A stretch of 64,000 nucleotides of DNA, from positions 2,100 to 66,099 of the forward strand of contig CAZHTD010000010.1 of NCBI GenBank assembly GCA_964535675.1, in the 5' to 3' direction. The notes under the pieces are model-generated. The model searched no databases, was not told the origin of the DNA, and saw only the letters and a list, made by a program, of their open reading frames with translations. Shown one piece after another: positions 1 through 64,000 of this stretch (within the stretch, counting starts at the first letter, position 1; the number at the start of each line of letters is the position of its first letter). The translations under genes were made by a program, and so were the position numbers. The DNA is from an uncultured Bifidobacteriaceae bacterium. GTDB lineage: Bacteria > Acidobacteriota > Vicinamibacteria > Vicinamibacterales > UBA2999.

Positions 1-10058: not shown

Positions 10059-10535
10059 GTTTCACTAGCCTCATGCTTGTCGGCCCCTCTGGCGAAGGCC
10101 TGAACCGTCGCACACGCCTAGAGGTACCAAAACAGTTTAGCAGCCTATACGGTTGCGAGCCCGAGCACAACCCCGACGGGGGTACGATCGTCAGACGCCC
10201 GCTGAGTCTGATCCGAATTCGGTGGACTGGGTGACTACACCGGTTCCGTCGCCCGCCGAAGCGGCGGGCTGATGCGGTGCGTCTTATGTCCAACTCGGAG
10301 CGCGAAGCAGCTGAGGGGGTACGAATCCCCGCCATGATGAAAAGACCAGTGCGTGTCAATGGCTCACCGCGCTCAAGGGCCGGAGGTCGTCTGCCGCGAC
10401 GGGACGGGTTGGGGTGCGCCGCGACGCAATGGCGCCGGCACGGGCGCCCGGCGCGAAGCGGCTCAGACGTGGTGTGGGTAGTGCGCGGGAGTCCCATCGA
10501 CTCCCGGACCGCCCGTTAATCAACGCGCCCCCGTG

Positions 10536-10925
10536 TCAGAAGCGACCCGGCTCCTCACCGATGCCGAGGATGCTGCAGGCCTCCACCACGTTCAGACCGC
10601 GTGCCCGCGCTTCTTCGAGTAGCTGGCCGCTCCCAGCGCCGGGATTGATCCACACTTGGGCGATCCCCTTGTCGGCCAACCCGTTGAGCAGCGTCCGCCC
10701 GATCTCGGGTGGGACGTACACGGTCGCCACCTCGATTGGGCCGGGCACATCGGTCACCGACCTGTATGCCGGCAGTCCCTCCACCGACTCGGCGGTCGGG
10801 TGAATCGGGTACACCTCGTACCCCTGCTTGGAAAAAGCCCGCACGGCCTTGTTCCCGAACTTGCGCCGGTCGCGCGAGGCGCCGACCACCGCGACGGTTC
10901 TGCCCATGACTGGAATATTACCCAC
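10536..10925 (-). CDS. CoA-binding domain protein (YccU/YneT-like)
   Basis: 129 aa. RTVAVVGASRDRRKFGNKAV...GYEVYPIHP...YRSV.D.P is the typical CoA_binding_2 fold signature. Confidence 0.85.
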   Translation of the reverse strand: MGNIPVMGRTVAVVGASRDRRKFGNKAVRAFSKQGYEVYPIHPTAESVEGLPAYRSVTDVPGPIEVATVYVPPEIGRTLLNGLADKGIAQVWINPGAGSGQLLEEARARGLNVVEACSILGIGEEPGRF

Positions 10926-12147
10926 TACCGGCGGCCCCGGACGACGCGTCCCGCAGCCCGTCGGCGAAACGCAGGATACGGGTGGCCCCCTCCCGGAGCT
11001 GCTCGCGTGACGCCGCGTACGAGAGCCGGACGTGACCTGGAGTCCCGAACACCTCGCCCGGAGTCACCACCACCCGCTCTTCGAGTACGAGCGCGCGCGC
11101 AAGCGCGTCCGCGCTTGCCACGCCGTGCGGCGACAGCAACGCCGACACGTCCGGGAAGAGGTAGAACGCCCCCGACGGCCTGATGCACTGGATGGCCGGA
11201 TGCGCGGTCAGCCACCCGTGCAGCTGGTTGCGCCGCGCACGATATTCGTCGCGCATCCGCTCGACCGACTCCCCTGGCCCCTCCAGCGCCGCGAGCGCGG
11301 CCTTCTGGGTGATCGAGGTGACGTGCGAGGTCGTCTGCCCTTGCACGACGTTCATCGCATCGGTCAGCACCCGCGGCGCGATCGTCCAGCCGCACCGCCA
11401 GCCGGTCATCGCGTAGGTCTTCGAGGTCGACCCCGCCAGCACCGTGCCCGCCCGATGCCGCTCGAACAGGACGCCCGGCAGGTTGTGCGGTACTGCGTCA
11501 TGAATCAGCCGCTCGTAGCACAGGTCGGCGATCACCCAGATATCGCGTGCGGCCGCCGCGTCAGCCACCAGCGCCACGTCGGCCTCCGTCATGAGGGCTC
11601 CGGTCGGGTTGCCGGGCGAGTTGAGGATGACGGCCCGGGTGCGTGCCGTCATCGCCGCCACCAGGGCCCCGCCCCGCGGGACGAAGCCCTCGTCGGCCAG
11701 TGTCGGTACGATCACGGGTGCCCCGCCCGCCAGCCTGATCTGCTCGGGTATGGTCGGCCAGTACGGCGCGTGCGTGACGACCTCATCGCCCGGGTCAAGC
11801 AGCGCCAACACCGCGTTGAACAGCGCCTGCTTGCCGCCGGCGGTCACCAGCACCTCGTCACGTTCGACGTCGACGCCGTACTCTCCGCGGTACCACGCGG
11901 CGATCGCCTCACCCAACTCCGGGATACCCCGCGAGCTCGTGTACCGCGTGAAGTCGGCGCCGATGGCGTCACGCGCAGCCGCCTTGACGTGCGCTGGTGT
12001 GGGAAAGTCAGGCTCACCGGCGCTCAGGTCAACGATGTCCTCGCCCACGCGGCGCAAGCGCGCAGCCTCGGCCGCCACGGCCATTGTGGCCGATGGCCGC
12101 ACCCCGTCGAGGCGCCCGGCGAGTGCCACCAGTGGTTTCCGCGTCAC
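10918..12147 (-). CDS. Pyridoxal-phosphate-dependent aminotransferase (class I, aspartate/aromatic type)
   Basis: Contains LSAGEPDFPTP, NSPGNPTG and the PLP-lysine region STSKTYAMTGWRCGW. The ORF track starts at 12213, inside coaD. GTG at 12147, 8 nt after the coaD stop, is the more likely start. Confidence 0.9.
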   Translation of the reverse strand: MTRKPLVALAGRLDGVRPSATMAVAAEAARLRRVGEDIVDLSAGEPDFPTPAHVKAAARDAIGADFTRYTSSRGIPELGEAIAAWYRGEYGVDVERDEVLVTAGGKQALFNAVLALLDPGDEVVTHAPYWPTIPEQIRLAGGAPVIVPTLADEGFVPRGGALVAAMTARTRAVILNSPGNPTGALMTEADVALVADAAAARDIWVIADLCYERLIHDAVPHNLPGVLFERHRAGTVLAGSTSKTYAMTGWRCGWTIAPRVLTDAMNVVQGQTTSHVTSITQKAALAALEGPGESVERMRDEYRARRNQLHGWLTAHPAIQCIRPSGAFYLFPDVSALLSPHGVASADALARALVLEERVVVTPGEVFGTPGHVRLSYAASREQLREGATRILRFADGLRDASSGAAGSG

Positions 12148-12154
12148 GCCACGC

Positions 12155-12658
12155 TCAGTTCGGCTGGCGCAGGCGGCGCATACGCTCCTCAACGACCGTC
12201 GGCACGAGGCCACGTACTTCGCCGCCGAGCCGGTGTACTTCCTTGATCAGCCGTGAGCTCAGGTAGGTATAACGCTCGGCTGGCATCATAAACACGGTTT
12301 CCAGCGCTGGTTCCAGGTGGCGGTTCATCAGCGCCATCTGGAACTCGTACTCAAAATCCGAAATCGCGCGCAGTCCACGGATGATGGCACTCGCGCGGTG
12401 GCGTCGCGCGTAGTCGACCAGCAGACCGTCGAAGGTCTTCACCTCGATGTTCTGGTGCTCCCGGAACACGTCGCGGATCACCGCCACCCGTTCCTCAGCG
12501 CTGAACAGCGGTGTCTTGTCGGCGTTAACGAGCACGGCGACCAGGATGCGCTCGAAGAGGTGGGTGCTACGAAGGATGATGTCGACGTGGCCGTTCGTCA
12601 GCGGATCGAACGTCCCCGGACACAGCGCCAGCCGGCCGTTCGCTAACTCTGCAGACAT
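12155..12658 (-). CDS. coaD: Phosphopantetheine adenylyltransferase
   Basis: 167 aa. Has the GTFDPLTNGHVDI (T/HxGH) motif and CoaD length. Confidence 0.95.
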   Translation of the reverse strand: MSAELANGRLALCPGTFDPLTNGHVDIILRSTHLFERILVAVLVNADKTPLFSAEERVAVIRDVFREHQNIEVKTFDGLLVDYARRHRASAIIRGLRAISDFEYEFQMALMNRHLEPALETVFMMPAERYTYLSSRLIKEVHRLGGEVRGLVPTVVEERMRRLRQPN

Positions 12659-12665
12659 CGCGTGC

Positions 12666-13214
12666 TCACTCCCCTCCGCGCGCGAGCGCCATGAAGCTCA
12701 GCGCGCTGTCTCCCACGCGCAAGGTCCGCACGACGGCGAGCTCCGGCACCGCGGGCGGTGCGCTCCGGGAGGCATGCTCGAGCACCATCACTCCGTCCGG
12801 CGCGAGGCGTGCGGCCGCGGCCTTGAGCACCCCCGCGTCGGCGTTCCCGTACGGCGGGTCAAGCAGGGCTAGATCGAACCGGCATTCGGTGGGCAGGTCG
12901 TTAAGCACCGTCACGAACGCGCCGGGCGCCATTGTATGTCCACCCTCGACCCCGCACTTCCCCAGGTTAGCCCGGATGAGCGCGTTGGCCCGCCAGTCTG
13001 CCTCGACGAACGTCACCTCGGCAGCGCCCCGGCTGATCGCCTCGAGACCAACCGCACCGGTCCCCGCAAAGCCGTCAAGCACCTTGGCTCCGCACACGCG
13101 ATCGCCCAACACGTTGAACAGGGTCTCGCGCAGCCGGTCCGACGTGGGCCGTAGGCCCCGCCAGCGCGGCGTCCCGAGCCGGCGGCCCTTCAGGCGCCCC
13201 GCGATGATCCGCAC
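12666..13214 (-). CDS. rsmD: 16S rRNA (guanine966-N2)-methyltransferase
   Basis: 182 aa. MRIIAGRLKGRRL...RPTSDRLRETLFN...LDGFAGTGAVGLEA...DPPY, in the classic rsmD-coaD pairing. Confidence 0.9.
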   Translation of the reverse strand: MRIIAGRLKGRRLGTPRWRGLRPTSDRLRETLFNVLGDRVCGAKVLDGFAGTGAVGLEAISRGAAEVTFVEADWRANALIRANLGKCGVEGGHTMAPGAFVTVLNDLPTECRFDLALLDPPYGNADAGVLKAAAARLAPDGVMVLEHASRSAPPAVPELAVVRTLRVGDSALSFMALARGGE

Positions 13215-13227
13215 GATGTGCTTCTCC

Positions 13228-15312
13228 TCATCCGACGTCGATTAGCCCGAACCGTGCGGGCCACTGCTCTCGGACAAAGCCCTCGAGCTCAGGCGCCAGC
13301 GCCCCGCTCGCGAGGAGCGCCCGCGCCTCGCGGTGCGCGTCCTCCATCAGGTCGCGATCTCGCAGGAGGTCGCTCGTCCGCAGCCGTGGCATCCCCGACT
13401 GGCGCGTGCCGAAGAAGTCTCCGGGGCCACGCAGTTCGAGATCGCGCTCGGCGATGACGAATCCGTCGGAGCTATCGGCCATCACCTGCAGGCGCTGACG
13501 GGCCTCGTCGGACCAAGGCGCCTGATACATGAGTACGCAGTGCGACGTCCACTCACCGCGCCCGACGCGGCCGCGCAGCTGGTGGAGTTGGGAGAGGCCG
13601 AAACGCTCCGCGTGCTCGACGACCATCACCGTCGCGTTGGGCACGTCGATCCCGACCTCCACCACCGTCGTTGACACCAACACGTCGACCCGGCCGGCGG
13701 CGAACGCCTGCATGACACGGTCTTTCTCGTCCTGCTTCATGCGCCCGTGCAGCAGCGCCACCGCCCGGTCCCCGAACTCGGCACCGAGCCGGTCGGCCAT
13801 CTCGGTCGCGGAGCGGAGATCGACTTTCGCTGACGCCTCTACCAGCGGGTAGATGACGTAGGCCTGCCGGCCGCGCGCCAACTCGGCGCCAAGCAGATCG
13901 TAGACCTCGCGGCGGCACGACTCGGGCACGAGCGTGGTGCGGATCGGCCGGCGACCGGGGGGCAGGCCGCTAATACGCGAGACGTCGAGCTCTCCGTAGT
14001 CGGTGAGCGCCAGCGTGCGCGGAATGGGCGTGGCCGTCATCAGTAACACGTCGGGGTGCAGACCCTTCTCCCCCATGGCGGCACGCTGTGCCACCCCGAA
14101 TCGGTGTTGCTCGTCGATGATCACCAAGCCCAGTTTCCGAAAGGCCACGGCCTCCTGTACAAGCGCATGCGTCCCGACCACCAAGTGCGTAGTCCCGCGC
14201 TCGACCCCCGCGCGCTGTGCCGCGCGCTCGGCGCCGCCCGAGCCCCCGGTCAGCAACCCCACGCGGAACCGCGAGGCGGCGAGCCGCGTGGCGAGGTTCG
14301 CGTAGTGCTGTGCGGCGAGGATCTCGGTCGGTGCCATGAAGGCTACCTGCAGGCTGTTCTCCATCGCCACGACCGCGGCCAGCAGGGCGACGATGGTCTT
14401 GCCCGCGCCCACGTCGCCTTGCAACAACCGGTGCATGGGCTGCGCCCGGCGCATGTCGTTGACAATCTCACGCGCTGCAACGCGCTGCCCCGGGGTCAGC
14501 GTGAACGGCAACACGGCTGCGGCCGACGTGCGGATGCGATCGTCGACGATAGGCACATGTGGCTTGGTCTCGGCCAGCCGCTGGTGACGCCGCCACGCGT
14601 GCCCGAGCTGGAACAGGAACAACTCCTCGAAGATCAGCCGCCGCTGGGCAGGCATGCGGAAGGCATTGACGCGGTCGACGTCCGTCCCAGGCGCCGGAAA
14701 GTGCGCCTCCAGGAGCGCGTCGCGGCGGGTCGGCAAGCCCAGGCGTGTGCGCAGCGCCTGGGACAATACCTCCGGCACCGACGCCGGCAGCCGGTCGAGC
14801 GCCTCCCGTACGAGCCGCCGGTGCATGTTGGGAGTCACCTGGCCCGTGCGCTCGTAGAACGGCACGACCCGGCCGGTCTGCAGTCCCTCGATCCCGCCGG
14901 TGACCAGCTCGAACTCCGGGTGCTGGAAGTGCAGGCCGCTCGAGTCGAGCTTCACGTCGCCGAAGATCACCACCTCGGCGCGCGGCACCAGCAGGTCGAC
15001 CAGGTACGGCTGGTTCATCCACACGCAACGCACAGCACCGCTCTTGTCGCCGACCACCGTCCGGAAGATTGTGAAACCGCGACGGCGTGTGCGTGCGAGC
15101 TGTGCACTCTTGACTGTGCCGAGTACGGCCACGCGCATGCCCGGACGCAGCGAGGCCACTGATTGCATTCGGCTACGGTCCTCGTAGCGGAATGGCAGGC
15201 GGTCGAGCAGATCCGCGACGGTCTCAAGGCCCGCGCGCTTCAGATCTTCAGCCTTGCGGGGACCAACGCCCTTCAGATAGCGCAGCGGGAGGCCGAGATC
15301 GCGTAGCGGCAT
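13228..15312 (-). CDS. recG: ATP-dependent DNA helicase RecG
   Basis: 694 aa. Wedge domain plus SF2 helicase motifs (GDVGAGKT, DEQHRFG, MTATPIPRT, HGRMK..EK, QLHQLRGRVGRG). Confidence 0.96.
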   Translation of the reverse strand: MPLRDLGLPLRYLKGVGPRKAEDLKRAGLETVADLLDRLPFRYEDRSRMQSVASLRPGMRVAVLGTVKSAQLARTRRRGFTIFRTVVGDKSGAVRCVWMNQPYLVDLLVPRAEVVIFGDVKLDSSGLHFQHPEFELVTGGIEGLQTGRVVPFYERTGQVTPNMHRRLVREALDRLPASVPEVLSQALRTRLGLPTRRDALLEAHFPAPGTDVDRVNAFRMPAQRRLIFEELFLFQLGHAWRRHQRLAETKPHVPIVDDRIRTSAAAVLPFTLTPGQRVAAREIVNDMRRAQPMHRLLQGDVGAGKTIVALLAAVVAMENSLQVAFMAPTEILAAQHYANLATRLAASRFRVGLLTGGSGGAERAAQRAGVERGTTHLVVGTHALVQEAVAFRKLGLVIIDEQHRFGVAQRAAMGEKGLHPDVLLMTATPIPRTLALTDYGELDVSRISGLPPGRRPIRTTLVPESCRREVYDLLGAELARGRQAYVIYPLVEASAKVDLRSATEMADRLGAEFGDRAVALLHGRMKQDEKDRVMQAFAAGRVDVLVSTTVVEVGIDVPNATVMVVEHAERFGLSQLHQLRGRVGRGEWTSHCVLMYQAPWSDEARQRLQVMADSSDGFVIAERDLELRGPGDFFGTRQSGMPRLRTSDLLRDRDLMEDAHREARALLASGALAPELEGFVREQWPARFGLIDVG

Positions 15313-15368
15313 ACCCGCCGTCGCGTCGGACGCTTGAGCCGCAGAGTCGGATCCTGACGGCAGGGCAG

Positions 15369-15977
15369 TTACTGGATCACAATCGCGCGTCCGCTGCCGA
15401 TCACAATCCGGTCGATCCCGGCTGGCAGGGCGAACGACTCACTGAGACGAACCCCCTCGGGGTTCTCGGGTGTCCGCGTGTAGTGTATGAGGAGCTGTTG
15501 GAGCACCGACTCGGGCACCACAATCCCAGCAATCGAGGCCTGCTCGAGGACGACGCGTCCCTGGCCGACGCCGGTTTCGAGCTGTCCCTCCACCTGCACC
15601 GGAACGAGCCCGGTGAGGAGGCTCAGCGGATTCAGACCCCCGCCCGTTGCAGGCGTGCCTAGCGTCTCAAGGTCGATGGTGACCATCGCCGAGACCTTGC
15701 CGTCCATCCCCAAGGTCACCTCGGCGCTGGTCACCCCAGGCATCGTCTCAAGGGCCTCCAGCGCAAGCCACGAGTTGATCTCCCCTTCGGTCACCACCGT
15801 CCGACGGGCCGTCTGGGGTGGGTCGGGCTGACGCTCCGCCTCGGCACGGGTGCGAATCTCCACGAGCTTGCGTACCAACGCGTCCCTTTCCTCGGGGGTC
15901 ACGGCGGCTACTCCCGCCGACAGCAGGAGCACCCCCATGACGGTCAACACCACCGGAATCCGGGCGTGGACAGACAT
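15369..15977 (-). CDS. Hypothetical membrane-anchored/secreted protein
   Basis: 202 aa with an N-terminal hydrophobic anchor (IPVVLTVMGVLLLSAGVAA). The rest has ordinary coding composition. I can name no family. Confidence 0.6.
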   Translation of the reverse strand: MSVHARIPVVLTVMGVLLLSAGVAAVTPEERDALVRKLVEIRTRAEAERQPDPPQTARRTVVTEGEINSWLALEALETMPGVTSAEVTLGMDGKVSAMVTIDLETLGTPATGGGLNPLSLLTGLVPVQVEGQLETGVGQGRVVLEQASIAGIVVPESVLQQLLIHYTRTPENPEGVRLSESFALPAGIDRIVIGSGRAIVIQ

Positions 15978-16069
15978 CTCGATCGCTTGTTGTCAGTTTA
16001 ATCTACCCAGGTTCGGGGTGGTAATTGTGCCCTGGGCACACCCATCTAGGTGTGCCAAGGCTTTCTGGG

Positions 16070-16098
16070 TTGATATTCGCCTTCTGTTCGCATATAGT
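16070..16098 (+). promoter_or_regulatory. Sigma70-type promoter candidate for lexA (TTGATA-17 nt-TATAGT)
   Basis: Read directly: -35 TTGATA at 16070-16075, a 17 nt spacer, then -10 TATAGT at 16093-16098. GAGGAGG at 16111-16117 and the TTG start at 16123 follow. Confidence 0.5.
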
Positions 16099-16122
16099 CA
16101 ACGACTAGTTGAGGAGGTTTAT

Positions 16123-16728
16123 TTGCTGCCGCTGACGAAACGACAGCGCGAGATCCTAGATTACCTGAGCGATTTTATCGGCCAGCACGGCTACGCGCCG
16201 AGCTTGGAGGAAATCGGCCGGCGTTTCAACCTCTCCTCGCTCGCCACGGTGCACAAGCACCTGACGAACCTGCAGGAGAAGGGGTTCATCCGGCGGGCTT
16301 GGAACCGCAGCCGGTCGGTCGAACTGATCCCCACGCGGGTCGGTCAGCGCGCCGTCGAGCTGCCGTTGCTCGGCTACGTCGCCGCCGGCGTGCCGATCGA
16401 GGCCATCGCCTCCACCGAGTCCATCGCGGTACCGGACTCGCTTGCCGGCAAACGCAACAGCTACGTGCTGCGCGTCAAGGGTGACTCGATGATCGACGAG
16501 CAGATCCGCGACGGTGACTACGTCGTGGTCGAGGCTCGCAAGTCGGCCGCCAACGGTGAGATGGTGATCGCCCTGCTCAACGGGCTCGACGTCACCTTGA
16601 AGAAGTTCTACCAGGAGAACGGACAGATTCGGCTGCAGCCCGCTAATCCGATGATGCGGCCCATCCTGATGACGCCCGATCAGGTACAGGTGAAGGGAGT
16701 CGTCATCGGGATCATGCGAAAATACTGA
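16123..16728 (+). CDS. lexA: LexA repressor
   Basis: Has LTKRQREILDYL..HGYAPSLEEIG, cleavage site VAAG, and S24 peptidase motifs (VKGDSM, catalytic Lys in the VTLKKF region). The ORF-track frame opens at 15850, but homology starts at TTG 16123, preceded by GAGGAGG. Confidence 0.93.
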   Translation: MLPLTKRQREILDYLSDFIGQHGYAPSLEEIGRRFNLSSLATVHKHLTNLQEKGFIRRAWNRSRSVELIPTRVGQRAVELPLLGYVAAGVPIEAIASTESIAVPDSLAGKRNSYVLRVKGDSMIDEQIRDGDYVVVEARKSAANGEMVIALLNGLDVTLKKFYQENGQIRLQPANPMMRPILMTPDQVQVKGVVIGIMRKY

Positions 16729-16730
16729 GT

Positions 16731-17057
16731 ATGCCTGACCAACTTGCACGCAAACAGATCAACTTCAGCGTCGTACCGGACGAAGCATCCGACGTCCCCC
16801 GCACCTACGCGAACTTCTGTGCCGTCGCGCACACGCCGTTTGACTTCACCTTGTCGTTCTGCGAGGTAATGCCGCTCTCTGAGCGGGACGTGCGCGACGC
16901 CACCACCGAGCAGGTGGTGCGGGCACCGGTGCGAGCGCGTGTGGTCGTCCCCGTGCAGTTTGTGCCGAGCCTAGTGGCCGCGCTGCAGGAACACCTGCGC
17001 GTCTTCGCCGACTCGCCCGGCGCGGCCGGCTGGACCAAGCCCAAGCCCGTCCACTAG
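16731..17057 (+). CDS. DUF3467 family protein
   Basis: 108 aa. The core YANFCAVAHTPFDFTLSF is the signature I recall for DUF3467. It starts 2 nt after the lexA stop. Confidence 0.8.
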   Translation: MPDQLARKQINFSVVPDEASDVPRTYANFCAVAHTPFDFTLSFCEVMPLSERDVRDATTEQVVRAPVRARVVVPVQFVPSLVAALQEHLRVFADSPGAAGWTKPKPVH

Positions 17058-17082
17058 GTACCAGCGCGGATCACCAGGCGTC

Positions 17083-17817
17083 ATGAAATCGGCCCGGATC
17101 ACGCGGCGCATCATCGAGACGCTGGCCGAACAACACCCCAACGCCAACACCGAGCTCGCCTACCGCACGCCGTTCGAGCTGCTGGCCGCGACCATGCTGT
17201 CCGCCCAGTCGACCGACGTGCGCGTGAACCTGGTGACGCCCGCGCTGTTCGCCCGCTATCCCGATGCGGCGAGACTGGCCACCGCCGAGCCGGCCGAGCT
17301 TGAAGCGACCATCGTCTCCACGGGCTTCTTTCGGCAGAAAACGCGGGCGCTCATCCGCATGGCGCAGGCCCTGGTCGCAGACCACGACGGTGAGGTGCCG
17401 GCCGACATGAACGCACTGACGCGCCTGCCGGGAGTGGGCCGCAAGACCGCGAACGTCGTGCTCGGCCACGCGCTGGGCGTGCCGGCGCTGCCCGTCGACC
17501 GCCACGTCATCCGCGTGGCCAACCGCCTCGGGATCACCGACAGCGAGAAGCCCGAAGTTATTGAGCGCCAGCTCTACAAAGCTCTTCCCCGCAGGCTGTG
17601 GACACTCGCCTCGGACGTCCAGATCCTCCACGGCCGTCGCGTATGCCGCCCGGCAAAGCCGCACTGCAATGCCTGTCTCGTGCGCATGGACTGTGACTTT
17701 GTCGCGGCCAGTGCCCGCGCGGACGCCGATCCCCGCATCCACCAGCGCCGACGTGCGCCGTGTCGCACGCGCCCCCGCGCCCATGACACGAAGAGAGTTC
17801 GAACGCCTCGTCGATGA
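17083..17817 (+). CDS. nth: Endonuclease III
   Basis: HhH-GPD motif (LPGVGRKTANVVL) and a 4Fe-4S loop (CRPAKPHCNACLVRMDC). An Arg-rich tail overlaps the next gene by 35 nt. Confidence 0.93.
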   Translation: MKSARITRRIIETLAEQHPNANTELAYRTPFELLAATMLSAQSTDVRVNLVTPALFARYPDAARLATAEPAELEATIVSTGFFRQKTRALIRMAQALVADHDGEVPADMNALTRLPGVGRKTANVVLGHALGVPALPVDRHVIRVANRLGITDSEKPEVIERQLYKALPRRLWTLASDVQILHGRRVCRPAKPHCNACLVRMDCDFVAASARADADPRIHQRRRAPCRTRPRAHDTKRVRTPRR

Positions 17818-18193
17818 GGCGGTCGCCAGCATTCCGTCCGACTTCCGGCGCGAGATGCGGAACCTGGCACTGGTGATTGAAGACGAGCCCTCGGTCGATC
17901 TCTTAGCCGAGATGGGCATCGAGCCGCCCGGCACGCTGTACGGCCTCTACCAAGGAACACCCATCACGGAGCGGCACTGGTCGGAGGACAACCTACTGCC
18001 TGACCAAATCACGTTATTCCAGGGCCCGATCGAGGCCGACGGGCTGGACCCCGAGGAGATTCGCGTGGCGGTCGCCGAAACGCTGATCCACGAGATCGGA
18101 CACTACTTCGGTCTCAGCGAGGAAGAAATCGAGGAGATCGAGGAGCGCTACTGGCGAGGCGAAACCGCGGCTGACGAGGAGACCGGGCCATGA
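17783..18193 (+). CDS. Zinc metallopeptidase-like protein (zincin, DUF1025-type)
   Basis: 136 aa counted from ATG 17783 (MTRREFERLVDEAV...). It has an HEIGHYFG zinc motif. The upstream part of the 17561 ORF is the nth tail read in another frame. Confidence 0.8.
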   Translation: MTRREFERLVDEAVASIPSDFRREMRNLALVIEDEPSVDLLAEMGIEPPGTLYGLYQGTPITERHWSEDNLLPDQITLFQGPIEADGLDPEEIRVAVAETLIHEIGHYFGLSEEEIEEIEERYWRGETAADEETGP

Positions 18194-18987
18194 GACTGCC
18201 GCCGGCGCGCCGACGGTTCGCCCAGCACTTTCTCGAGCCGGCCTGGGTGGCCAAGGTGCTCGCAGCGGCAGACCTCACCGCCGACGACCGTGTCCTTGAG
18301 ATCGGGCCCGGCTGCGGCGCGCTCACCCGTCCGCTCGCCACGCGGGTCGCGCGCGTTATCGCCGTCGAGGTGGACCGTGACCTCGTTGTGGCGCTGGAAA
18401 CCGCGGCGCTCCCCGGGGTGCAGGTGGTCTTGAGCGATTTCCTAGATGTCGACCTCGAGCGGCTGCTTGCCAACGAACCCCTGCCGTGGCGCGTAGTCGC
18501 TAACCTTCCCTACAACGTGGCCACGCCGATCCTATTTCGCCTGCTCAAGGCCAGCGACGGCGGCCGCCGGTGCCAGGATGCCACCCTGATGCTGCAAACC
18601 GAGGTGGCTGACCGCCTGCTCGCTGGGCCTGGCAGCCGTGCGTACGGGTCGCTCACGCTCCAGGTCGGGCTCGACGCCGACGTGCGGTGCCTACTCACGC
18701 TGCCCCCAGGGGCGTTCCGGCCGGCCCCGAAGGTGAGCTCCACGGTGGTCCGCCTGACGTTTCGGGCACCGCGGGCCGAAGTGGGCGACCGGGCCGTGTT
18801 CACCCGCCTCGCTCGAGGCCTCTTCCTGCACCGTCGCAAGATGCTCCAGAATGCCTTGGCGCCAGTCGCCCTGACGCTGAGTGCTGATCCGACCCAACTG
18901 ATTGAGAGAGCTGGACTTGACGGGTCACGGCGCCCTCAAACCCTCACCGTCGAGGATCTGGCCCGGCTTTCGAGAGCTGTGCTATAG
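18190..18987 (+). CDS. rsmA: 16S rRNA (adenine1518/1519-N6)-dimethyltransferase
   Basis: 265 aa. FAQHFL start, SAM motif VLEIGPGCGALT, and NLPYNVATPILF. Confidence 0.93.
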   Translation: MRLPPARRRFAQHFLEPAWVAKVLAAADLTADDRVLEIGPGCGALTRPLATRVARVIAVEVDRDLVVALETAALPGVQVVLSDFLDVDLERLLANEPLPWRVVANLPYNVATPILFRLLKASDGGRRCQDATLMLQTEVADRLLAGPGSRAYGSLTLQVGLDADVRCLLTLPPGAFRPAPKVSSTVVRLTFRAPRAEVGDRAVFTRLARGLFLHRRKMLQNALAPVALTLSADPTQLIERAGLDGSRRPQTLTVEDLARLSRAVL

Positions 18988-19135
18988 TCCTTTCACGTTA
19001 ACTTGTTAATCCCTCCCTGTTTCCAGGCTTCCCCAGCAGCCTGACCGAGGCGTGGTTACGCCCGCTGCGCAGGATCCACCCGCCCGGGTGTTCCTCCCGC
19101 GTGTGTTCGCTTGAGGCGGCTGGATTTTCGGTTCA

Positions 19136-20827
19136 ATGACACAGATCGACGGCACGCAGCCCACTGCGGCTGCGCTTGAGATCGTGCCCCTCGGAGGGCT
19201 GGGCGAGTTCGGCATGAACATGCTGGCGATGACCTGCGAGGACACCACCATCCTTGTGGAAGCCGGCGTTATGTTTCCGGACGCAGACCAGCTCGGCGTG
19301 GATCTCATCATCCCCGACCTCACGTACCTAGCAACCTGCCGACCGAAGGCGCTCGTCCTCACCCACGGCCACCAAGACCACATCGGTGCCGTGCCGCACG
19401 TGCTGCCGCTGGTGGACGGCCCGGTACACGGGACGCCGTTTACCCTAGCGCTCGTCGAGCCGAAACTCGCCGAGCACGGGCTCGAAGCCGGCGGCCGGCT
19501 GCGTCCGGTGGCCGCCGGCGAGACGGTGACAATCGGCCCGTTCGCCGTGGAGTTCGTGCGGGTCACGCACAGTATGCCCGACTGCGTGGCGCTGGCCGTC
19601 ACGACGCCGGTCGGCACCATCGTTCACACCGGCGACTTCAAGATCGATTACACACCCGTCGACGGGCAGCGCTTCGACCTGCATCGCTTCGCCGCCTTGG
19701 GCTCGGCGGGGGTGCTGGCACTGCTCAGCGACAGCACCAACATCGATCGGGCGGGCGTCTCGGGCTCTGAACGCGACGTGATCCCAGCGTTCGAGGAGCT
19801 GTTCGCCGCCACACGCGGCAAGCTGGTCGTGGCCACGTTCTCGTCGAGCCTGTACCGGATCCAGTTGCTGGTGGACCTGGCCCGGCGCTTCGGACGCAAG
19901 GTGGTTTTCGCCGGCCGCAGCCTCGTCCAGAACACCGAGATCGCCCAGCGCCTCGGCTACCTCCGCCTCCCCGACGGGCTGCAAATCCGCGACGCCGACG
20001 TGCCCGACCACCCGCCGGACGAGGTGCTTTGCATCACCACCGGCTCACAGGGCGAGCCACGGGCGACACTTTCGCGGATCGCCATCGACGACCACGGCCA
20101 CATCCGACTCGCGCCAGGCGACACGGTGGTCTTCTCGGCCCGCGCCATCCCCGGCAACGAGAAGGCCATCGCCCGGACGATGAGTCACATTGCCCGTCGC
20201 GGCGCCGAGGTGGTCACCTGCGCCACCCGGCGAGTGCACGTGTCGGGCCATGGCAGCGCCGAGGAGCTGCGGCTCATGCTCTCGCTCGTCCGGCCACGTG
20301 TCTTCGTCCCCGTTCACGGCGAGTACCGCCAGCTGGCCGCCCATGCCCGCCTAGCCGAGCAAGTGCTCTGCGCCGACGGCACAGGCGTCGAAGTGCTGCT
20401 CGCCCAGGACGGCGACCGCCTCGTGTTCGACGCCGAGAGGGCACGCATCGATGGCGCCGTCTCCGCCGGGCGGGTGCTCATCGACGACACGCGACTCAGC
20501 GAGGTGGGCGATCACGTGCTGCGCGACCGCCGCCATCTCGCGGGCGACGGCGTGGTCATCGCGGTCGTGGCCATCAACCATCAGGACGGCTCGCTGATCG
20601 GTACGCCCGAACTCGTGGCCCGCGGGTTCGTGCTCGGGGCCGACGACGAGGCCGTCCTTTTTGATGGCGCAGCGGGCGTTATCGGCGAGTGCATCGCGCA
20701 GTCGCGCGTCGAGGAACGCACCGACCAGGGGCTCATCACCGAAAAGCTCCGGATCGAGTTGCGTCGGTATTTCAAGAAGCGCTCCGGGTGCCGGCCGATG
20801 GTCCTGCCGGTACTGCTGGAGATTTAG
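19136..20827 (+). CDS. rnj: Ribonuclease J
   Basis: 563 aa. Beta-lactamase/beta-CASP architecture (LTHGHQDHIG, HTGDFK, HVSGHG). Confidence 0.95.
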   Translation: MTQIDGTQPTAAALEIVPLGGLGEFGMNMLAMTCEDTTILVEAGVMFPDADQLGVDLIIPDLTYLATCRPKALVLTHGHQDHIGAVPHVLPLVDGPVHGTPFTLALVEPKLAEHGLEAGGRLRPVAAGETVTIGPFAVEFVRVTHSMPDCVALAVTTPVGTIVHTGDFKIDYTPVDGQRFDLHRFAALGSAGVLALLSDSTNIDRAGVSGSERDVIPAFEELFAATRGKLVVATFSSSLYRIQLLVDLARRFGRKVVFAGRSLVQNTEIAQRLGYLRLPDGLQIRDADVPDHPPDEVLCITTGSQGEPRATLSRIAIDDHGHIRLAPGDTVVFSARAIPGNEKAIARTMSHIARRGAEVVTCATRRVHVSGHGSAEELRLMLSLVRPRVFVPVHGEYRQLAAHARLAEQVLCADGTGVEVLLAQDGDRLVFDAERARIDGAVSAGRVLIDDTRLSEVGDHVLRDRRHLAGDGVVIAVVAINHQDGSLIGTPELVARGFVLGADDEAVLFDGAAGVIGECIAQSRVEERTDQGLITEKLRIELRRYFKKRSGCRPMVLPVLLEI

Positions 20828-20844
20828 CAGAGACAGGACGTCAC

Positions 20845-23160
20845 GTGACTGACTCCACCATCTCACGGCGCATCAGTGAGTTCATCGGCGTGGCGTGTTT
20901 CGCGCTCGCCGTGCTGTGGCTCATCGCCCTCGTCACCTACGAACCCACCGACCCGGTCTGGTTCTTCACGACTGCGACCGGCGGTTCGACGGCCAACTTC
21001 GCGGGTCGCGTCGGCGCCTTCCTCGCTGAGGTGTCGTTCCAGCTGCTCGGCTACGGCGCGGCCTTCGTGCCGGCCGTCATCGCCATCGCCGGCTGGCACT
21101 ACTTCTGGTGCCAGGCGCTTGACGCGATCTACACCAAGGCGGTCGGCGTTCTCCTTTTCGTGGCCTGTACCGCGGCGTTTCTCAGTCTTGTACTGGGCAG
21201 CGTTGCTTTCGACGGTGCCACCTTCCACGCCGGTGGCATCGCGGGCAACTGGCTGGGCACCGCGCTGGCCGAGTACCTCAATCGCACAGGCTCGGTAGTA
21301 GTCCTGCTCACGGTCATGGCCTTGTCGGTGATCCTCTCGACGCACATCTCGCTCGGCCGCGTGTTCGCCTCCGCGGGACAGACGTCGCGGGCGGTGTTGG
21401 TCAGCACCATCAACCGCGTACGCCTGTGGCTCGATGCACGGCGCAAGGCCCGACAGCGCCGCGACGTGCTCGCCAAGCACGGCAAGACGGCCAAGGCGGC
21501 CGCAGGGGTTCGCGCGAAGAAAGCCGCCACCCCCATCGTTCCCACCCCCGAGCCGAAAGCGCAGGCCGTCTCGGACGAGACGGCCGACGACCCGCTCGGC
21601 TCAGAGCCGCTCGCTCCGCTACCCCGCCCCGTGGTCGCGCCGGCCAAGGCCTTGAAGACACCGCAGCTGCCACTGCTCGATCCGGAGCCGGTTCGCGCAC
21701 CAGCGGAGCGGCGGCTCGGCGAGTACACGCTACCGCCCGTGGCGCTGCTCGACACCCCGCGCACCGTGCAAAAGATCGACGAGCGGCAGCTCATGGAGTC
21801 GGCTCGCCAGCTCGAGGACAAGTGCCGAGAGTTCTTGGTCGAGGGGCAGGTCTCCCAGATCCACCCCGGCCCGGTCGTCACAACCTACGAGTTTAAGCCC
21901 GAAGCCGGCATCAAATACAGCAAGATCACCGGCCTCTCCGACGACCTGTGCCTTGCGATGGAGGCCGAGTCGGTCTTGATCGATCGCATCCCCGGCAAGT
22001 CCACGGTCGGCATCCAGATCCCCAACCCACACCGTGAGGCGATCGCGCTGCGGGAGCTGCTCGAGTCGAAGGCTTACCAGCGGTCGAGTTCTAAGCTGAC
22101 GCTGGCCCTCGGCAAGACCATCCACGGGGAGCCGTACGTGGCGGATCTAGCCGCCATGCCCCACTTGCTAATTGCCGGCTCGACCGGCACAGGCAAGTCC
22201 GTCGGCATGAACGCGATGCTGACCAGCATTCTCTATCGGGCCACGCCCAAAGACGTTCGGCTGATCATGATCGACCCCAAGCGCCTCGAGCTCGGCATGT
22301 ACGAGGAAATTCCACACCTGCTCACCCCGGTCGTCGTCGACCCGAAACAGGCGGCGAACGCTCTCCGATGGGCGGTACGCGAAATGGAAGAGCGCTACAG
22401 GACGCTCGCGGCCGAGGGCGTGCGAAACATCGAGCAGTACAACCGCAACGTCCGCCTCGCCGCCGAGGACGACCCAGAGGCGCCCAAGGCCCTCCCCTTC
22501 ATCGTGGTCCTCATCGACGAGCTCGCCGATCTGATGATGGTGGCCAGCAACGAGGTGGAGGAATCCATCGCCCGGCTTGCCCAAATGGCGCGCGCCGTCG
22601 GCATTCACCTGATCCTGGCCACGCAGCGGCCGTCAGTGGACGTGATCACGGGGCTCATCAAGGCGAATCTCCCATCGCGCATCTCGTTCCGCGTCTCCTC
22701 GCGCATCGACTCGCGCACCATTCTCGACAGCAACGGCGCCGAGCAGCTGCTCGGGCGAGGTGACCTGCTCTTCCTACCCCCCGCCTCCTCGCGCTGCATC
22801 CGGCTCCACGGGCCGTACATCTCCGAGCAGGAGACGGCCCGCCTGGCGAGCTTCCTGCGCAAGCAGGGTACGCCAGACTTCGACGACACGATCACGGAGG
22901 ACCCAGAGAAAGCCGGCCCCAACGGCCTTGAGTTCGAGAAGGACGACCTCTACGACGACGCCGCGCGGGTCGTCGTCGAGAGCGGCCAAGTGTCGATCTC
23001 GTACCTTCAGCGGAAGCTGCGGGTCGGTTTCAGCCGCGCCGCCCGCCTCGTCGACATGATGGAATCCGAAGGGCTAGTATCGGCCGCCATTAATGGTAAG
23101 CCGCGCGAAGTGCTGGTCGACCGCAACTATTTCGAGGAGGTGGATGCGCAACTGCGTTGA
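20845..23160 (+). CDS. ftsK: DNA translocase FtsK
   Basis: N-terminal TM helices, a Pro/Ala-rich linker, the motor domain (LIAGSTGTGKSV, VVLIDELADLM, ATQRPSVDVITG) and the gamma domain (ISYLQRKLRVGFSRAARLVDMME). The likely start is GTG 20845, after the rnj stop. The ORF track opens at 20689. Confidence 0.95.
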   Translation: MTDSTISRRISEFIGVACFALAVLWLIALVTYEPTDPVWFFTTATGGSTANFAGRVGAFLAEVSFQLLGYGAAFVPAVIAIAGWHYFWCQALDAIYTKAVGVLLFVACTAAFLSLVLGSVAFDGATFHAGGIAGNWLGTALAEYLNRTGSVVVLLTVMALSVILSTHISLGRVFASAGQTSRAVLVSTINRVRLWLDARRKARQRRDVLAKHGKTAKAAAGVRAKKAATPIVPTPEPKAQAVSDETADDPLGSEPLAPLPRPVVAPAKALKTPQLPLLDPEPVRAPAERRLGEYTLPPVALLDTPRTVQKIDERQLMESARQLEDKCREFLVEGQVSQIHPGPVVTTYEFKPEAGIKYSKITGLSDDLCLAMEAESVLIDRIPGKSTVGIQIPNPHREAIALRELLESKAYQRSSSKLTLALGKTIHGEPYVADLAAMPHLLIAGSTGTGKSVGMNAMLTSILYRATPKDVRLIMIDPKRLELGMYEEIPHLLTPVVVDPKQAANALRWAVREMEERYRTLAAEGVRNIEQYNRNVRLAAEDDPEAPKALPFIVVLIDELADLMMVASNEVEESIARLAQMARAVGIHLILATQRPSVDVITGLIKANLPSRISFRVSSRIDSRTILDSNGAEQLLGRGDLLFLPPASSRCIRLHGPYISEQETARLASFLRKQGTPDFDDTITEDPEKAGPNGLEFEKDDLYDDAARVVVESGQVSISYLQRKLRVGFSRAARLVDMMESEGLVSAAINGKPREVLVDRNYFEEVDAQLR

Positions 23161-24454
23161 CGTCCTCCGAGCGGCGGCCATCGCCGTCGCCATGGCTGTC
23201 GTCACACCGTCGGCCCAGGGCCTTGGCACTTCGCTAACAGGCGTCGCGCGTGACGTCTACGCCGATGTGCTCCGACTCACCCTGTCATTCGACGGCACGC
23301 CAGCAGTGCGCCACCAGCGCCTTGAGGACCCGCCACGTATCGTTGTCGAGCTGCCGGAGACCGCGGTCAACCCCGGCGTGACCGAACGCGAGTGGTCGTT
23401 CGATGACGATGTGGTGCGCCGGATCCAGTTCGGACAGGAGGGTGGCCGCACCCGCGTGGTGCTCGATCTCGACGGCGGGGCCGACTACCGTGTCTACCAG
23501 CTCCGAGACCCAGACCGCGTAATCGTCGACGTCACCCGCAACGCAGCGGGCACCGCGGCCCTGCGTCCGCGGCCGTCACCGTTTCCCGTGCCGCGCACGC
23601 GCCCGTCCGGCCCGGCGTTGCCCCCGGTGGACGGTGCGCTGGTTGCCGCCATTCCGGTGCCCCCGTCGGCGCCGGCGACCGTCGAGCCCGATCTCGCTGA
23701 GGCGCCCGCGACGAACCTCGAGCGCGGGTTCTCGCTCTCGCGACAGCTCGGCCTGGGAATCTCGCGCATTGTCATCGACCCAGGGCACGGGGGACGCGAT
23801 CCCGGGGCGCGGGGGCGTGGCCTCATCGAGGCCGAGATCGTCCTCGACGTCGCGTTGCGGCTCGAGGCCCTGCTCAAGGCCGAGCCCGGGTTCGAGGTCG
23901 TGCTGACCCGTAGGACCAACGTCTACATCCCGCTCGAGGAGCGTACGGCCATCGCCAACCAGAACCAGGCAGACCTGTTCCTGTCGATTCATGCCAATGC
24001 CTCCCTCAACCCGCGAGCCCGGGGCGTCGAGACCTTCTTCCTCGACTTCGCCCGCGACGCCGAGGCCGAGGCACTCGCCGCCCGCGAGAACGCCGGATCG
24101 GCCCGAAGCATGCGCAGCCTACCCGAGATCGTCCAGGCCATCACCCTCAACGACAAGCTTGTCGAGTCACGGGACTTTGCAACCATCCTCCAGACCTCGG
24201 TGCACGAGCAGCTGAGCGCCGTCGATCGACAGGTCGAGGATCGCGGCGTCAAGCAGGCCCCGTTTGTCGTGCTGATCGGCGCCACGATGCCCAGTGCCCT
24301 CGCCGAGATCTCCTTTCTCACCAACGAGCAGGAAGCAATCCTTCTGCGGACCGACGGCTATCGCCAACAGATCGCCGAGGCGCTGCGGGATGGCGTGATC
24401 CGCTACCGACGCTCGTTGCAGGTCGGGGTCGTTGCCGCAACGGTGGTCGACTAG
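23144..24454 (+). CDS. N-acetylmuramoyl-L-alanine amidase with an N-terminal AMIN domain (AmiC-like)
   Basis: Signal peptide, then an AMIN-like segment (RIVVELPET...RTRVVLDL...VIVDV), then Amidase_3 motifs (IVIDPGHGGRDPGA, FLSIHANAS). ATG 23144 is preceded by GAGGAGG and overlaps the ftsK 3' end. Confidence 0.9.
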   Translation: MRNCVDVLRAAAIAVAMAVVTPSAQGLGTSLTGVARDVYADVLRLTLSFDGTPAVRHQRLEDPPRIVVELPETAVNPGVTEREWSFDDDVVRRIQFGQEGGRTRVVLDLDGGADYRVYQLRDPDRVIVDVTRNAAGTAALRPRPSPFPVPRTRPSGPALPPVDGALVAAIPVPPSAPATVEPDLAEAPATNLERGFSLSRQLGLGISRIVIDPGHGGRDPGARGRGLIEAEIVLDVALRLEALLKAEPGFEVVLTRRTNVYIPLEERTAIANQNQADLFLSIHANASLNPRARGVETFFLDFARDAEAEALAARENAGSARSMRSLPEIVQAITLNDKLVESRDFATILQTSVHEQLSAVDRQVEDRGVKQAPFVVLIGATMPSALAEISFLTNEQEAILLRTDGYRQQIAEALRDGVIRYRRSLQVGVVAATVVD

Positions 24455-24541
24455 ATCCGTCGGTGACGGGCACTCGACCCGGGCAGCGCCGGGCGCGTCG
24501 CACCCTTCGTGACCCGCAGGGCGCGGGGCTTTACCCTCGCA

Positions 24542-24766
24542 TCAGATCCGGAGGCGCCGGGCGCTCTGTTCCGGCGACGGCGGGCGTGTGCCACGCACCC
24601 GCTTCAGCAGGATCAGCAACCCGCCCACGACCAGGCTCCCGATGGCAGCCACGGCAAGCAAGACGCCTGCCATCGCGAACATGCCGATCACCACATCGAA
24701 ACTGATGTCGCGCGTCGGCTCTGGCTGCTGAAGCACCTCGACGACGAGCGGGGCAGGCTGCAGCAC
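24542..24766 (-). CDS. Possible small single-pass membrane protein
   Basis: An ORF just after the pepA stop with one strong TM helix (VVIGMFAMAGVLLAVAAIGSLVVGGLLILL) followed by a basic tail. The start is uncertain: GTG 24766, or 24796 in the track. No homology recalled. Confidence 0.3.
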   Translation of the reverse strand: MLQPAPLVVEVLQQPEPTRDISFDVVIGMFAMAGVLLAVAAIGSLVVGGLLILLKRVRGTRPPSPEQSARRLRI

Positions 24767-24771
24767 GGGGC

Positions 24772-26310
24772 TCACCCCTTCGCGACCGTGGACCATTCGC
24801 CGACCGCCTGCGCCAATTCAACCAGCGTGCGTACGCCCGCTCCGGTCGCACCCGGCGGTTGGTAGGGGGCCGGCTTCTCCGCCCATGCTGTGCCGGCGAT
24901 GTCCAGGTGCGCCCACGGGCGGTCTCCGGCAAACGCGCCGATGAACCACGCGGCCGAAATCGCGCCCGCGTCGCGCCCTGCGGAGTTCACCATGTCGGCA
25001 ATCTCGCTCTTCAGCAGGTCGCGGTCGTCCTCGAACGTCGGCATCGGCCACGCGCGTTCGCCCGCCCTGGTCGCGGCATCGCGTACGTGTGCGGTCCACG
25101 CATCCGGCACGCCGAAAAGCCCCGTCGTCGTGTAGCCGAGCGCCACGATGCACGACCCGGTAAGCGTGGCGGCGTCCACTAGGTGCGTGGCACCACAGCG
25201 CCGCGCGTACCAGAGCGCGTCGCCGAGGATCAGCCGCCCTTCGGCATCCGTGTTGATCACCTCCACCGTGGTGCCCTGCGCGCTGATCAACACATCGCCG
25301 GGCTTGACAGCATCGCCGCCCGGCATATTCTCGGTGGCTGGCACGACGCCGACGCAATGCACAGGGAGGCCGAGCGTGGCGATGGCGCCCATCGCGGCGA
25401 TCACCGCCGCACCGCCGGCCATGTCGTCCTTCATGCGTTCCATCTTCTCGGCGACCTTCAGCGAGATGCCGCCCGTGTCGAAGGTCACGCCCTTGCCGAT
25501 CAGCCCCAAGACGGGGCCCTCGGGCGCACCGTCCGGCTCGTGCCGCAAGACGATCAGCCGCGGCGGCTCCTCGCTGCCCCGGGCCACCCCGAGCAGCATC
25601 CCCATCCCCAAGTCGGCCATGGCACGCTCATCGAGCACCTCCACGCCGAGTCCCGTATCGGCGGCCACCGCTTCAGCACGCGCCGCCAGCCCCCGCGGCG
25701 TCAGGGTGTTCGATGGGGCATTGGCCAGCTCGCGGGACAAGTTGACCGCGCGGCCGAGCACCCGGCCCCATTCGACCGCCTGGGCAACCTCTCCGTTCGC
25801 GGTCCTGACCACGACACGTTCGAGCCAGCAGGGTGGCGGTCCCGAAGTCTTGTGCGCGCCGGGGTCGAAGTTCGCGATCACGGCACCCTCAGTCAACGCC
25901 TGTACCAGACGGGCATCACTCACGCTCCCCGGGTTGCGCTCCACAAGTCCCAGGCGTGTGAACCCGAGTCCGCGCGCCGCCAGTCCACCGGTCGCCGCGA
26001 CGCGCCATGCACGATCCACCGACCATCCGGACGGATCGCCGCTGCCCACCAGAATGACCTGACGGCAGCCCCAGCCTGCTCTGGTGGGCACGGCCAGCGT
26101 CTCAAACGGCTTGCTGCCGAACAGCCCTGGCTGCCGCGCCCGTACGTGCTCGTCCGCAACCAGCGACGCCAGCGCCGGCTGGTCCGCCAAATCGTCGCCC
26201 TCGAAGCAGGGCACAACGAGCACGTCCACTTCAAGGGACTCGATCGCGGCACCAGAAACCCCGGTCTCTGGCACGGTGTGCACCGGACGGGTGCTCCCTC
26301 CTGTCGTCAT
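24772..26310 (-). CDS. pepA: Leucyl aminopeptidase (M17)
   Basis: M17 motifs (GKGVTFDTGGISLK, NTDAEGRL, plus the metal ligand set). The likely start is ATG 26310 (MTTGGS...), 16 codons inside the ORF-track start. Confidence 0.93.
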   Translation of the reverse strand: MTTGGSTRPVHTVPETGVSGAAIESLEVDVLVVPCFEGDDLADQPALASLVADEHVRARQPGLFGSKPFETLAVPTRAGWGCRQVILVGSGDPSGWSVDRAWRVAATGGLAARGLGFTRLGLVERNPGSVSDARLVQALTEGAVIANFDPGAHKTSGPPPCWLERVVVRTANGEVAQAVEWGRVLGRAVNLSRELANAPSNTLTPRGLAARAEAVAADTGLGVEVLDERAMADLGMGMLLGVARGSEEPPRLIVLRHEPDGAPEGPVLGLIGKGVTFDTGGISLKVAEKMERMKDDMAGGAAVIAAMGAIATLGLPVHCVGVVPATENMPGGDAVKPGDVLISAQGTTVEVINTDAEGRLILGDALWYARRCGATHLVDAATLTGSCIVALGYTTTGLFGVPDAWTAHVRDAATRAGERAWPMPTFEDDRDLLKSEIADMVNSAGRDAGAISAAWFIGAFAGDRPWAHLDIAGTAWAEKPAPYQPPGATGAGVRTLVELAQAVGEWSTVAKG

Positions 26311-26405
26311 TCCCCCTCTGTCACTCCTTCGGGCTGTCAAGCGGCGCTTGTGCCACACGAGAGGCCACGGTACAATTCAACTCCCGGCTTGGGAGTGCCA
26401 ACTCG

Positions 26406-26831
26406 ATGACTCGATTCAGCCTTTGGCTTCCCGTGCTGCTCGCAGTGCTGGTGCTGACACCGAGCGTGCTGATCGGTCAGGACAGCGAGCACGAGCGGCC
26501 CAGTTTATCATTCCGGGCGACGCCCCCGGTCGGCTTCACGCCACTCCGCGTACGGTTTGTGGTGGAGCTGCGTGGCGGCCACGACGACCACCCGGACTAC
26601 TACTGCCCGGAGGTCGAGTGGGAGTGGGGTGACGGCACGCGCTCGGAGAGTGCCCGCGACTGCGAGCCGTACGTCGAGGGCGTGAGCCAAATTGCCCGCC
26701 GGTACACCGCTGAGCACACCTACCGGAACAGCGGCAGTTTCCGGGCGCGTTTCCGCCTGCGGCAGAACGACGACATCGTCGAGAGCGCTGACATCCGCGT
26801 CCAGGCCCGGCGTGGCTCCGGCGGGTTCTAG
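26406..26831 (+). CDS. Small secreted PKD-like domain protein
   Basis: 141 aa. Signal peptide, then PPVGFTPLRVRFVV...WEWGDGT...HTYRNSGSFRARF, which fits the PKD fold consensus (P..G.aPL.V.F ... W.FGDG ... H.Y...G.Y). Confidence 0.6.
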   Translation: MTRFSLWLPVLLAVLVLTPSVLIGQDSEHERPSLSFRATPPVGFTPLRVRFVVELRGGHDDHPDYYCPEVEWEWGDGTRSESARDCEPYVEGVSQIARRYTAEHTYRNSGSFRARFRLRQNDDIVESADIRVQARRGSGGF

Positions 26832-26947
26832 CCACCCCAGACGGCCGCCGCCAAGTCGAGCCCGCCCGTGATTCGGCAACGGACTTCCTCCGCCCAGCGC
26901 CAAGCTCGGCGCCAGCTTCGACCCCACGCGTGTGCCATACGGAAACG

Positions 26948-27841
26948 TTAGTTGTCTGTCTTGCGGTGCTGCTCGCGCACGAGCACATCGCGCCACCAAG
27001 TCGCATCGTCGAAGAGATCGTCGATAGGCCCCTCACGGGTCAGGCGATCGCGGATCTCGGTAAGGCGTGCGGTGAGCGCATTCAGCGCGTCGCTGATGGC
27101 ATCCGCGTTACCCGCACACACATCCCGCCAGATCCCTGGCGAGCTGGCCGCGAGTCGCGTGGTGTCCGCCAGCCCCCCGCCGGCGAGTGACAGCCCCGCG
27201 GTCTGCACCTCCTGGCCCACCACTCCCATCAGCGCGCTGGCCGCCAGCTGCGGCAAGTGGCTCACAAAGGCCATGACACGGTCGTGCTCGCCCGGGTCCA
27301 TCCGGCGCGGCCGCGCGCCCAGTCCGCGGGCGAACGCCTCGACCTGTCCCACCGGGTCGTCTGGTGTATCAAGAGTGGGCGTGAGAATCCACGGCCGCTC
27401 AAAGAAGAGCGTCCCGCGCGCGTGGACGAAGCCGCTCTTGGCCGCGCCCGCGATGGGATGGCCGCCGACGAAAGTTAAGCGGTCTGGGAGGCCCCTGGCC
27501 GCTTCGAGCACCTGCCGCTTCGTACCGCCAACGTCGGTCACCACTGCCGATCCGGGCAGGTCACCGGCCAACGACTGCAGGATTGCGACGTTCTGGCCAA
27601 CCGGCGCGGCTAGGACGAGCAGGTCGACGCGCCCGAGCGCGCCCACCGACGGCTGGCCCTCATCGACGGTGCCCCGTGCCAGCGCACTCCCCAACACCTC
27701 GGGCCGGTCGACACCCACCAGCCGCACGCCCGGCCACCGAGTCCGCACCCCGAGGGCGATCGACCCACCGATCAGGCCGAGCCCCGCGACGGCAACGCAC
27801 TGAAACGGAGGCCCGTCTCCGGTGTGCGCTACGGCGCCCAT
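26948..27841 (-). CDS. tyrA: Prephenate (or arogenate) dehydrogenase
   Basis: 297 aa. Rossmann motif [10 protein letters not shown], then [15 protein letters not shown] and SHLPQL motifs. It overlaps the DAHP synthase stop by 13 nt. Confidence 0.9.
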
Positions 27842-28875
27842 CCCCTGCGGCCGACCGGTTCAAGGCAGATGCTCCGGCCGATGGCCGGCGCGATGATCCG
27901 CAGCTCGGACATCAGCCGGTCGAACTGTTCCGGGAACAACGACTGCGCCCCGTCGCTCCACGCGTGGTCCGGATCGTTGTGCACCTCGATGAGCAGCCCA
28001 TCGGCACCAGCCGCCACGGCCGCCCGCGCCAAGTTCGCCACCATATCTCGCCGGCCTGCGCCGTGGCTCGGGTCCGCGACGATGGGCAGGTGGCTTAGCT
28101 TCTTCACGACCGGAATCGCCGAGACGTCGAACGTGTTCCGGGTGGCGGTCTCGAACGTCCGAATGCCCCGCTCGCACAGCATCACGTCGTTGTTGCCACC
28201 GGCCAGGATGTACTCCGCCGACAGGAGCCACTCCTCGATCGTGGCCGAGATGCCGCGCTTGAGCAGCACCGGCTTGCGCACCTGGCCCAGCTCCTTCAGC
28301 AGGCTGAAGTTCTGCATATTCCGCGCGCCGATCTGGTAGATGTCGGAGTACTTGCCGAGCAGGTCGATCTGGCTGGCGTCCATCACCTCCGAGATCACCT
28401 TCAACCCGTGGGCGTCGGCCGCCTCTCGCAGCATGCGCAGGCCCCTCTCGCCGTGCCCCTGGAAGCTGTACGGTGAGCTCCGCGGCTTGAAGGCCCCGCC
28501 TCGCAGCACCTTGGCCCCGGCCTTCTTCACCGCGGCGGCGGTCGCGTGCACCTGCTCGTCGGTCTCAGCCGAACAGGGGCCTGCCATCATAATCACTTCG
28601 TCACCGCCGATGCGGACATCGTCCATCGTGACAACCGTGGCCTCGGGCTTGAATGTCCGGCTGGCCCGCTTGTAGGGCTCGGTGATCCGAAGCACCTCAT
28701 GCACGCCGTCGAGAATCTCGACGAGCCCGGGGTCCAGCTTCTGCGCGCCCACAACGCCCAGCACAGTCCGGGTCGCGCCCGACGACCGGTGCACGTCCAT
28801 CCCCATTTCGATCAGCCGCGCGATGACGGCGTCGACCTGCACCTCGCTGGCGCGTTCCTTCATGACCACGACCAT
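27829..28875 (-). CDS. 3-deoxy-7-phosphoheptulonate (DAHP) synthase, type I-beta, with an N-terminal ferredoxin-like regulatory domain
   Basis: 348 aa. Core motifs ([28 protein letters not shown]) preceded by a roughly 70 aa ACT/FL-like domain, as in Thermotoga-type DAHPS. Confidence 0.93.
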
Positions 28876-29207
28876 GACTCACTCTCCAGCTTCTTTAACC
28901 GACGGGATCCCACCCCCCGGCTCTCTCTTTCATTCCGTTCCGCGCGCCGCGCTTCGTCGAGGATCCGCTCGAAGATCCTCACCACCGCTTCAGCCGTGAG
29001 AGGTCCGGCCAACTCGGTCGTCGACCGCCTGACGCCGTCGAGCACCCGCGCCTCCCGGGCCGGCTTGTAGACGGCCTGCCCCGTGCTGTACTTGATCTCA
29101 CCGATCTCCACGGCGCATGCCACTCGCACGTTCAGCAGTCGGACCAGCTGCGCGTCAATCACGTCGATCCGGTTGCGCAGCTCCTCGATCGTCAGGATTT
29201 CAGCCAT
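28860..29207 (-). CDS. Chorismate mutase (AroQ class)
   Basis: 115 aa counted from ATG 29207. [30 protein letters not shown]...[10 protein letters not shown] is the AroQ helix pattern. It overlaps the trpA 3' end by 16 nt. Confidence 0.85.
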
Positions 29208-29977
29208 CGCACGTACTCCTCCACACGGGGAATCAGCTCCGGCGACGTGCCGGCATCCGCAATCACACTCACCAAGGCGCTGCCGACCACGGCAGCGTCG
29301 GCCCACCGGCCGACCTCCCGTACGTGCTCGCGCTTCGAGATACCAAAGCCGAGGGCCACCGGCAGGTCGCTGACGCTACGGATGCGCGCCACCATCTCAC
29401 GGGCGCCGTCGGCGAGGATCTCCCGGGCACCCGTGACGCCCAGACGAGAGATCGCGTACAAAAACCCGCTGCCGAGGGCAACTGCCTGACGTAATCGAGC
29501 GTCAGATGTGGTCGGACTGAGCAGCAGAATTGTATCAATCCCCTGTCTCGCCATCAGCTCACGTAAGTCCCCCACCTCTTCTATGGGCAGGTCAAGCGCC
29601 AGCACGCCGTCGACCCCCGCCGCCGCCGCCCGCTCGGCGAACCGTTCGGCCCCGAAGCGCAGGATCGGGTTGGCATAGCTGAACAGCACGATCGGCGCGC
29701 GTACCGATCCGCGCAGGCCCGCCACCATGTTCAGCACTCCCTCGAGCGTCACGCCGGCGGTGAGGGCTCTCTCGGTCGTGCGCTGAATGACGGGACCGTC
29801 GGCCAGCGGGTCCGAGAACGGCACCCCCACTTCAAGCACGTCCACCCCGCTCCGATCCAACGCTCGCAGAATCTGGTCGCTGCGGCCCATGTCGGGGTCC
29901 CCGGCCATCACATACGTGACCAAGCCGGGCTCGGGCCTCGCGCGCACGCGTTCGAACGTCGCGGCCAGGCGGCTCAT
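29192..29977 (-). CDS. trpA: Tryptophan synthase alpha chain
   Basis: 261 aa. Contains [18 protein letters not shown] and GFGIS motifs. Confidence 0.95.
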
Positions 29978-31179
29978 CGCCTCGCCTCTACAACGCTCTG
30001 GACGTCCTTGTCGCCCCGCCCCGACAGGTTCACGAGCACTAGGCCACTGGGGGGCAGCGTGCCGGCCAGTGTCGCGGCGTGCGCGACGGCATGCGACGAC
30101 TCGAGCGCCGGCAGGATGCTCTCGTATCGCGCGAGCAGGCGGAAGCCCTCGAGCGCCTCGTTGTCCGAGGCATGCACGTACTCGGTCCGGCGCTGCTCAC
30201 GGAGCCACGCGTGCTCGGGCCCGACGGCCGCGTAGTCGAGGCCGGCCGAGATCGAGTGTGTCGGCTCGATGTTGCCGGCCGCATCCTGCAGCACGAACGT
30301 CCGCGTTCCCTGCAGCACGCCGGTGCTGCCGCCCGCGAATCGTGCGGCGTGGTGGCCCGCCACGATGGCATCGCCGCCCGCCTCCACGCCGACTAGCCTT
30401 ACCGACGGATCGTGGATGAACGCGTCGAAAATTCCAATTGCGTTGGAGCCGCCACCTACGCAGGCCACCACCACATCCGGCAGGCGGCCCGTCCGTTCGA
30501 GCACCTGCCGCCGCGCCTCCTGCCCGATGATCGACTGGAACTCCCGCACCATCAGCGGGTACGGGTGAGGCCCCAGTACCGACCCCAGCAGATAGTAGGT
30601 GTCCGACACGTTGGCTACCCAGTCGCGCATGGCCTCGTTGATCGCGTCCTTCAGCGTCCGGCTCCCGGCGTCGACCGGCCGCACGCTCGCCCCCAACAAC
30701 TCCATGCGCACGACGTTGAGTGCCTGCCGCCGCATATCCTCGGTGCCCATGTAGACATCACACTCGAGTCCAAGCCGCGCGCAGGCGGTGGCCGTCGCCA
30801 CCCCGTGCTGGCCGGCGCCCGTCTCGGCCACGACACGGCGCTTCCCCATCCGCCGGGCGAGCAGTGCCTGTCCCAGCGCGTTGTTGATCTTGTGCGCGCC
30901 GGTGTGACAGAGGTCCTCGCGCTTGAGCAGGAGGCGGGCGCCACCGGCGTGGGCCGCCAGCCGCTCGGCCTCGTAGAGCGGCGTGGGCCGCCCGACGTAG
31001 TGCCGCAGGAGCCGGCACAATTCCTCCAGGAATCCGGCGTCCTCGCGTGCCGCCAAATAGCCCTCGGTCAGCTCCTCGATGGGCGCCACGAGCGTCTCGG
31101 GTACATAACGCCCGCCGTACGGGCCGAAGTAGCCGCGTTCGTCCGGATCACGCCGCCCGAACGCGTGCTGGTCCACCAT
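29974..31179 (-). CDS. trpB: Tryptophan synthase beta chain
   Basis: Contains [22 protein letters not shown] (PLP lysine) and [11 protein letters not shown] 31179 shares one nucleotide with the trpF TGA (TGATG). The ORF track extends 20 codons further upstream. Confidence 0.96.
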
Positions 31180-31805
31180 CACGTTGTTCCCGCCCCTTGA
31201 AACGCCCGGCGCGCTGCGTCCACGAAACGCGCCATCCAATCCTGATCCTTCCGCCCCGGCGAGGCCTCCACACCAGACGACACGTCAACGCCCCACGGCC
31301 GCACTCGCGCGATGGCTTTGGCCACGTTGTCGGGTGCCAAGCCGCCAGCCAGGATCATCCGGCCCGCGACGGCCAGTCGCGCCGCGCCCCCCCAGTCCAC
31401 CGTGACACCGGTGCCTCCGCGGCGTTCAGGGTCGTGCGCGTCGAGTAACAACACGGTTTCGGGCGGCCAGTACGCCCGCACTCGCCCCGCTGTCTGCAGC
31501 GTTGCCGAGCGGAAGATCGGCCAGGTCACCGCGCGCGCTGCAACCGCCGTCTCATCGCCGTGGAGCTGGACGGCGCCGAGGCCCACGGCCTCGGCCGTCT
31601 CGTTTACCTCCGCCATCGGCGCGTCCACGAACACGCCGACGGGCATGACTGACGAGGGCAGGGCCGCCACGATTTCGGCCGCCGCCGCGCGATCGACCGC
31701 CCTGGGGCTTCGGGGCCAGAACACAAGCCCGATCGCGGTAGCGCCGCACGCCGCCGCCGCCCGCGCGTCCTCGGGCCGCGTGATCCCGCAGATCTTGATC
31801 AACAT
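31179..31805 (-). CDS. trpF: Phosphoribosylanthranilate isomerase
   Basis: [14 protein letters not shown]...[10 protein letters not shown]...QLHGDE. ATG 31805 overlaps the trpC stop. Confidence 0.9.
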
Positions 31806-32611
31806 CAGGCCGGCACCCGCGCGCAAACCAGCGAGGCAACGGCTGCCGCCGGATCGGGTGCCGTCATACACCGCTCGCCGATTAGGAACGCCTGATAGCC
31901 GGCTGCGGCGAGCCGTTCGAGCTCCTCGACCGAACCCAGCCCGCTCTCGCTCACGCTAACCACACCCGGCGGCAGCCGCGCCGCCAGTCGGAACGAGGCG
32001 TCGACGTCAACCGCCAGCGTCCGCAGATTCCGGTTATTGACGCCTACGATGCGTCCATCCGTCTCGATCGCGCGGGCCAGATCTTCCTCGTCGTGGACCT
32101 CCACCAGCGTCGCCAACCCCAGCTCCCGCGCCCGCACGCCCAGCGCCTTGAGCTCGGCCTTCCCCAGCGCCGCGACAATCAGCAGGACGGCGTCGGCCCC
32201 GGCCGCGCGTGCCTCGAGCAGCTGGTACGGGTCCACCACGAAGTCCTTGCGGAGCAACGGCACGCCCACCTGCGCGCGAACGGCTTCGAGGTGTGCTAGG
32301 GCGCCGTCGAAGAACGTCGGCTCGGTCAGCACCGAGATGGCCACTGCGCCGCCGCGCACGTACTGCGCGGCAATCCCGGCCGGGTCGTACTCGTCGAGCA
32401 GCACCCCGCGCGACGGCGAGCGCCGCTTACACTCTGCGATCACGTTCACACGGCCTGGCATCCCGAGCGCCTGTTCAAACGCCTCCCCGCGCGGGCTCTT
32501 CATCGCAGCTCGCCGTTCGAGCACCGCGTCGGGCTCGCGGGCACGCCGCTCCTTCACGATGGTCCGCGTCGCAGCCACGATCGCCCGCAGCAGGTCGGGG
32601 GCCGTGCTCAC
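31805..32611 (-). CDS. trpC: Indole-3-glycerol-phosphate synthase
   Basis: 268 aa counted from GTG 32611, which overlaps the trpD TGA as GTGA. Contains VIAECKRRSPSRG, LRKDF, EVH and GVNNRNL motifs. The 530 aa track ORF is an artefactual upstream extension across trpD. Confidence 0.93.
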   Translation of the reverse strand: MSTAPDLLRAIVAATRTIVKERRAREPDAVLERRAAMKSPRGEAFEQALGMPGRVNVIAECKRRSPSRGVLLDEYDPAGIAAQYVRGGAVAISVLTEPTFFDGALAHLEAVRAQVGVPLLRKDFVVDPYQLLEARAAGADAVLLIVAALGKAELKALGVRARELGLATLVEVHDEEDLARAIETDGRIVGVNNRNLRTLAVDVDASFRLAARLPPGVVSVSESGLGSVEELERLAAAGYQAFLIGERCMTAPDPAAAVASLVCARVPA

Positions 32612-33627
32612 GCCACTCCTCCCGCCACCGAGCAGACCGCCATCTTGTCGAGCGTGGCCATCGCACGCCCGGCATCGATGGCCACGGCTGCCTGCGCGAT
32701 CCCGTCGCGCACGCTGTCGGCCTTCCCCGCGACAAGCAGCGCCGCGCCCGCGTTGAGCAGCACCACGTCCCGTGCCGCGCCCTTCTCGCCGCCCAGCACG
32801 GCACGGACGATCGAAGCGTTCGTCTTCGCGTCGCCGCCACGCAGATCGTCGATGGTCGCCGCCGGTAGGCCGACATCGGACGGGTGCAGGTGGAACGTGT
32901 GCACCGCGCCGTCGCGGCACTCTGACACCTTGCTGAAGCCGGTCGTTGACAGCTCGTCGAGCCCGTCGGCCCCATGCACGACCCAAGCGCGCTTGGAGCC
33001 GAGCTGCAGCAGCGCGCGCGCCAGCAGCTGGGTCAGCTCCGGCTGCGGCACGCCGACCACCTGGCGCGTGGCCCCGACCGGATTGGTGAGGGGCCCCAGC
33101 AAGTTGAACACTGTCCGGATGCCCAACTCCTTCCGGATTGGCCCTGCGTGCCGCATCGACGGGTGGAACGTCGACGCGAAGAGGAAGGCGATGCCGGCCT
33201 CCCGCAGGCAGCACTCCACCACTGCGGGTGCCGCGTCCACCTTCACGCCAAGTGCCTCGAACACGTCGGCGCTCCCGCAGCGGCTCGACACCGAACGATT
33301 GCCGTGCTTGGCCACCGTCACACCGCAGGCCGCCACCACCACTGCGGCGGCCGACGAGATGTTGAACGTGCCCGACCGGTCGCCGCCTGTGCCGCACGTG
33401 TCAACAACGTCCCCCTCGGACGTTAGTCGGACGGCGTGCGCACGCATGGTTCGCGCGAAGCCCACGATCTCGGCCGGGCGCTCGCCCTTGGCGGCGAGCG
33501 CCGCCAGCAGGCCGGCCAGCTGCGCGGGTGCGGCCCGCCCCGCCATGACCTCGGTCATGGCGGCAGCCGCCTCGTCCTCGGTCAGGTCGCGGCGGCGCAC
33601 GAGCTTGTCGATGAAGGGCGTCAGCAT
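32608..33627 (-). CDS. trpD: Anthranilate phosphoribosyltransferase
   Basis: 339 aa. Contains DTCGTGGDRSGTFNIS and KHGNRSVSS motifs. Confidence 0.95.
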   Translation of the reverse strand: MLTPFIDKLVRRRDLTEDEAAAAMTEVMAGRAAPAQLAGLLAALAAKGERPAEIVGFARTMRAHAVRLTSEGDVVDTCGTGGDRSGTFNISSAAAVVVAACGVTVAKHGNRSVSSRCGSADVFEALGVKVDAAPAVVECCLREAGIAFLFASTFHPSMRHAGPIRKELGIRTVFNLLGPLTNPVGATRQVVGVPQPELTQLLARALLQLGSKRAWVVHGADGLDELSTTGFSKVSECRDGAVHTFHLHPSDVGLPAATIDDLRGGDAKTNASIVRAVLGGEKGAARDVVLLNAGAALLVAGKADSVRDGIAQAAVAIDAGRAMATLDKMAVCSVAGGVA

Positions 33628-33630
33628 GCG

Positions 33631-34191
<561 letters not shown>

Positions 34192-34194
34192 GAC

Positions 34195-35661
34195 CTACCC
34201 TGCCAACCCCTGCTGGGCCAGCTCCAGCGCGGTCAGCACGGCGCGGGCCTTCGCCCGCGTCTCCTCGTACTCGGTGGCAGGCACCGAGTCTGCCACGATG
34301 CCCGCGCCGGTCTGCACGAACGCCCGCCCGCCCTCGATCACGACTGTCCGGATCGCGATGCAGAAGTCCAAGTTCCCCGCAACGTCCAGGTACCCGACTG
34401 CGCCCGCGTACACCCAGCGGCGCCGATTCTCGAGATCAGCAATGATCTCCATTGCGCGGATCTTCGGCGCTCCCGACACCGTGCCCGCCGGGAAGCACGC
34501 CGTGAGTGCGTCCAGCCGGTCGCGGCCCTCGGCCAGCGTCCCCTCCACAATCGACACCAAGTGCATTACGTGCGAGTAGCGCTCGATCTCCATATAGGTC
34601 GACACCTGCACACTGCCGTACGACGAGACGCGCCCCACGTCATTCCGTCCGAGGTCGACGAGCATCACGTGCTCGGATCGCTCCTTCACATCAGTTGACA
34701 GCTCCTCGGCCAGCCGCTGGTCCTCCTCGTCGGTGGCCCCGCGTGGCCGCGTGCCGGCAATCGGGTGGGTTTCCACTTGGGTGCCCTCCACGCGAACCAG
34801 CATCTCGGGTGATGCGCCAACGATCGCCCGCTCGCCCATCCGCAGGAAGAACATGTACGGCGCCGGGCTCACGTAACGGAGCGCACGGTACGCCGTGAAG
34901 GCATCGACTGAAAACGGCGTCTCGAAGCGCTGTGACAGCACCACCTGGAAAATGTCGCCAGCTGCAATGTGCGCCTTCGCCCTGTGGACCATCTCCTCGT
35001 AGCGCTCGCGTGTCACGTTCGAGGTCACCTCAAGCGGACCCGCCTTGGGTGGCTCCGGCATGGAGAGCGCCCGCTCGAGTTCGCGCTCAAGGAACGTGAT
35101 CTTGGTGCATACGAACCGGTACAGCGTCTCCAAGTCCTTATCGGGCGTGATGCGCGCGTTAGCGATGATCAGGATCCGGTGGCGCACGTGGTCGAACGCG
35201 AGCACCGTATCGCAAAGCATGAAGCCCGCATCGTCCTCGTCTGACGCCCCAGGCGGCATGGTGACCGGCTCAAACCAAGCGGCGGCGTCATAGCCCAGGT
35301 AGCCTACAGCGCCGCCCGTGAACCGCGGCAACCCGGGCACATGCGACGCACGGAACTCGGCCATGGTGCGTCGGAGCACCTCGACGAACGGCTCGTCGGT
35401 CTCCTGGCACTCGCCGCTGCGGTCGGCGATGGTCCGCCCCCGGCGGGAGCGCAGCACCAAGAACGGATCCTTCCCCAGGAACGAGTACCGTGCCATCCGC
35501 TCGCCGCCCTCGACCGACTCGAACAGGAAAGCGTGGTCGGAGTGCTCGGCAATCTTCATGAAGGCCGAGACCGGCGTCAGGAGGTCGGCGATGATCTCTT
35601 TGTACACGGGCACAAACGTGCCCCGGGCGGCCAGCTCCTGGAACTCCTCGAAGCTGGTCAT
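34195..35661 (-). CDS. trpE: Anthranilate synthase component I
   Basis: Chorismate-binding domain (GAPKIRAMEII, GAVGY, LESVEGG-like FESVEGG). ATG 35661 abuts the aroD/E stop. The track start at 35727 lies inside the upstream gene. Confidence 0.95.
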   Translation of the reverse strand: MTSFEEFQELAARGTFVPVYKEIIADLLTPVSAFMKIAEHSDHAFLFESVEGGERMARYSFLGKDPFLVLRSRRGRTIADRSGECQETDEPFVEVLRRTMAEFRASHVPGLPRFTGGAVGYLGYDAAAWFEPVTMPPGASDEDDAGFMLCDTVLAFDHVRHRILIIANARITPDKDLETLYRFVCTKITFLERELERALSMPEPPKAGPLEVTSNVTRERYEEMVHRAKAHIAAGDIFQVVLSQRFETPFSVDAFTAYRALRYVSPAPYMFFLRMGERAIVGASPEMLVRVEGTQVETHPIAGTRPRGATDEEDQRLAEELSTDVKERSEHVMLVDLGRNDVGRVSSYGSVQVSTYMEIERYSHVMHLVSIVEGTLAEGRDRLDALTACFPAGTVSGAPKIRAMEIIADLENRRRWVYAGAVGYLDVAGNLDFCIAIRTVVIEGGRAFVQTGAGIVADSVPATEYEETRAKARAVLTALELAQQGLAG

Positions 35662-37088
35662 GCTGCCAACCTCCGCTCGGCTGCTGCGGCCATCACCCCG
35701 GGGGGGGGCGGCCGGCCGTGCCACCACGCGAACTGGCGCTCGGCCTGTGCCACTAGCATCGGCAATCCACCCAGCACCCGGCAGCCCGCCGCCGCGGCCT
35801 CCTTGAGCAAGGGGGAAGGTCGGCGGCCGTAGGTCAGGTCGTAAACGAGCCGGCCGTCAAAGGGCCCACCCGGTAGCGGCGATTTCTCCGCGTCGGCGGC
35901 TCCGCCGAGCGGTGTAGTGTTGACGAGCAGATCCCACGAGCCGGCCGGCGGTGGCCACACTCTCGCCGCCACGCCGAAGGCGTCGGCCAGGGCACGGGCC
36001 GCGTCCATCCCCCGGGCGTGGACGGCCACCCTCGCCCCCGCCTCGCGTAGCGCGTAGACAACTGCACGCGCCGCGCCGCCCGCACCGAGCACCGACGCCC
36101 TAACACCAGCCAGCTCCGCCTCGAAGGCGACTTCCAGCGGTTCGAGGAACCCGTCAGCGTCGGTGTTGGTAGCAGACCATCCGCTGACGTCACGCTTGAG
36201 CGTATTGGAGGCCCCGATCGTCGTGGCCCGCCTGTCGGCCTCGGCGGCGGCTCGCAGTGCGTCGACCTTGAAGGGGATCGTCACGCTCGCGCCAGCGAGG
36301 CCAATGGCACTGGCGAACACCTGGAAGTCGTCGAAGTCGGCCGCCGGCAGGGGGACGTACACCGCCTCGGTGCCTGCGGCCGCCAGTGCTGCGTTGTGCA
36401 TGGCGGGCGACAGCGAGTGCGTCACGTTGTTGCCGACCACGCCGTACACGGTGCTGTCCCGTGCGTCGTGGAACCGAAACTCCCCGAGCATGCGCGCGGC
36501 CGGAACCTGTCCCAGCATTACGCCGTCACCCGCATACGTCCAGCACGACCCGTACCAGCGGGCCAGAAGCCGTGTCGGCAGCCCGGTCACGCCCAGCCCG
36601 ATCACCACGGCCGCACCCGCGCGCCCGATCTCGCGCAGCGCGAGGGTGTCGGCCAGTCGAGACGGCGTCACCGCCACCTTGATCAATCCGGCGCCGGTCT
36701 GGCGCATCGCCCGCGCCAGAGCATCCAGATCCGTCGGCACGGCGTCAAAGTCGTGAAGTGAGACGACGACGCACGCCGCGCCGGCGCGCACTAGTTCGTC
36801 GAAGCCCGCCCGGAACTCCACGTCCACCCACTCAGCACCGCCCTCCAGCGCGGCTCGGAGCAGCGTCCGCCGCTCCTCCTCGCTGCCGTCGAACCCACCG
36901 CCCTCCCAGCGCGCCCGGCACGTCACGATCACTGGACGCCGACGACCGGCGAGCGCTCCGGCGACGTCGGGGCGGTCTACCAAGTCGAGGCGTAACTCGA
37001 CCAAGTCAGCGCACGAGCGGTCGCGCGCCGCGATCAGGTCGGCCATCGTGGGCCCCGTTACGGTCTCGCACAGCAGCGTGTCGGTCAT
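35658..37088 (-). CDS. Bifunctional type I 3-dehydroquinate dehydratase / shikimate 5-dehydrogenase
   Basis: 476 aa counted from ATG 37088. The N-terminal half carries type I DHQase residues (VSLHDF His, LIKVAV Schiff-base Lys). The C-terminal half is AroE (GVVGNNVTHSLSPAMHN, SVTIPFK, NTD, GAGGAARA). It is one uninterrupted frame. Confidence 0.9.
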   Translation of the reverse strand: MTDTLLCETVTGPTMADLIAARDRSCADLVELRLDLVDRPDVAGALAGRRRPVIVTCRARWEGGGFDGSEEERRTLLRAALEGGAEWVDVEFRAGFDELVRAGAACVVVSLHDFDAVPTDLDALARAMRQTGAGLIKVAVTPSRLADTLALREIGRAGAAVVIGLGVTGLPTRLLARWYGSCWTYAGDGVMLGQVPAARMLGEFRFHDARDSTVYGVVGNNVTHSLSPAMHNAALAAAGTEAVYVPLPAADFDDFQVFASAIGLAGASVTIPFKVDALRAAAEADRRATTIGASNTLKRDVSGWSATNTDADGFLEPLEVAFEAELAGVRASVLGAGGAARAVVYALREAGARVAVHARGMDAARALADAFGVAARVWPPPAGSWDLLVNTTPLGGAADAEKSPLPGGPFDGRLVYDLTYGRRPSPLLKEAAAAGCRVLGGLPMLVAQAERQFAWWHGRPPPPGVMAAAAERRLAA

Positions 37089-37096
37089 CACGGCAC

Positions 37097-37129
37097 AAAA
37101 AAAGCCCCCGCAGCCAGCAGCTGGGGGGC
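37097..37129 (-). terminator. Intrinsic terminator acting as the attenuator of the aromatic operon
   Basis: On the minus strand: GCCCCCCAGC-TGCTG-GCTG(C)GGGGGC followed by TTTTTTT. That is a 10 bp G/C-rich stem with one bulge, a 5 nt loop and a T7 tract. It lies 8 nt before the aroD/E ATG and 36 nt after the leader stop codon. Confidence 0.75.
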
Positions 37130-37165
37130 TCGAACTCTTCGTCTCGATCGGCGCGCGTCGCCTGG

Positions 37166-37249
37166 CTACCCCCCGTGTGCCACAGACCGGTACCACCACC
37201 AGGAACTGGTGTGGGTCGGCTGCGGAACGAGGATAAACAAGAACGGCAT
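37166..37249 (-). CDS. trpL: Trp-rich leader peptide (27 codons): MPFLFILVPQPTHTSSWWWYRSVAHGG
   Basis: Found by hand; it is below the ORF-track size cut-off. ATG at 37249, three consecutive TGG codons at 37201-37193 followed by TAC, and TAG at 37168-37166. It sits between a promoter-like element and the terminator. Confidence 0.7.
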   Translation of the reverse strand: MPFLFILVPQPTHTSSWWWYRSVAHGG

Positions 37250-37262
37250 CGACTCAAGTTGG

Positions 37263-37292
37263 ATGCTAGCGGACGGGGAGGGCTCCTGTCAA
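37263..37292 (-). promoter_or_regulatory. Sigma70-like promoter candidate for the leader and aromatic operon (TTGACA-18 nt-TAGCAT)
   Basis: On the minus strand: TTGACA (37292-37287), an 18 nt spacer, then TAGCAT (37268-37263). The predicted transcription start would leave only about 10 nt before the leader ATG, so this is tentative. Confidence 0.4.
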
Positions 37293-37360
37293 TTCCGAGG
37301 GGCCGCTCGGCTTGCGGAATCAGTAATTTACACGTACTCTTCAACGACGATCCACTGCCC

Positions 37361-39193
37361 ATGAAACGTTTCCTGCTTGCGGCCTGCACGGTGCTGGCAC
37401 TGGCCGCCCTCACCGGCGTGTCCGCCCAGTCAGAGACCTTCCCGGTCGATGAGCTGAGCCCCGGCATGGTCGGCACGGGCCGGACGGTGTTCGCGGGCGA
37501 CCACCTCGAGGAGTTTGAGGTCCATATCCTCGGCGTCATGCGAAGCGTCATCGGCACGCGTCGTGACCTCGTTCTGGCCAGGCTCGAAGGCGGCCCACTC
37601 GCCGAGACCGGGGTGATCGCCGGTATGAGTGGAAGCCCCGTGTACATCGACGGCCGGTTGCTCGGTGCTGTCTCCTACTCGCTGGGCAACTTCGCTACCG
37701 AGCCGATTGCCGGCATCACACCGATCGGTGAGATGCGCGACGCCGCCGCGCTGACCAGCGCGCGCCTGCGCGCCACGCAGGTAGATCTCGATCTGCCGAT
37801 CACGCCCGCGGGCCTCGAGACCTCACTGCGCCAGGCCTTCTCGTGGCTCAAGCCGTTTGCCGCCAGCCCGGCTGACGTGCGCGTGCTCGGGGACACGGCG
37901 CTGCCTGCAACAATGGCCACGCGGCTGCGCCCCATCGCCACGCCGATCACCATCGGCGGTTTCGACGCATTGACGATTGATCAGTTGCTCCCAGCGTTCC
38001 GGGCGCAGGGGCTGGTGCCAGCGATGGTGCTGGGCGCCGCGCAGGAGGCACCCGCCCCCGAGCAGCCGCTCCGGCCCGGGGACCCGGTGGGCGTCGCGCT
38101 GATGCGCGGTGACCTGGAGTTCGGTGCCACGGGCACGGTCACGACCGTGGACGACGACACCGTCTATGCCTTCGGCCACCCGTTCTACAACCTCGGCCCC
38201 ACCCGCTTCCCTATGACGCGGGCCTACGTGCACGGCGTGCTGCCGAGCCTGGCCTCCTCCTCTAAGCTGGCCAGCATGGGCGCGGTGATCGGCACTGTCT
38301 CACAGGACCGTTCGACGGCAATCGCGGGCACGCTGGGGCCGGGCCCGGAGATGATCCCGGTGACGCTCGCGCTGCACTCCGACCGTAGCGATGCCCGGAC
38401 CTTCGAGCTGGAGATCGTGCAGGACCAGCTGATGACACCGCTTCTAGCGTACCTGGCAGTGCTGAATACGCTCAGCTCGTACGAGCGTGCCAACGGCGTG
38501 GCCAGCTTCGAGATTCAGGGCACGGCCGATATTGCCGGTTACGGCCGGCTCACGTTCAACGATCTCTTCTCCGGCGACCAGTCATCGGTTGGCGCGGCGA
38601 CCGCCGTCATCGGGCCGATCAACATCCTGCTGCGCAATGCCTTCGAGGACGTGCGCATCGAGTCGCTCGACATCACCATCGATGCCAGCGAGGAGCCTCG
38701 GCAGGCCACGCTCGAGCGCGTCTGGGTCGACCGTGCGCGGCCGCGTCCCGGTGACACGATCACCCTCAACGCACTGCTGCGCACCTACCGCGGCACCGAG
38801 GTCGTCGAGTCGCTGCCGCTCGAGATCCCGGCCAGCGCCCGCGGCACGCTCTCATTGATGGTGGCCGACGGCACCGCACTGTCGTTGTGGGAAGCACGGG
38901 AGTTCCAGACCGCACCGCTACGGACGCGCAACCTGTCGCGCATGATCGCTGTCCTCAACGAATCCCGCCGCAACGACCGGCTCTATGTCCGTCTGCTCGG
39001 CAACGGGCTGGGTGCCATCGTCGAGGGCGAGGCGCTGACGTCGTTGCCGCCGTCGGTGCTGGCCGTGGTGGAAGCTGACCGCGAGGGTGCGGGCACCTCG
39101 ACGATCCGCATCGCGTCGCTCGGGGAATGGGCGATCCCCCTCGGCCAAGCCGTGACCGGCTCCCGCACGCTGAGCCTCATACTTGACGACTGA
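37361..39193 (+). CDS. Secreted SpoIVB-type (S55) serine peptidase domain protein
   Basis: 610 aa counted from ATG 37361, with a signal peptide (MKRFLLAACTVLALAALTGVSAQ). It has the GMSGSPVYIDGRLLGAVSY catalytic-serine motif of S55/SpoIVB-like proteases, followed by a long C-terminal region with no motif I recognise. The track ORF (36758) is an upstream artefact. Confidence 0.8.
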   Translation: MKRFLLAACTVLALAALTGVSAQSETFPVDELSPGMVGTGRTVFAGDHLEEFEVHILGVMRSVIGTRRDLVLARLEGGPLAETGVIAGMSGSPVYIDGRLLGAVSYSLGNFATEPIAGITPIGEMRDAAALTSARLRATQVDLDLPITPAGLETSLRQAFSWLKPFAASPADVRVLGDTALPATMATRLRPIATPITIGGFDALTIDQLLPAFRAQGLVPAMVLGAAQEAPAPEQPLRPGDPVGVALMRGDLEFGATGTVTTVDDDTVYAFGHPFYNLGPTRFPMTRAYVHGVLPSLASSSKLASMGAVIGTVSQDRSTAIAGTLGPGPEMIPVTLALHSDRSDARTFELEIVQDQLMTPLLAYLAVLNTLSSYERANGVASFEIQGTADIAGYGRLTFNDLFSGDQSSVGAATAVIGPINILLRNAFEDVRIESLDITIDASEEPRQATLERVWVDRARPRPGDTITLNALLRTYRGTEVVESLPLEIPASARGTLSLMVADGTALSLWEAREFQTAPLRTRNLSRMIAVLNESRRNDRLYVRLLGNGLGAIVEGEALTSLPPSVLAVVEADREGAGTSTIRIASLGEWAIPLGQAVTGSRTLSLILDD

Positions 39194-39207
39194 GCCACCG
39201 AGCCCAC

Positions 39208-41409
39208 ATGCGATTCCTGCTGCTCCGGATGTTTCCGGCCGCCCTGCTCGTCGCCGGGGCGACCAGCCTTCTGCGTGCCGCCGAGCCGGTCTTCTGGCTC
39301 GTCTCGACTGAAGGTGACCTGTTGGCCGGCGAGGTGGAGTCGCTGTCGATCGACGCGCAGGGCCGGCTCACCCTAGGCCCGGTCGACGATTCGGTCTACG
39401 AGTCGTCGGCACCGTTTCTCTGGGATCTGATGACTGGCGCTGACGGGGGCGTTCTGGTGGGCAGCGGCAACGACGGCGAGGTCTTCCGGGTGGAGCCCGA
39501 CGGCACGGCCACAGTGCTCTTCGACGCTGAGGAGATCGAGGCGCACGCTGTGGCCGCCGGGGCAGATGGCTCGGTATATGTCGGCACTTCGCCGGACGGT
39601 CGTATCTACCGGGTCGACACCACTGGCACGGCCTCCGAGTTCTACGATCCCGAGTCCTACTACATCTGGGCGCTGACCGTCGACGGCGACGGGACGGTCT
39701 ACGCGGCGGGCGGTGACCCTGGGGACGTGTACCGGATTGCACCGGACGGTACCGGCGAGGTCTTCTACAGTACCCAGGCTACACATGCGATGACGCTGGC
39801 ACGCGCTGCGGACGGTGCGCTGCTGGTCGGCACGGCCGCGCCAGGTCGCGTGTTCCGCTTGGATGCCGACGGGCGTCCCTTCGTCCTGCTTGACTCGCCC
39901 TACAACGAGGTGCACAGCCTGCGCGTGGGCGAGAATGGCAATGTGTATGCCGCCGCGCTCGGCATGGGCACCCAAGTTGGCGACGCGCCGGCCATCGGCG
40001 GCGGCAACAGCCAGCCGTCGGCAAGCGTCAGCACGTCGGGGACAGCGACGGTGACGGTCACGACCAGTGTGACGGGGACAGCGCCGATAAACGCGATCAC
40101 CACCGGCCCACAACCCTCTGGCGCCGGGGCTGTGTACCGCATCCTGCCCAACGGCGTGTGGGACCAACTCTGGCAGTCAGGCACCGACACCCCGTACGAC
40201 GTGCTGCCGCAACCCGACGGGAGCCTGCTTGTGGCCACCGGCAACGACGGCAAGGTCTTCCGCCTGGCAGGCGATCCTGTGGTGCCGTCGCTGGTAGCCG
40301 AATCAACAGCCCAGCAGGTCACGGCACTGACCCATGGTGCAAACGGCATGGTGCTGTTCGCGACCGCCAACCCGGGCCAAGTGCGCCGCCTCTCGACCGG
40401 GCGCGCGGACACGGGCACCTACACCTCGGTCGTGCGGGACGCGGGTACGGTGGCTACCTGGGGCACGATCGCCTGGCAGGCCGCACCGGGCGGTGGTCGT
40501 GTCGAGGTGGCGACGCGATCCGGCAACACCGACACGCCGGACGAAACGTGGAGCGACTGGAGCACGCCATACGACGATCCGGTCGGCTCTCCGATCACCA
40601 GCCCGAACGCCCGGTTCATCCAGTGGCGCGCCACGCTGATCGGTGGCGACGGCCCGGCGCCGGTGCTCGACTCGGTGACCACCGCGTACCTGCCGCGTAA
40701 CCGGCGCCCACGCGTCGCGTCCATCACGCTGCACCCGCCAGGCACCGTGTTCCAACAGATCTTCCCAGCCGTACCCGGCATCGCCGGCTTCGATGGCGAG
40801 CGCCCGCAGCCCGAGTCAGCCACCGGCGGCAACGGCGGATCGCCGACGCTCGGCCGGCAGGAATACCAGCCGGGGCTGCTGACCTTCGTCTGGCAGGGAG
40901 CCGACGAGGACGGCGACAAGCTGAGCTACGACATCCAGTACCGGCGCGAGACCGAGACCGACTGGGTCGCCCTGCGCAGCGACGTGACCGACACCATCCT
41001 TGTCTGGGACACGACCTCGGTGGCCAACGGCCGGTACAGCCTCCGCATCGTGGTCTCGGACGCGCTCTCAAACTCCCCGGCGACGCGGCTCACCGGCTAC
41101 CTCGATAGCGAGGCGTTCGACATCGACAACACCGCGCCGGCCATCGAGGTCACCGCGGTGACCCGTGACGGCAACGGTATCGTCGTGGCATTCATGGTGC
41201 GCGACGGACACTCAGCCATAGCCGAAGCTGGCTACTCGCTGGACGGCACCCGGTGGCAGGCGGTGTACCCGGCTGACGGGATCGCGGATTCACGGGTCGA
41301 AGGGTTCGAGCTCGCGTTGCCTTCCGGTACTATCGCGCAGGGTGTCGTGCTGCGCGCCACCGACGCGCTGCGCAACACGGCGACAGTCTCCACCGCCCTT
41401 CCCCAATAA
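39208..41409 (+). CDS. Secreted beta-propeller repeat protein with a C-terminal Ig/FN3-like region
   Basis: 733 aa with a signal peptide. It has at least 6 repeats of the form DG.(V/L)(Y/L)VG(T/S)...G.(V/I)(Y/F)R(V/I/L).(P/A)DG. The C-terminal part has beta-sandwich-like features (LSYDIQYRRE...W..L). It starts 14 nt after the S55 gene. Confidence 0.75.
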   Translation: MRFLLLRMFPAALLVAGATSLLRAAEPVFWLVSTEGDLLAGEVESLSIDAQGRLTLGPVDDSVYESSAPFLWDLMTGADGGVLVGSGNDGEVFRVEPDGTATVLFDAEEIEAHAVAAGADGSVYVGTSPDGRIYRVDTTGTASEFYDPESYYIWALTVDGDGTVYAAGGDPGDVYRIAPDGTGEVFYSTQATHAMTLARAADGALLVGTAAPGRVFRLDADGRPFVLLDSPYNEVHSLRVGENGNVYAAALGMGTQVGDAPAIGGGNSQPSASVSTSGTATVTVTTSVTGTAPINAITTGPQPSGAGAVYRILPNGVWDQLWQSGTDTPYDVLPQPDGSLLVATGNDGKVFRLAGDPVVPSLVAESTAQQVTALTHGANGMVLFATANPGQVRRLSTGRADTGTYTSVVRDAGTVATWGTIAWQAAPGGGRVEVATRSGNTDTPDETWSDWSTPYDDPVGSPITSPNARFIQWRATLIGGDGPAPVLDSVTTAYLPRNRRPRVASITLHPPGTVFQQIFPAVPGIAGFDGERPQPESATGGNGGSPTLGRQEYQPGLLTFVWQGADEDGDKLSYDIQYRRETETDWVALRSDVTDTILVWDTTSVANGRYSLRIVVSDALSNSPATRLTGYLDSEAFDIDNTAPAIEVTAVTRDGNGIVVAFMVRDGHSAIAEAGYSLDGTRWQAVYPADGIADSRVEGFELALPSGTIAQGVVLRATDALRNTATVSTALPQ

Positions 41410-41417
41410 GGTGCCGC

Positions 41418-42302
41418 CTAGGCGGTGGTCGACACCGTGCCGGCCTGCGGCCCGAACTCCGTTCCGAGCGGCGCGACCTCCGGCTCCTCGAGCGGCGACA
41501 CGAGCGGCACGACCACACCCTGCATGTTGGCCGACACCGAACTCTTCACCGTGGTGCGCTCCAGCAGCCAGATCAGGTTGACCGCCACCGGATCGCCGGC
41601 AGCCTGCGCCGGCGCGAACCGTGCCCGTCCCACCGCGTCGAGCAAGGCGTCCATGTCGTCGGTCCAAGCCGCGGCTTGTCGCAGGCGCGTCCGTGCGCGG
41701 GTCTGCTCAAGCAGTTCGTAACCGGCAATGCGACCGTCTCGCGTGACGACCGCGGCCAGCGCCACCTGCACCCGCTCGTCGGGAATCGAGTCGAGCATCG
41801 CGGCGTCGCCCAAGCTGCGCGGCACCGACACGTGTCCGCCGGGCCGCAGCGGGTTGGCATTCGAGCCCGGGTTGGCAAGCACCTCGATCATCCCGGCCAG
41901 CGAATCGGGCGTCCGCAGCGTGGACAAGTGCAATATCCCCGCCATCATCACGAGACAGACGACCACCGCCGCCGAGGCACCGGCCGCTGGCCACAGCAGC
42001 CGCCGCTCGCGCAGCGCCGCGCCAATCCACGCCGACCAAGCGGCCTCGCGCTCAACCCGCGCCCGTGTTACCACACAGTCGCGCACGAACACTAGGCTGG
42101 CCACATCATCCTCGCATGCCTGCGATGGTGCCATCGCCCGCACCGAGGCCCCGATGACTTGCAGGTCCTCGATCCGCGCAACGCACGTCCGGCACCACTG
42201 GAGGTGCCACTCGAGCGCGACCTGCTCTGCAACCTCAAGCTCGCCATCGAGGAACGGCTCGAGCCGCTCCAGGGCCGCAGGGCAATCGATGTACGAAATC
42301 AT
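41418..42302 (-). CDS. Anti-sigma factor (zf-HC2) with a TM helix and a TonB-C-like periplasmic domain
   Basis: N-terminal HLQWCRTCV zinc motif (H-x3-C-x2-C), then a central TM helix (AAGASAAVVVCLVMMAGIL). The C-terminal segment VALAAVVTRDGRIAGYELL...LLDAVGRARFAPAQAAGDPVAV resembles TonB_C. Its start overlaps the sigma-factor stop. Confidence 0.8.
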   Translation of the reverse strand: MISYIDCPAALERLEPFLDGELEVAEQVALEWHLQWCRTCVARIEDLQVIGASVRAMAPSQACEDDVASLVFVRDCVVTRARVEREAAWSAWIGAALRERRLLWPAAGASAAVVVCLVMMAGILHLSTLRTPDSLAGMIEVLANPGSNANPLRPGGHVSVPRSLGDAAMLDSIPDERVQVALAAVVTRDGRIAGYELLEQTRARTRLRQAAAWTDDMDALLDAVGRARFAPAQAAGDPVAVNLIWLLERTTVKSSVSANMQGVVVPLVSPLEEPEVAPLGTEFGPQAGTVSTTA

Positions 42303-42919
42303 GACGTGAACCCGAGCAGCTCGCGGCGCAGGGCCTGCCGCGCACGCGTGAGCCGCGATTTGACCGTCCCCACGGCCACGCCCAGGGAGAACGCGATCTC
42401 GTCGTAGCGCAAGCCATCGATCTCACGGAGCACGAGCGCTGTGCGCTGGTCGAAGGGCAGCCGCTTCAGGGCCGCCCGGATGTGCGCCGCCGTCTCCTTG
42501 CTGGCAAGCCGCCGGTCCGGCAGCACCTCAGGGGTCGAGGGCTCTCCGAACTTGTCGAGGTGCTCGTCGAGCGAGACGTGGTCGGCAATGTGACGGCGCC
42601 GCCACCACCGCTGGCGGTTGCGAGCCTGATTGATCACGATCCGATAGATCCACGTGCGCAAGGCCGACTGCCCACGGAAGGAACCCAGCGTCCGGAACAC
42701 GCGGAGGAACACCTCCTGGGAAACCTCCAGCGCCTCCTCGCGACTGTGCATCAGGTTGAGCGCCAGTCCGAAGACCATGCGCTCGTGCGCGGCCACTAGT
42801 TCGGCGCACGCCTGCTCGTCGCCGGCTACGCAGCGGTCGATAATCGCCGCCTCGTGACTCGCAACGTCGGGCCACTGGATGGACCCGGAACTCCTAGCGT
42901 ACCCGCCCTGATCGCGCAT
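42299..42919 (-). CDS. ECF (group 4) RNA polymerase sigma factor
   Basis: 206 aa. Region 2 (VSQEVFLRVF...LRTWIYRIVINQARN) and region 4 (REIDGLRYDEIAFSLGVAVGTVKSRLTRAR). Confidence 0.93.
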   Translation of the reverse strand: MRDQGGYARSSGSIQWPDVASHEAAIIDRCVAGDEQACAELVAAHERMVFGLALNLMHSREEALEVSQEVFLRVFRTLGSFRGQSALRTWIYRIVINQARNRQRWWRRRHIADHVSLDEHLDKFGEPSTPEVLPDRRLASKETAAHIRAALKRLPFDQRTALVLREIDGLRYDEIAFSLGVAVGTVKSRLTRARQALRRELLGFTS

Positions 42920-42980
42920 GCTCCCGCTCAGTCTAGCAGTCGCTGCCTAGGGGCGCATCGAGAGAATTTGCCCCTCGCAA

Positions 42981-43009
42981 ACTTAGATTCCACTTTCTCC
43001 TGAAGGTTC
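42981..43009 (-). promoter_or_regulatory. ECF-type promoter candidate (GGAACC-17 nt-TCTAAG) upstream of the sigma/anti-sigma operon
   Basis: Read on the minus strand: GGAACC at 43009-43004, a 17 nt spacer, then TCTAAG at 42986-42981, about 62 nt before the sigma-factor ATG. This matches the general GGAAC-N16/17-(C/T)GT/TCTaA ECF pattern and suggests autoregulation. Confidence 0.4.
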
Positions 43010-43205
43010 CCAGCTTATCCCCTTTGAGACAGGGCGCTGGCGCATGCCGCACACCTCGGCCAGGCACGGCTCAAACAGCATCGACACCTCCGGCTTTGTT
43101 CAGTCCGGCGGGAACAACGATGTCGAGGACCGGCAAATCCGACGCCCGCCACCACATGTTCCAGCCCGAAGGGGGTGGAACTCTTTCGTATAAGATTTCG
43201 ACTGA

Positions 43206-44411
43206 ATGCTGCGGTTTCTCACTACCGGCGAGTCGCACGGCCGGGCGCTGGTCGCCACGCTCGACGGTCTACCGGCCGGTCTCGAACTCGACTTCGGCGC
43301 GCTCGACGTGCAGCTCAAGCGCCGGCAGAGAGGCTACGGTCGCGGCCGCCGCCAGGCGATCGAGAGCGACCGTGCCGAGATCCTCTCCGGTGTCCGCCAC
43401 GGACGTACGACAGGTGCGCCCATGGCACTCCTGGTCCGGAACAAGGACTGGGTCAACTGGCAGCAGACCATGCACGTCGAGCCGGAGATGCCAGAGGGCG
43501 CCACCGGCGCGGTGCGCCCCGACGTGGTCCGGCCACGGCCAGGCCACGCCGACTTGGCCGGTGCCTTCAAATACGGCCACACCGACGTCCGCGACGTCCT
43601 CGAGCGCGCGAGCGCTCGTGAGACTGCGGCGCGCGTCGCGGGCGGCTCGATCTGCCGGCAGCTGCTCGAGGCGTTCGGAATCCGGATCGTCAGCCACGTG
43701 ACCGCGATCAACGGCGTTGTACTCCCGCCGGAGACGAGCGTCTCGTTCGCGCAGGCCGCTGCCATCCCCAATGACTCCCCCCTCCGGTGCGCTGACCCGG
43801 ACGTGCAGCAACGGATGATGGCCGTCATCGACGCGGCTCGCGAGGCCGGCGACACCGCCGGGGGCGCCTTCGAGGTTATCGTCACCGGCCTACCGGTCGG
43901 CCTCGGCTCGCACACGCAGTGGGATCGCAAGCTCGACGGCCGCTTGGGTCAGGCCATCATGTGCATCCATGCGATCAAGGCCATCGGCATTGGCATCGGC
44001 CCTGAGGTCGCGTTCCGACCCGGGTCCGAGGTGCACGACGCCATCCTGCCGTCGGGGAGCGGCGACGCGCCGGTGCGCCCCACCAATCGCGCGGGCGGTC
44101 TCGAGGGCGGCATTACTAACGGCCAGGAGTTGCGCGTCACCGGCTTCATGAAGCCCATCGCCACGCTGATGCACCCGCTGCCGTCGATCGACCTGACGAC
44201 CATGGGCGAGGCGCCCGCGGCCATCGAGCGCAGCGACGTGTGTGCCGTGCCAGCGGCAGCCGTGGTCGGTGAGGCCATGGTGGCGCTGGTGCTGGCCGAC
44301 GCGTTCCTCGAGAAATTTGGCGGCGACTCGATCGCCGAGATCCGGCGGCACTATGACGCCACGCAGGATCAGGTCCGCCAGCGCTTCGCTCGCCGCGGCA
44401 CGCCTGCCTGA
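43206..44411 (+). CDS. aroC: Chorismate synthase
   Basis: 401 aa. MLRFLTTGESHG start, then RPGHADL and GGLEGGITNG motifs. Confidence 0.96.
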   Translation: MLRFLTTGESHGRALVATLDGLPAGLELDFGALDVQLKRRQRGYGRGRRQAIESDRAEILSGVRHGRTTGAPMALLVRNKDWVNWQQTMHVEPEMPEGATGAVRPDVVRPRPGHADLAGAFKYGHTDVRDVLERASARETAARVAGGSICRQLLEAFGIRIVSHVTAINGVVLPPETSVSFAQAAAIPNDSPLRCADPDVQQRMMAVIDAAREAGDTAGGAFEVIVTGLPVGLGSHTQWDRKLDGRLGQAIMCIHAIKAIGIGIGPEVAFRPGSEVHDAILPSGSGDAPVRPTNRAGGLEGGITNGQELRVTGFMKPIATLMHPLPSIDLTTMGEAPAAIERSDVCAVPAAAVVGEAMVALVLADAFLEKFGGDSIAEIRRHYDATQDQVRQRFARRGTPA

Positions 44412-44417
44412 TCATCC

Positions 44418-44927
44418 GTGCTGCGCCCGATCCTCAAATTCGGCGCTGAGATCCTGCACCAGCCCGCCGGCCCGGTGGGGGAGATCACGCCAGAGATCGA
44501 CACGCTGGTCCAGGACATGATCGAGACGATGTACGCGGCGCCCGGCATCGGCCTCGCCGCGACACAGGTCGGCGTGGGCAAGCGCCTCTTCGTCGCCGAC
44601 CTCTCCGCGGGCAAGGACCTCGACGGCCTGATTGTTTTTCTTGACCCCGAGTTCGTCGAGCGCGACGGCATGCAACTCGAGGAGGAAGGCTGCCTGAGCG
44701 TCCCGGGTTTCGAGGCCACCGTAGCGCGCCCCGAACGCGTCGTCCTCAAGGGCCGAGACCGCACAGGCCGGCCGAAACAGATGGAGGGCACGGGCCTGCT
44801 CGCCCGCTGCTTCCAGCACGAGATGGACCACCTTGACGGGACGTTGTTCGTCGACCGCCTCCGTGGCCTGCAGAAGGACCTGATCGTCCGGCGCATCCGA
44901 AAGCTGACGCGCGCCGGCAAGTGGTAA
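44418..44927 (+). CDS. def: Peptide deformylase
   Basis: 169 aa. Contains GIGLAATQVG, EGCLS and QHEMDHL motifs. Confidence 0.95.
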   Translation: MLRPILKFGAEILHQPAGPVGEITPEIDTLVQDMIETMYAAPGIGLAATQVGVGKRLFVADLSAGKDLDGLIVFLDPEFVERDGMQLEEEGCLSVPGFEATVARPERVVLKGRDRTGRPKQMEGTGLLARCFQHEMDHLDGTLFVDRLRGLQKDLIVRRIRKLTRAGKW

Positions 44928-45871
44928 TGGCACTGCGCACGGCGCTGCTCGGTACGCCGACCTTCGCCGTGTCGACGCTTGAGGCGATGCTCGCCTCGTC
45001 GCACGAGGTCGTCGGCGTCATCACCCAGCCCGATCGCCCCAGCGGACGGGGTCGCCTCGTGCATCCGACGCCGGTCAAGGCAGCCGCGCTCGCCCACGAT
45101 CTACCAATACTCCAGCCCGAACGGCTGCGTCCGCCCGAAGTCGCTCAAGCGGTTGACGCTTGGAACCTCGATGTGGGCGTCGTCGCCGCCTACGGCAAGA
45201 TCATCCCGTCGGGCCTGCTTGCCCTGCCCCGGCTCGGGATGATCAACGTCCACGCGTCACTGCTACCCCGGTACCGGGGAGCCGCGCCCGTGCACCGCGC
45301 CGTGATCGACGGTGAGACGGTCACCGGCGTGACGATCATGCGCGTGGTCCCCGAGCTAGATGCAGGCCCGGCTCTAGCGCGTGCCGAACGTCCCATCGGC
45401 CCACACGAGACCAGCGAGGAGGTGGAGCGCGACCTCGCCGCAAGCGGTGCGGACCTGCTGATTCGCGTGCTTGAGCAACTTGCGGCCGGCACTGCCGTTG
45501 AGCAGCCGCAGGACGACGCCCATGCCACGTACGCACCGCGGCTGACCAAGGCCGACGGCCTCGTCGATTGGTCGCTGTCGTCCAGTGCCATCCACAACCG
45601 CGTGCGCGGCCTCTATCCGTGGCCGCACGCCTACACCTTCCTCGACGGCCGGCGCCTCGTTCTTCTGCGAACGCACGTCGAGGCCGACGGGCACGACGGC
45701 GAGCCCGGTACCGTGATCGAGGTGGCGCCCGGCCGTTGGGTAGTGACGACCGGCCACGGAGGGCGGGTTGGGATAGATCGGCTGCAGCCCGAGGGGCGAC
45801 GGGCGATGAGCGCCCGAGCGTTCTTCGCGGGCCACCCCGTCACGCACGGCGCCAGGTTCACGGGCCCATGA
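44927..45871 (+). CDS. fmt: Methionyl-tRNA formyltransferase
   Basis: Contains HASLLPRYRGAAP and ITQPDRP motifs. ATG 44927 overlaps the def TAA (TAATG). The track start GTG 44921 is an alternative. Confidence 0.95.
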   Translation: MALRTALLGTPTFAVSTLEAMLASSHEVVGVITQPDRPSGRGRLVHPTPVKAAALAHDLPILQPERLRPPEVAQAVDAWNLDVGVVAAYGKIIPSGLLALPRLGMINVHASLLPRYRGAAPVHRAVIDGETVTGVTIMRVVPELDAGPALARAERPIGPHETSEEVERDLAASGADLLIRVLEQLAAGTAVEQPQDDAHATYAPRLTKADGLVDWSLSSSAIHNRVRGLYPWPHAYTFLDGRRLVLLRTHVEADGHDGEPGTVIEVAPGRWVVTTGHGGRVGIDRLQPEGRRAMSARAFFAGHPVTHGARFTGP

Positions 45872-47223
45872 CCGCCCCCCCTCGGACAGCGGCGCTCAAC
45901 GCCCTTCGCGCGGTCGACGAGCGGCGTGACGACCTCCCCGCCGCGCTGGCCCGCAGCCGCACGCGGCTGACCGACCCGCGCGACCGCGCCCTCACCACTG
46001 AAATCGTCACCGGCACGTTGCGATGGCAGCGGTTGTTGGACCACCTAATCGCCGCAGTGGCGGCACGCCCCCTGTCGCGCATCGATCCGGCTGTGCTGCT
46101 GGTGCTGCGGCTCAGCGTCTACCAATTGCTGCACCTCGACCGCGTGCCGGCATCGGCGGTCGTCGACGATGCGGTCGACCTGACCCGCACCGTGCGACGC
46201 CCGCACGCCACGGGCTTCGTCAACGCCATACTGCGCACGATCCTGCGCGGGCGCGGGAGGCTCCCGATCCCACCGCGCCCCGAGTCGCCGGACGATCGCG
46301 ACGCGGCGCTGGCCTATCTCGGCATCGCCTGCTCGCACCCCGAATGGTTGGTGGCACGGTGGCTCGATCGCCACGGCTTCGACGCCACCGAGGCGTGGGT
46401 CCGTTTCGACAACACCGCTCCGCCTGTCTGCCTGTGGGCCAACCGCCTCCAAGGCTCGCGCGAGGCGTTGGCGGCGACACTCCGCGAACGCGCGGTCGCC
46501 ACCGAGCCGACGGTGTGGGCGCCGGACGGCCTCCTGGTCCGGTCCGGCCTGCCCTTCGGCGCCGCCGCCGAAGGCGCCTTCCTTGCCCAGGACGAGGCCT
46601 CGCAACTCGTCGGTCTCATCATGGAGGTGCGCCCGGGGGATCGCGTGCTCGACCTCTGCGCCGCGCCCGGCGGCAAAGCCACGGCGATGGCCGCCAATAT
46701 GTGCAATTCTGGGCTCCTGGTTGCCAGCGACGTACGCCCCCGCCGGCTCGCCCTGCTGCGCCAGACGCTCACCCGCGCCGGAGTCACGTGCGCACGCACA
46801 GTGCGGGTGGCAGTCGATGGCCCGCTGCCGTTCGCCGCGGCCCGTTTCGATCGCGTGCTAGTCGACGCACCGTGCTCTGGCCTCGGAACGATCAGGCGCG
46901 ACCCCGACATCCGGTGGCGGCGCACCGAGAGCGAGCTACCGGCTCTCGCCGCCGCGCAGCGGGCGCTCGTGACCCGCGCCGCCGACGCCGTGGCCCTCGG
47001 CGGCCGGCTCGTCTACGCCACGTGCTCAAGCGAGCCCGAGGAGAACGAGCAGGTGCTCCACGCTTTTCTCGCTGACCGTCCCACGTTCGCCCCGCTCGAC
47101 CTGCGCGACACGCTGCCGCCCGCGCTCGAGCCATTGGTCGATGAGGACGGGGCGTTACGGACACTGCCGTTCGCGCACGGACTGGAGGCCTTCTTCGCCG
47201 CCGCGCTCGTGCGGAGGGCCTGA
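45868..47223 (+). CDS. rsmB: 16S rRNA (cytosine967-C5)-methyltransferase
   Basis: 451 aa counted from ATG 45868, which overlaps the fmt stop as ATGA. NusB-like N-terminal domain plus methyltransferase motifs (DLCAAPGGK, DAPCSGLGTIRR, YATCS). The track ORF starts 100 codons too early, inside fmt. Confidence 0.92.
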   Translation: MTAPPRTAALNALRAVDERRDDLPAALARSRTRLTDPRDRALTTEIVTGTLRWQRLLDHLIAAVAARPLSRIDPAVLLVLRLSVYQLLHLDRVPASAVVDDAVDLTRTVRRPHATGFVNAILRTILRGRGRLPIPPRPESPDDRDAALAYLGIACSHPEWLVARWLDRHGFDATEAWVRFDNTAPPVCLWANRLQGSREALAATLRERAVATEPTVWAPDGLLVRSGLPFGAAAEGAFLAQDEASQLVGLIMEVRPGDRVLDLCAAPGGKATAMAANMCNSGLLVASDVRPRRLALLRQTLTRAGVTCARTVRVAVDGPLPFAAARFDRVLVDAPCSGLGTIRRDPDIRWRRTESELPALAAAQRALVTRAADAVALGGRLVYATCSSEPEENEQVLHAFLADRPTFAPLDLRDTLPPALEPLVDEDGALRTLPFAHGLEAFFAAALVRRA

Positions 47224-47260
47224 ACTCGTAACCTCAACCTGTAGTACATTTGAGCAACCG

Positions 47261-47983
47261 ATGGCCATCCACGGGCACGTCTGGACCGTGGGCAAGGCGC
47301 TGGCCCTGCTCGGGGCGTTGGCGGCGACGTTCCTCCTGTCGGCGACCTTGGCCATGCAGGCCGCGCTGCGCAGCCGCGAGGTCCAGATTCCCCAGTTGCT
47401 CGGGCGCACGATCGACGACGCCGAGTCGCGCCTAGCGGCGCTGGGCCTGACACTGCAGGTCGACCCCCGTCGGCGCATCGATCCCATCGTGCCAGCGGGA
47501 CGCATTATGCTGCAGGAGCCGGCCTCCGGCCTCACGGCCCGGACCCAGCGCAGCGTGCGGGTGTGGCTCAGCGCGGGCCAAACCACGACGGTGGTGCCGC
47601 GGCTGCTCGGCCAGTCCGAGCGCACGGCCCGCATCCAGCTACAGCAGGACTCGCTGACGCTGACCGCGGTGGCTGAGTTCCGTTCGCCCGAGTACCAGGC
47701 CGACGCCATCGTGGCACAGGACCCTCCGGCCTCGACGAGCGCCCCGGGTGTATCGATCCTGATCAATCGTGGTGAACAGGCCACAACCTTCGTGATGCCG
47801 GACGTCATCGGAATGGACGGCCTGCGTGCCGCCGAGGTGCTACGGGCTCGTGGCTTCCGCGTGACGATCGTCGGCTCGCAACCGTATCCCAGCGTGCCCG
47901 CGGGCACGGTGGTCCGCCAGGACCCGTCCGGCGGCTTCCAGGTGGGTGCCACCGAGCCCATCTCCATCGAGATCAGCCGGTGA
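47261..47983 (+). CDS. Membrane-anchored protein with three PASTA domains and no kinase or PBP domain
   Basis: 240 aa counted from ATG 47261. One N-terminal TM helix, then three roughly 65 aa PASTA-like repeats (VQIPQLLGRTIDDAESRL..., TTVVPRLLGQSERTARIQL..., FVMPDVIGMDGLRAAEVL...). Confidence 0.8.
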   Translation: MAIHGHVWTVGKALALLGALAATFLLSATLAMQAALRSREVQIPQLLGRTIDDAESRLAALGLTLQVDPRRRIDPIVPAGRIMLQEPASGLTARTQRSVRVWLSAGQTTTVVPRLLGQSERTARIQLQQDSLTLTAVAEFRSPEYQADAIVAQDPPASTSAPGVSILINRGEQATTFVMPDVIGMDGLRAAEVLRARGFRVTIVGSQPYPSVPAGTVVRQDPSGGFQVGATEPISIEISR

Positions 47984-48666
47984 CGGCGCCGTCGGTTCAG
48001 ATCGCACCCTCGATCCTCTCGGCGGACTTCGCAGCGCTTGGTGCCGCGATCACGGCGGTGGAGTCAGGCGGCGCCGACCTGATCCACGTGGACGTGATGG
48101 ATGGCCACTTCGTACCTAACATCACCATCGGCCCCCCGGTCGTGAAATCGCTGCGGCAGGTCGCGACGGTGCCGCTCGACGTCCATCTGATGATCGAGGA
48201 TCCCGACCGCTACACCGGCGACTTCGTCGACGCGGGGGCGGCCATGGTGTCAGTGCATGTCGAGACCGGCGTCCACCTGCACCGGACCGTCCAGCGTATC
48301 AAGGCCCTCGGCGCCCGCGCAGGCGTGGTACTCAACCCCGCCACGCCAACCTCGGCGCTGGAGGCCATCGCGCCCGACGTCGACTTCGTGCTCGTCATGT
48401 CGGTCAATCCCGGGTTTGGGGGCCAGAGACTCCTCGAGCCCTGCCTGGGTAAGGTCACAAAGGTGCGCGAGCTGCTCGACCGCACGGGCTCCACCGCACC
48501 GATCGAGATCGACGGGGGCATTGATTCAAGCAACGCGGCCCGGGCCGTGGCCGCGGGCGCCACGATGCTCGTGGCTGGCAACGCCATCTTCGGCGCGGCC
48601 GATCCCGCCCAAGCCACGCGCGACCTGCGCCGCGCGGCCGAGACGGCTGCACCTGTCCGAGGATGA
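47980..48666 (+). CDS. rpe: Ribulose-phosphate 3-epimerase
   Basis: 228 aa. Contains IAPSILSADF, HVDVMDGHFVPN and MSVNPGFGGQ motifs. Confidence 0.95.
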   Translation: MTAPSVQIAPSILSADFAALGAAITAVESGGADLIHVDVMDGHFVPNITIGPPVVKSLRQVATVPLDVHLMIEDPDRYTGDFVDAGAAMVSVHVETGVHLHRTVQRIKALGARAGVVLNPATPTSALEAIAPDVDFVLVMSVNPGFGGQRLLEPCLGKVTKVRELLDRTGSTAPIEIDGGIDSSNAARAVAAGATMLVAGNAIFGAADPAQATRDLRRAAETAAPVRG

Positions 48667-49073
48667 GTGGCACGTCGGCGCCCACGTGCCACACCCGCGT
48701 CCGCGTGCGCTATGCCGACACTGACCAGATGGGTGTCGTCTACTACGCCAACTATTTTGTATGGTTCGAGATGGGCCGTACTGAGTGGCTGCGCGCTGGC
48801 GGCTGGAGCTACCACGCGATGGAACAGGAAGGGTGCGTCCTGCCCGTCCTCGAGGCCCACTGCAACTACCGACACCCGGCCCGCTACGACGACGAGCTCG
48901 ACATCGCCGCTTGCGGCACCTGCCTGACCCCGGTGCGTCTCAGGTTCCACTACGAGATCCGGCGCATGGCCGACCAAGCGCTGCTGGCCGAGGGCCATAC
49001 GGTGCACGCCGCGGTCAGCTCCGACGGCCGCCTGCGCCGCCTGCCGGAGCGCGTTCGGGAGCTACTTGGATGA
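48663..49073 (+). CDS. Acyl-CoA thioesterase, 4HBT/YbgC family
   Basis: 136 aa. VRVRYADTDQMGVVYYANYFVWFE is the hot-dog fold YbgC signature. Confidence 0.85.
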   Translation: MSGTSAPTCHTRVRVRYADTDQMGVVYYANYFVWFEMGRTEWLRAGGWSYHAMEQEGCVLPVLEAHCNYRHPARYDDELDIAACGTCLTPVRLRFHYEIRRMADQALLAEGHTVHAAVSSDGRLRRLPERVRELLG

Positions 49074-49126
49074 ACGGCCCGGCTGGTGCGCATCCGCTAC
49101 AATCGTGGGAACGTCACGACACGCAT

Positions 49127-49909
49127 ATGGTTCACAGCCCCCTTGTCCGGCTGGCGCTCGTCGCCATACTGGCCGGGCTCGTCGCCGGGTGCGCAGGCCG
49201 GCAGACCGAGATCCCTTCAGGCACGCTCAACCCCGACCAGTTCCTCATGGACCAAGCCGAGGCAGCGTACGCCGACGGCGACTGGCTGGACGCCCAGGCC
49301 TTCTACCAGCAGATCGTCGACAACTATCCGCAGAGCCCGCTCCGCACCGATGCCCGCCTAGGGCTGGCCAACGCCTATCTCGGGCAGGGCGGCGCCGAGG
49401 CGCTGGTGCTGGCCGCGGCCGAGTTCCGGGATTTCCTGCAGTTCTTCCCAACCAACCCGCGCGCCGACGAGGCCCAGTTCGGGCTGGCGATGACCCACTA
49501 CGAACAGATGCGGGCGCCCGAGCGCGACCAGACCGAGACCCGGGCCGCATTGACCGAATTCCAGGCCTTATTCGACAACTACCCGCAGAGCGGCTTGATG
49601 GACGAGGCCCAGATGTTCTGGCGCGAGGCCCGCGACCGCCTGAGCGAGTCCATCTACTTGGTGGGCTACTTCTACTACAACGTCCAGGACTGGTACCCGG
49701 GCGCCATCGCTCGCTTCGAGCAGGTGCTCGAGGAGGACCCGGACTACACCCGCCGGGACGCGGTGTACTACTATCTGGCGGAATCCTTGGCACGAACCAA
49801 TAGAGCAGAGGAGGCCATTTCCTATCTCGAGCGTCTTCTGGCCGAGTTCGACGGGAGTGAACACCGCGAGGACGCCTCGCAGCGGCTGCAAGAGTTGTCG
49901 ATTCAATAA
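49127..49909 (+). CDS. bamD: Outer membrane protein assembly factor BamD-like TPR lipoprotein
   Basis: 260 aa counted from ATG 49127. Lipobox LVAGC. BamD/YfiO-type TPR pattern (A...Y..G.W..A...F..I...YP.S....A.L.LA.AY). The upstream 114 codons of the track ORF overlap the thioesterase. Confidence 0.85.
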   Translation: MVHSPLVRLALVAILAGLVAGCAGRQTEIPSGTLNPDQFLMDQAEAAYADGDWLDAQAFYQQIVDNYPQSPLRTDARLGLANAYLGQGGAEALVLAAAEFRDFLQFFPTNPRADEAQFGLAMTHYEQMRAPERDQTETRAALTEFQALFDNYPQSGLMDEAQMFWREARDRLSESIYLVGYFYYNVQDWYPGAIARFEQVLEEDPDYTRRDAVYYYLAESLARTNRAEEAISYLERLLAEFDGSEHREDASQRLQELSIQ

Positions 49910-50493
49910 CTTACGGGAGTGCCCGCGTGACTACGGTCCCACCGTAATCGCCAGTCCTTCGCGGGCCCCTCATCGAGCACGTGAAGCGCGCATTGTGCAT
50001 GAAGTCAAGGCGGGACACACCGTCGCTTGCGACGCACCCGAGTTAGGCGCAGCGCGCACGAGACGCGAGGGCCCGCGCTTAGGGCTCCAGCCGTACCCAT
50101 CGTGGCAGGCGCAGGGGCCGAGAGGTGCTGCTCCGCCCGCAAGCACCTGACGACGCGCAGTCGGCGTCACAGTGTGCGGTTGAGCGCACCCTTGATGCCC
50201 AACCGTTCCCCCCGGGTTCGTCGCTGCCAGCCGCACGACCTCGCGCGCGTGATGCCGTGGGTTGCGCACCAGCGCCACGGCGAGCACGCCCGTGTCGCCC
50301 TGCTTTCGGGATGGCTTTCCGTCAACCGAGCTTCCGCATGGCCCCTGCTCTGAAGGGCCAGACAGTCCTTCATGCTATGGTCTGGCTGAGGGGGCGGTGG
50401 TACTCCACCCGTCCCGAACGAGCAGTGGTCGTTGTTGCCACGCTGTTGCAGGACGCCCTCTTCGAAGGCGGCTATGGAGCGATGCGGAGATCG

Positions 50494-51120
50494 CTAGGAC
50501 GCCTTGCGGTCGCGACGTCCCTGCCGCGCCACATTGAGATCGGTAACGCGCGCCGCGTCCTGGCGCTGGAACTTGCGGTAATAGTCGACGGCTGACACCA
50601 CCGCCGCGATCATCACCACCCACAGCCCGACGTAGCCGACCGGTGCCAGCAGCGGCAGCGGCCCGGCCCCGACGATCAGCACAAGGATCGTCGCCACCTG
50701 CGACGCCATCTTGGTCTTGCCTAGGCGCGAGGCGGGGATCGTCAAGCCACGGTTGTAGGCAAGGCTCCGGAGGGCGGTGATCGCGAACTCGCGCCCGATG
50801 ATGATCGCCACCATCCATGCCGGCGCGTGTCCGAGCTGAACCAGCGAGATGAAGGCCGCCGACACGAGGAGCTTGTCGGCAATTGGATCCAGCATCTGGC
50901 CGAGCCACGTGATCTGCCGGCGGCGCCGGGCGAGATAGCCGTCGAGCCAGTCGGTCACCGAGGCGATGGCGAAGATGGCAGCACCGGCGATCTCACGTGA
51001 CAGGCCCAGCACGAATTGCCCCTCGTACTCGGTAAGAAGCACCACGACCAGAAGCGGTGCCAAGAACATGCGCGCCACTGTCAGCGCATTGGGCAGATTC
51101 AACGGCAACGAGGCGGCCAT
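50494..51120 (-). CDS. pgsA: CDP-diacylglycerol--glycerol-3-phosphate 3-phosphatidyltransferase
   Basis: 208 aa. CDP-alcohol phosphotransferase motif DWLDGYLARR...G..LDPIADK. Confidence 0.92.
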   Translation of the reverse strand: MAASLPLNLPNALTVARMFLAPLLVVVLLTEYEGQFVLGLSREIAGAAIFAIASVTDWLDGYLARRRRQITWLGQMLDPIADKLLVSAAFISLVQLGHAPAWMVAIIIGREFAITALRSLAYNRGLTIPASRLGKTKMASQVATILVLIVGAGPLPLLAPVGYVGLWVVMIAAVVSAVDYYRKFQRQDAARVTDLNVARQGRRDRKAS

Positions 51121-51162
51121 CGGCGTCGCCGCATTGTAGCGTGAACCGTATAGAATTGCGGA

Positions 51163-52227
51163 TTGTCCATGAAGGCGATCCTGCTCGCGGGAGGCCGGGG
51201 CACGCGGCTACGGCCTCTCACAGTACACACGCCGAAGCCAATCGTCCCGATTTTCAACCGCCCGTTCCTTTACTATCAACTGGACCTGCTGAAGCAGGTG
51301 CCCGAGATCGACGAGGCCATCCTGAGCCTCAACTACCAACCCCGCCGGGTCGAGGAGATCTTCGGCGACGGCTCGGCTCTGGGCCTGTCGCTCCGCTACG
51401 TCGTAGAGCCCTTCCCCCTCGGCACGGCGGGTGCGGTCAAGTACGCAGGTGATCGACTCGATGACACTGTGGTCGTGCTCAATGGCGATGTCCTGACGGC
51501 TATCGACCTTACCGCCGTCATCCAGCGTCATCGAGAGCGCCAAGCGCGAGCCACCATCGTACTGACCCAGGTGCCCGATCCGGCGGCCTACGGACTGGCC
51601 GAAACGGACGCCAACGGCAACGTAACGCGGTTCCTCGAGAAGCCGTCGCCCGGCGAGATTGCCACGAACCTCATCAACGCGGGTATCTACATCCTCGAGC
51701 CCGACACCTTCGACCGGATCCCGATCGAGGTGGAGTGGTCGATCGAGCGTCGGTACTTCCCTTCGCTGATCGAGCGCGGCGAGACGTTCGTGGCCTACGT
51801 CTACGATGGCTACTGGATCGACATCGGCACGCCGGCCAAGTACGCTCAAGTGCACCGCGACATCTTCGATGCACGCTACGCCGCCGGGCCTTTCCTGGGT
51901 CTGGAGGAGCCGAAGCTGGCGATCTCAACCGAGGCACGCGTCGACCCGGACGCTATCGTGCAAGGGCCGTGCTTCATCGACGACGGCGTCACTGTGCGCC
52001 CCGGAGCCCGCGTGGGCCCCTACTCGGTCATCGGGCGCCAGACCATTGTCGAGGAGGACGCCCAACTCGAGGCCGCCATCGTCTGGCCGAACAGCCGGAT
52101 CGGCCGCGAGGCCACCCTGCGGGACGTCATCCTGGGCCGCAACTGTCATATCGGACGGAGGGTCGCGGTGGCACCCGGTGCGGTGTTAGGCGACAAGACC
52201 GCCCTGACCGACTACACGCGCGTTTGA
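51163..52227 (+). CDS. Sugar-1-phosphate nucleotidyltransferase with a C-terminal left-handed beta-helix (mannose-1-P guanylyltransferase-like)
   Basis: 354 aa. AILLAGGRGTRLRPLT..PKP motif plus hexapeptide repeats in the C-terminal third. Confidence 0.9.
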   Translation: MSMKAILLAGGRGTRLRPLTVHTPKPIVPIFNRPFLYYQLDLLKQVPEIDEAILSLNYQPRRVEEIFGDGSALGLSLRYVVEPFPLGTAGAVKYAGDRLDDTVVVLNGDVLTAIDLTAVIQRHRERQARATIVLTQVPDPAAYGLAETDANGNVTRFLEKPSPGEIATNLINAGIYILEPDTFDRIPIEVEWSIERRYFPSLIERGETFVAYVYDGYWIDIGTPAKYAQVHRDIFDARYAAGPFLGLEEPKLAISTEARVDPDAIVQGPCFIDDGVTVRPGARVGPYSVIGRQTIVEEDAQLEAAIVWPNSRIGREATLRDVILGRNCHIGRRVAVAPGAVLGDKTALTDYTRV

Positions 52228-53604
52228 TTGGGCTTCCCCCCCCCCATGCAGATTGACACGAGCATCTTCAAGGCCTACGACGTCCGGGGGCTGTACCCCG
52301 GCGAAGTCAACGAGAACGCGGCTCGGGCCATCGGCCGCGGCCTAGTCGCCTACCTGCAGGCGAAGCACTTGGGCGTCTCGCGCGACATGCGCGTCTCGTC
52401 GCCGGCCCTGGCGGCAGCTTTCATCGACGGGGCCCGGATGCAGGGCGCTGACGTGGTTGACTACGGCATGCTCGGCACCGACATGCTCTACTTCGGCGTC
52501 GTTCGCGAGAATCTCGACGGCGGCGCCCAGATCACCGCATCGCACAACCCCGGGAAGTACAACGGCATCAAGATGGTCCGCGCCGGGGCACAGGCGCTCA
52601 GCGGCGACGCCGGCATCGGCGAGATCCGCGACATGATCGTCAACGACGCGCTGCCGCCGCCCGCCGCCGCCCCGGGCCGCCTGACCACACGCGACCTTGT
52701 GGCCGAGTACGTCGATGCCGTGATGGCGTTCATCGACCCCGCAGCCATTCGGCCCTTCAACGTCGTCCTGGATGCTGGCAGCGGCATGGCCGGCCTCGTG
52801 GCACCACGGCTGTTCGAGCGTCTGCCCTGCCACATCACGAGGCTCTGTTTCGACATTGACGGCACCTTCCCCAACCACGAGGCCAACCCGCTCATCGAGG
52901 AGAACCGCCGCGACATCACGGAGGAGGTAATCCGCCAAGGCGCCGACATCGGCATCGCGTGGGACGGTGATGCCGACCGCTGCTTCTTCCTAGACGGCAC
53001 TGGCGCGTTCATCCCGGGCGATTTCATCACGGCGCTCCTGGCCGAGGCTTTCCTATTCCGCACGCCGGGTGCCACGGTCGTCTACGACCTGCGGGCCAGC
53101 AACGCGGTGCGCGACACCGTGGTGCGGCACGGCGGCCGGGCACTGATGAACCGGGTCGGGCATGCGTTCATCAAGCGGCGGATGCGCGAAGAGGACGCGG
53201 TGTTCGGTGGCGAAGTCACCGGGCACTACTACTTCCGCGACTTCCATTACGCCGACAACGGGTTCATCCCGGCGCTGCTTATTCTGGAGCTGATGTCCCG
53301 GAAGAACTGCCCGCTCCGCGACCTCCTGGCGCCGTTCCGGGATCACTACTTCCTCTCTGGTGAGATCAACACGCGGCTGACGGGAATGGATGTGGTGCCG
53401 GCCACGCTCGAGGCCATCGCGTCGCGTTACGCCAGCGGTACCCAGGCGCGCATGGACGGCATTTCGGTGGAGTACCCCGACTGGCACTTCAACGTGCGGC
53501 CCTCCAATACCGAGCCTCTGCTGCGGCTCAACCTCGAGGCTGCCACGCCGGAGATGATGGCTGAGAAGCGCGACGAGGTGGTCGCCCTCATCCGGAGCGC
53601 ATAG
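52228..53604 (+). CDS. Phosphomannomutase / phosphoglucomutase
   Basis: 458 aa. Active-site loop TASHNPGKYNG, metal loop WDGDADR, and GEVTGHYYF. Confidence 0.93.
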   Translation: MGFPPPMQIDTSIFKAYDVRGLYPGEVNENAARAIGRGLVAYLQAKHLGVSRDMRVSSPALAAAFIDGARMQGADVVDYGMLGTDMLYFGVVRENLDGGAQITASHNPGKYNGIKMVRAGAQALSGDAGIGEIRDMIVNDALPPPAAAPGRLTTRDLVAEYVDAVMAFIDPAAIRPFNVVLDAGSGMAGLVAPRLFERLPCHITRLCFDIDGTFPNHEANPLIEENRRDITEEVIRQGADIGIAWDGDADRCFFLDGTGAFIPGDFITALLAEAFLFRTPGATVVYDLRASNAVRDTVVRHGGRALMNRVGHAFIKRRMREEDAVFGGEVTGHYYFRDFHYADNGFIPALLILELMSRKNCPLRDLLAPFRDHYFLSGEINTRLTGMDVVPATLEAIASRYASGTQARMDGISVEYPDWHFNVRPSNTEPLLRLNLEAATPEMMAEKRDEVVALIRSA

Positions 53605-53690
53605 AAGGCTTTGGCCCCGCTCGTCTCCAGTTGCAGCGCGGGGGCTTCAAGCCCTCCCGGCGTGGCGTGCGATAGAATGGCGGCTGGCAA

Positions 53691-53765
53691 GCGGGAGTAG
53701 TTCAGAGGTAGAACGCGAGCTTCCCAAGCTCGATGTCGCGGGTTCGATCCCCGTCTCCCGCTCCA
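53691..53765 (+). tRNA. tRNA-Gly (anticodon CCC), CCA encoded
   Basis: Hand-folded cloverleaf:
- acceptor GCGGGAG / CTCCCGC
- D stem GTTC / GAAC
- anticodon stem CGAGC / GCTCG with loop TTCCCAA
- T arm GCGGG-TTCGATC-CCCGT
- discriminator T, then CCA. Confidence 0.93.
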
Positions 53766-53801
53766 ACACTGCGTTTTGCGACGTGTTGGTTCCCCTCTCC
53801 C

Positions 53802-54473
53802 TCAACGAATCGACACGCCGACGTTGAGCGCGGTCAGCGCCGTGCGTGGGAGCACGCCCAGCCCGGTCTCGGCCTCCCGGGCCATCAGCTGGTGGATCCG
53901 GACGTCGAAGCCGAACGCCAAGTGCGGGCCCAAGAACCAGCGGGCCCCGCCCCCGTAGTTCAGCGCGCCTCTCCAAGTCGTGGCTGCCGGTGCACCGGGC
54001 GACCCGCCCTCCAGCGTCTCGTCCACGCGTGCCAAGCCCGCGCCGGCGCTGATGTAGCTCCAGCCATCCCCGGTGCCAAAGTTTAGCGACACCTGCGGCG
54101 CCAGCACACGCATGCGGGTGGTCACCGTCGGAGACACGGACGGATCGGGCGTCTCGTCGCCGCCGCCCAGGCGGCTGGGAGACGCATTACCCCGCGCCCA
54201 CACGACCGCAGCGCCGAAGCCGACCCGCGCAAGGCCCCACGACAGCGGATACACATGTCCCCCGAGGTCGACGCCGAGACCGCGTCCCGGCACCGCGGCC
54301 TCGTCGCCCGCCGGCTGCAGACGGTGGCGTCCATCGGGCAGGCCGGAGATCAGGCCACGCGCGTCGATTACCCATGGCCCCGGCGGTCCCGGATCGAAGG
54401 ACTGCGCTGCGACTGGCCCGGCAAGCGCAAGCCCAGCGAGCGTGGCGACGATCAGGCAACCCCAGGAGATCAT
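53802..54473 (-). CDS. Outer-membrane beta-barrel protein (small porin/OmpW-like)
   Basis: 223 aa. Signal peptide ending AAQ, with alternating hydrophobic beta-strand periodicity throughout (LNFGTGDGWSYISAG, ALNYGGGARWFLGPHLAFGFDVRIH). Confidence 0.7.
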   Translation of the reverse strand: MISWGCLIVATLAGLALAGPVAAQSFDPGPPGPWVIDARGLISGLPDGRHRLQPAGDEAAVPGRGLGVDLGGHVYPLSWGLARVGFGAAVVWARGNASPSRLGGGDETPDPSVSPTVTTRMRVLAPQVSLNFGTGDGWSYISAGAGLARVDETLEGGSPGAPAATTWRGALNYGGGARWFLGPHLAFGFDVRIHQLMAREAETGLGVLPRTALTALNVGVSIR

Positions 54474-54627
54474 TCGCGCCCGCGGCTCCGGTCGCCCAAA
54501 GACAAGCTATGTAGCAACCTGAACCCTGTGGCCGCCAGCCGCCAAGCGCACGGTACTGCTCGACTCGCCTGCCGCGCGTCGGTCTCGGTGATGAGGTGGA
54601 ACCGGGCCATCGTGGCGGAGCCGTATG

Positions 54628-55060
54628 TTACCCTCGCGGTCGACGCCCGCTCAATCGGCACCGGCTCGCGTGCAGCCCCTCGTCACTGCCGACCGCATCG
54701 GCAATCGGGGCGTCGACTTGGCGCACGTGATCCAGCGCGTCCATCCAGACGGCATCCACTAAATCGGGGAACAAGGTTCGTTCGTATTCTTGGCCGAGCT
54801 CTCCTCGCCCTGCAGCGCCCCGCCAGCGTCGATTCGTGGCCACCAATTGCTCCGGCCCCGACCTCGCCAGGCAATCGGCAGCTTCGGAAAGGATCTCGAC
54901 GAGCCAATCAGGGAGCGTCGCGTTGCGGTAGTCGAGGATATCGTCGACTCTGGCCTGCCCTGCTCGACAGGCCCGCGCGCCACCAGTCCCGGGCCGTGCC
55001 GACTCTGTCAGCTTGACGATCGAGGGCGTGTTCGTCGTGGGCGGCCGCCTCGACCAACGC
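54628..55060 (-). pseudogene. Decayed ORF of unknown function (at least one frameshift)
   Basis: Two minus-strand frames join into ...ALVEAAAHDEHALDRQADRVGTARDWW... / ...RVDDILDYRNATLPDWLVEILSEAADCLARSGPEQL...YERTLFPDLVDAVWMDALDHVRQVD.... The composition looks protein-like, but there is no intact start-to-stop frame and I can name no family. Confidence 0.3.
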
Positions 55061-55129
55061 CGAGGCCTAAGAACCCGGCCGCCTACCTTGCTGCGTCCCC
55101 CGAGGATGCGATACAGTTGCTGATTGGCT

Positions 55130-55204
55130 GGGCGCTTGGCTCAGTGGTAGAGCATCGCCTTCACACGGCGGGGGTCAGTGGTTCGAATCCACTAGCGCCC
55201 ACCA
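55130..55204 (+). tRNA. tRNA-Val (anticodon CAC), CCA encoded
   Basis: Hand-folded cloverleaf:
- acceptor GGGCGCT / AGCGCCC
- D arm GCTC-AGTGGTA-GAGC
- anticodon stem TCGCC / GGCGG with loop TTCACAC
- T arm AGTGG-TTCGAAT-CCACT
- discriminator A, then CCA. Confidence 0.93.
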
Positions 55205-55262
55205 CACTTTCCCCGCCAGCCTCAGTCACATACAGGAGTTTTATGAGATGGGGCGGCACACC

Positions 55263-56110
55263 CTAGATCGCGGGATCTGCCCTCACGAGAGCAGAATACT
55301 GAACCCTTCCGAACAACCAAATTTCTACGCGTGCATATCGATCGGACCCCGATTCCGTACGTGATCTGTGAACCGCTCTAGCGCGGTCATCAATACGGGG
55401 TCCACGGCGGCGCGGACGTACCGTTTCGGTCGTACTGGCTGATTGGTACAGCATCAGCCGCTCCGTCAGCAGGCGAACGCGCGTCTTCGCACGCAGGACC
55501 ATCGCGTAGGAGCGGTGGAAGTCATGGGAGCGTACCCGACTCAAGTTCACCGTGATGCCGTCGTACCGGAAGCGTTCTTCAACCTTGCGGCAGGCGGTCC
55601 GTAGGCTCTTGCGCATCGAGGCATGGGAGAATTGCCTCCAGCCAGTCAGCGCGTCGAACTGACGCAAGTCCGCCACTACCCTGCGCCGTGATGGGCTTCC
55701 GATGGCCCTTACCGTCGGTTCCCGCCGCGCCCTTCCGTCGTCCCCACACCCCCAGAGGGAGGGACCGTCCGGTGCACGGCTGTCGAGGAGCACCGCAGCC
55801 CCGCGCTTGACGAGAACGTCGCAAGAAGCTCGTGGTGCAGCGGCACCGGTCGCTGGCCAATGCCGCAAGGTCCTGGAGAACGGCCCGACGGAGATTCACG
55901 CTGCGGTCGTCGAGGCGCCGTGGATCTCGACTGGCTCCTGCCCGGCGAACGACTCTCCTTATGCCCTCCGGAGGCATACTCACGATCTTCGTAGGACTGT
56001 AGCGCCGCCCCTATTGAGTCACCGCAGTCACACGCCTGATCAATAGCTGCGGCAAGAAGGCTGGAATGCCATGGCGGCCGTGGCGCTGCGCCTGCATGCA
56101 TGACGTTCAC
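55263..56110 (-). pseudogene. Tyrosine recombinase/integrase, disrupted by multiple frameshifts
   Basis: Minus-strand fragments in three frames. The clearest is VRSHDFHRSYAMVLRAKT...LTERLMLYQSASTTET, matching the R-HDLRH-[ST]FA...LGH.s...T..Y catalytic box. The upstream fragments resemble the core-binding region only loosely. It is adjacent to the tRNA-Val 3' end. Confidence 0.55.
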
Positions 56111-56763
56111 AAGACGCGGCGCGTCACGCCTGCAACGGCTTCAGGCGTGGCTTATCACATGTGAGAGATTGAGAAAGTCGGATGGCCGATTGACGACAGC
56201 GGCCTAGCCGGGAGGGCACAGAAGATGGCCAATGCGTCGTGTCAGACTGTGACGGAGTGCTGAAGCTGGACGTCTAGTGCAGTGGTCTCGGGTGTGTGGA
56301 CATTTTGAGCGTGCCGGGCTTGACGCTGTGCCCAGCCGCCCGGGACAATTGCTTTGAGAAGCTGATGGACGGGATTCTCGACTGATCTGTGTCGTCGCGG
56401 CCATGCTTGCAGCAACCGTGTACGGTTCACTCTCGCGGGCGCCAAGGGGGTACGAAGCGGTGAAAGCATGGCGAGACGCTCTTGAACGTGACATGGCGCG
56501 GGCCGAGATCGGCCGTGCAACCGAACTGGCGCACGCGTGCCTGCCCTCGGGCTATCAGGACTGCGGGCCGCAATGCTTGGGATAGCGACCCGCGCTAGAG
56601 GGACCCGAGCATCGGGCATATCGGCCATCGGTGGTGGGCGGAACCTCACACATCGGTATGCGCAGGCCGGGTCTACGAGAGGATTCCACAGCACTTATTG
56701 CTCACTGCGCGATTATGCAACGACCTGTTAAGTCTATTGACCGCCCACCAAGAGAGCATTGAT

Positions 56764-64000: not shown

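Follow-up and report, generated by a model that had tools for sequence, protein, structure and literature searches.

Among described systems, trpL of E. coli and Salmonella (RF00513) combines a short ORF containing tandem Trp codons with 1:2, 2:3 and 3:4 helices and a U-tract; its stop codon lets a terminating ribosome mask segment 2, and the first biosynthetic gene follows the whole element directly. A single leader may also carry codons for several amino acids of a branched pathway, as in the multivalent attenuators of the E. coli thr and ilvGMEDA operons. The aro supraoperon of Bacillus subtilis, i.e., aroFBH-trpEDCFBA-hisC-tyrA-aroE, is controlled by TRAP; a TRAP-controlled trp leader has 9-11 (G/U)AG triplets, 2-3 nt apart, which overlap the antiterminator. 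Leader-peptide attenuators were reportedly predicted by Vitreschak et al. in 2004 in Bacteroidetes/Chlorobi, Thermotogales and some Firmicutes, so that the range given in an initial annotation of the present locus (Proteobacteria and some Actinobacteria) is too narrow. Our literature search found no paper on leader-peptide attenuation in Acidobacteria/Acidobacteriota. TRAP and T-box systems are used in Gram-positives (PMC6614838). The actinobacterial trp attenuators, i.e., Corynebacterium glutamicum trpL and the Streptomyces venezuelae trpE leader, feature UGG codons repeated two or three times, along with GC-rich terminators and U-tracts (PMC1262725). According to the summary in PMC11802643, aroF (DAHP synthase) of C. 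glutamicum is preceded by the aroR leader, which encodes Phe-Tyr-Phe, has no Trp codons and responds to Phe.

The window analyzed here is the whole 64,000-nt stretch of contig CAZHTD010000010.1, from a genome assigned to the Vicinamibacteria (phylum Acidobacteriota). The leader region within it is composed of the following elements:

37263-37292, minus strand: sigma-70-type promoter found by consensus scan, with a -35 element TTGACA (37292-37287), an 18-nt spacer and a -10 element TAGCAT (37268-37263)
37166-37249, minus strand: 27-codon leader ORF followed by TAG, MPFLFILVPQPTHTSSWWWYRSVAHGG, read from the sequence, with ATG at 37249-37247 and TAG at 37168-37166
37227-37248, minus strand: region 1, putative anti-antiterminator strand, the core of which, UUAUCCUC (37236-37229), is predicted to pair with GGGGGUAG of region 2 when the ribosome is absent
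37190-37201, minus strand: regulatory codons UGG UGG UGG UAC (Trp-Trp-Trp-Tyr; the three UGG codons at 37201-37193), the proposed stall site
37168-37181, minus strand: region 2, antiterminator 5' strand, abutted by the UAG stop codon
37119-37129, minus strand: region 3, terminator 5' arm GCCCCCCAGCU, common to antiterminator and terminator
37097-37115, minus strand: region 4, terminator 3' arm GGCUG(C)GGGGGC (37115-37104) plus a U7 tract (37103-37097)

This arrangement very probably represents transcription attenuation of the classical ribosome-mediated (leader-peptide) kind, with charged tRNA-Trp as the signal sensed. All the features of trpL listed above recur in it, and the E. coli trpL-type logic put forward in the initial annotation is supported by conservation, covarying helices, region 1 and the association with trp genes. 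There is, however, no sequence or structure homology to trpL and no match to the RF00513 Trp_leader model at E up to 10; judged by its sequence, the leader is an analogue of RF00513 and not a homologue. It also differs from trpL in having three Trp codons plus Tyr, placed close to the apex of the 1:2 hairpin, in the length of its ORF (27 codons versus 14), in its first gene, an aroD/E fusion, in the presence of chorismate mutase (CM), DAHP synthase (DAHPS) and tyrA genes in the operon, and in its phylum, Acidobacteriota. With the actinobacterial attenuators it shares a high-GC host, UGG repeats and a GC-rich terminator with a U-tract (PMC1262725), as well as conserved "complementary triples" in antiterminator and terminator, which in the window are GAAGAGGC / GCCUCUUC / GAAGAGGC. 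The motif sequences are nevertheless unlike, the Vicinamibacteria family appears independent, and the window is further set apart by a supraoperon with common-pathway and Tyr-branch genes and by a conserved Tyr codon beside the Trp run. The C. glutamicum aroR leader is likewise a ribosome-mediated attenuator with mixed aromatic codons before common aromatic-pathway genes (PMC11802643), whereas in the window a single Trp-run leader would serve common-pathway and trp genes together. The B. subtilis supraoperon resembles the locus in placing trp genes within a larger aromatic operon with tyrA and common-pathway genes and in having a terminator/antiterminator switch ahead of the trp genes; its sensor is TRAP, while in the window the sensor would be the translating ribosome, and gene order and content differ.

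For comparison, we used 34 loci from Vicinamibacteria-like genomes or assemblies and, in addition, 120 metagenome matches to the WWWY-plus-box pattern. One layout, i.e., promoter, Trp-cluster short ORF, CTGARGRGGC box and T-tract terminator directly before aroD/E-trpEGDC, was found in 34/34 loci, although aroD/E is only 38-75% identical (where the N-terminus aligns). The gene downstream of the metagenome matches was aroD/E in 86 and trpE in one. An alignment of relatives had been proposed along with the initial annotation; the Trp-cluster ORF and the terminator proved to be kept in all 34 loci and in these 87 metagenome loci, with stems that covary. A Trp-cluster short ORF was present in only 0-2 of 43 outgroup loci, at which aroD/E is unlinked to the full trp gene set. 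At L051, L053 and L056, the genes aroD/E-trpE-trpG are present and the leader is absent. The comparison supports the view that the leader tracks linkage to trp genes, rather than aroD/E itself. Across the entire window, no Rfam family matched at its gathering score, and searches of 36900-37450 at E up to 10 returned only noise such as RcsR1 and ncS037, far below threshold.

The promoter postulated in the initial annotation was recovered as one of two promoter-like sites in 12 kb, versus 0.7 expected, and TTGACA-18-TAnnnT occupies the equivalent position in every relative for which upstream sequence was read. Transcription would start at approximately 37256 on the minus strand, so that the predicted 5' UTR ahead of the leader ATG would measure only some 6-7 nt. 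No clear Shine-Dalgarno sequence is present at the leader ATG, the only candidate being GAG, 3 nt upstream. A leaderless leader mRNA was considered and rejected because in relatives the -10 element and the ATG are 10-23 nt apart. The neighbour is a divergent Peptidase_S55 gene on the plus strand (start 37361). As the element lies between divergent genes, its terminator cannot belong to any upstream gene.

The start, the stop and the TGG TGG TGG TAC run of the leader ORF were described correctly at the outset. Across the window and related loci (620 kb, both strands), TGGTGGTGG occurs 28 times, and 21 of these occurrences are the leaders themselves, placing the Trp run beyond chance; by chance, 0.05 Trp-cluster short ORFs would be expected per zone. 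The cluster was present in the leader ORF of all 34 related loci, usually as WWWY, with leader peptides in close relatives of the form MRFPFSPIVRPVHASFWRWYRFSG and MRHYFRFTSQSAPASYWWWYRSV... Tyr adjoins the cluster in 31 of the 33 tabulated loci and is encoded by both TAC and TAT. Among family sequences with an in-frame ATG, 80/103 have a homologous ORF with 15-17 codons ahead of its first Trp codon.

The terminator begins 36 nt past the leader stop, has a GCU loop between GCCCCCCAGCU and the 3' arm, and ends 8 nt ahead of the aroD/E ATG (37088). The coordinates of its stem, its T7 tract and both spacings are as first annotated, and its energy of -23.4 kcal/mol (z = -3.8) was equalled by 0/200 shuffles; a simple consensus terminator scan did not report the hairpin at 37129-37104, on account of the bulged C. 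In all 33 tabulated related loci the terminators range from -18 to -31 kcal/mol. The antiterminator had been drawn as a G6 run (37174-37169) just before the stop codon, complementary to a C6 run (37128-37123). The two runs are indeed complementary, but the pairing is wider, with GGGGGGU (37174-37168) opposite GCCCCCC (37129-37123) and an outer helix of GGCA (37181-37178) with UGCU (37119-37116), giving a duplex of -16.6 kcal/mol. At 7 + 4 bp (z = -1.8 versus shuffles), it is one of the weakest in the family, the purine box of which, CTGARGRGGC, is longer than the G6U of the window and pairs with GCCYCUUCAG.

Both helices show compensatory changes. The terminator helix was 93.3% paired in 31 sequences, with seven pairs changed on both sides and 0/500 shuffles matching its score. 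The antiterminator, i.e., box with terminator 5' arm, was 85.3% paired versus 39-55% when slid, with six pairs changed on both sides, in alignment A2, where misalignment of the window, L081 and L088 at the box and the bulged terminator leads to an understatement of their pairing; in alignment A4 it was 96.1% paired, the slid controls over A2 and A4 being 39-57%. A further helix, between regions 1 and 2, was absent from the initial annotation and completes the four-segment design. It is part of the MFE structure computed for the full-length leader (-80.7 kcal/mol, z = -3.7) and is predicted likewise by RNAalifold on 10 relatives. On the 55-sequence set RNAalifold preferred a box-to-Trp-codon helix over 1:2; tested explicitly on these 55 sequences, the 1:2 helix was 90.5% paired versus 41-65% when slid, with four pairs changed on both sides. 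All three helices thus have compensatory changes and are 85-96% paired versus 33-65% in shifted controls, with the qualification that the family sequences are related by descent and that shuffle controls and p-values overstate their independence.

The geometry of these segments was considered with ribosome footprint sizes from general knowledge. In the window, the box starts 17-18 nt past the last Trp codon and is abutted by the stop codon; in the family, it starts 4-21 nt past the last Trp codon (41-43 nt at the variant loci L057 and L059), and the stop codon of Vicinamibacteria-type loci falls anywhere between 10 nt inside the box and 18 nt beyond it. A ribosome stalled on the Trp codons would leave segment 2 free with these spacings, and one at the stop codon would cover it. 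In folds that placed a ribosome on the last Trp codon and omitted the 3' arm, the box was the partner of the 5' arm in 33/33 sequences; the terminator formed when the ribosome stood at the stop codon or was left out. In the comparison of energies suggested in the initial annotation, the antiterminator forms in the absence of the 3' arm, but at equilibrium the terminator is favoured. With structures enforced and the ribosome stalled, the terminator state reached -38.3 versus -33.1 kcal/mol, and equilibrium folding with footprints blocked at each Trp codon always retained the terminator. Since the terminator wins at equilibrium, the switch has to be kinetic, and the model would require kinetic trapping together with transcription-translation coupling in the host lineage.

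In the proposed mechanism, transcription would proceed from approximately 37256, and the 27-codon leader would be translated while RNA polymerase advances through four segments, i.e., the pyrimidine-rich early codons (1), the purine box at the ORF's 3' end, here G6U (2), the GC6 arm (3), and the 3' arm plus U7 (4). With plentiful Trp, the ribosome would reach UAG and cover region 2, such that 3:4 pair and transcription ends 8 nt before aroD/E; without translation, 1:2 would pair and the terminator would again form. When Trp-tRNA is scarce, we infer that the ribosome would stall on UGG UGG UGG, possibly also on UAC, holding off region 1 and leaving region 2, which starts 18-19 nt downstream, free to capture region 3 before region 4 exists, with read-through into aroD/E-trpEGDCFBA-CM-DAHPS-tyrA. 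The genes concerned are the following:

26948-37088, minus strand: the putatively controlled operon of 11 genes, from NCBIfam matches and junction sequences
37088-35658, minus strand: aroD/E fusion (NCBIfam)
35661-34195, minus strand: trpE, with an ATGA overlap with aroD/E (NCBIfam)
After trpE, minus strand: trpG, trpD, trpC, trpF, trpB and trpA, in that order (NCBIfam)
About 29205-28890, minus strand: AroQ chorismate mutase, read from the sequence; the counterpart in relatives matches Pfam CM_2
28875-27829, minus strand: DAHP synthase (NCBIfam)
27841-26948, minus strand: tyrA (NCBIfam)

The order of the 11 genes is identical in L093 and L094. No internal promoter-like sites were found on the operon's minus strand, and terminator-like sites occurred at chance level only; this absence of internal signals and the tight packing of the genes suggest co-transcription and control of all 11 by the leader. 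The initial annotation had the locus controlling the whole aromatic operon. DAHP synthase, aroD/E, chorismate mutase and tyrA are indeed present, but the operon does not span the entire pathway, as aroA, aroB, aroC, aroK and pheA are missing from it.

A terminator/antiterminator pair is common to several mechanisms, and a protein or ligand (T-box, TRAP-like protein or riboswitch) might drive the switch with the short ORF incidental to it; in favour of this, translation of the ORF is so far a prediction, and a strong Shine-Dalgarno sequence is absent. We consider this very unlikely given that no Rfam family, T-box included, matched at E up to 10, that the 168-nt leader lacks even a three-triplet (G/U)AG chain for TRAP, and that the sole long unpaired stretch, from box to terminator, differs among loci in both length and sequence; the conserved feature is a cluster of Trp codons, in frame but variably arranged, with synonymous Tyr codons. 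It is similarly improbable that the unit encodes a small RNA with constitutive termination, or that it serves as a fixed "leaky" terminator, setting basal operon expression without regard to amino acids. Its transcript would measure about 160 nt and finish in a strong terminator that always wins at equilibrium, and attenuator RNAs can work in trans, e.g., rnTrpL in Sinorhizobium (PMC6614838). However, the conserved Trp codons, the conserved box as a competitor for the terminator 5' arm, the distance between box and Trp codons and the exclusive association with trp operons would all go unexplained, and a role in trans could exist alongside attenuation, not in its place. Least credible is a TnaC-like nascent-peptide arrest, whereby the leader peptide would sense free tryptophan inside the ribosome. 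The peptide near the cluster (ASYWWWY-R/G-TATEGA) does look conserved within the main subfamily, but RNA pairing explains this, as CUGGUGG is the pairing partner of GCCAGCUA and the box is formed by ACUGAAGGGGC; peptides differ outside that subfamily, a biosynthetic operon would require the opposite logic, and the terminator is intrinsic, not Rho-dependent.

A Trp-sensing, ribosome-mediated attenuator may, by the same mechanism, also report the charging of tRNA-Tyr and tRNA-Phe, which would extend and not replace the preferred explanation. Such multivalence, here a hypothesis drawn from Tyr/Phe enrichment that recalls the E. coli thr and ilvGMEDA leaders with their codons for several amino acids, is possible, if short of probable. 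Tyr codons flank the Trp run; Phe codons occur in and before region 1, where a stall would likewise free region 2. The N-terminal part of the leaders is enriched in Phe (14.4%) and Tyr (5.8%), as compared with 0.9% each after the cluster, while Leu amounts to only 2.9% despite the pyrimidine-rich RNA there. Region 1 is, however, complementary to the purine box, which alone favours UUC, CCC and UCC codons, and the reading frame is inherited, such that these counts are not independent. The minor codons TTT and TAT are each used at 52% in leaders versus 20% and 31%, respectively, in operon genes, but this may merely reflect weak selection on a tiny ORF. An operon with DAHP synthase, chorismate mutase and tyrA would fit the supply of all three aromatics, yet it is without pheA, the window's own leader has only two Phe and one Tyr, and the C. 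glutamicum aroR leader (Phe-Tyr-Phe) was unaffected by Tyr supply (PMC11802643). More tentatively still, a single leader may match expression of the common-pathway, Trp and Tyr supraoperon to the scarcest aromatic, with stalls at the Trp, the adjacent Tyr or the Phe codons each freeing the antiterminator and the TTT and TAT codons tuning its sensitivity.

The leader extends the textbook trp attenuation design to the Vicinamibacteria and leaves the understanding of attenuation itself unchanged. The Vicinamibacteria are an abundant, mostly uncultured soil class of Acidobacteriota, and to our knowledge almost nothing is known of their gene regulation; the design would imply that transcription and translation in this class are coupled tightly enough for ribosome-mediated attenuation. 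Its position before a common-pathway, Trp and Tyr supraoperon raises the question of multivalent aromatic sensing. Finally, leader ORF, purine box and terminator make up a well-defined RNA family unmatched by any Rfam model; a model built on it could serve to annotate hundreds of metagenomic trp operons. The remainder of the leader peptide and the spacer from box to terminator vary across this family; among the loci L001, L003, L009, L041 and L063 are WRWYW-type and YWYWYY-type leaders, as well as an ORF that has no start codon in range, and at L109 the leader lies directly upstream of trpE.

The initial annotation placed a promoter, a leader ORF with Trp codons, a G6 run and a terminator on the minus strand upstream of the aroD/E-trp operon, and all were present as described:

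37292-37263, minus strand: promoter, TTGACA-18-TAGCAT (consensus scan)
ATG 37249 to TAG 37168-37166, minus strand: leader ORF, MPFLFILVPQPTHTSSWWWYRSVAHGG (read from the sequence)
37201-37190, minus strand: UGG UGG UGG UAC (read from the sequence)
37174-37169, minus strand: G6 run, directly 5' of the leader stop codon
37129-37097, minus strand: terminator, GCCCCCCAGCU / GGCUG(C)GGGGGC followed by U7 (sequence and folding)
start 37361, plus strand: Peptidase_S55 gene, divergent neighbour of the leader

The consensus scan returned two promoter-like sites in 12 kb, the leader promoter among them, where 0.7 were expected. Eight nucleotides separate the terminator from the aroD/E ATG (37088); the hairpin has an energy of -23.4 kcal/mol (z = -3.8) and the whole leader folds at -80.7 kcal/mol (z = -3.7). 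Because the leader sits in a 270-nt gap separating divergent genes, this terminator is not the end of an upstream gene. No clear Shine-Dalgarno sequence was found at the leader ATG or the aroD/E ATG (37250-37270 and 37089-37110, minus strand). With 16 nt between the end of the terminator stem and the aroD/E ATG, the refolded hairpin might influence aroD/E translation initiation as well. A divergent promoter-like element, TTGCGG-17-TACTCT (37312-37340, plus strand), lies upstream of the Peptidase_S55 ATG, back-to-back with the leader promoter; it scored under the scan threshold, reads GAAGAGTACGTGTAAATTACTGATTCCGCAAG on the minus strand and is kept in relatives as GATACGGGTAAA...TGAAnCnGCAAG.

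AroD/E homologues number in the thousands, and those with names belong to the Vicinamibacterales (Acidobacteriota). Related loci were collected from the listed matches of a scan of species-representative genomes, from eleven exact-protein look-ups and by searching metagenomes for the DNA pattern TGGTGGTGGTAYN{5,12}CTGRRGRGG. Among the matches listed, the same layout was present in all 34 collected loci with aroD/E followed by trpEGDC, window included, whose aroD/E proteins are 38-75% identical to that of the window where the N-terminus aligns. In it, a TTGACA-18-TAnnnT promoter precedes a short ORF that contains a Trp cluster. The purine box (consensus CTGARGRGGC) begins 4-21 nt past the last Trp codon, and a variable stretch of 40-50 nt then leads to a terminator (GCCUCUUCAGCC...GGUUGAAGAGGC and a U-tract) just upstream of aroD/E. 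The 120 metagenome matches were followed by aroD/E in 86 cases and directly by trpE in one (L109), and eight ran off the contig. The other 25 precede neither gene; most of them have no terminator and resemble chance matches, but at least four of the 25 are leader-like and lie on truncated contigs. The L109 family member, MVPAGVCGVRNASSYWWWYSSH (1611-1754, minus strand), stands directly 5' of trpE with no aroD/E between; its near-twin, in locus L101, precedes aroD/E.

An outgroup of 43 loci with aroD/E unlinked to a full trp set (Planctomycetota, Spirochaetota, Blastocatellia and others) yielded zero to two weak Trp-cluster ORFs and no full layout; the leader thus follows the trp genes, not aroD/E. 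Three loci from other Acidobacteriota (L051, L053, L056) have trpE-trpG after aroD/E, while trpD lies on the opposite strand. Within 700 nt of upstream sequence no Trp-cluster leader was found; the genes must therefore be controlled otherwise in these lineages. A variant architecture was observed upstream of aroD/E-trpEGDC in two uncultured Acidobacteriota (L057 3680-3900 and L059 3690-3910; aroD/E 34-36% identical). Here the end of the short leader reads ...GWWWRGQTR or ...CWWWRETR, without Tyr, and an additional hairpin, GGGCGAAUGCCC, follows; the box starts 41-43 nt past the last Trp codon, and the antiterminator strand GGCCGGGG, about 42 nt past the Trp codons, pairs with a different terminator, AACCCCCGGCCC...GGGCUCGGGGGUU.

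Within the family, the Trp cluster takes the forms WWWY (commonest), WRWYW, YWYWYY, WWYY and WWWF, Tyr is encoded by TAC or TAT depending on the locus, and the remainder of the peptide is variable, so that codons, and not an RNA sequence, are what is conserved. TGG(NNN)TGG, expected 0.05 times per 60-nt zone, was present in 33 of 33 loci counted. In 620 kb of sequence from these loci, both strands counted, there are 28 copies of the string TGGTGGTGG, of which 21 are the leaders. Two further TGGTGGTGG strings lie on the minus strand of the window, in trpB (30465-30473) and in trpD (33333-33341), the latter out of frame and read as Val-Val-Val, not as Trp codons.

Conserved codons argue against control by a T-box, a riboswitch or a TRAP-like protein; moreover, no Rfam model matches the leader at E up to 10, and the (G/U)AG repeats that TRAP would call for are absent from it. 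Neither a simple sRNA gene nor a terminator with a fixed leak would account for the Trp codons or the competing box. Sensing by the nascent peptide, as in TnaC, could be read from the apparent peptide conservation, but RNA pairing accounts for this, and the logic would be wrong for a biosynthetic operon.

This pairing was assessed in two leader alignments, A2 (31 sequences) and A4 (55 sequences), with partners slid by 1-3 columns as a control and covariation scored against 500 shuffles. Regions 1-4 denote the early leader codons, the purine box, the terminator 5' arm, and its 3' arm with U7.

Pairing and covariation of the leader helices
Terminator 3:4, A2: 93.3% of cells paired (slid, 33-60%); 7 pairs changed on both sides; 0/500 shuffles
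Antiterminator 2:3 (box and terminator 5' arm), A2: 85.3% (slid, 39-55%); 6 both-side changes; 0/500 shuffles
Antiterminator 2:3, A4: 96.1% (slid, 42-57%); 2 both-side changes, a count constrained because the box belonged to the search pattern; 7/500 shuffles
Region 1:2, A4: 90.5% (slid, 41-65%); 4 both-side changes; 0/500 shuffles

Typically, three partners change together: L007, L008 and L049 carry the 5' arm CUCUCCAG instead of CUCUUCAG, with GGAGAG instead of GAAGAG in the box and 3' arm, and the window, L081 and L088 combine a CCCCCC arm with a G-rich box. Region 1, unmentioned in the initial annotation, pairs in the window's minimum-energy fold (UUAUCCUC, 37236-37229, with GGGGGUAG), and RNAalifold on ten close relatives paired codons 6-9 (CCUUCUUCG) with the box. 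With region 1, the four-segment design is complete. The pyrimidine-rich regions 1 and 3 resemble each other, as do the purine-rich regions 2 and 4, a pattern akin to the "complementary triples" described for trp attenuators of actinobacteria (PMC1262725).

Three ribosome states were modelled by RNA folding. In the absence of a ribosome, both helix 1:2 and the terminator would form; a ribosome at the stop codon would mask region 2, and the terminator would again form. With a ribosome on the last Trp codon and the 3' arm absent, pairing of the 5' arm with the box was seen in all 33 sequences, the window antiterminator being G6U:GC6 plus GGCA:UGCU. Once the 3' arm was present, the best antiterminator state (-33.1 kcal/mol) lay 5.2 kcal/mol above the terminator state (-38.3 kcal/mol). 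The energy comparison suggested in the initial annotation therefore favours the terminator at equilibrium, so that the choice between states must be kinetic. In E. coli trp attenuation, the choice is likewise kinetic. The window's box starts 17-18 nt past the last Trp codon, which would place its start outside a ribosome stalled there; the stop codon abuts the box, which would fall inside a terminating ribosome. This modelled geometry fits attenuation. The proposed trpL-type logic is thus supported by conservation of the short ORF and terminator (34/34 loci), helix covariation and the modelled ribosome states. Judged by sequence comparison, the leader is a real, conserved, classical attenuator, and we infer that it responds to Trp.

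Joint sensing of Trp, Tyr and Phe would match the operon content. The Trp run has Tyr beside it in 31 of 33 loci, and the part of the leader before the run contains 14.4% Phe and 5.8% Tyr (0.9% each after it), with Leu merely 2.9%. TTT and TAT, both minor codons, make up about half of the Phe and Tyr codons in family leaders (~52% and 52%; 20% and 31% in operon genes). However, this aromatic richness could equally come from a pyrimidine-rich region 1 and inheritance from a single ancestor, and we regard such multivalent sensing as rather unlikely. Many family leaders start MPRFFSPF... or MRHSFSFF..., and that of the window MPFLF (37243-37235).

In its working principle the attenuator matches trpL of E. 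coli and the trp attenuators of actinobacteria; it is, however, no homologue of Rfam Trp_leader (no match at E up to 10). Leader-peptide attenuators are also predicted in Bacteroidetes/Chlorobi, Thermotogales and some Firmicutes, so that confining them to Proteobacteria and some Actinobacteria was too narrow. Nevertheless, as the initial annotation implied, our literature search, which did not extend to the surveys of Lopatovskaya et al. (2010) and Merino et al. (2008), found none in Acidobacteria. A classical attenuator is thereby placed in a little-studied phylum, Acidobacteriota. Attenuators upstream of common-pathway genes do exist: in C. glutamicum, the aroR leader encodes a Phe-Tyr-Phe peptide ahead of aroF (PMC11802643). 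The Bacillus aro supraoperon is of similar type but uses TRAP instead.

By NCBIfam, the operon encodes an aroD/E fusion (type I dehydroquinase and shikimate dehydrogenase), then trpE, trpG, trpD, trpC, trpF, trpB and trpA, as well as a Bacillus/Thermotoga-type DAHP synthase (DAHPS) and tyrA; an AroQ chorismate mutase (CM) lies between trpA and DAHPS. The genes overlap or almost abut (the trpE ATG, 35661, overlaps the aroD/E TGA), the consensus scan found no promoter-like sites inside the operon on the coding strand, and terminator-like sites were at chance level only; this arrangement makes it plausible that the genes are transcribed as one 10-kb unit. Control of a "whole aromatic operon" is thus tenable as regards one unit, although the operon does not cover the entire aromatic pathway. 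The full order aroD/E-trpEGDCFBA-CM-DAHPS-tyrA was found again in two related loci, L093 and L094. The L093 DAHP synthase (18362-19408) is called as two ORFs, a 93 aa FXD domain and a 201 aa catalytic part, suggesting a frameshift, pseudogene or assembly error. L094 has gaps of ~100 nt between CM and DAHPS (18463-18572) and between DAHPS and tyrA (19618-19716), where the window genes abut or overlap; reading through these gaps revealed no obvious leader ORF, and internal promoters or regulatory sites there are possible. Finally, the Rfam scan identified two tRNA genes in the window (53691-53762 and 55130-55201, plus strand), unrelated to the leader.
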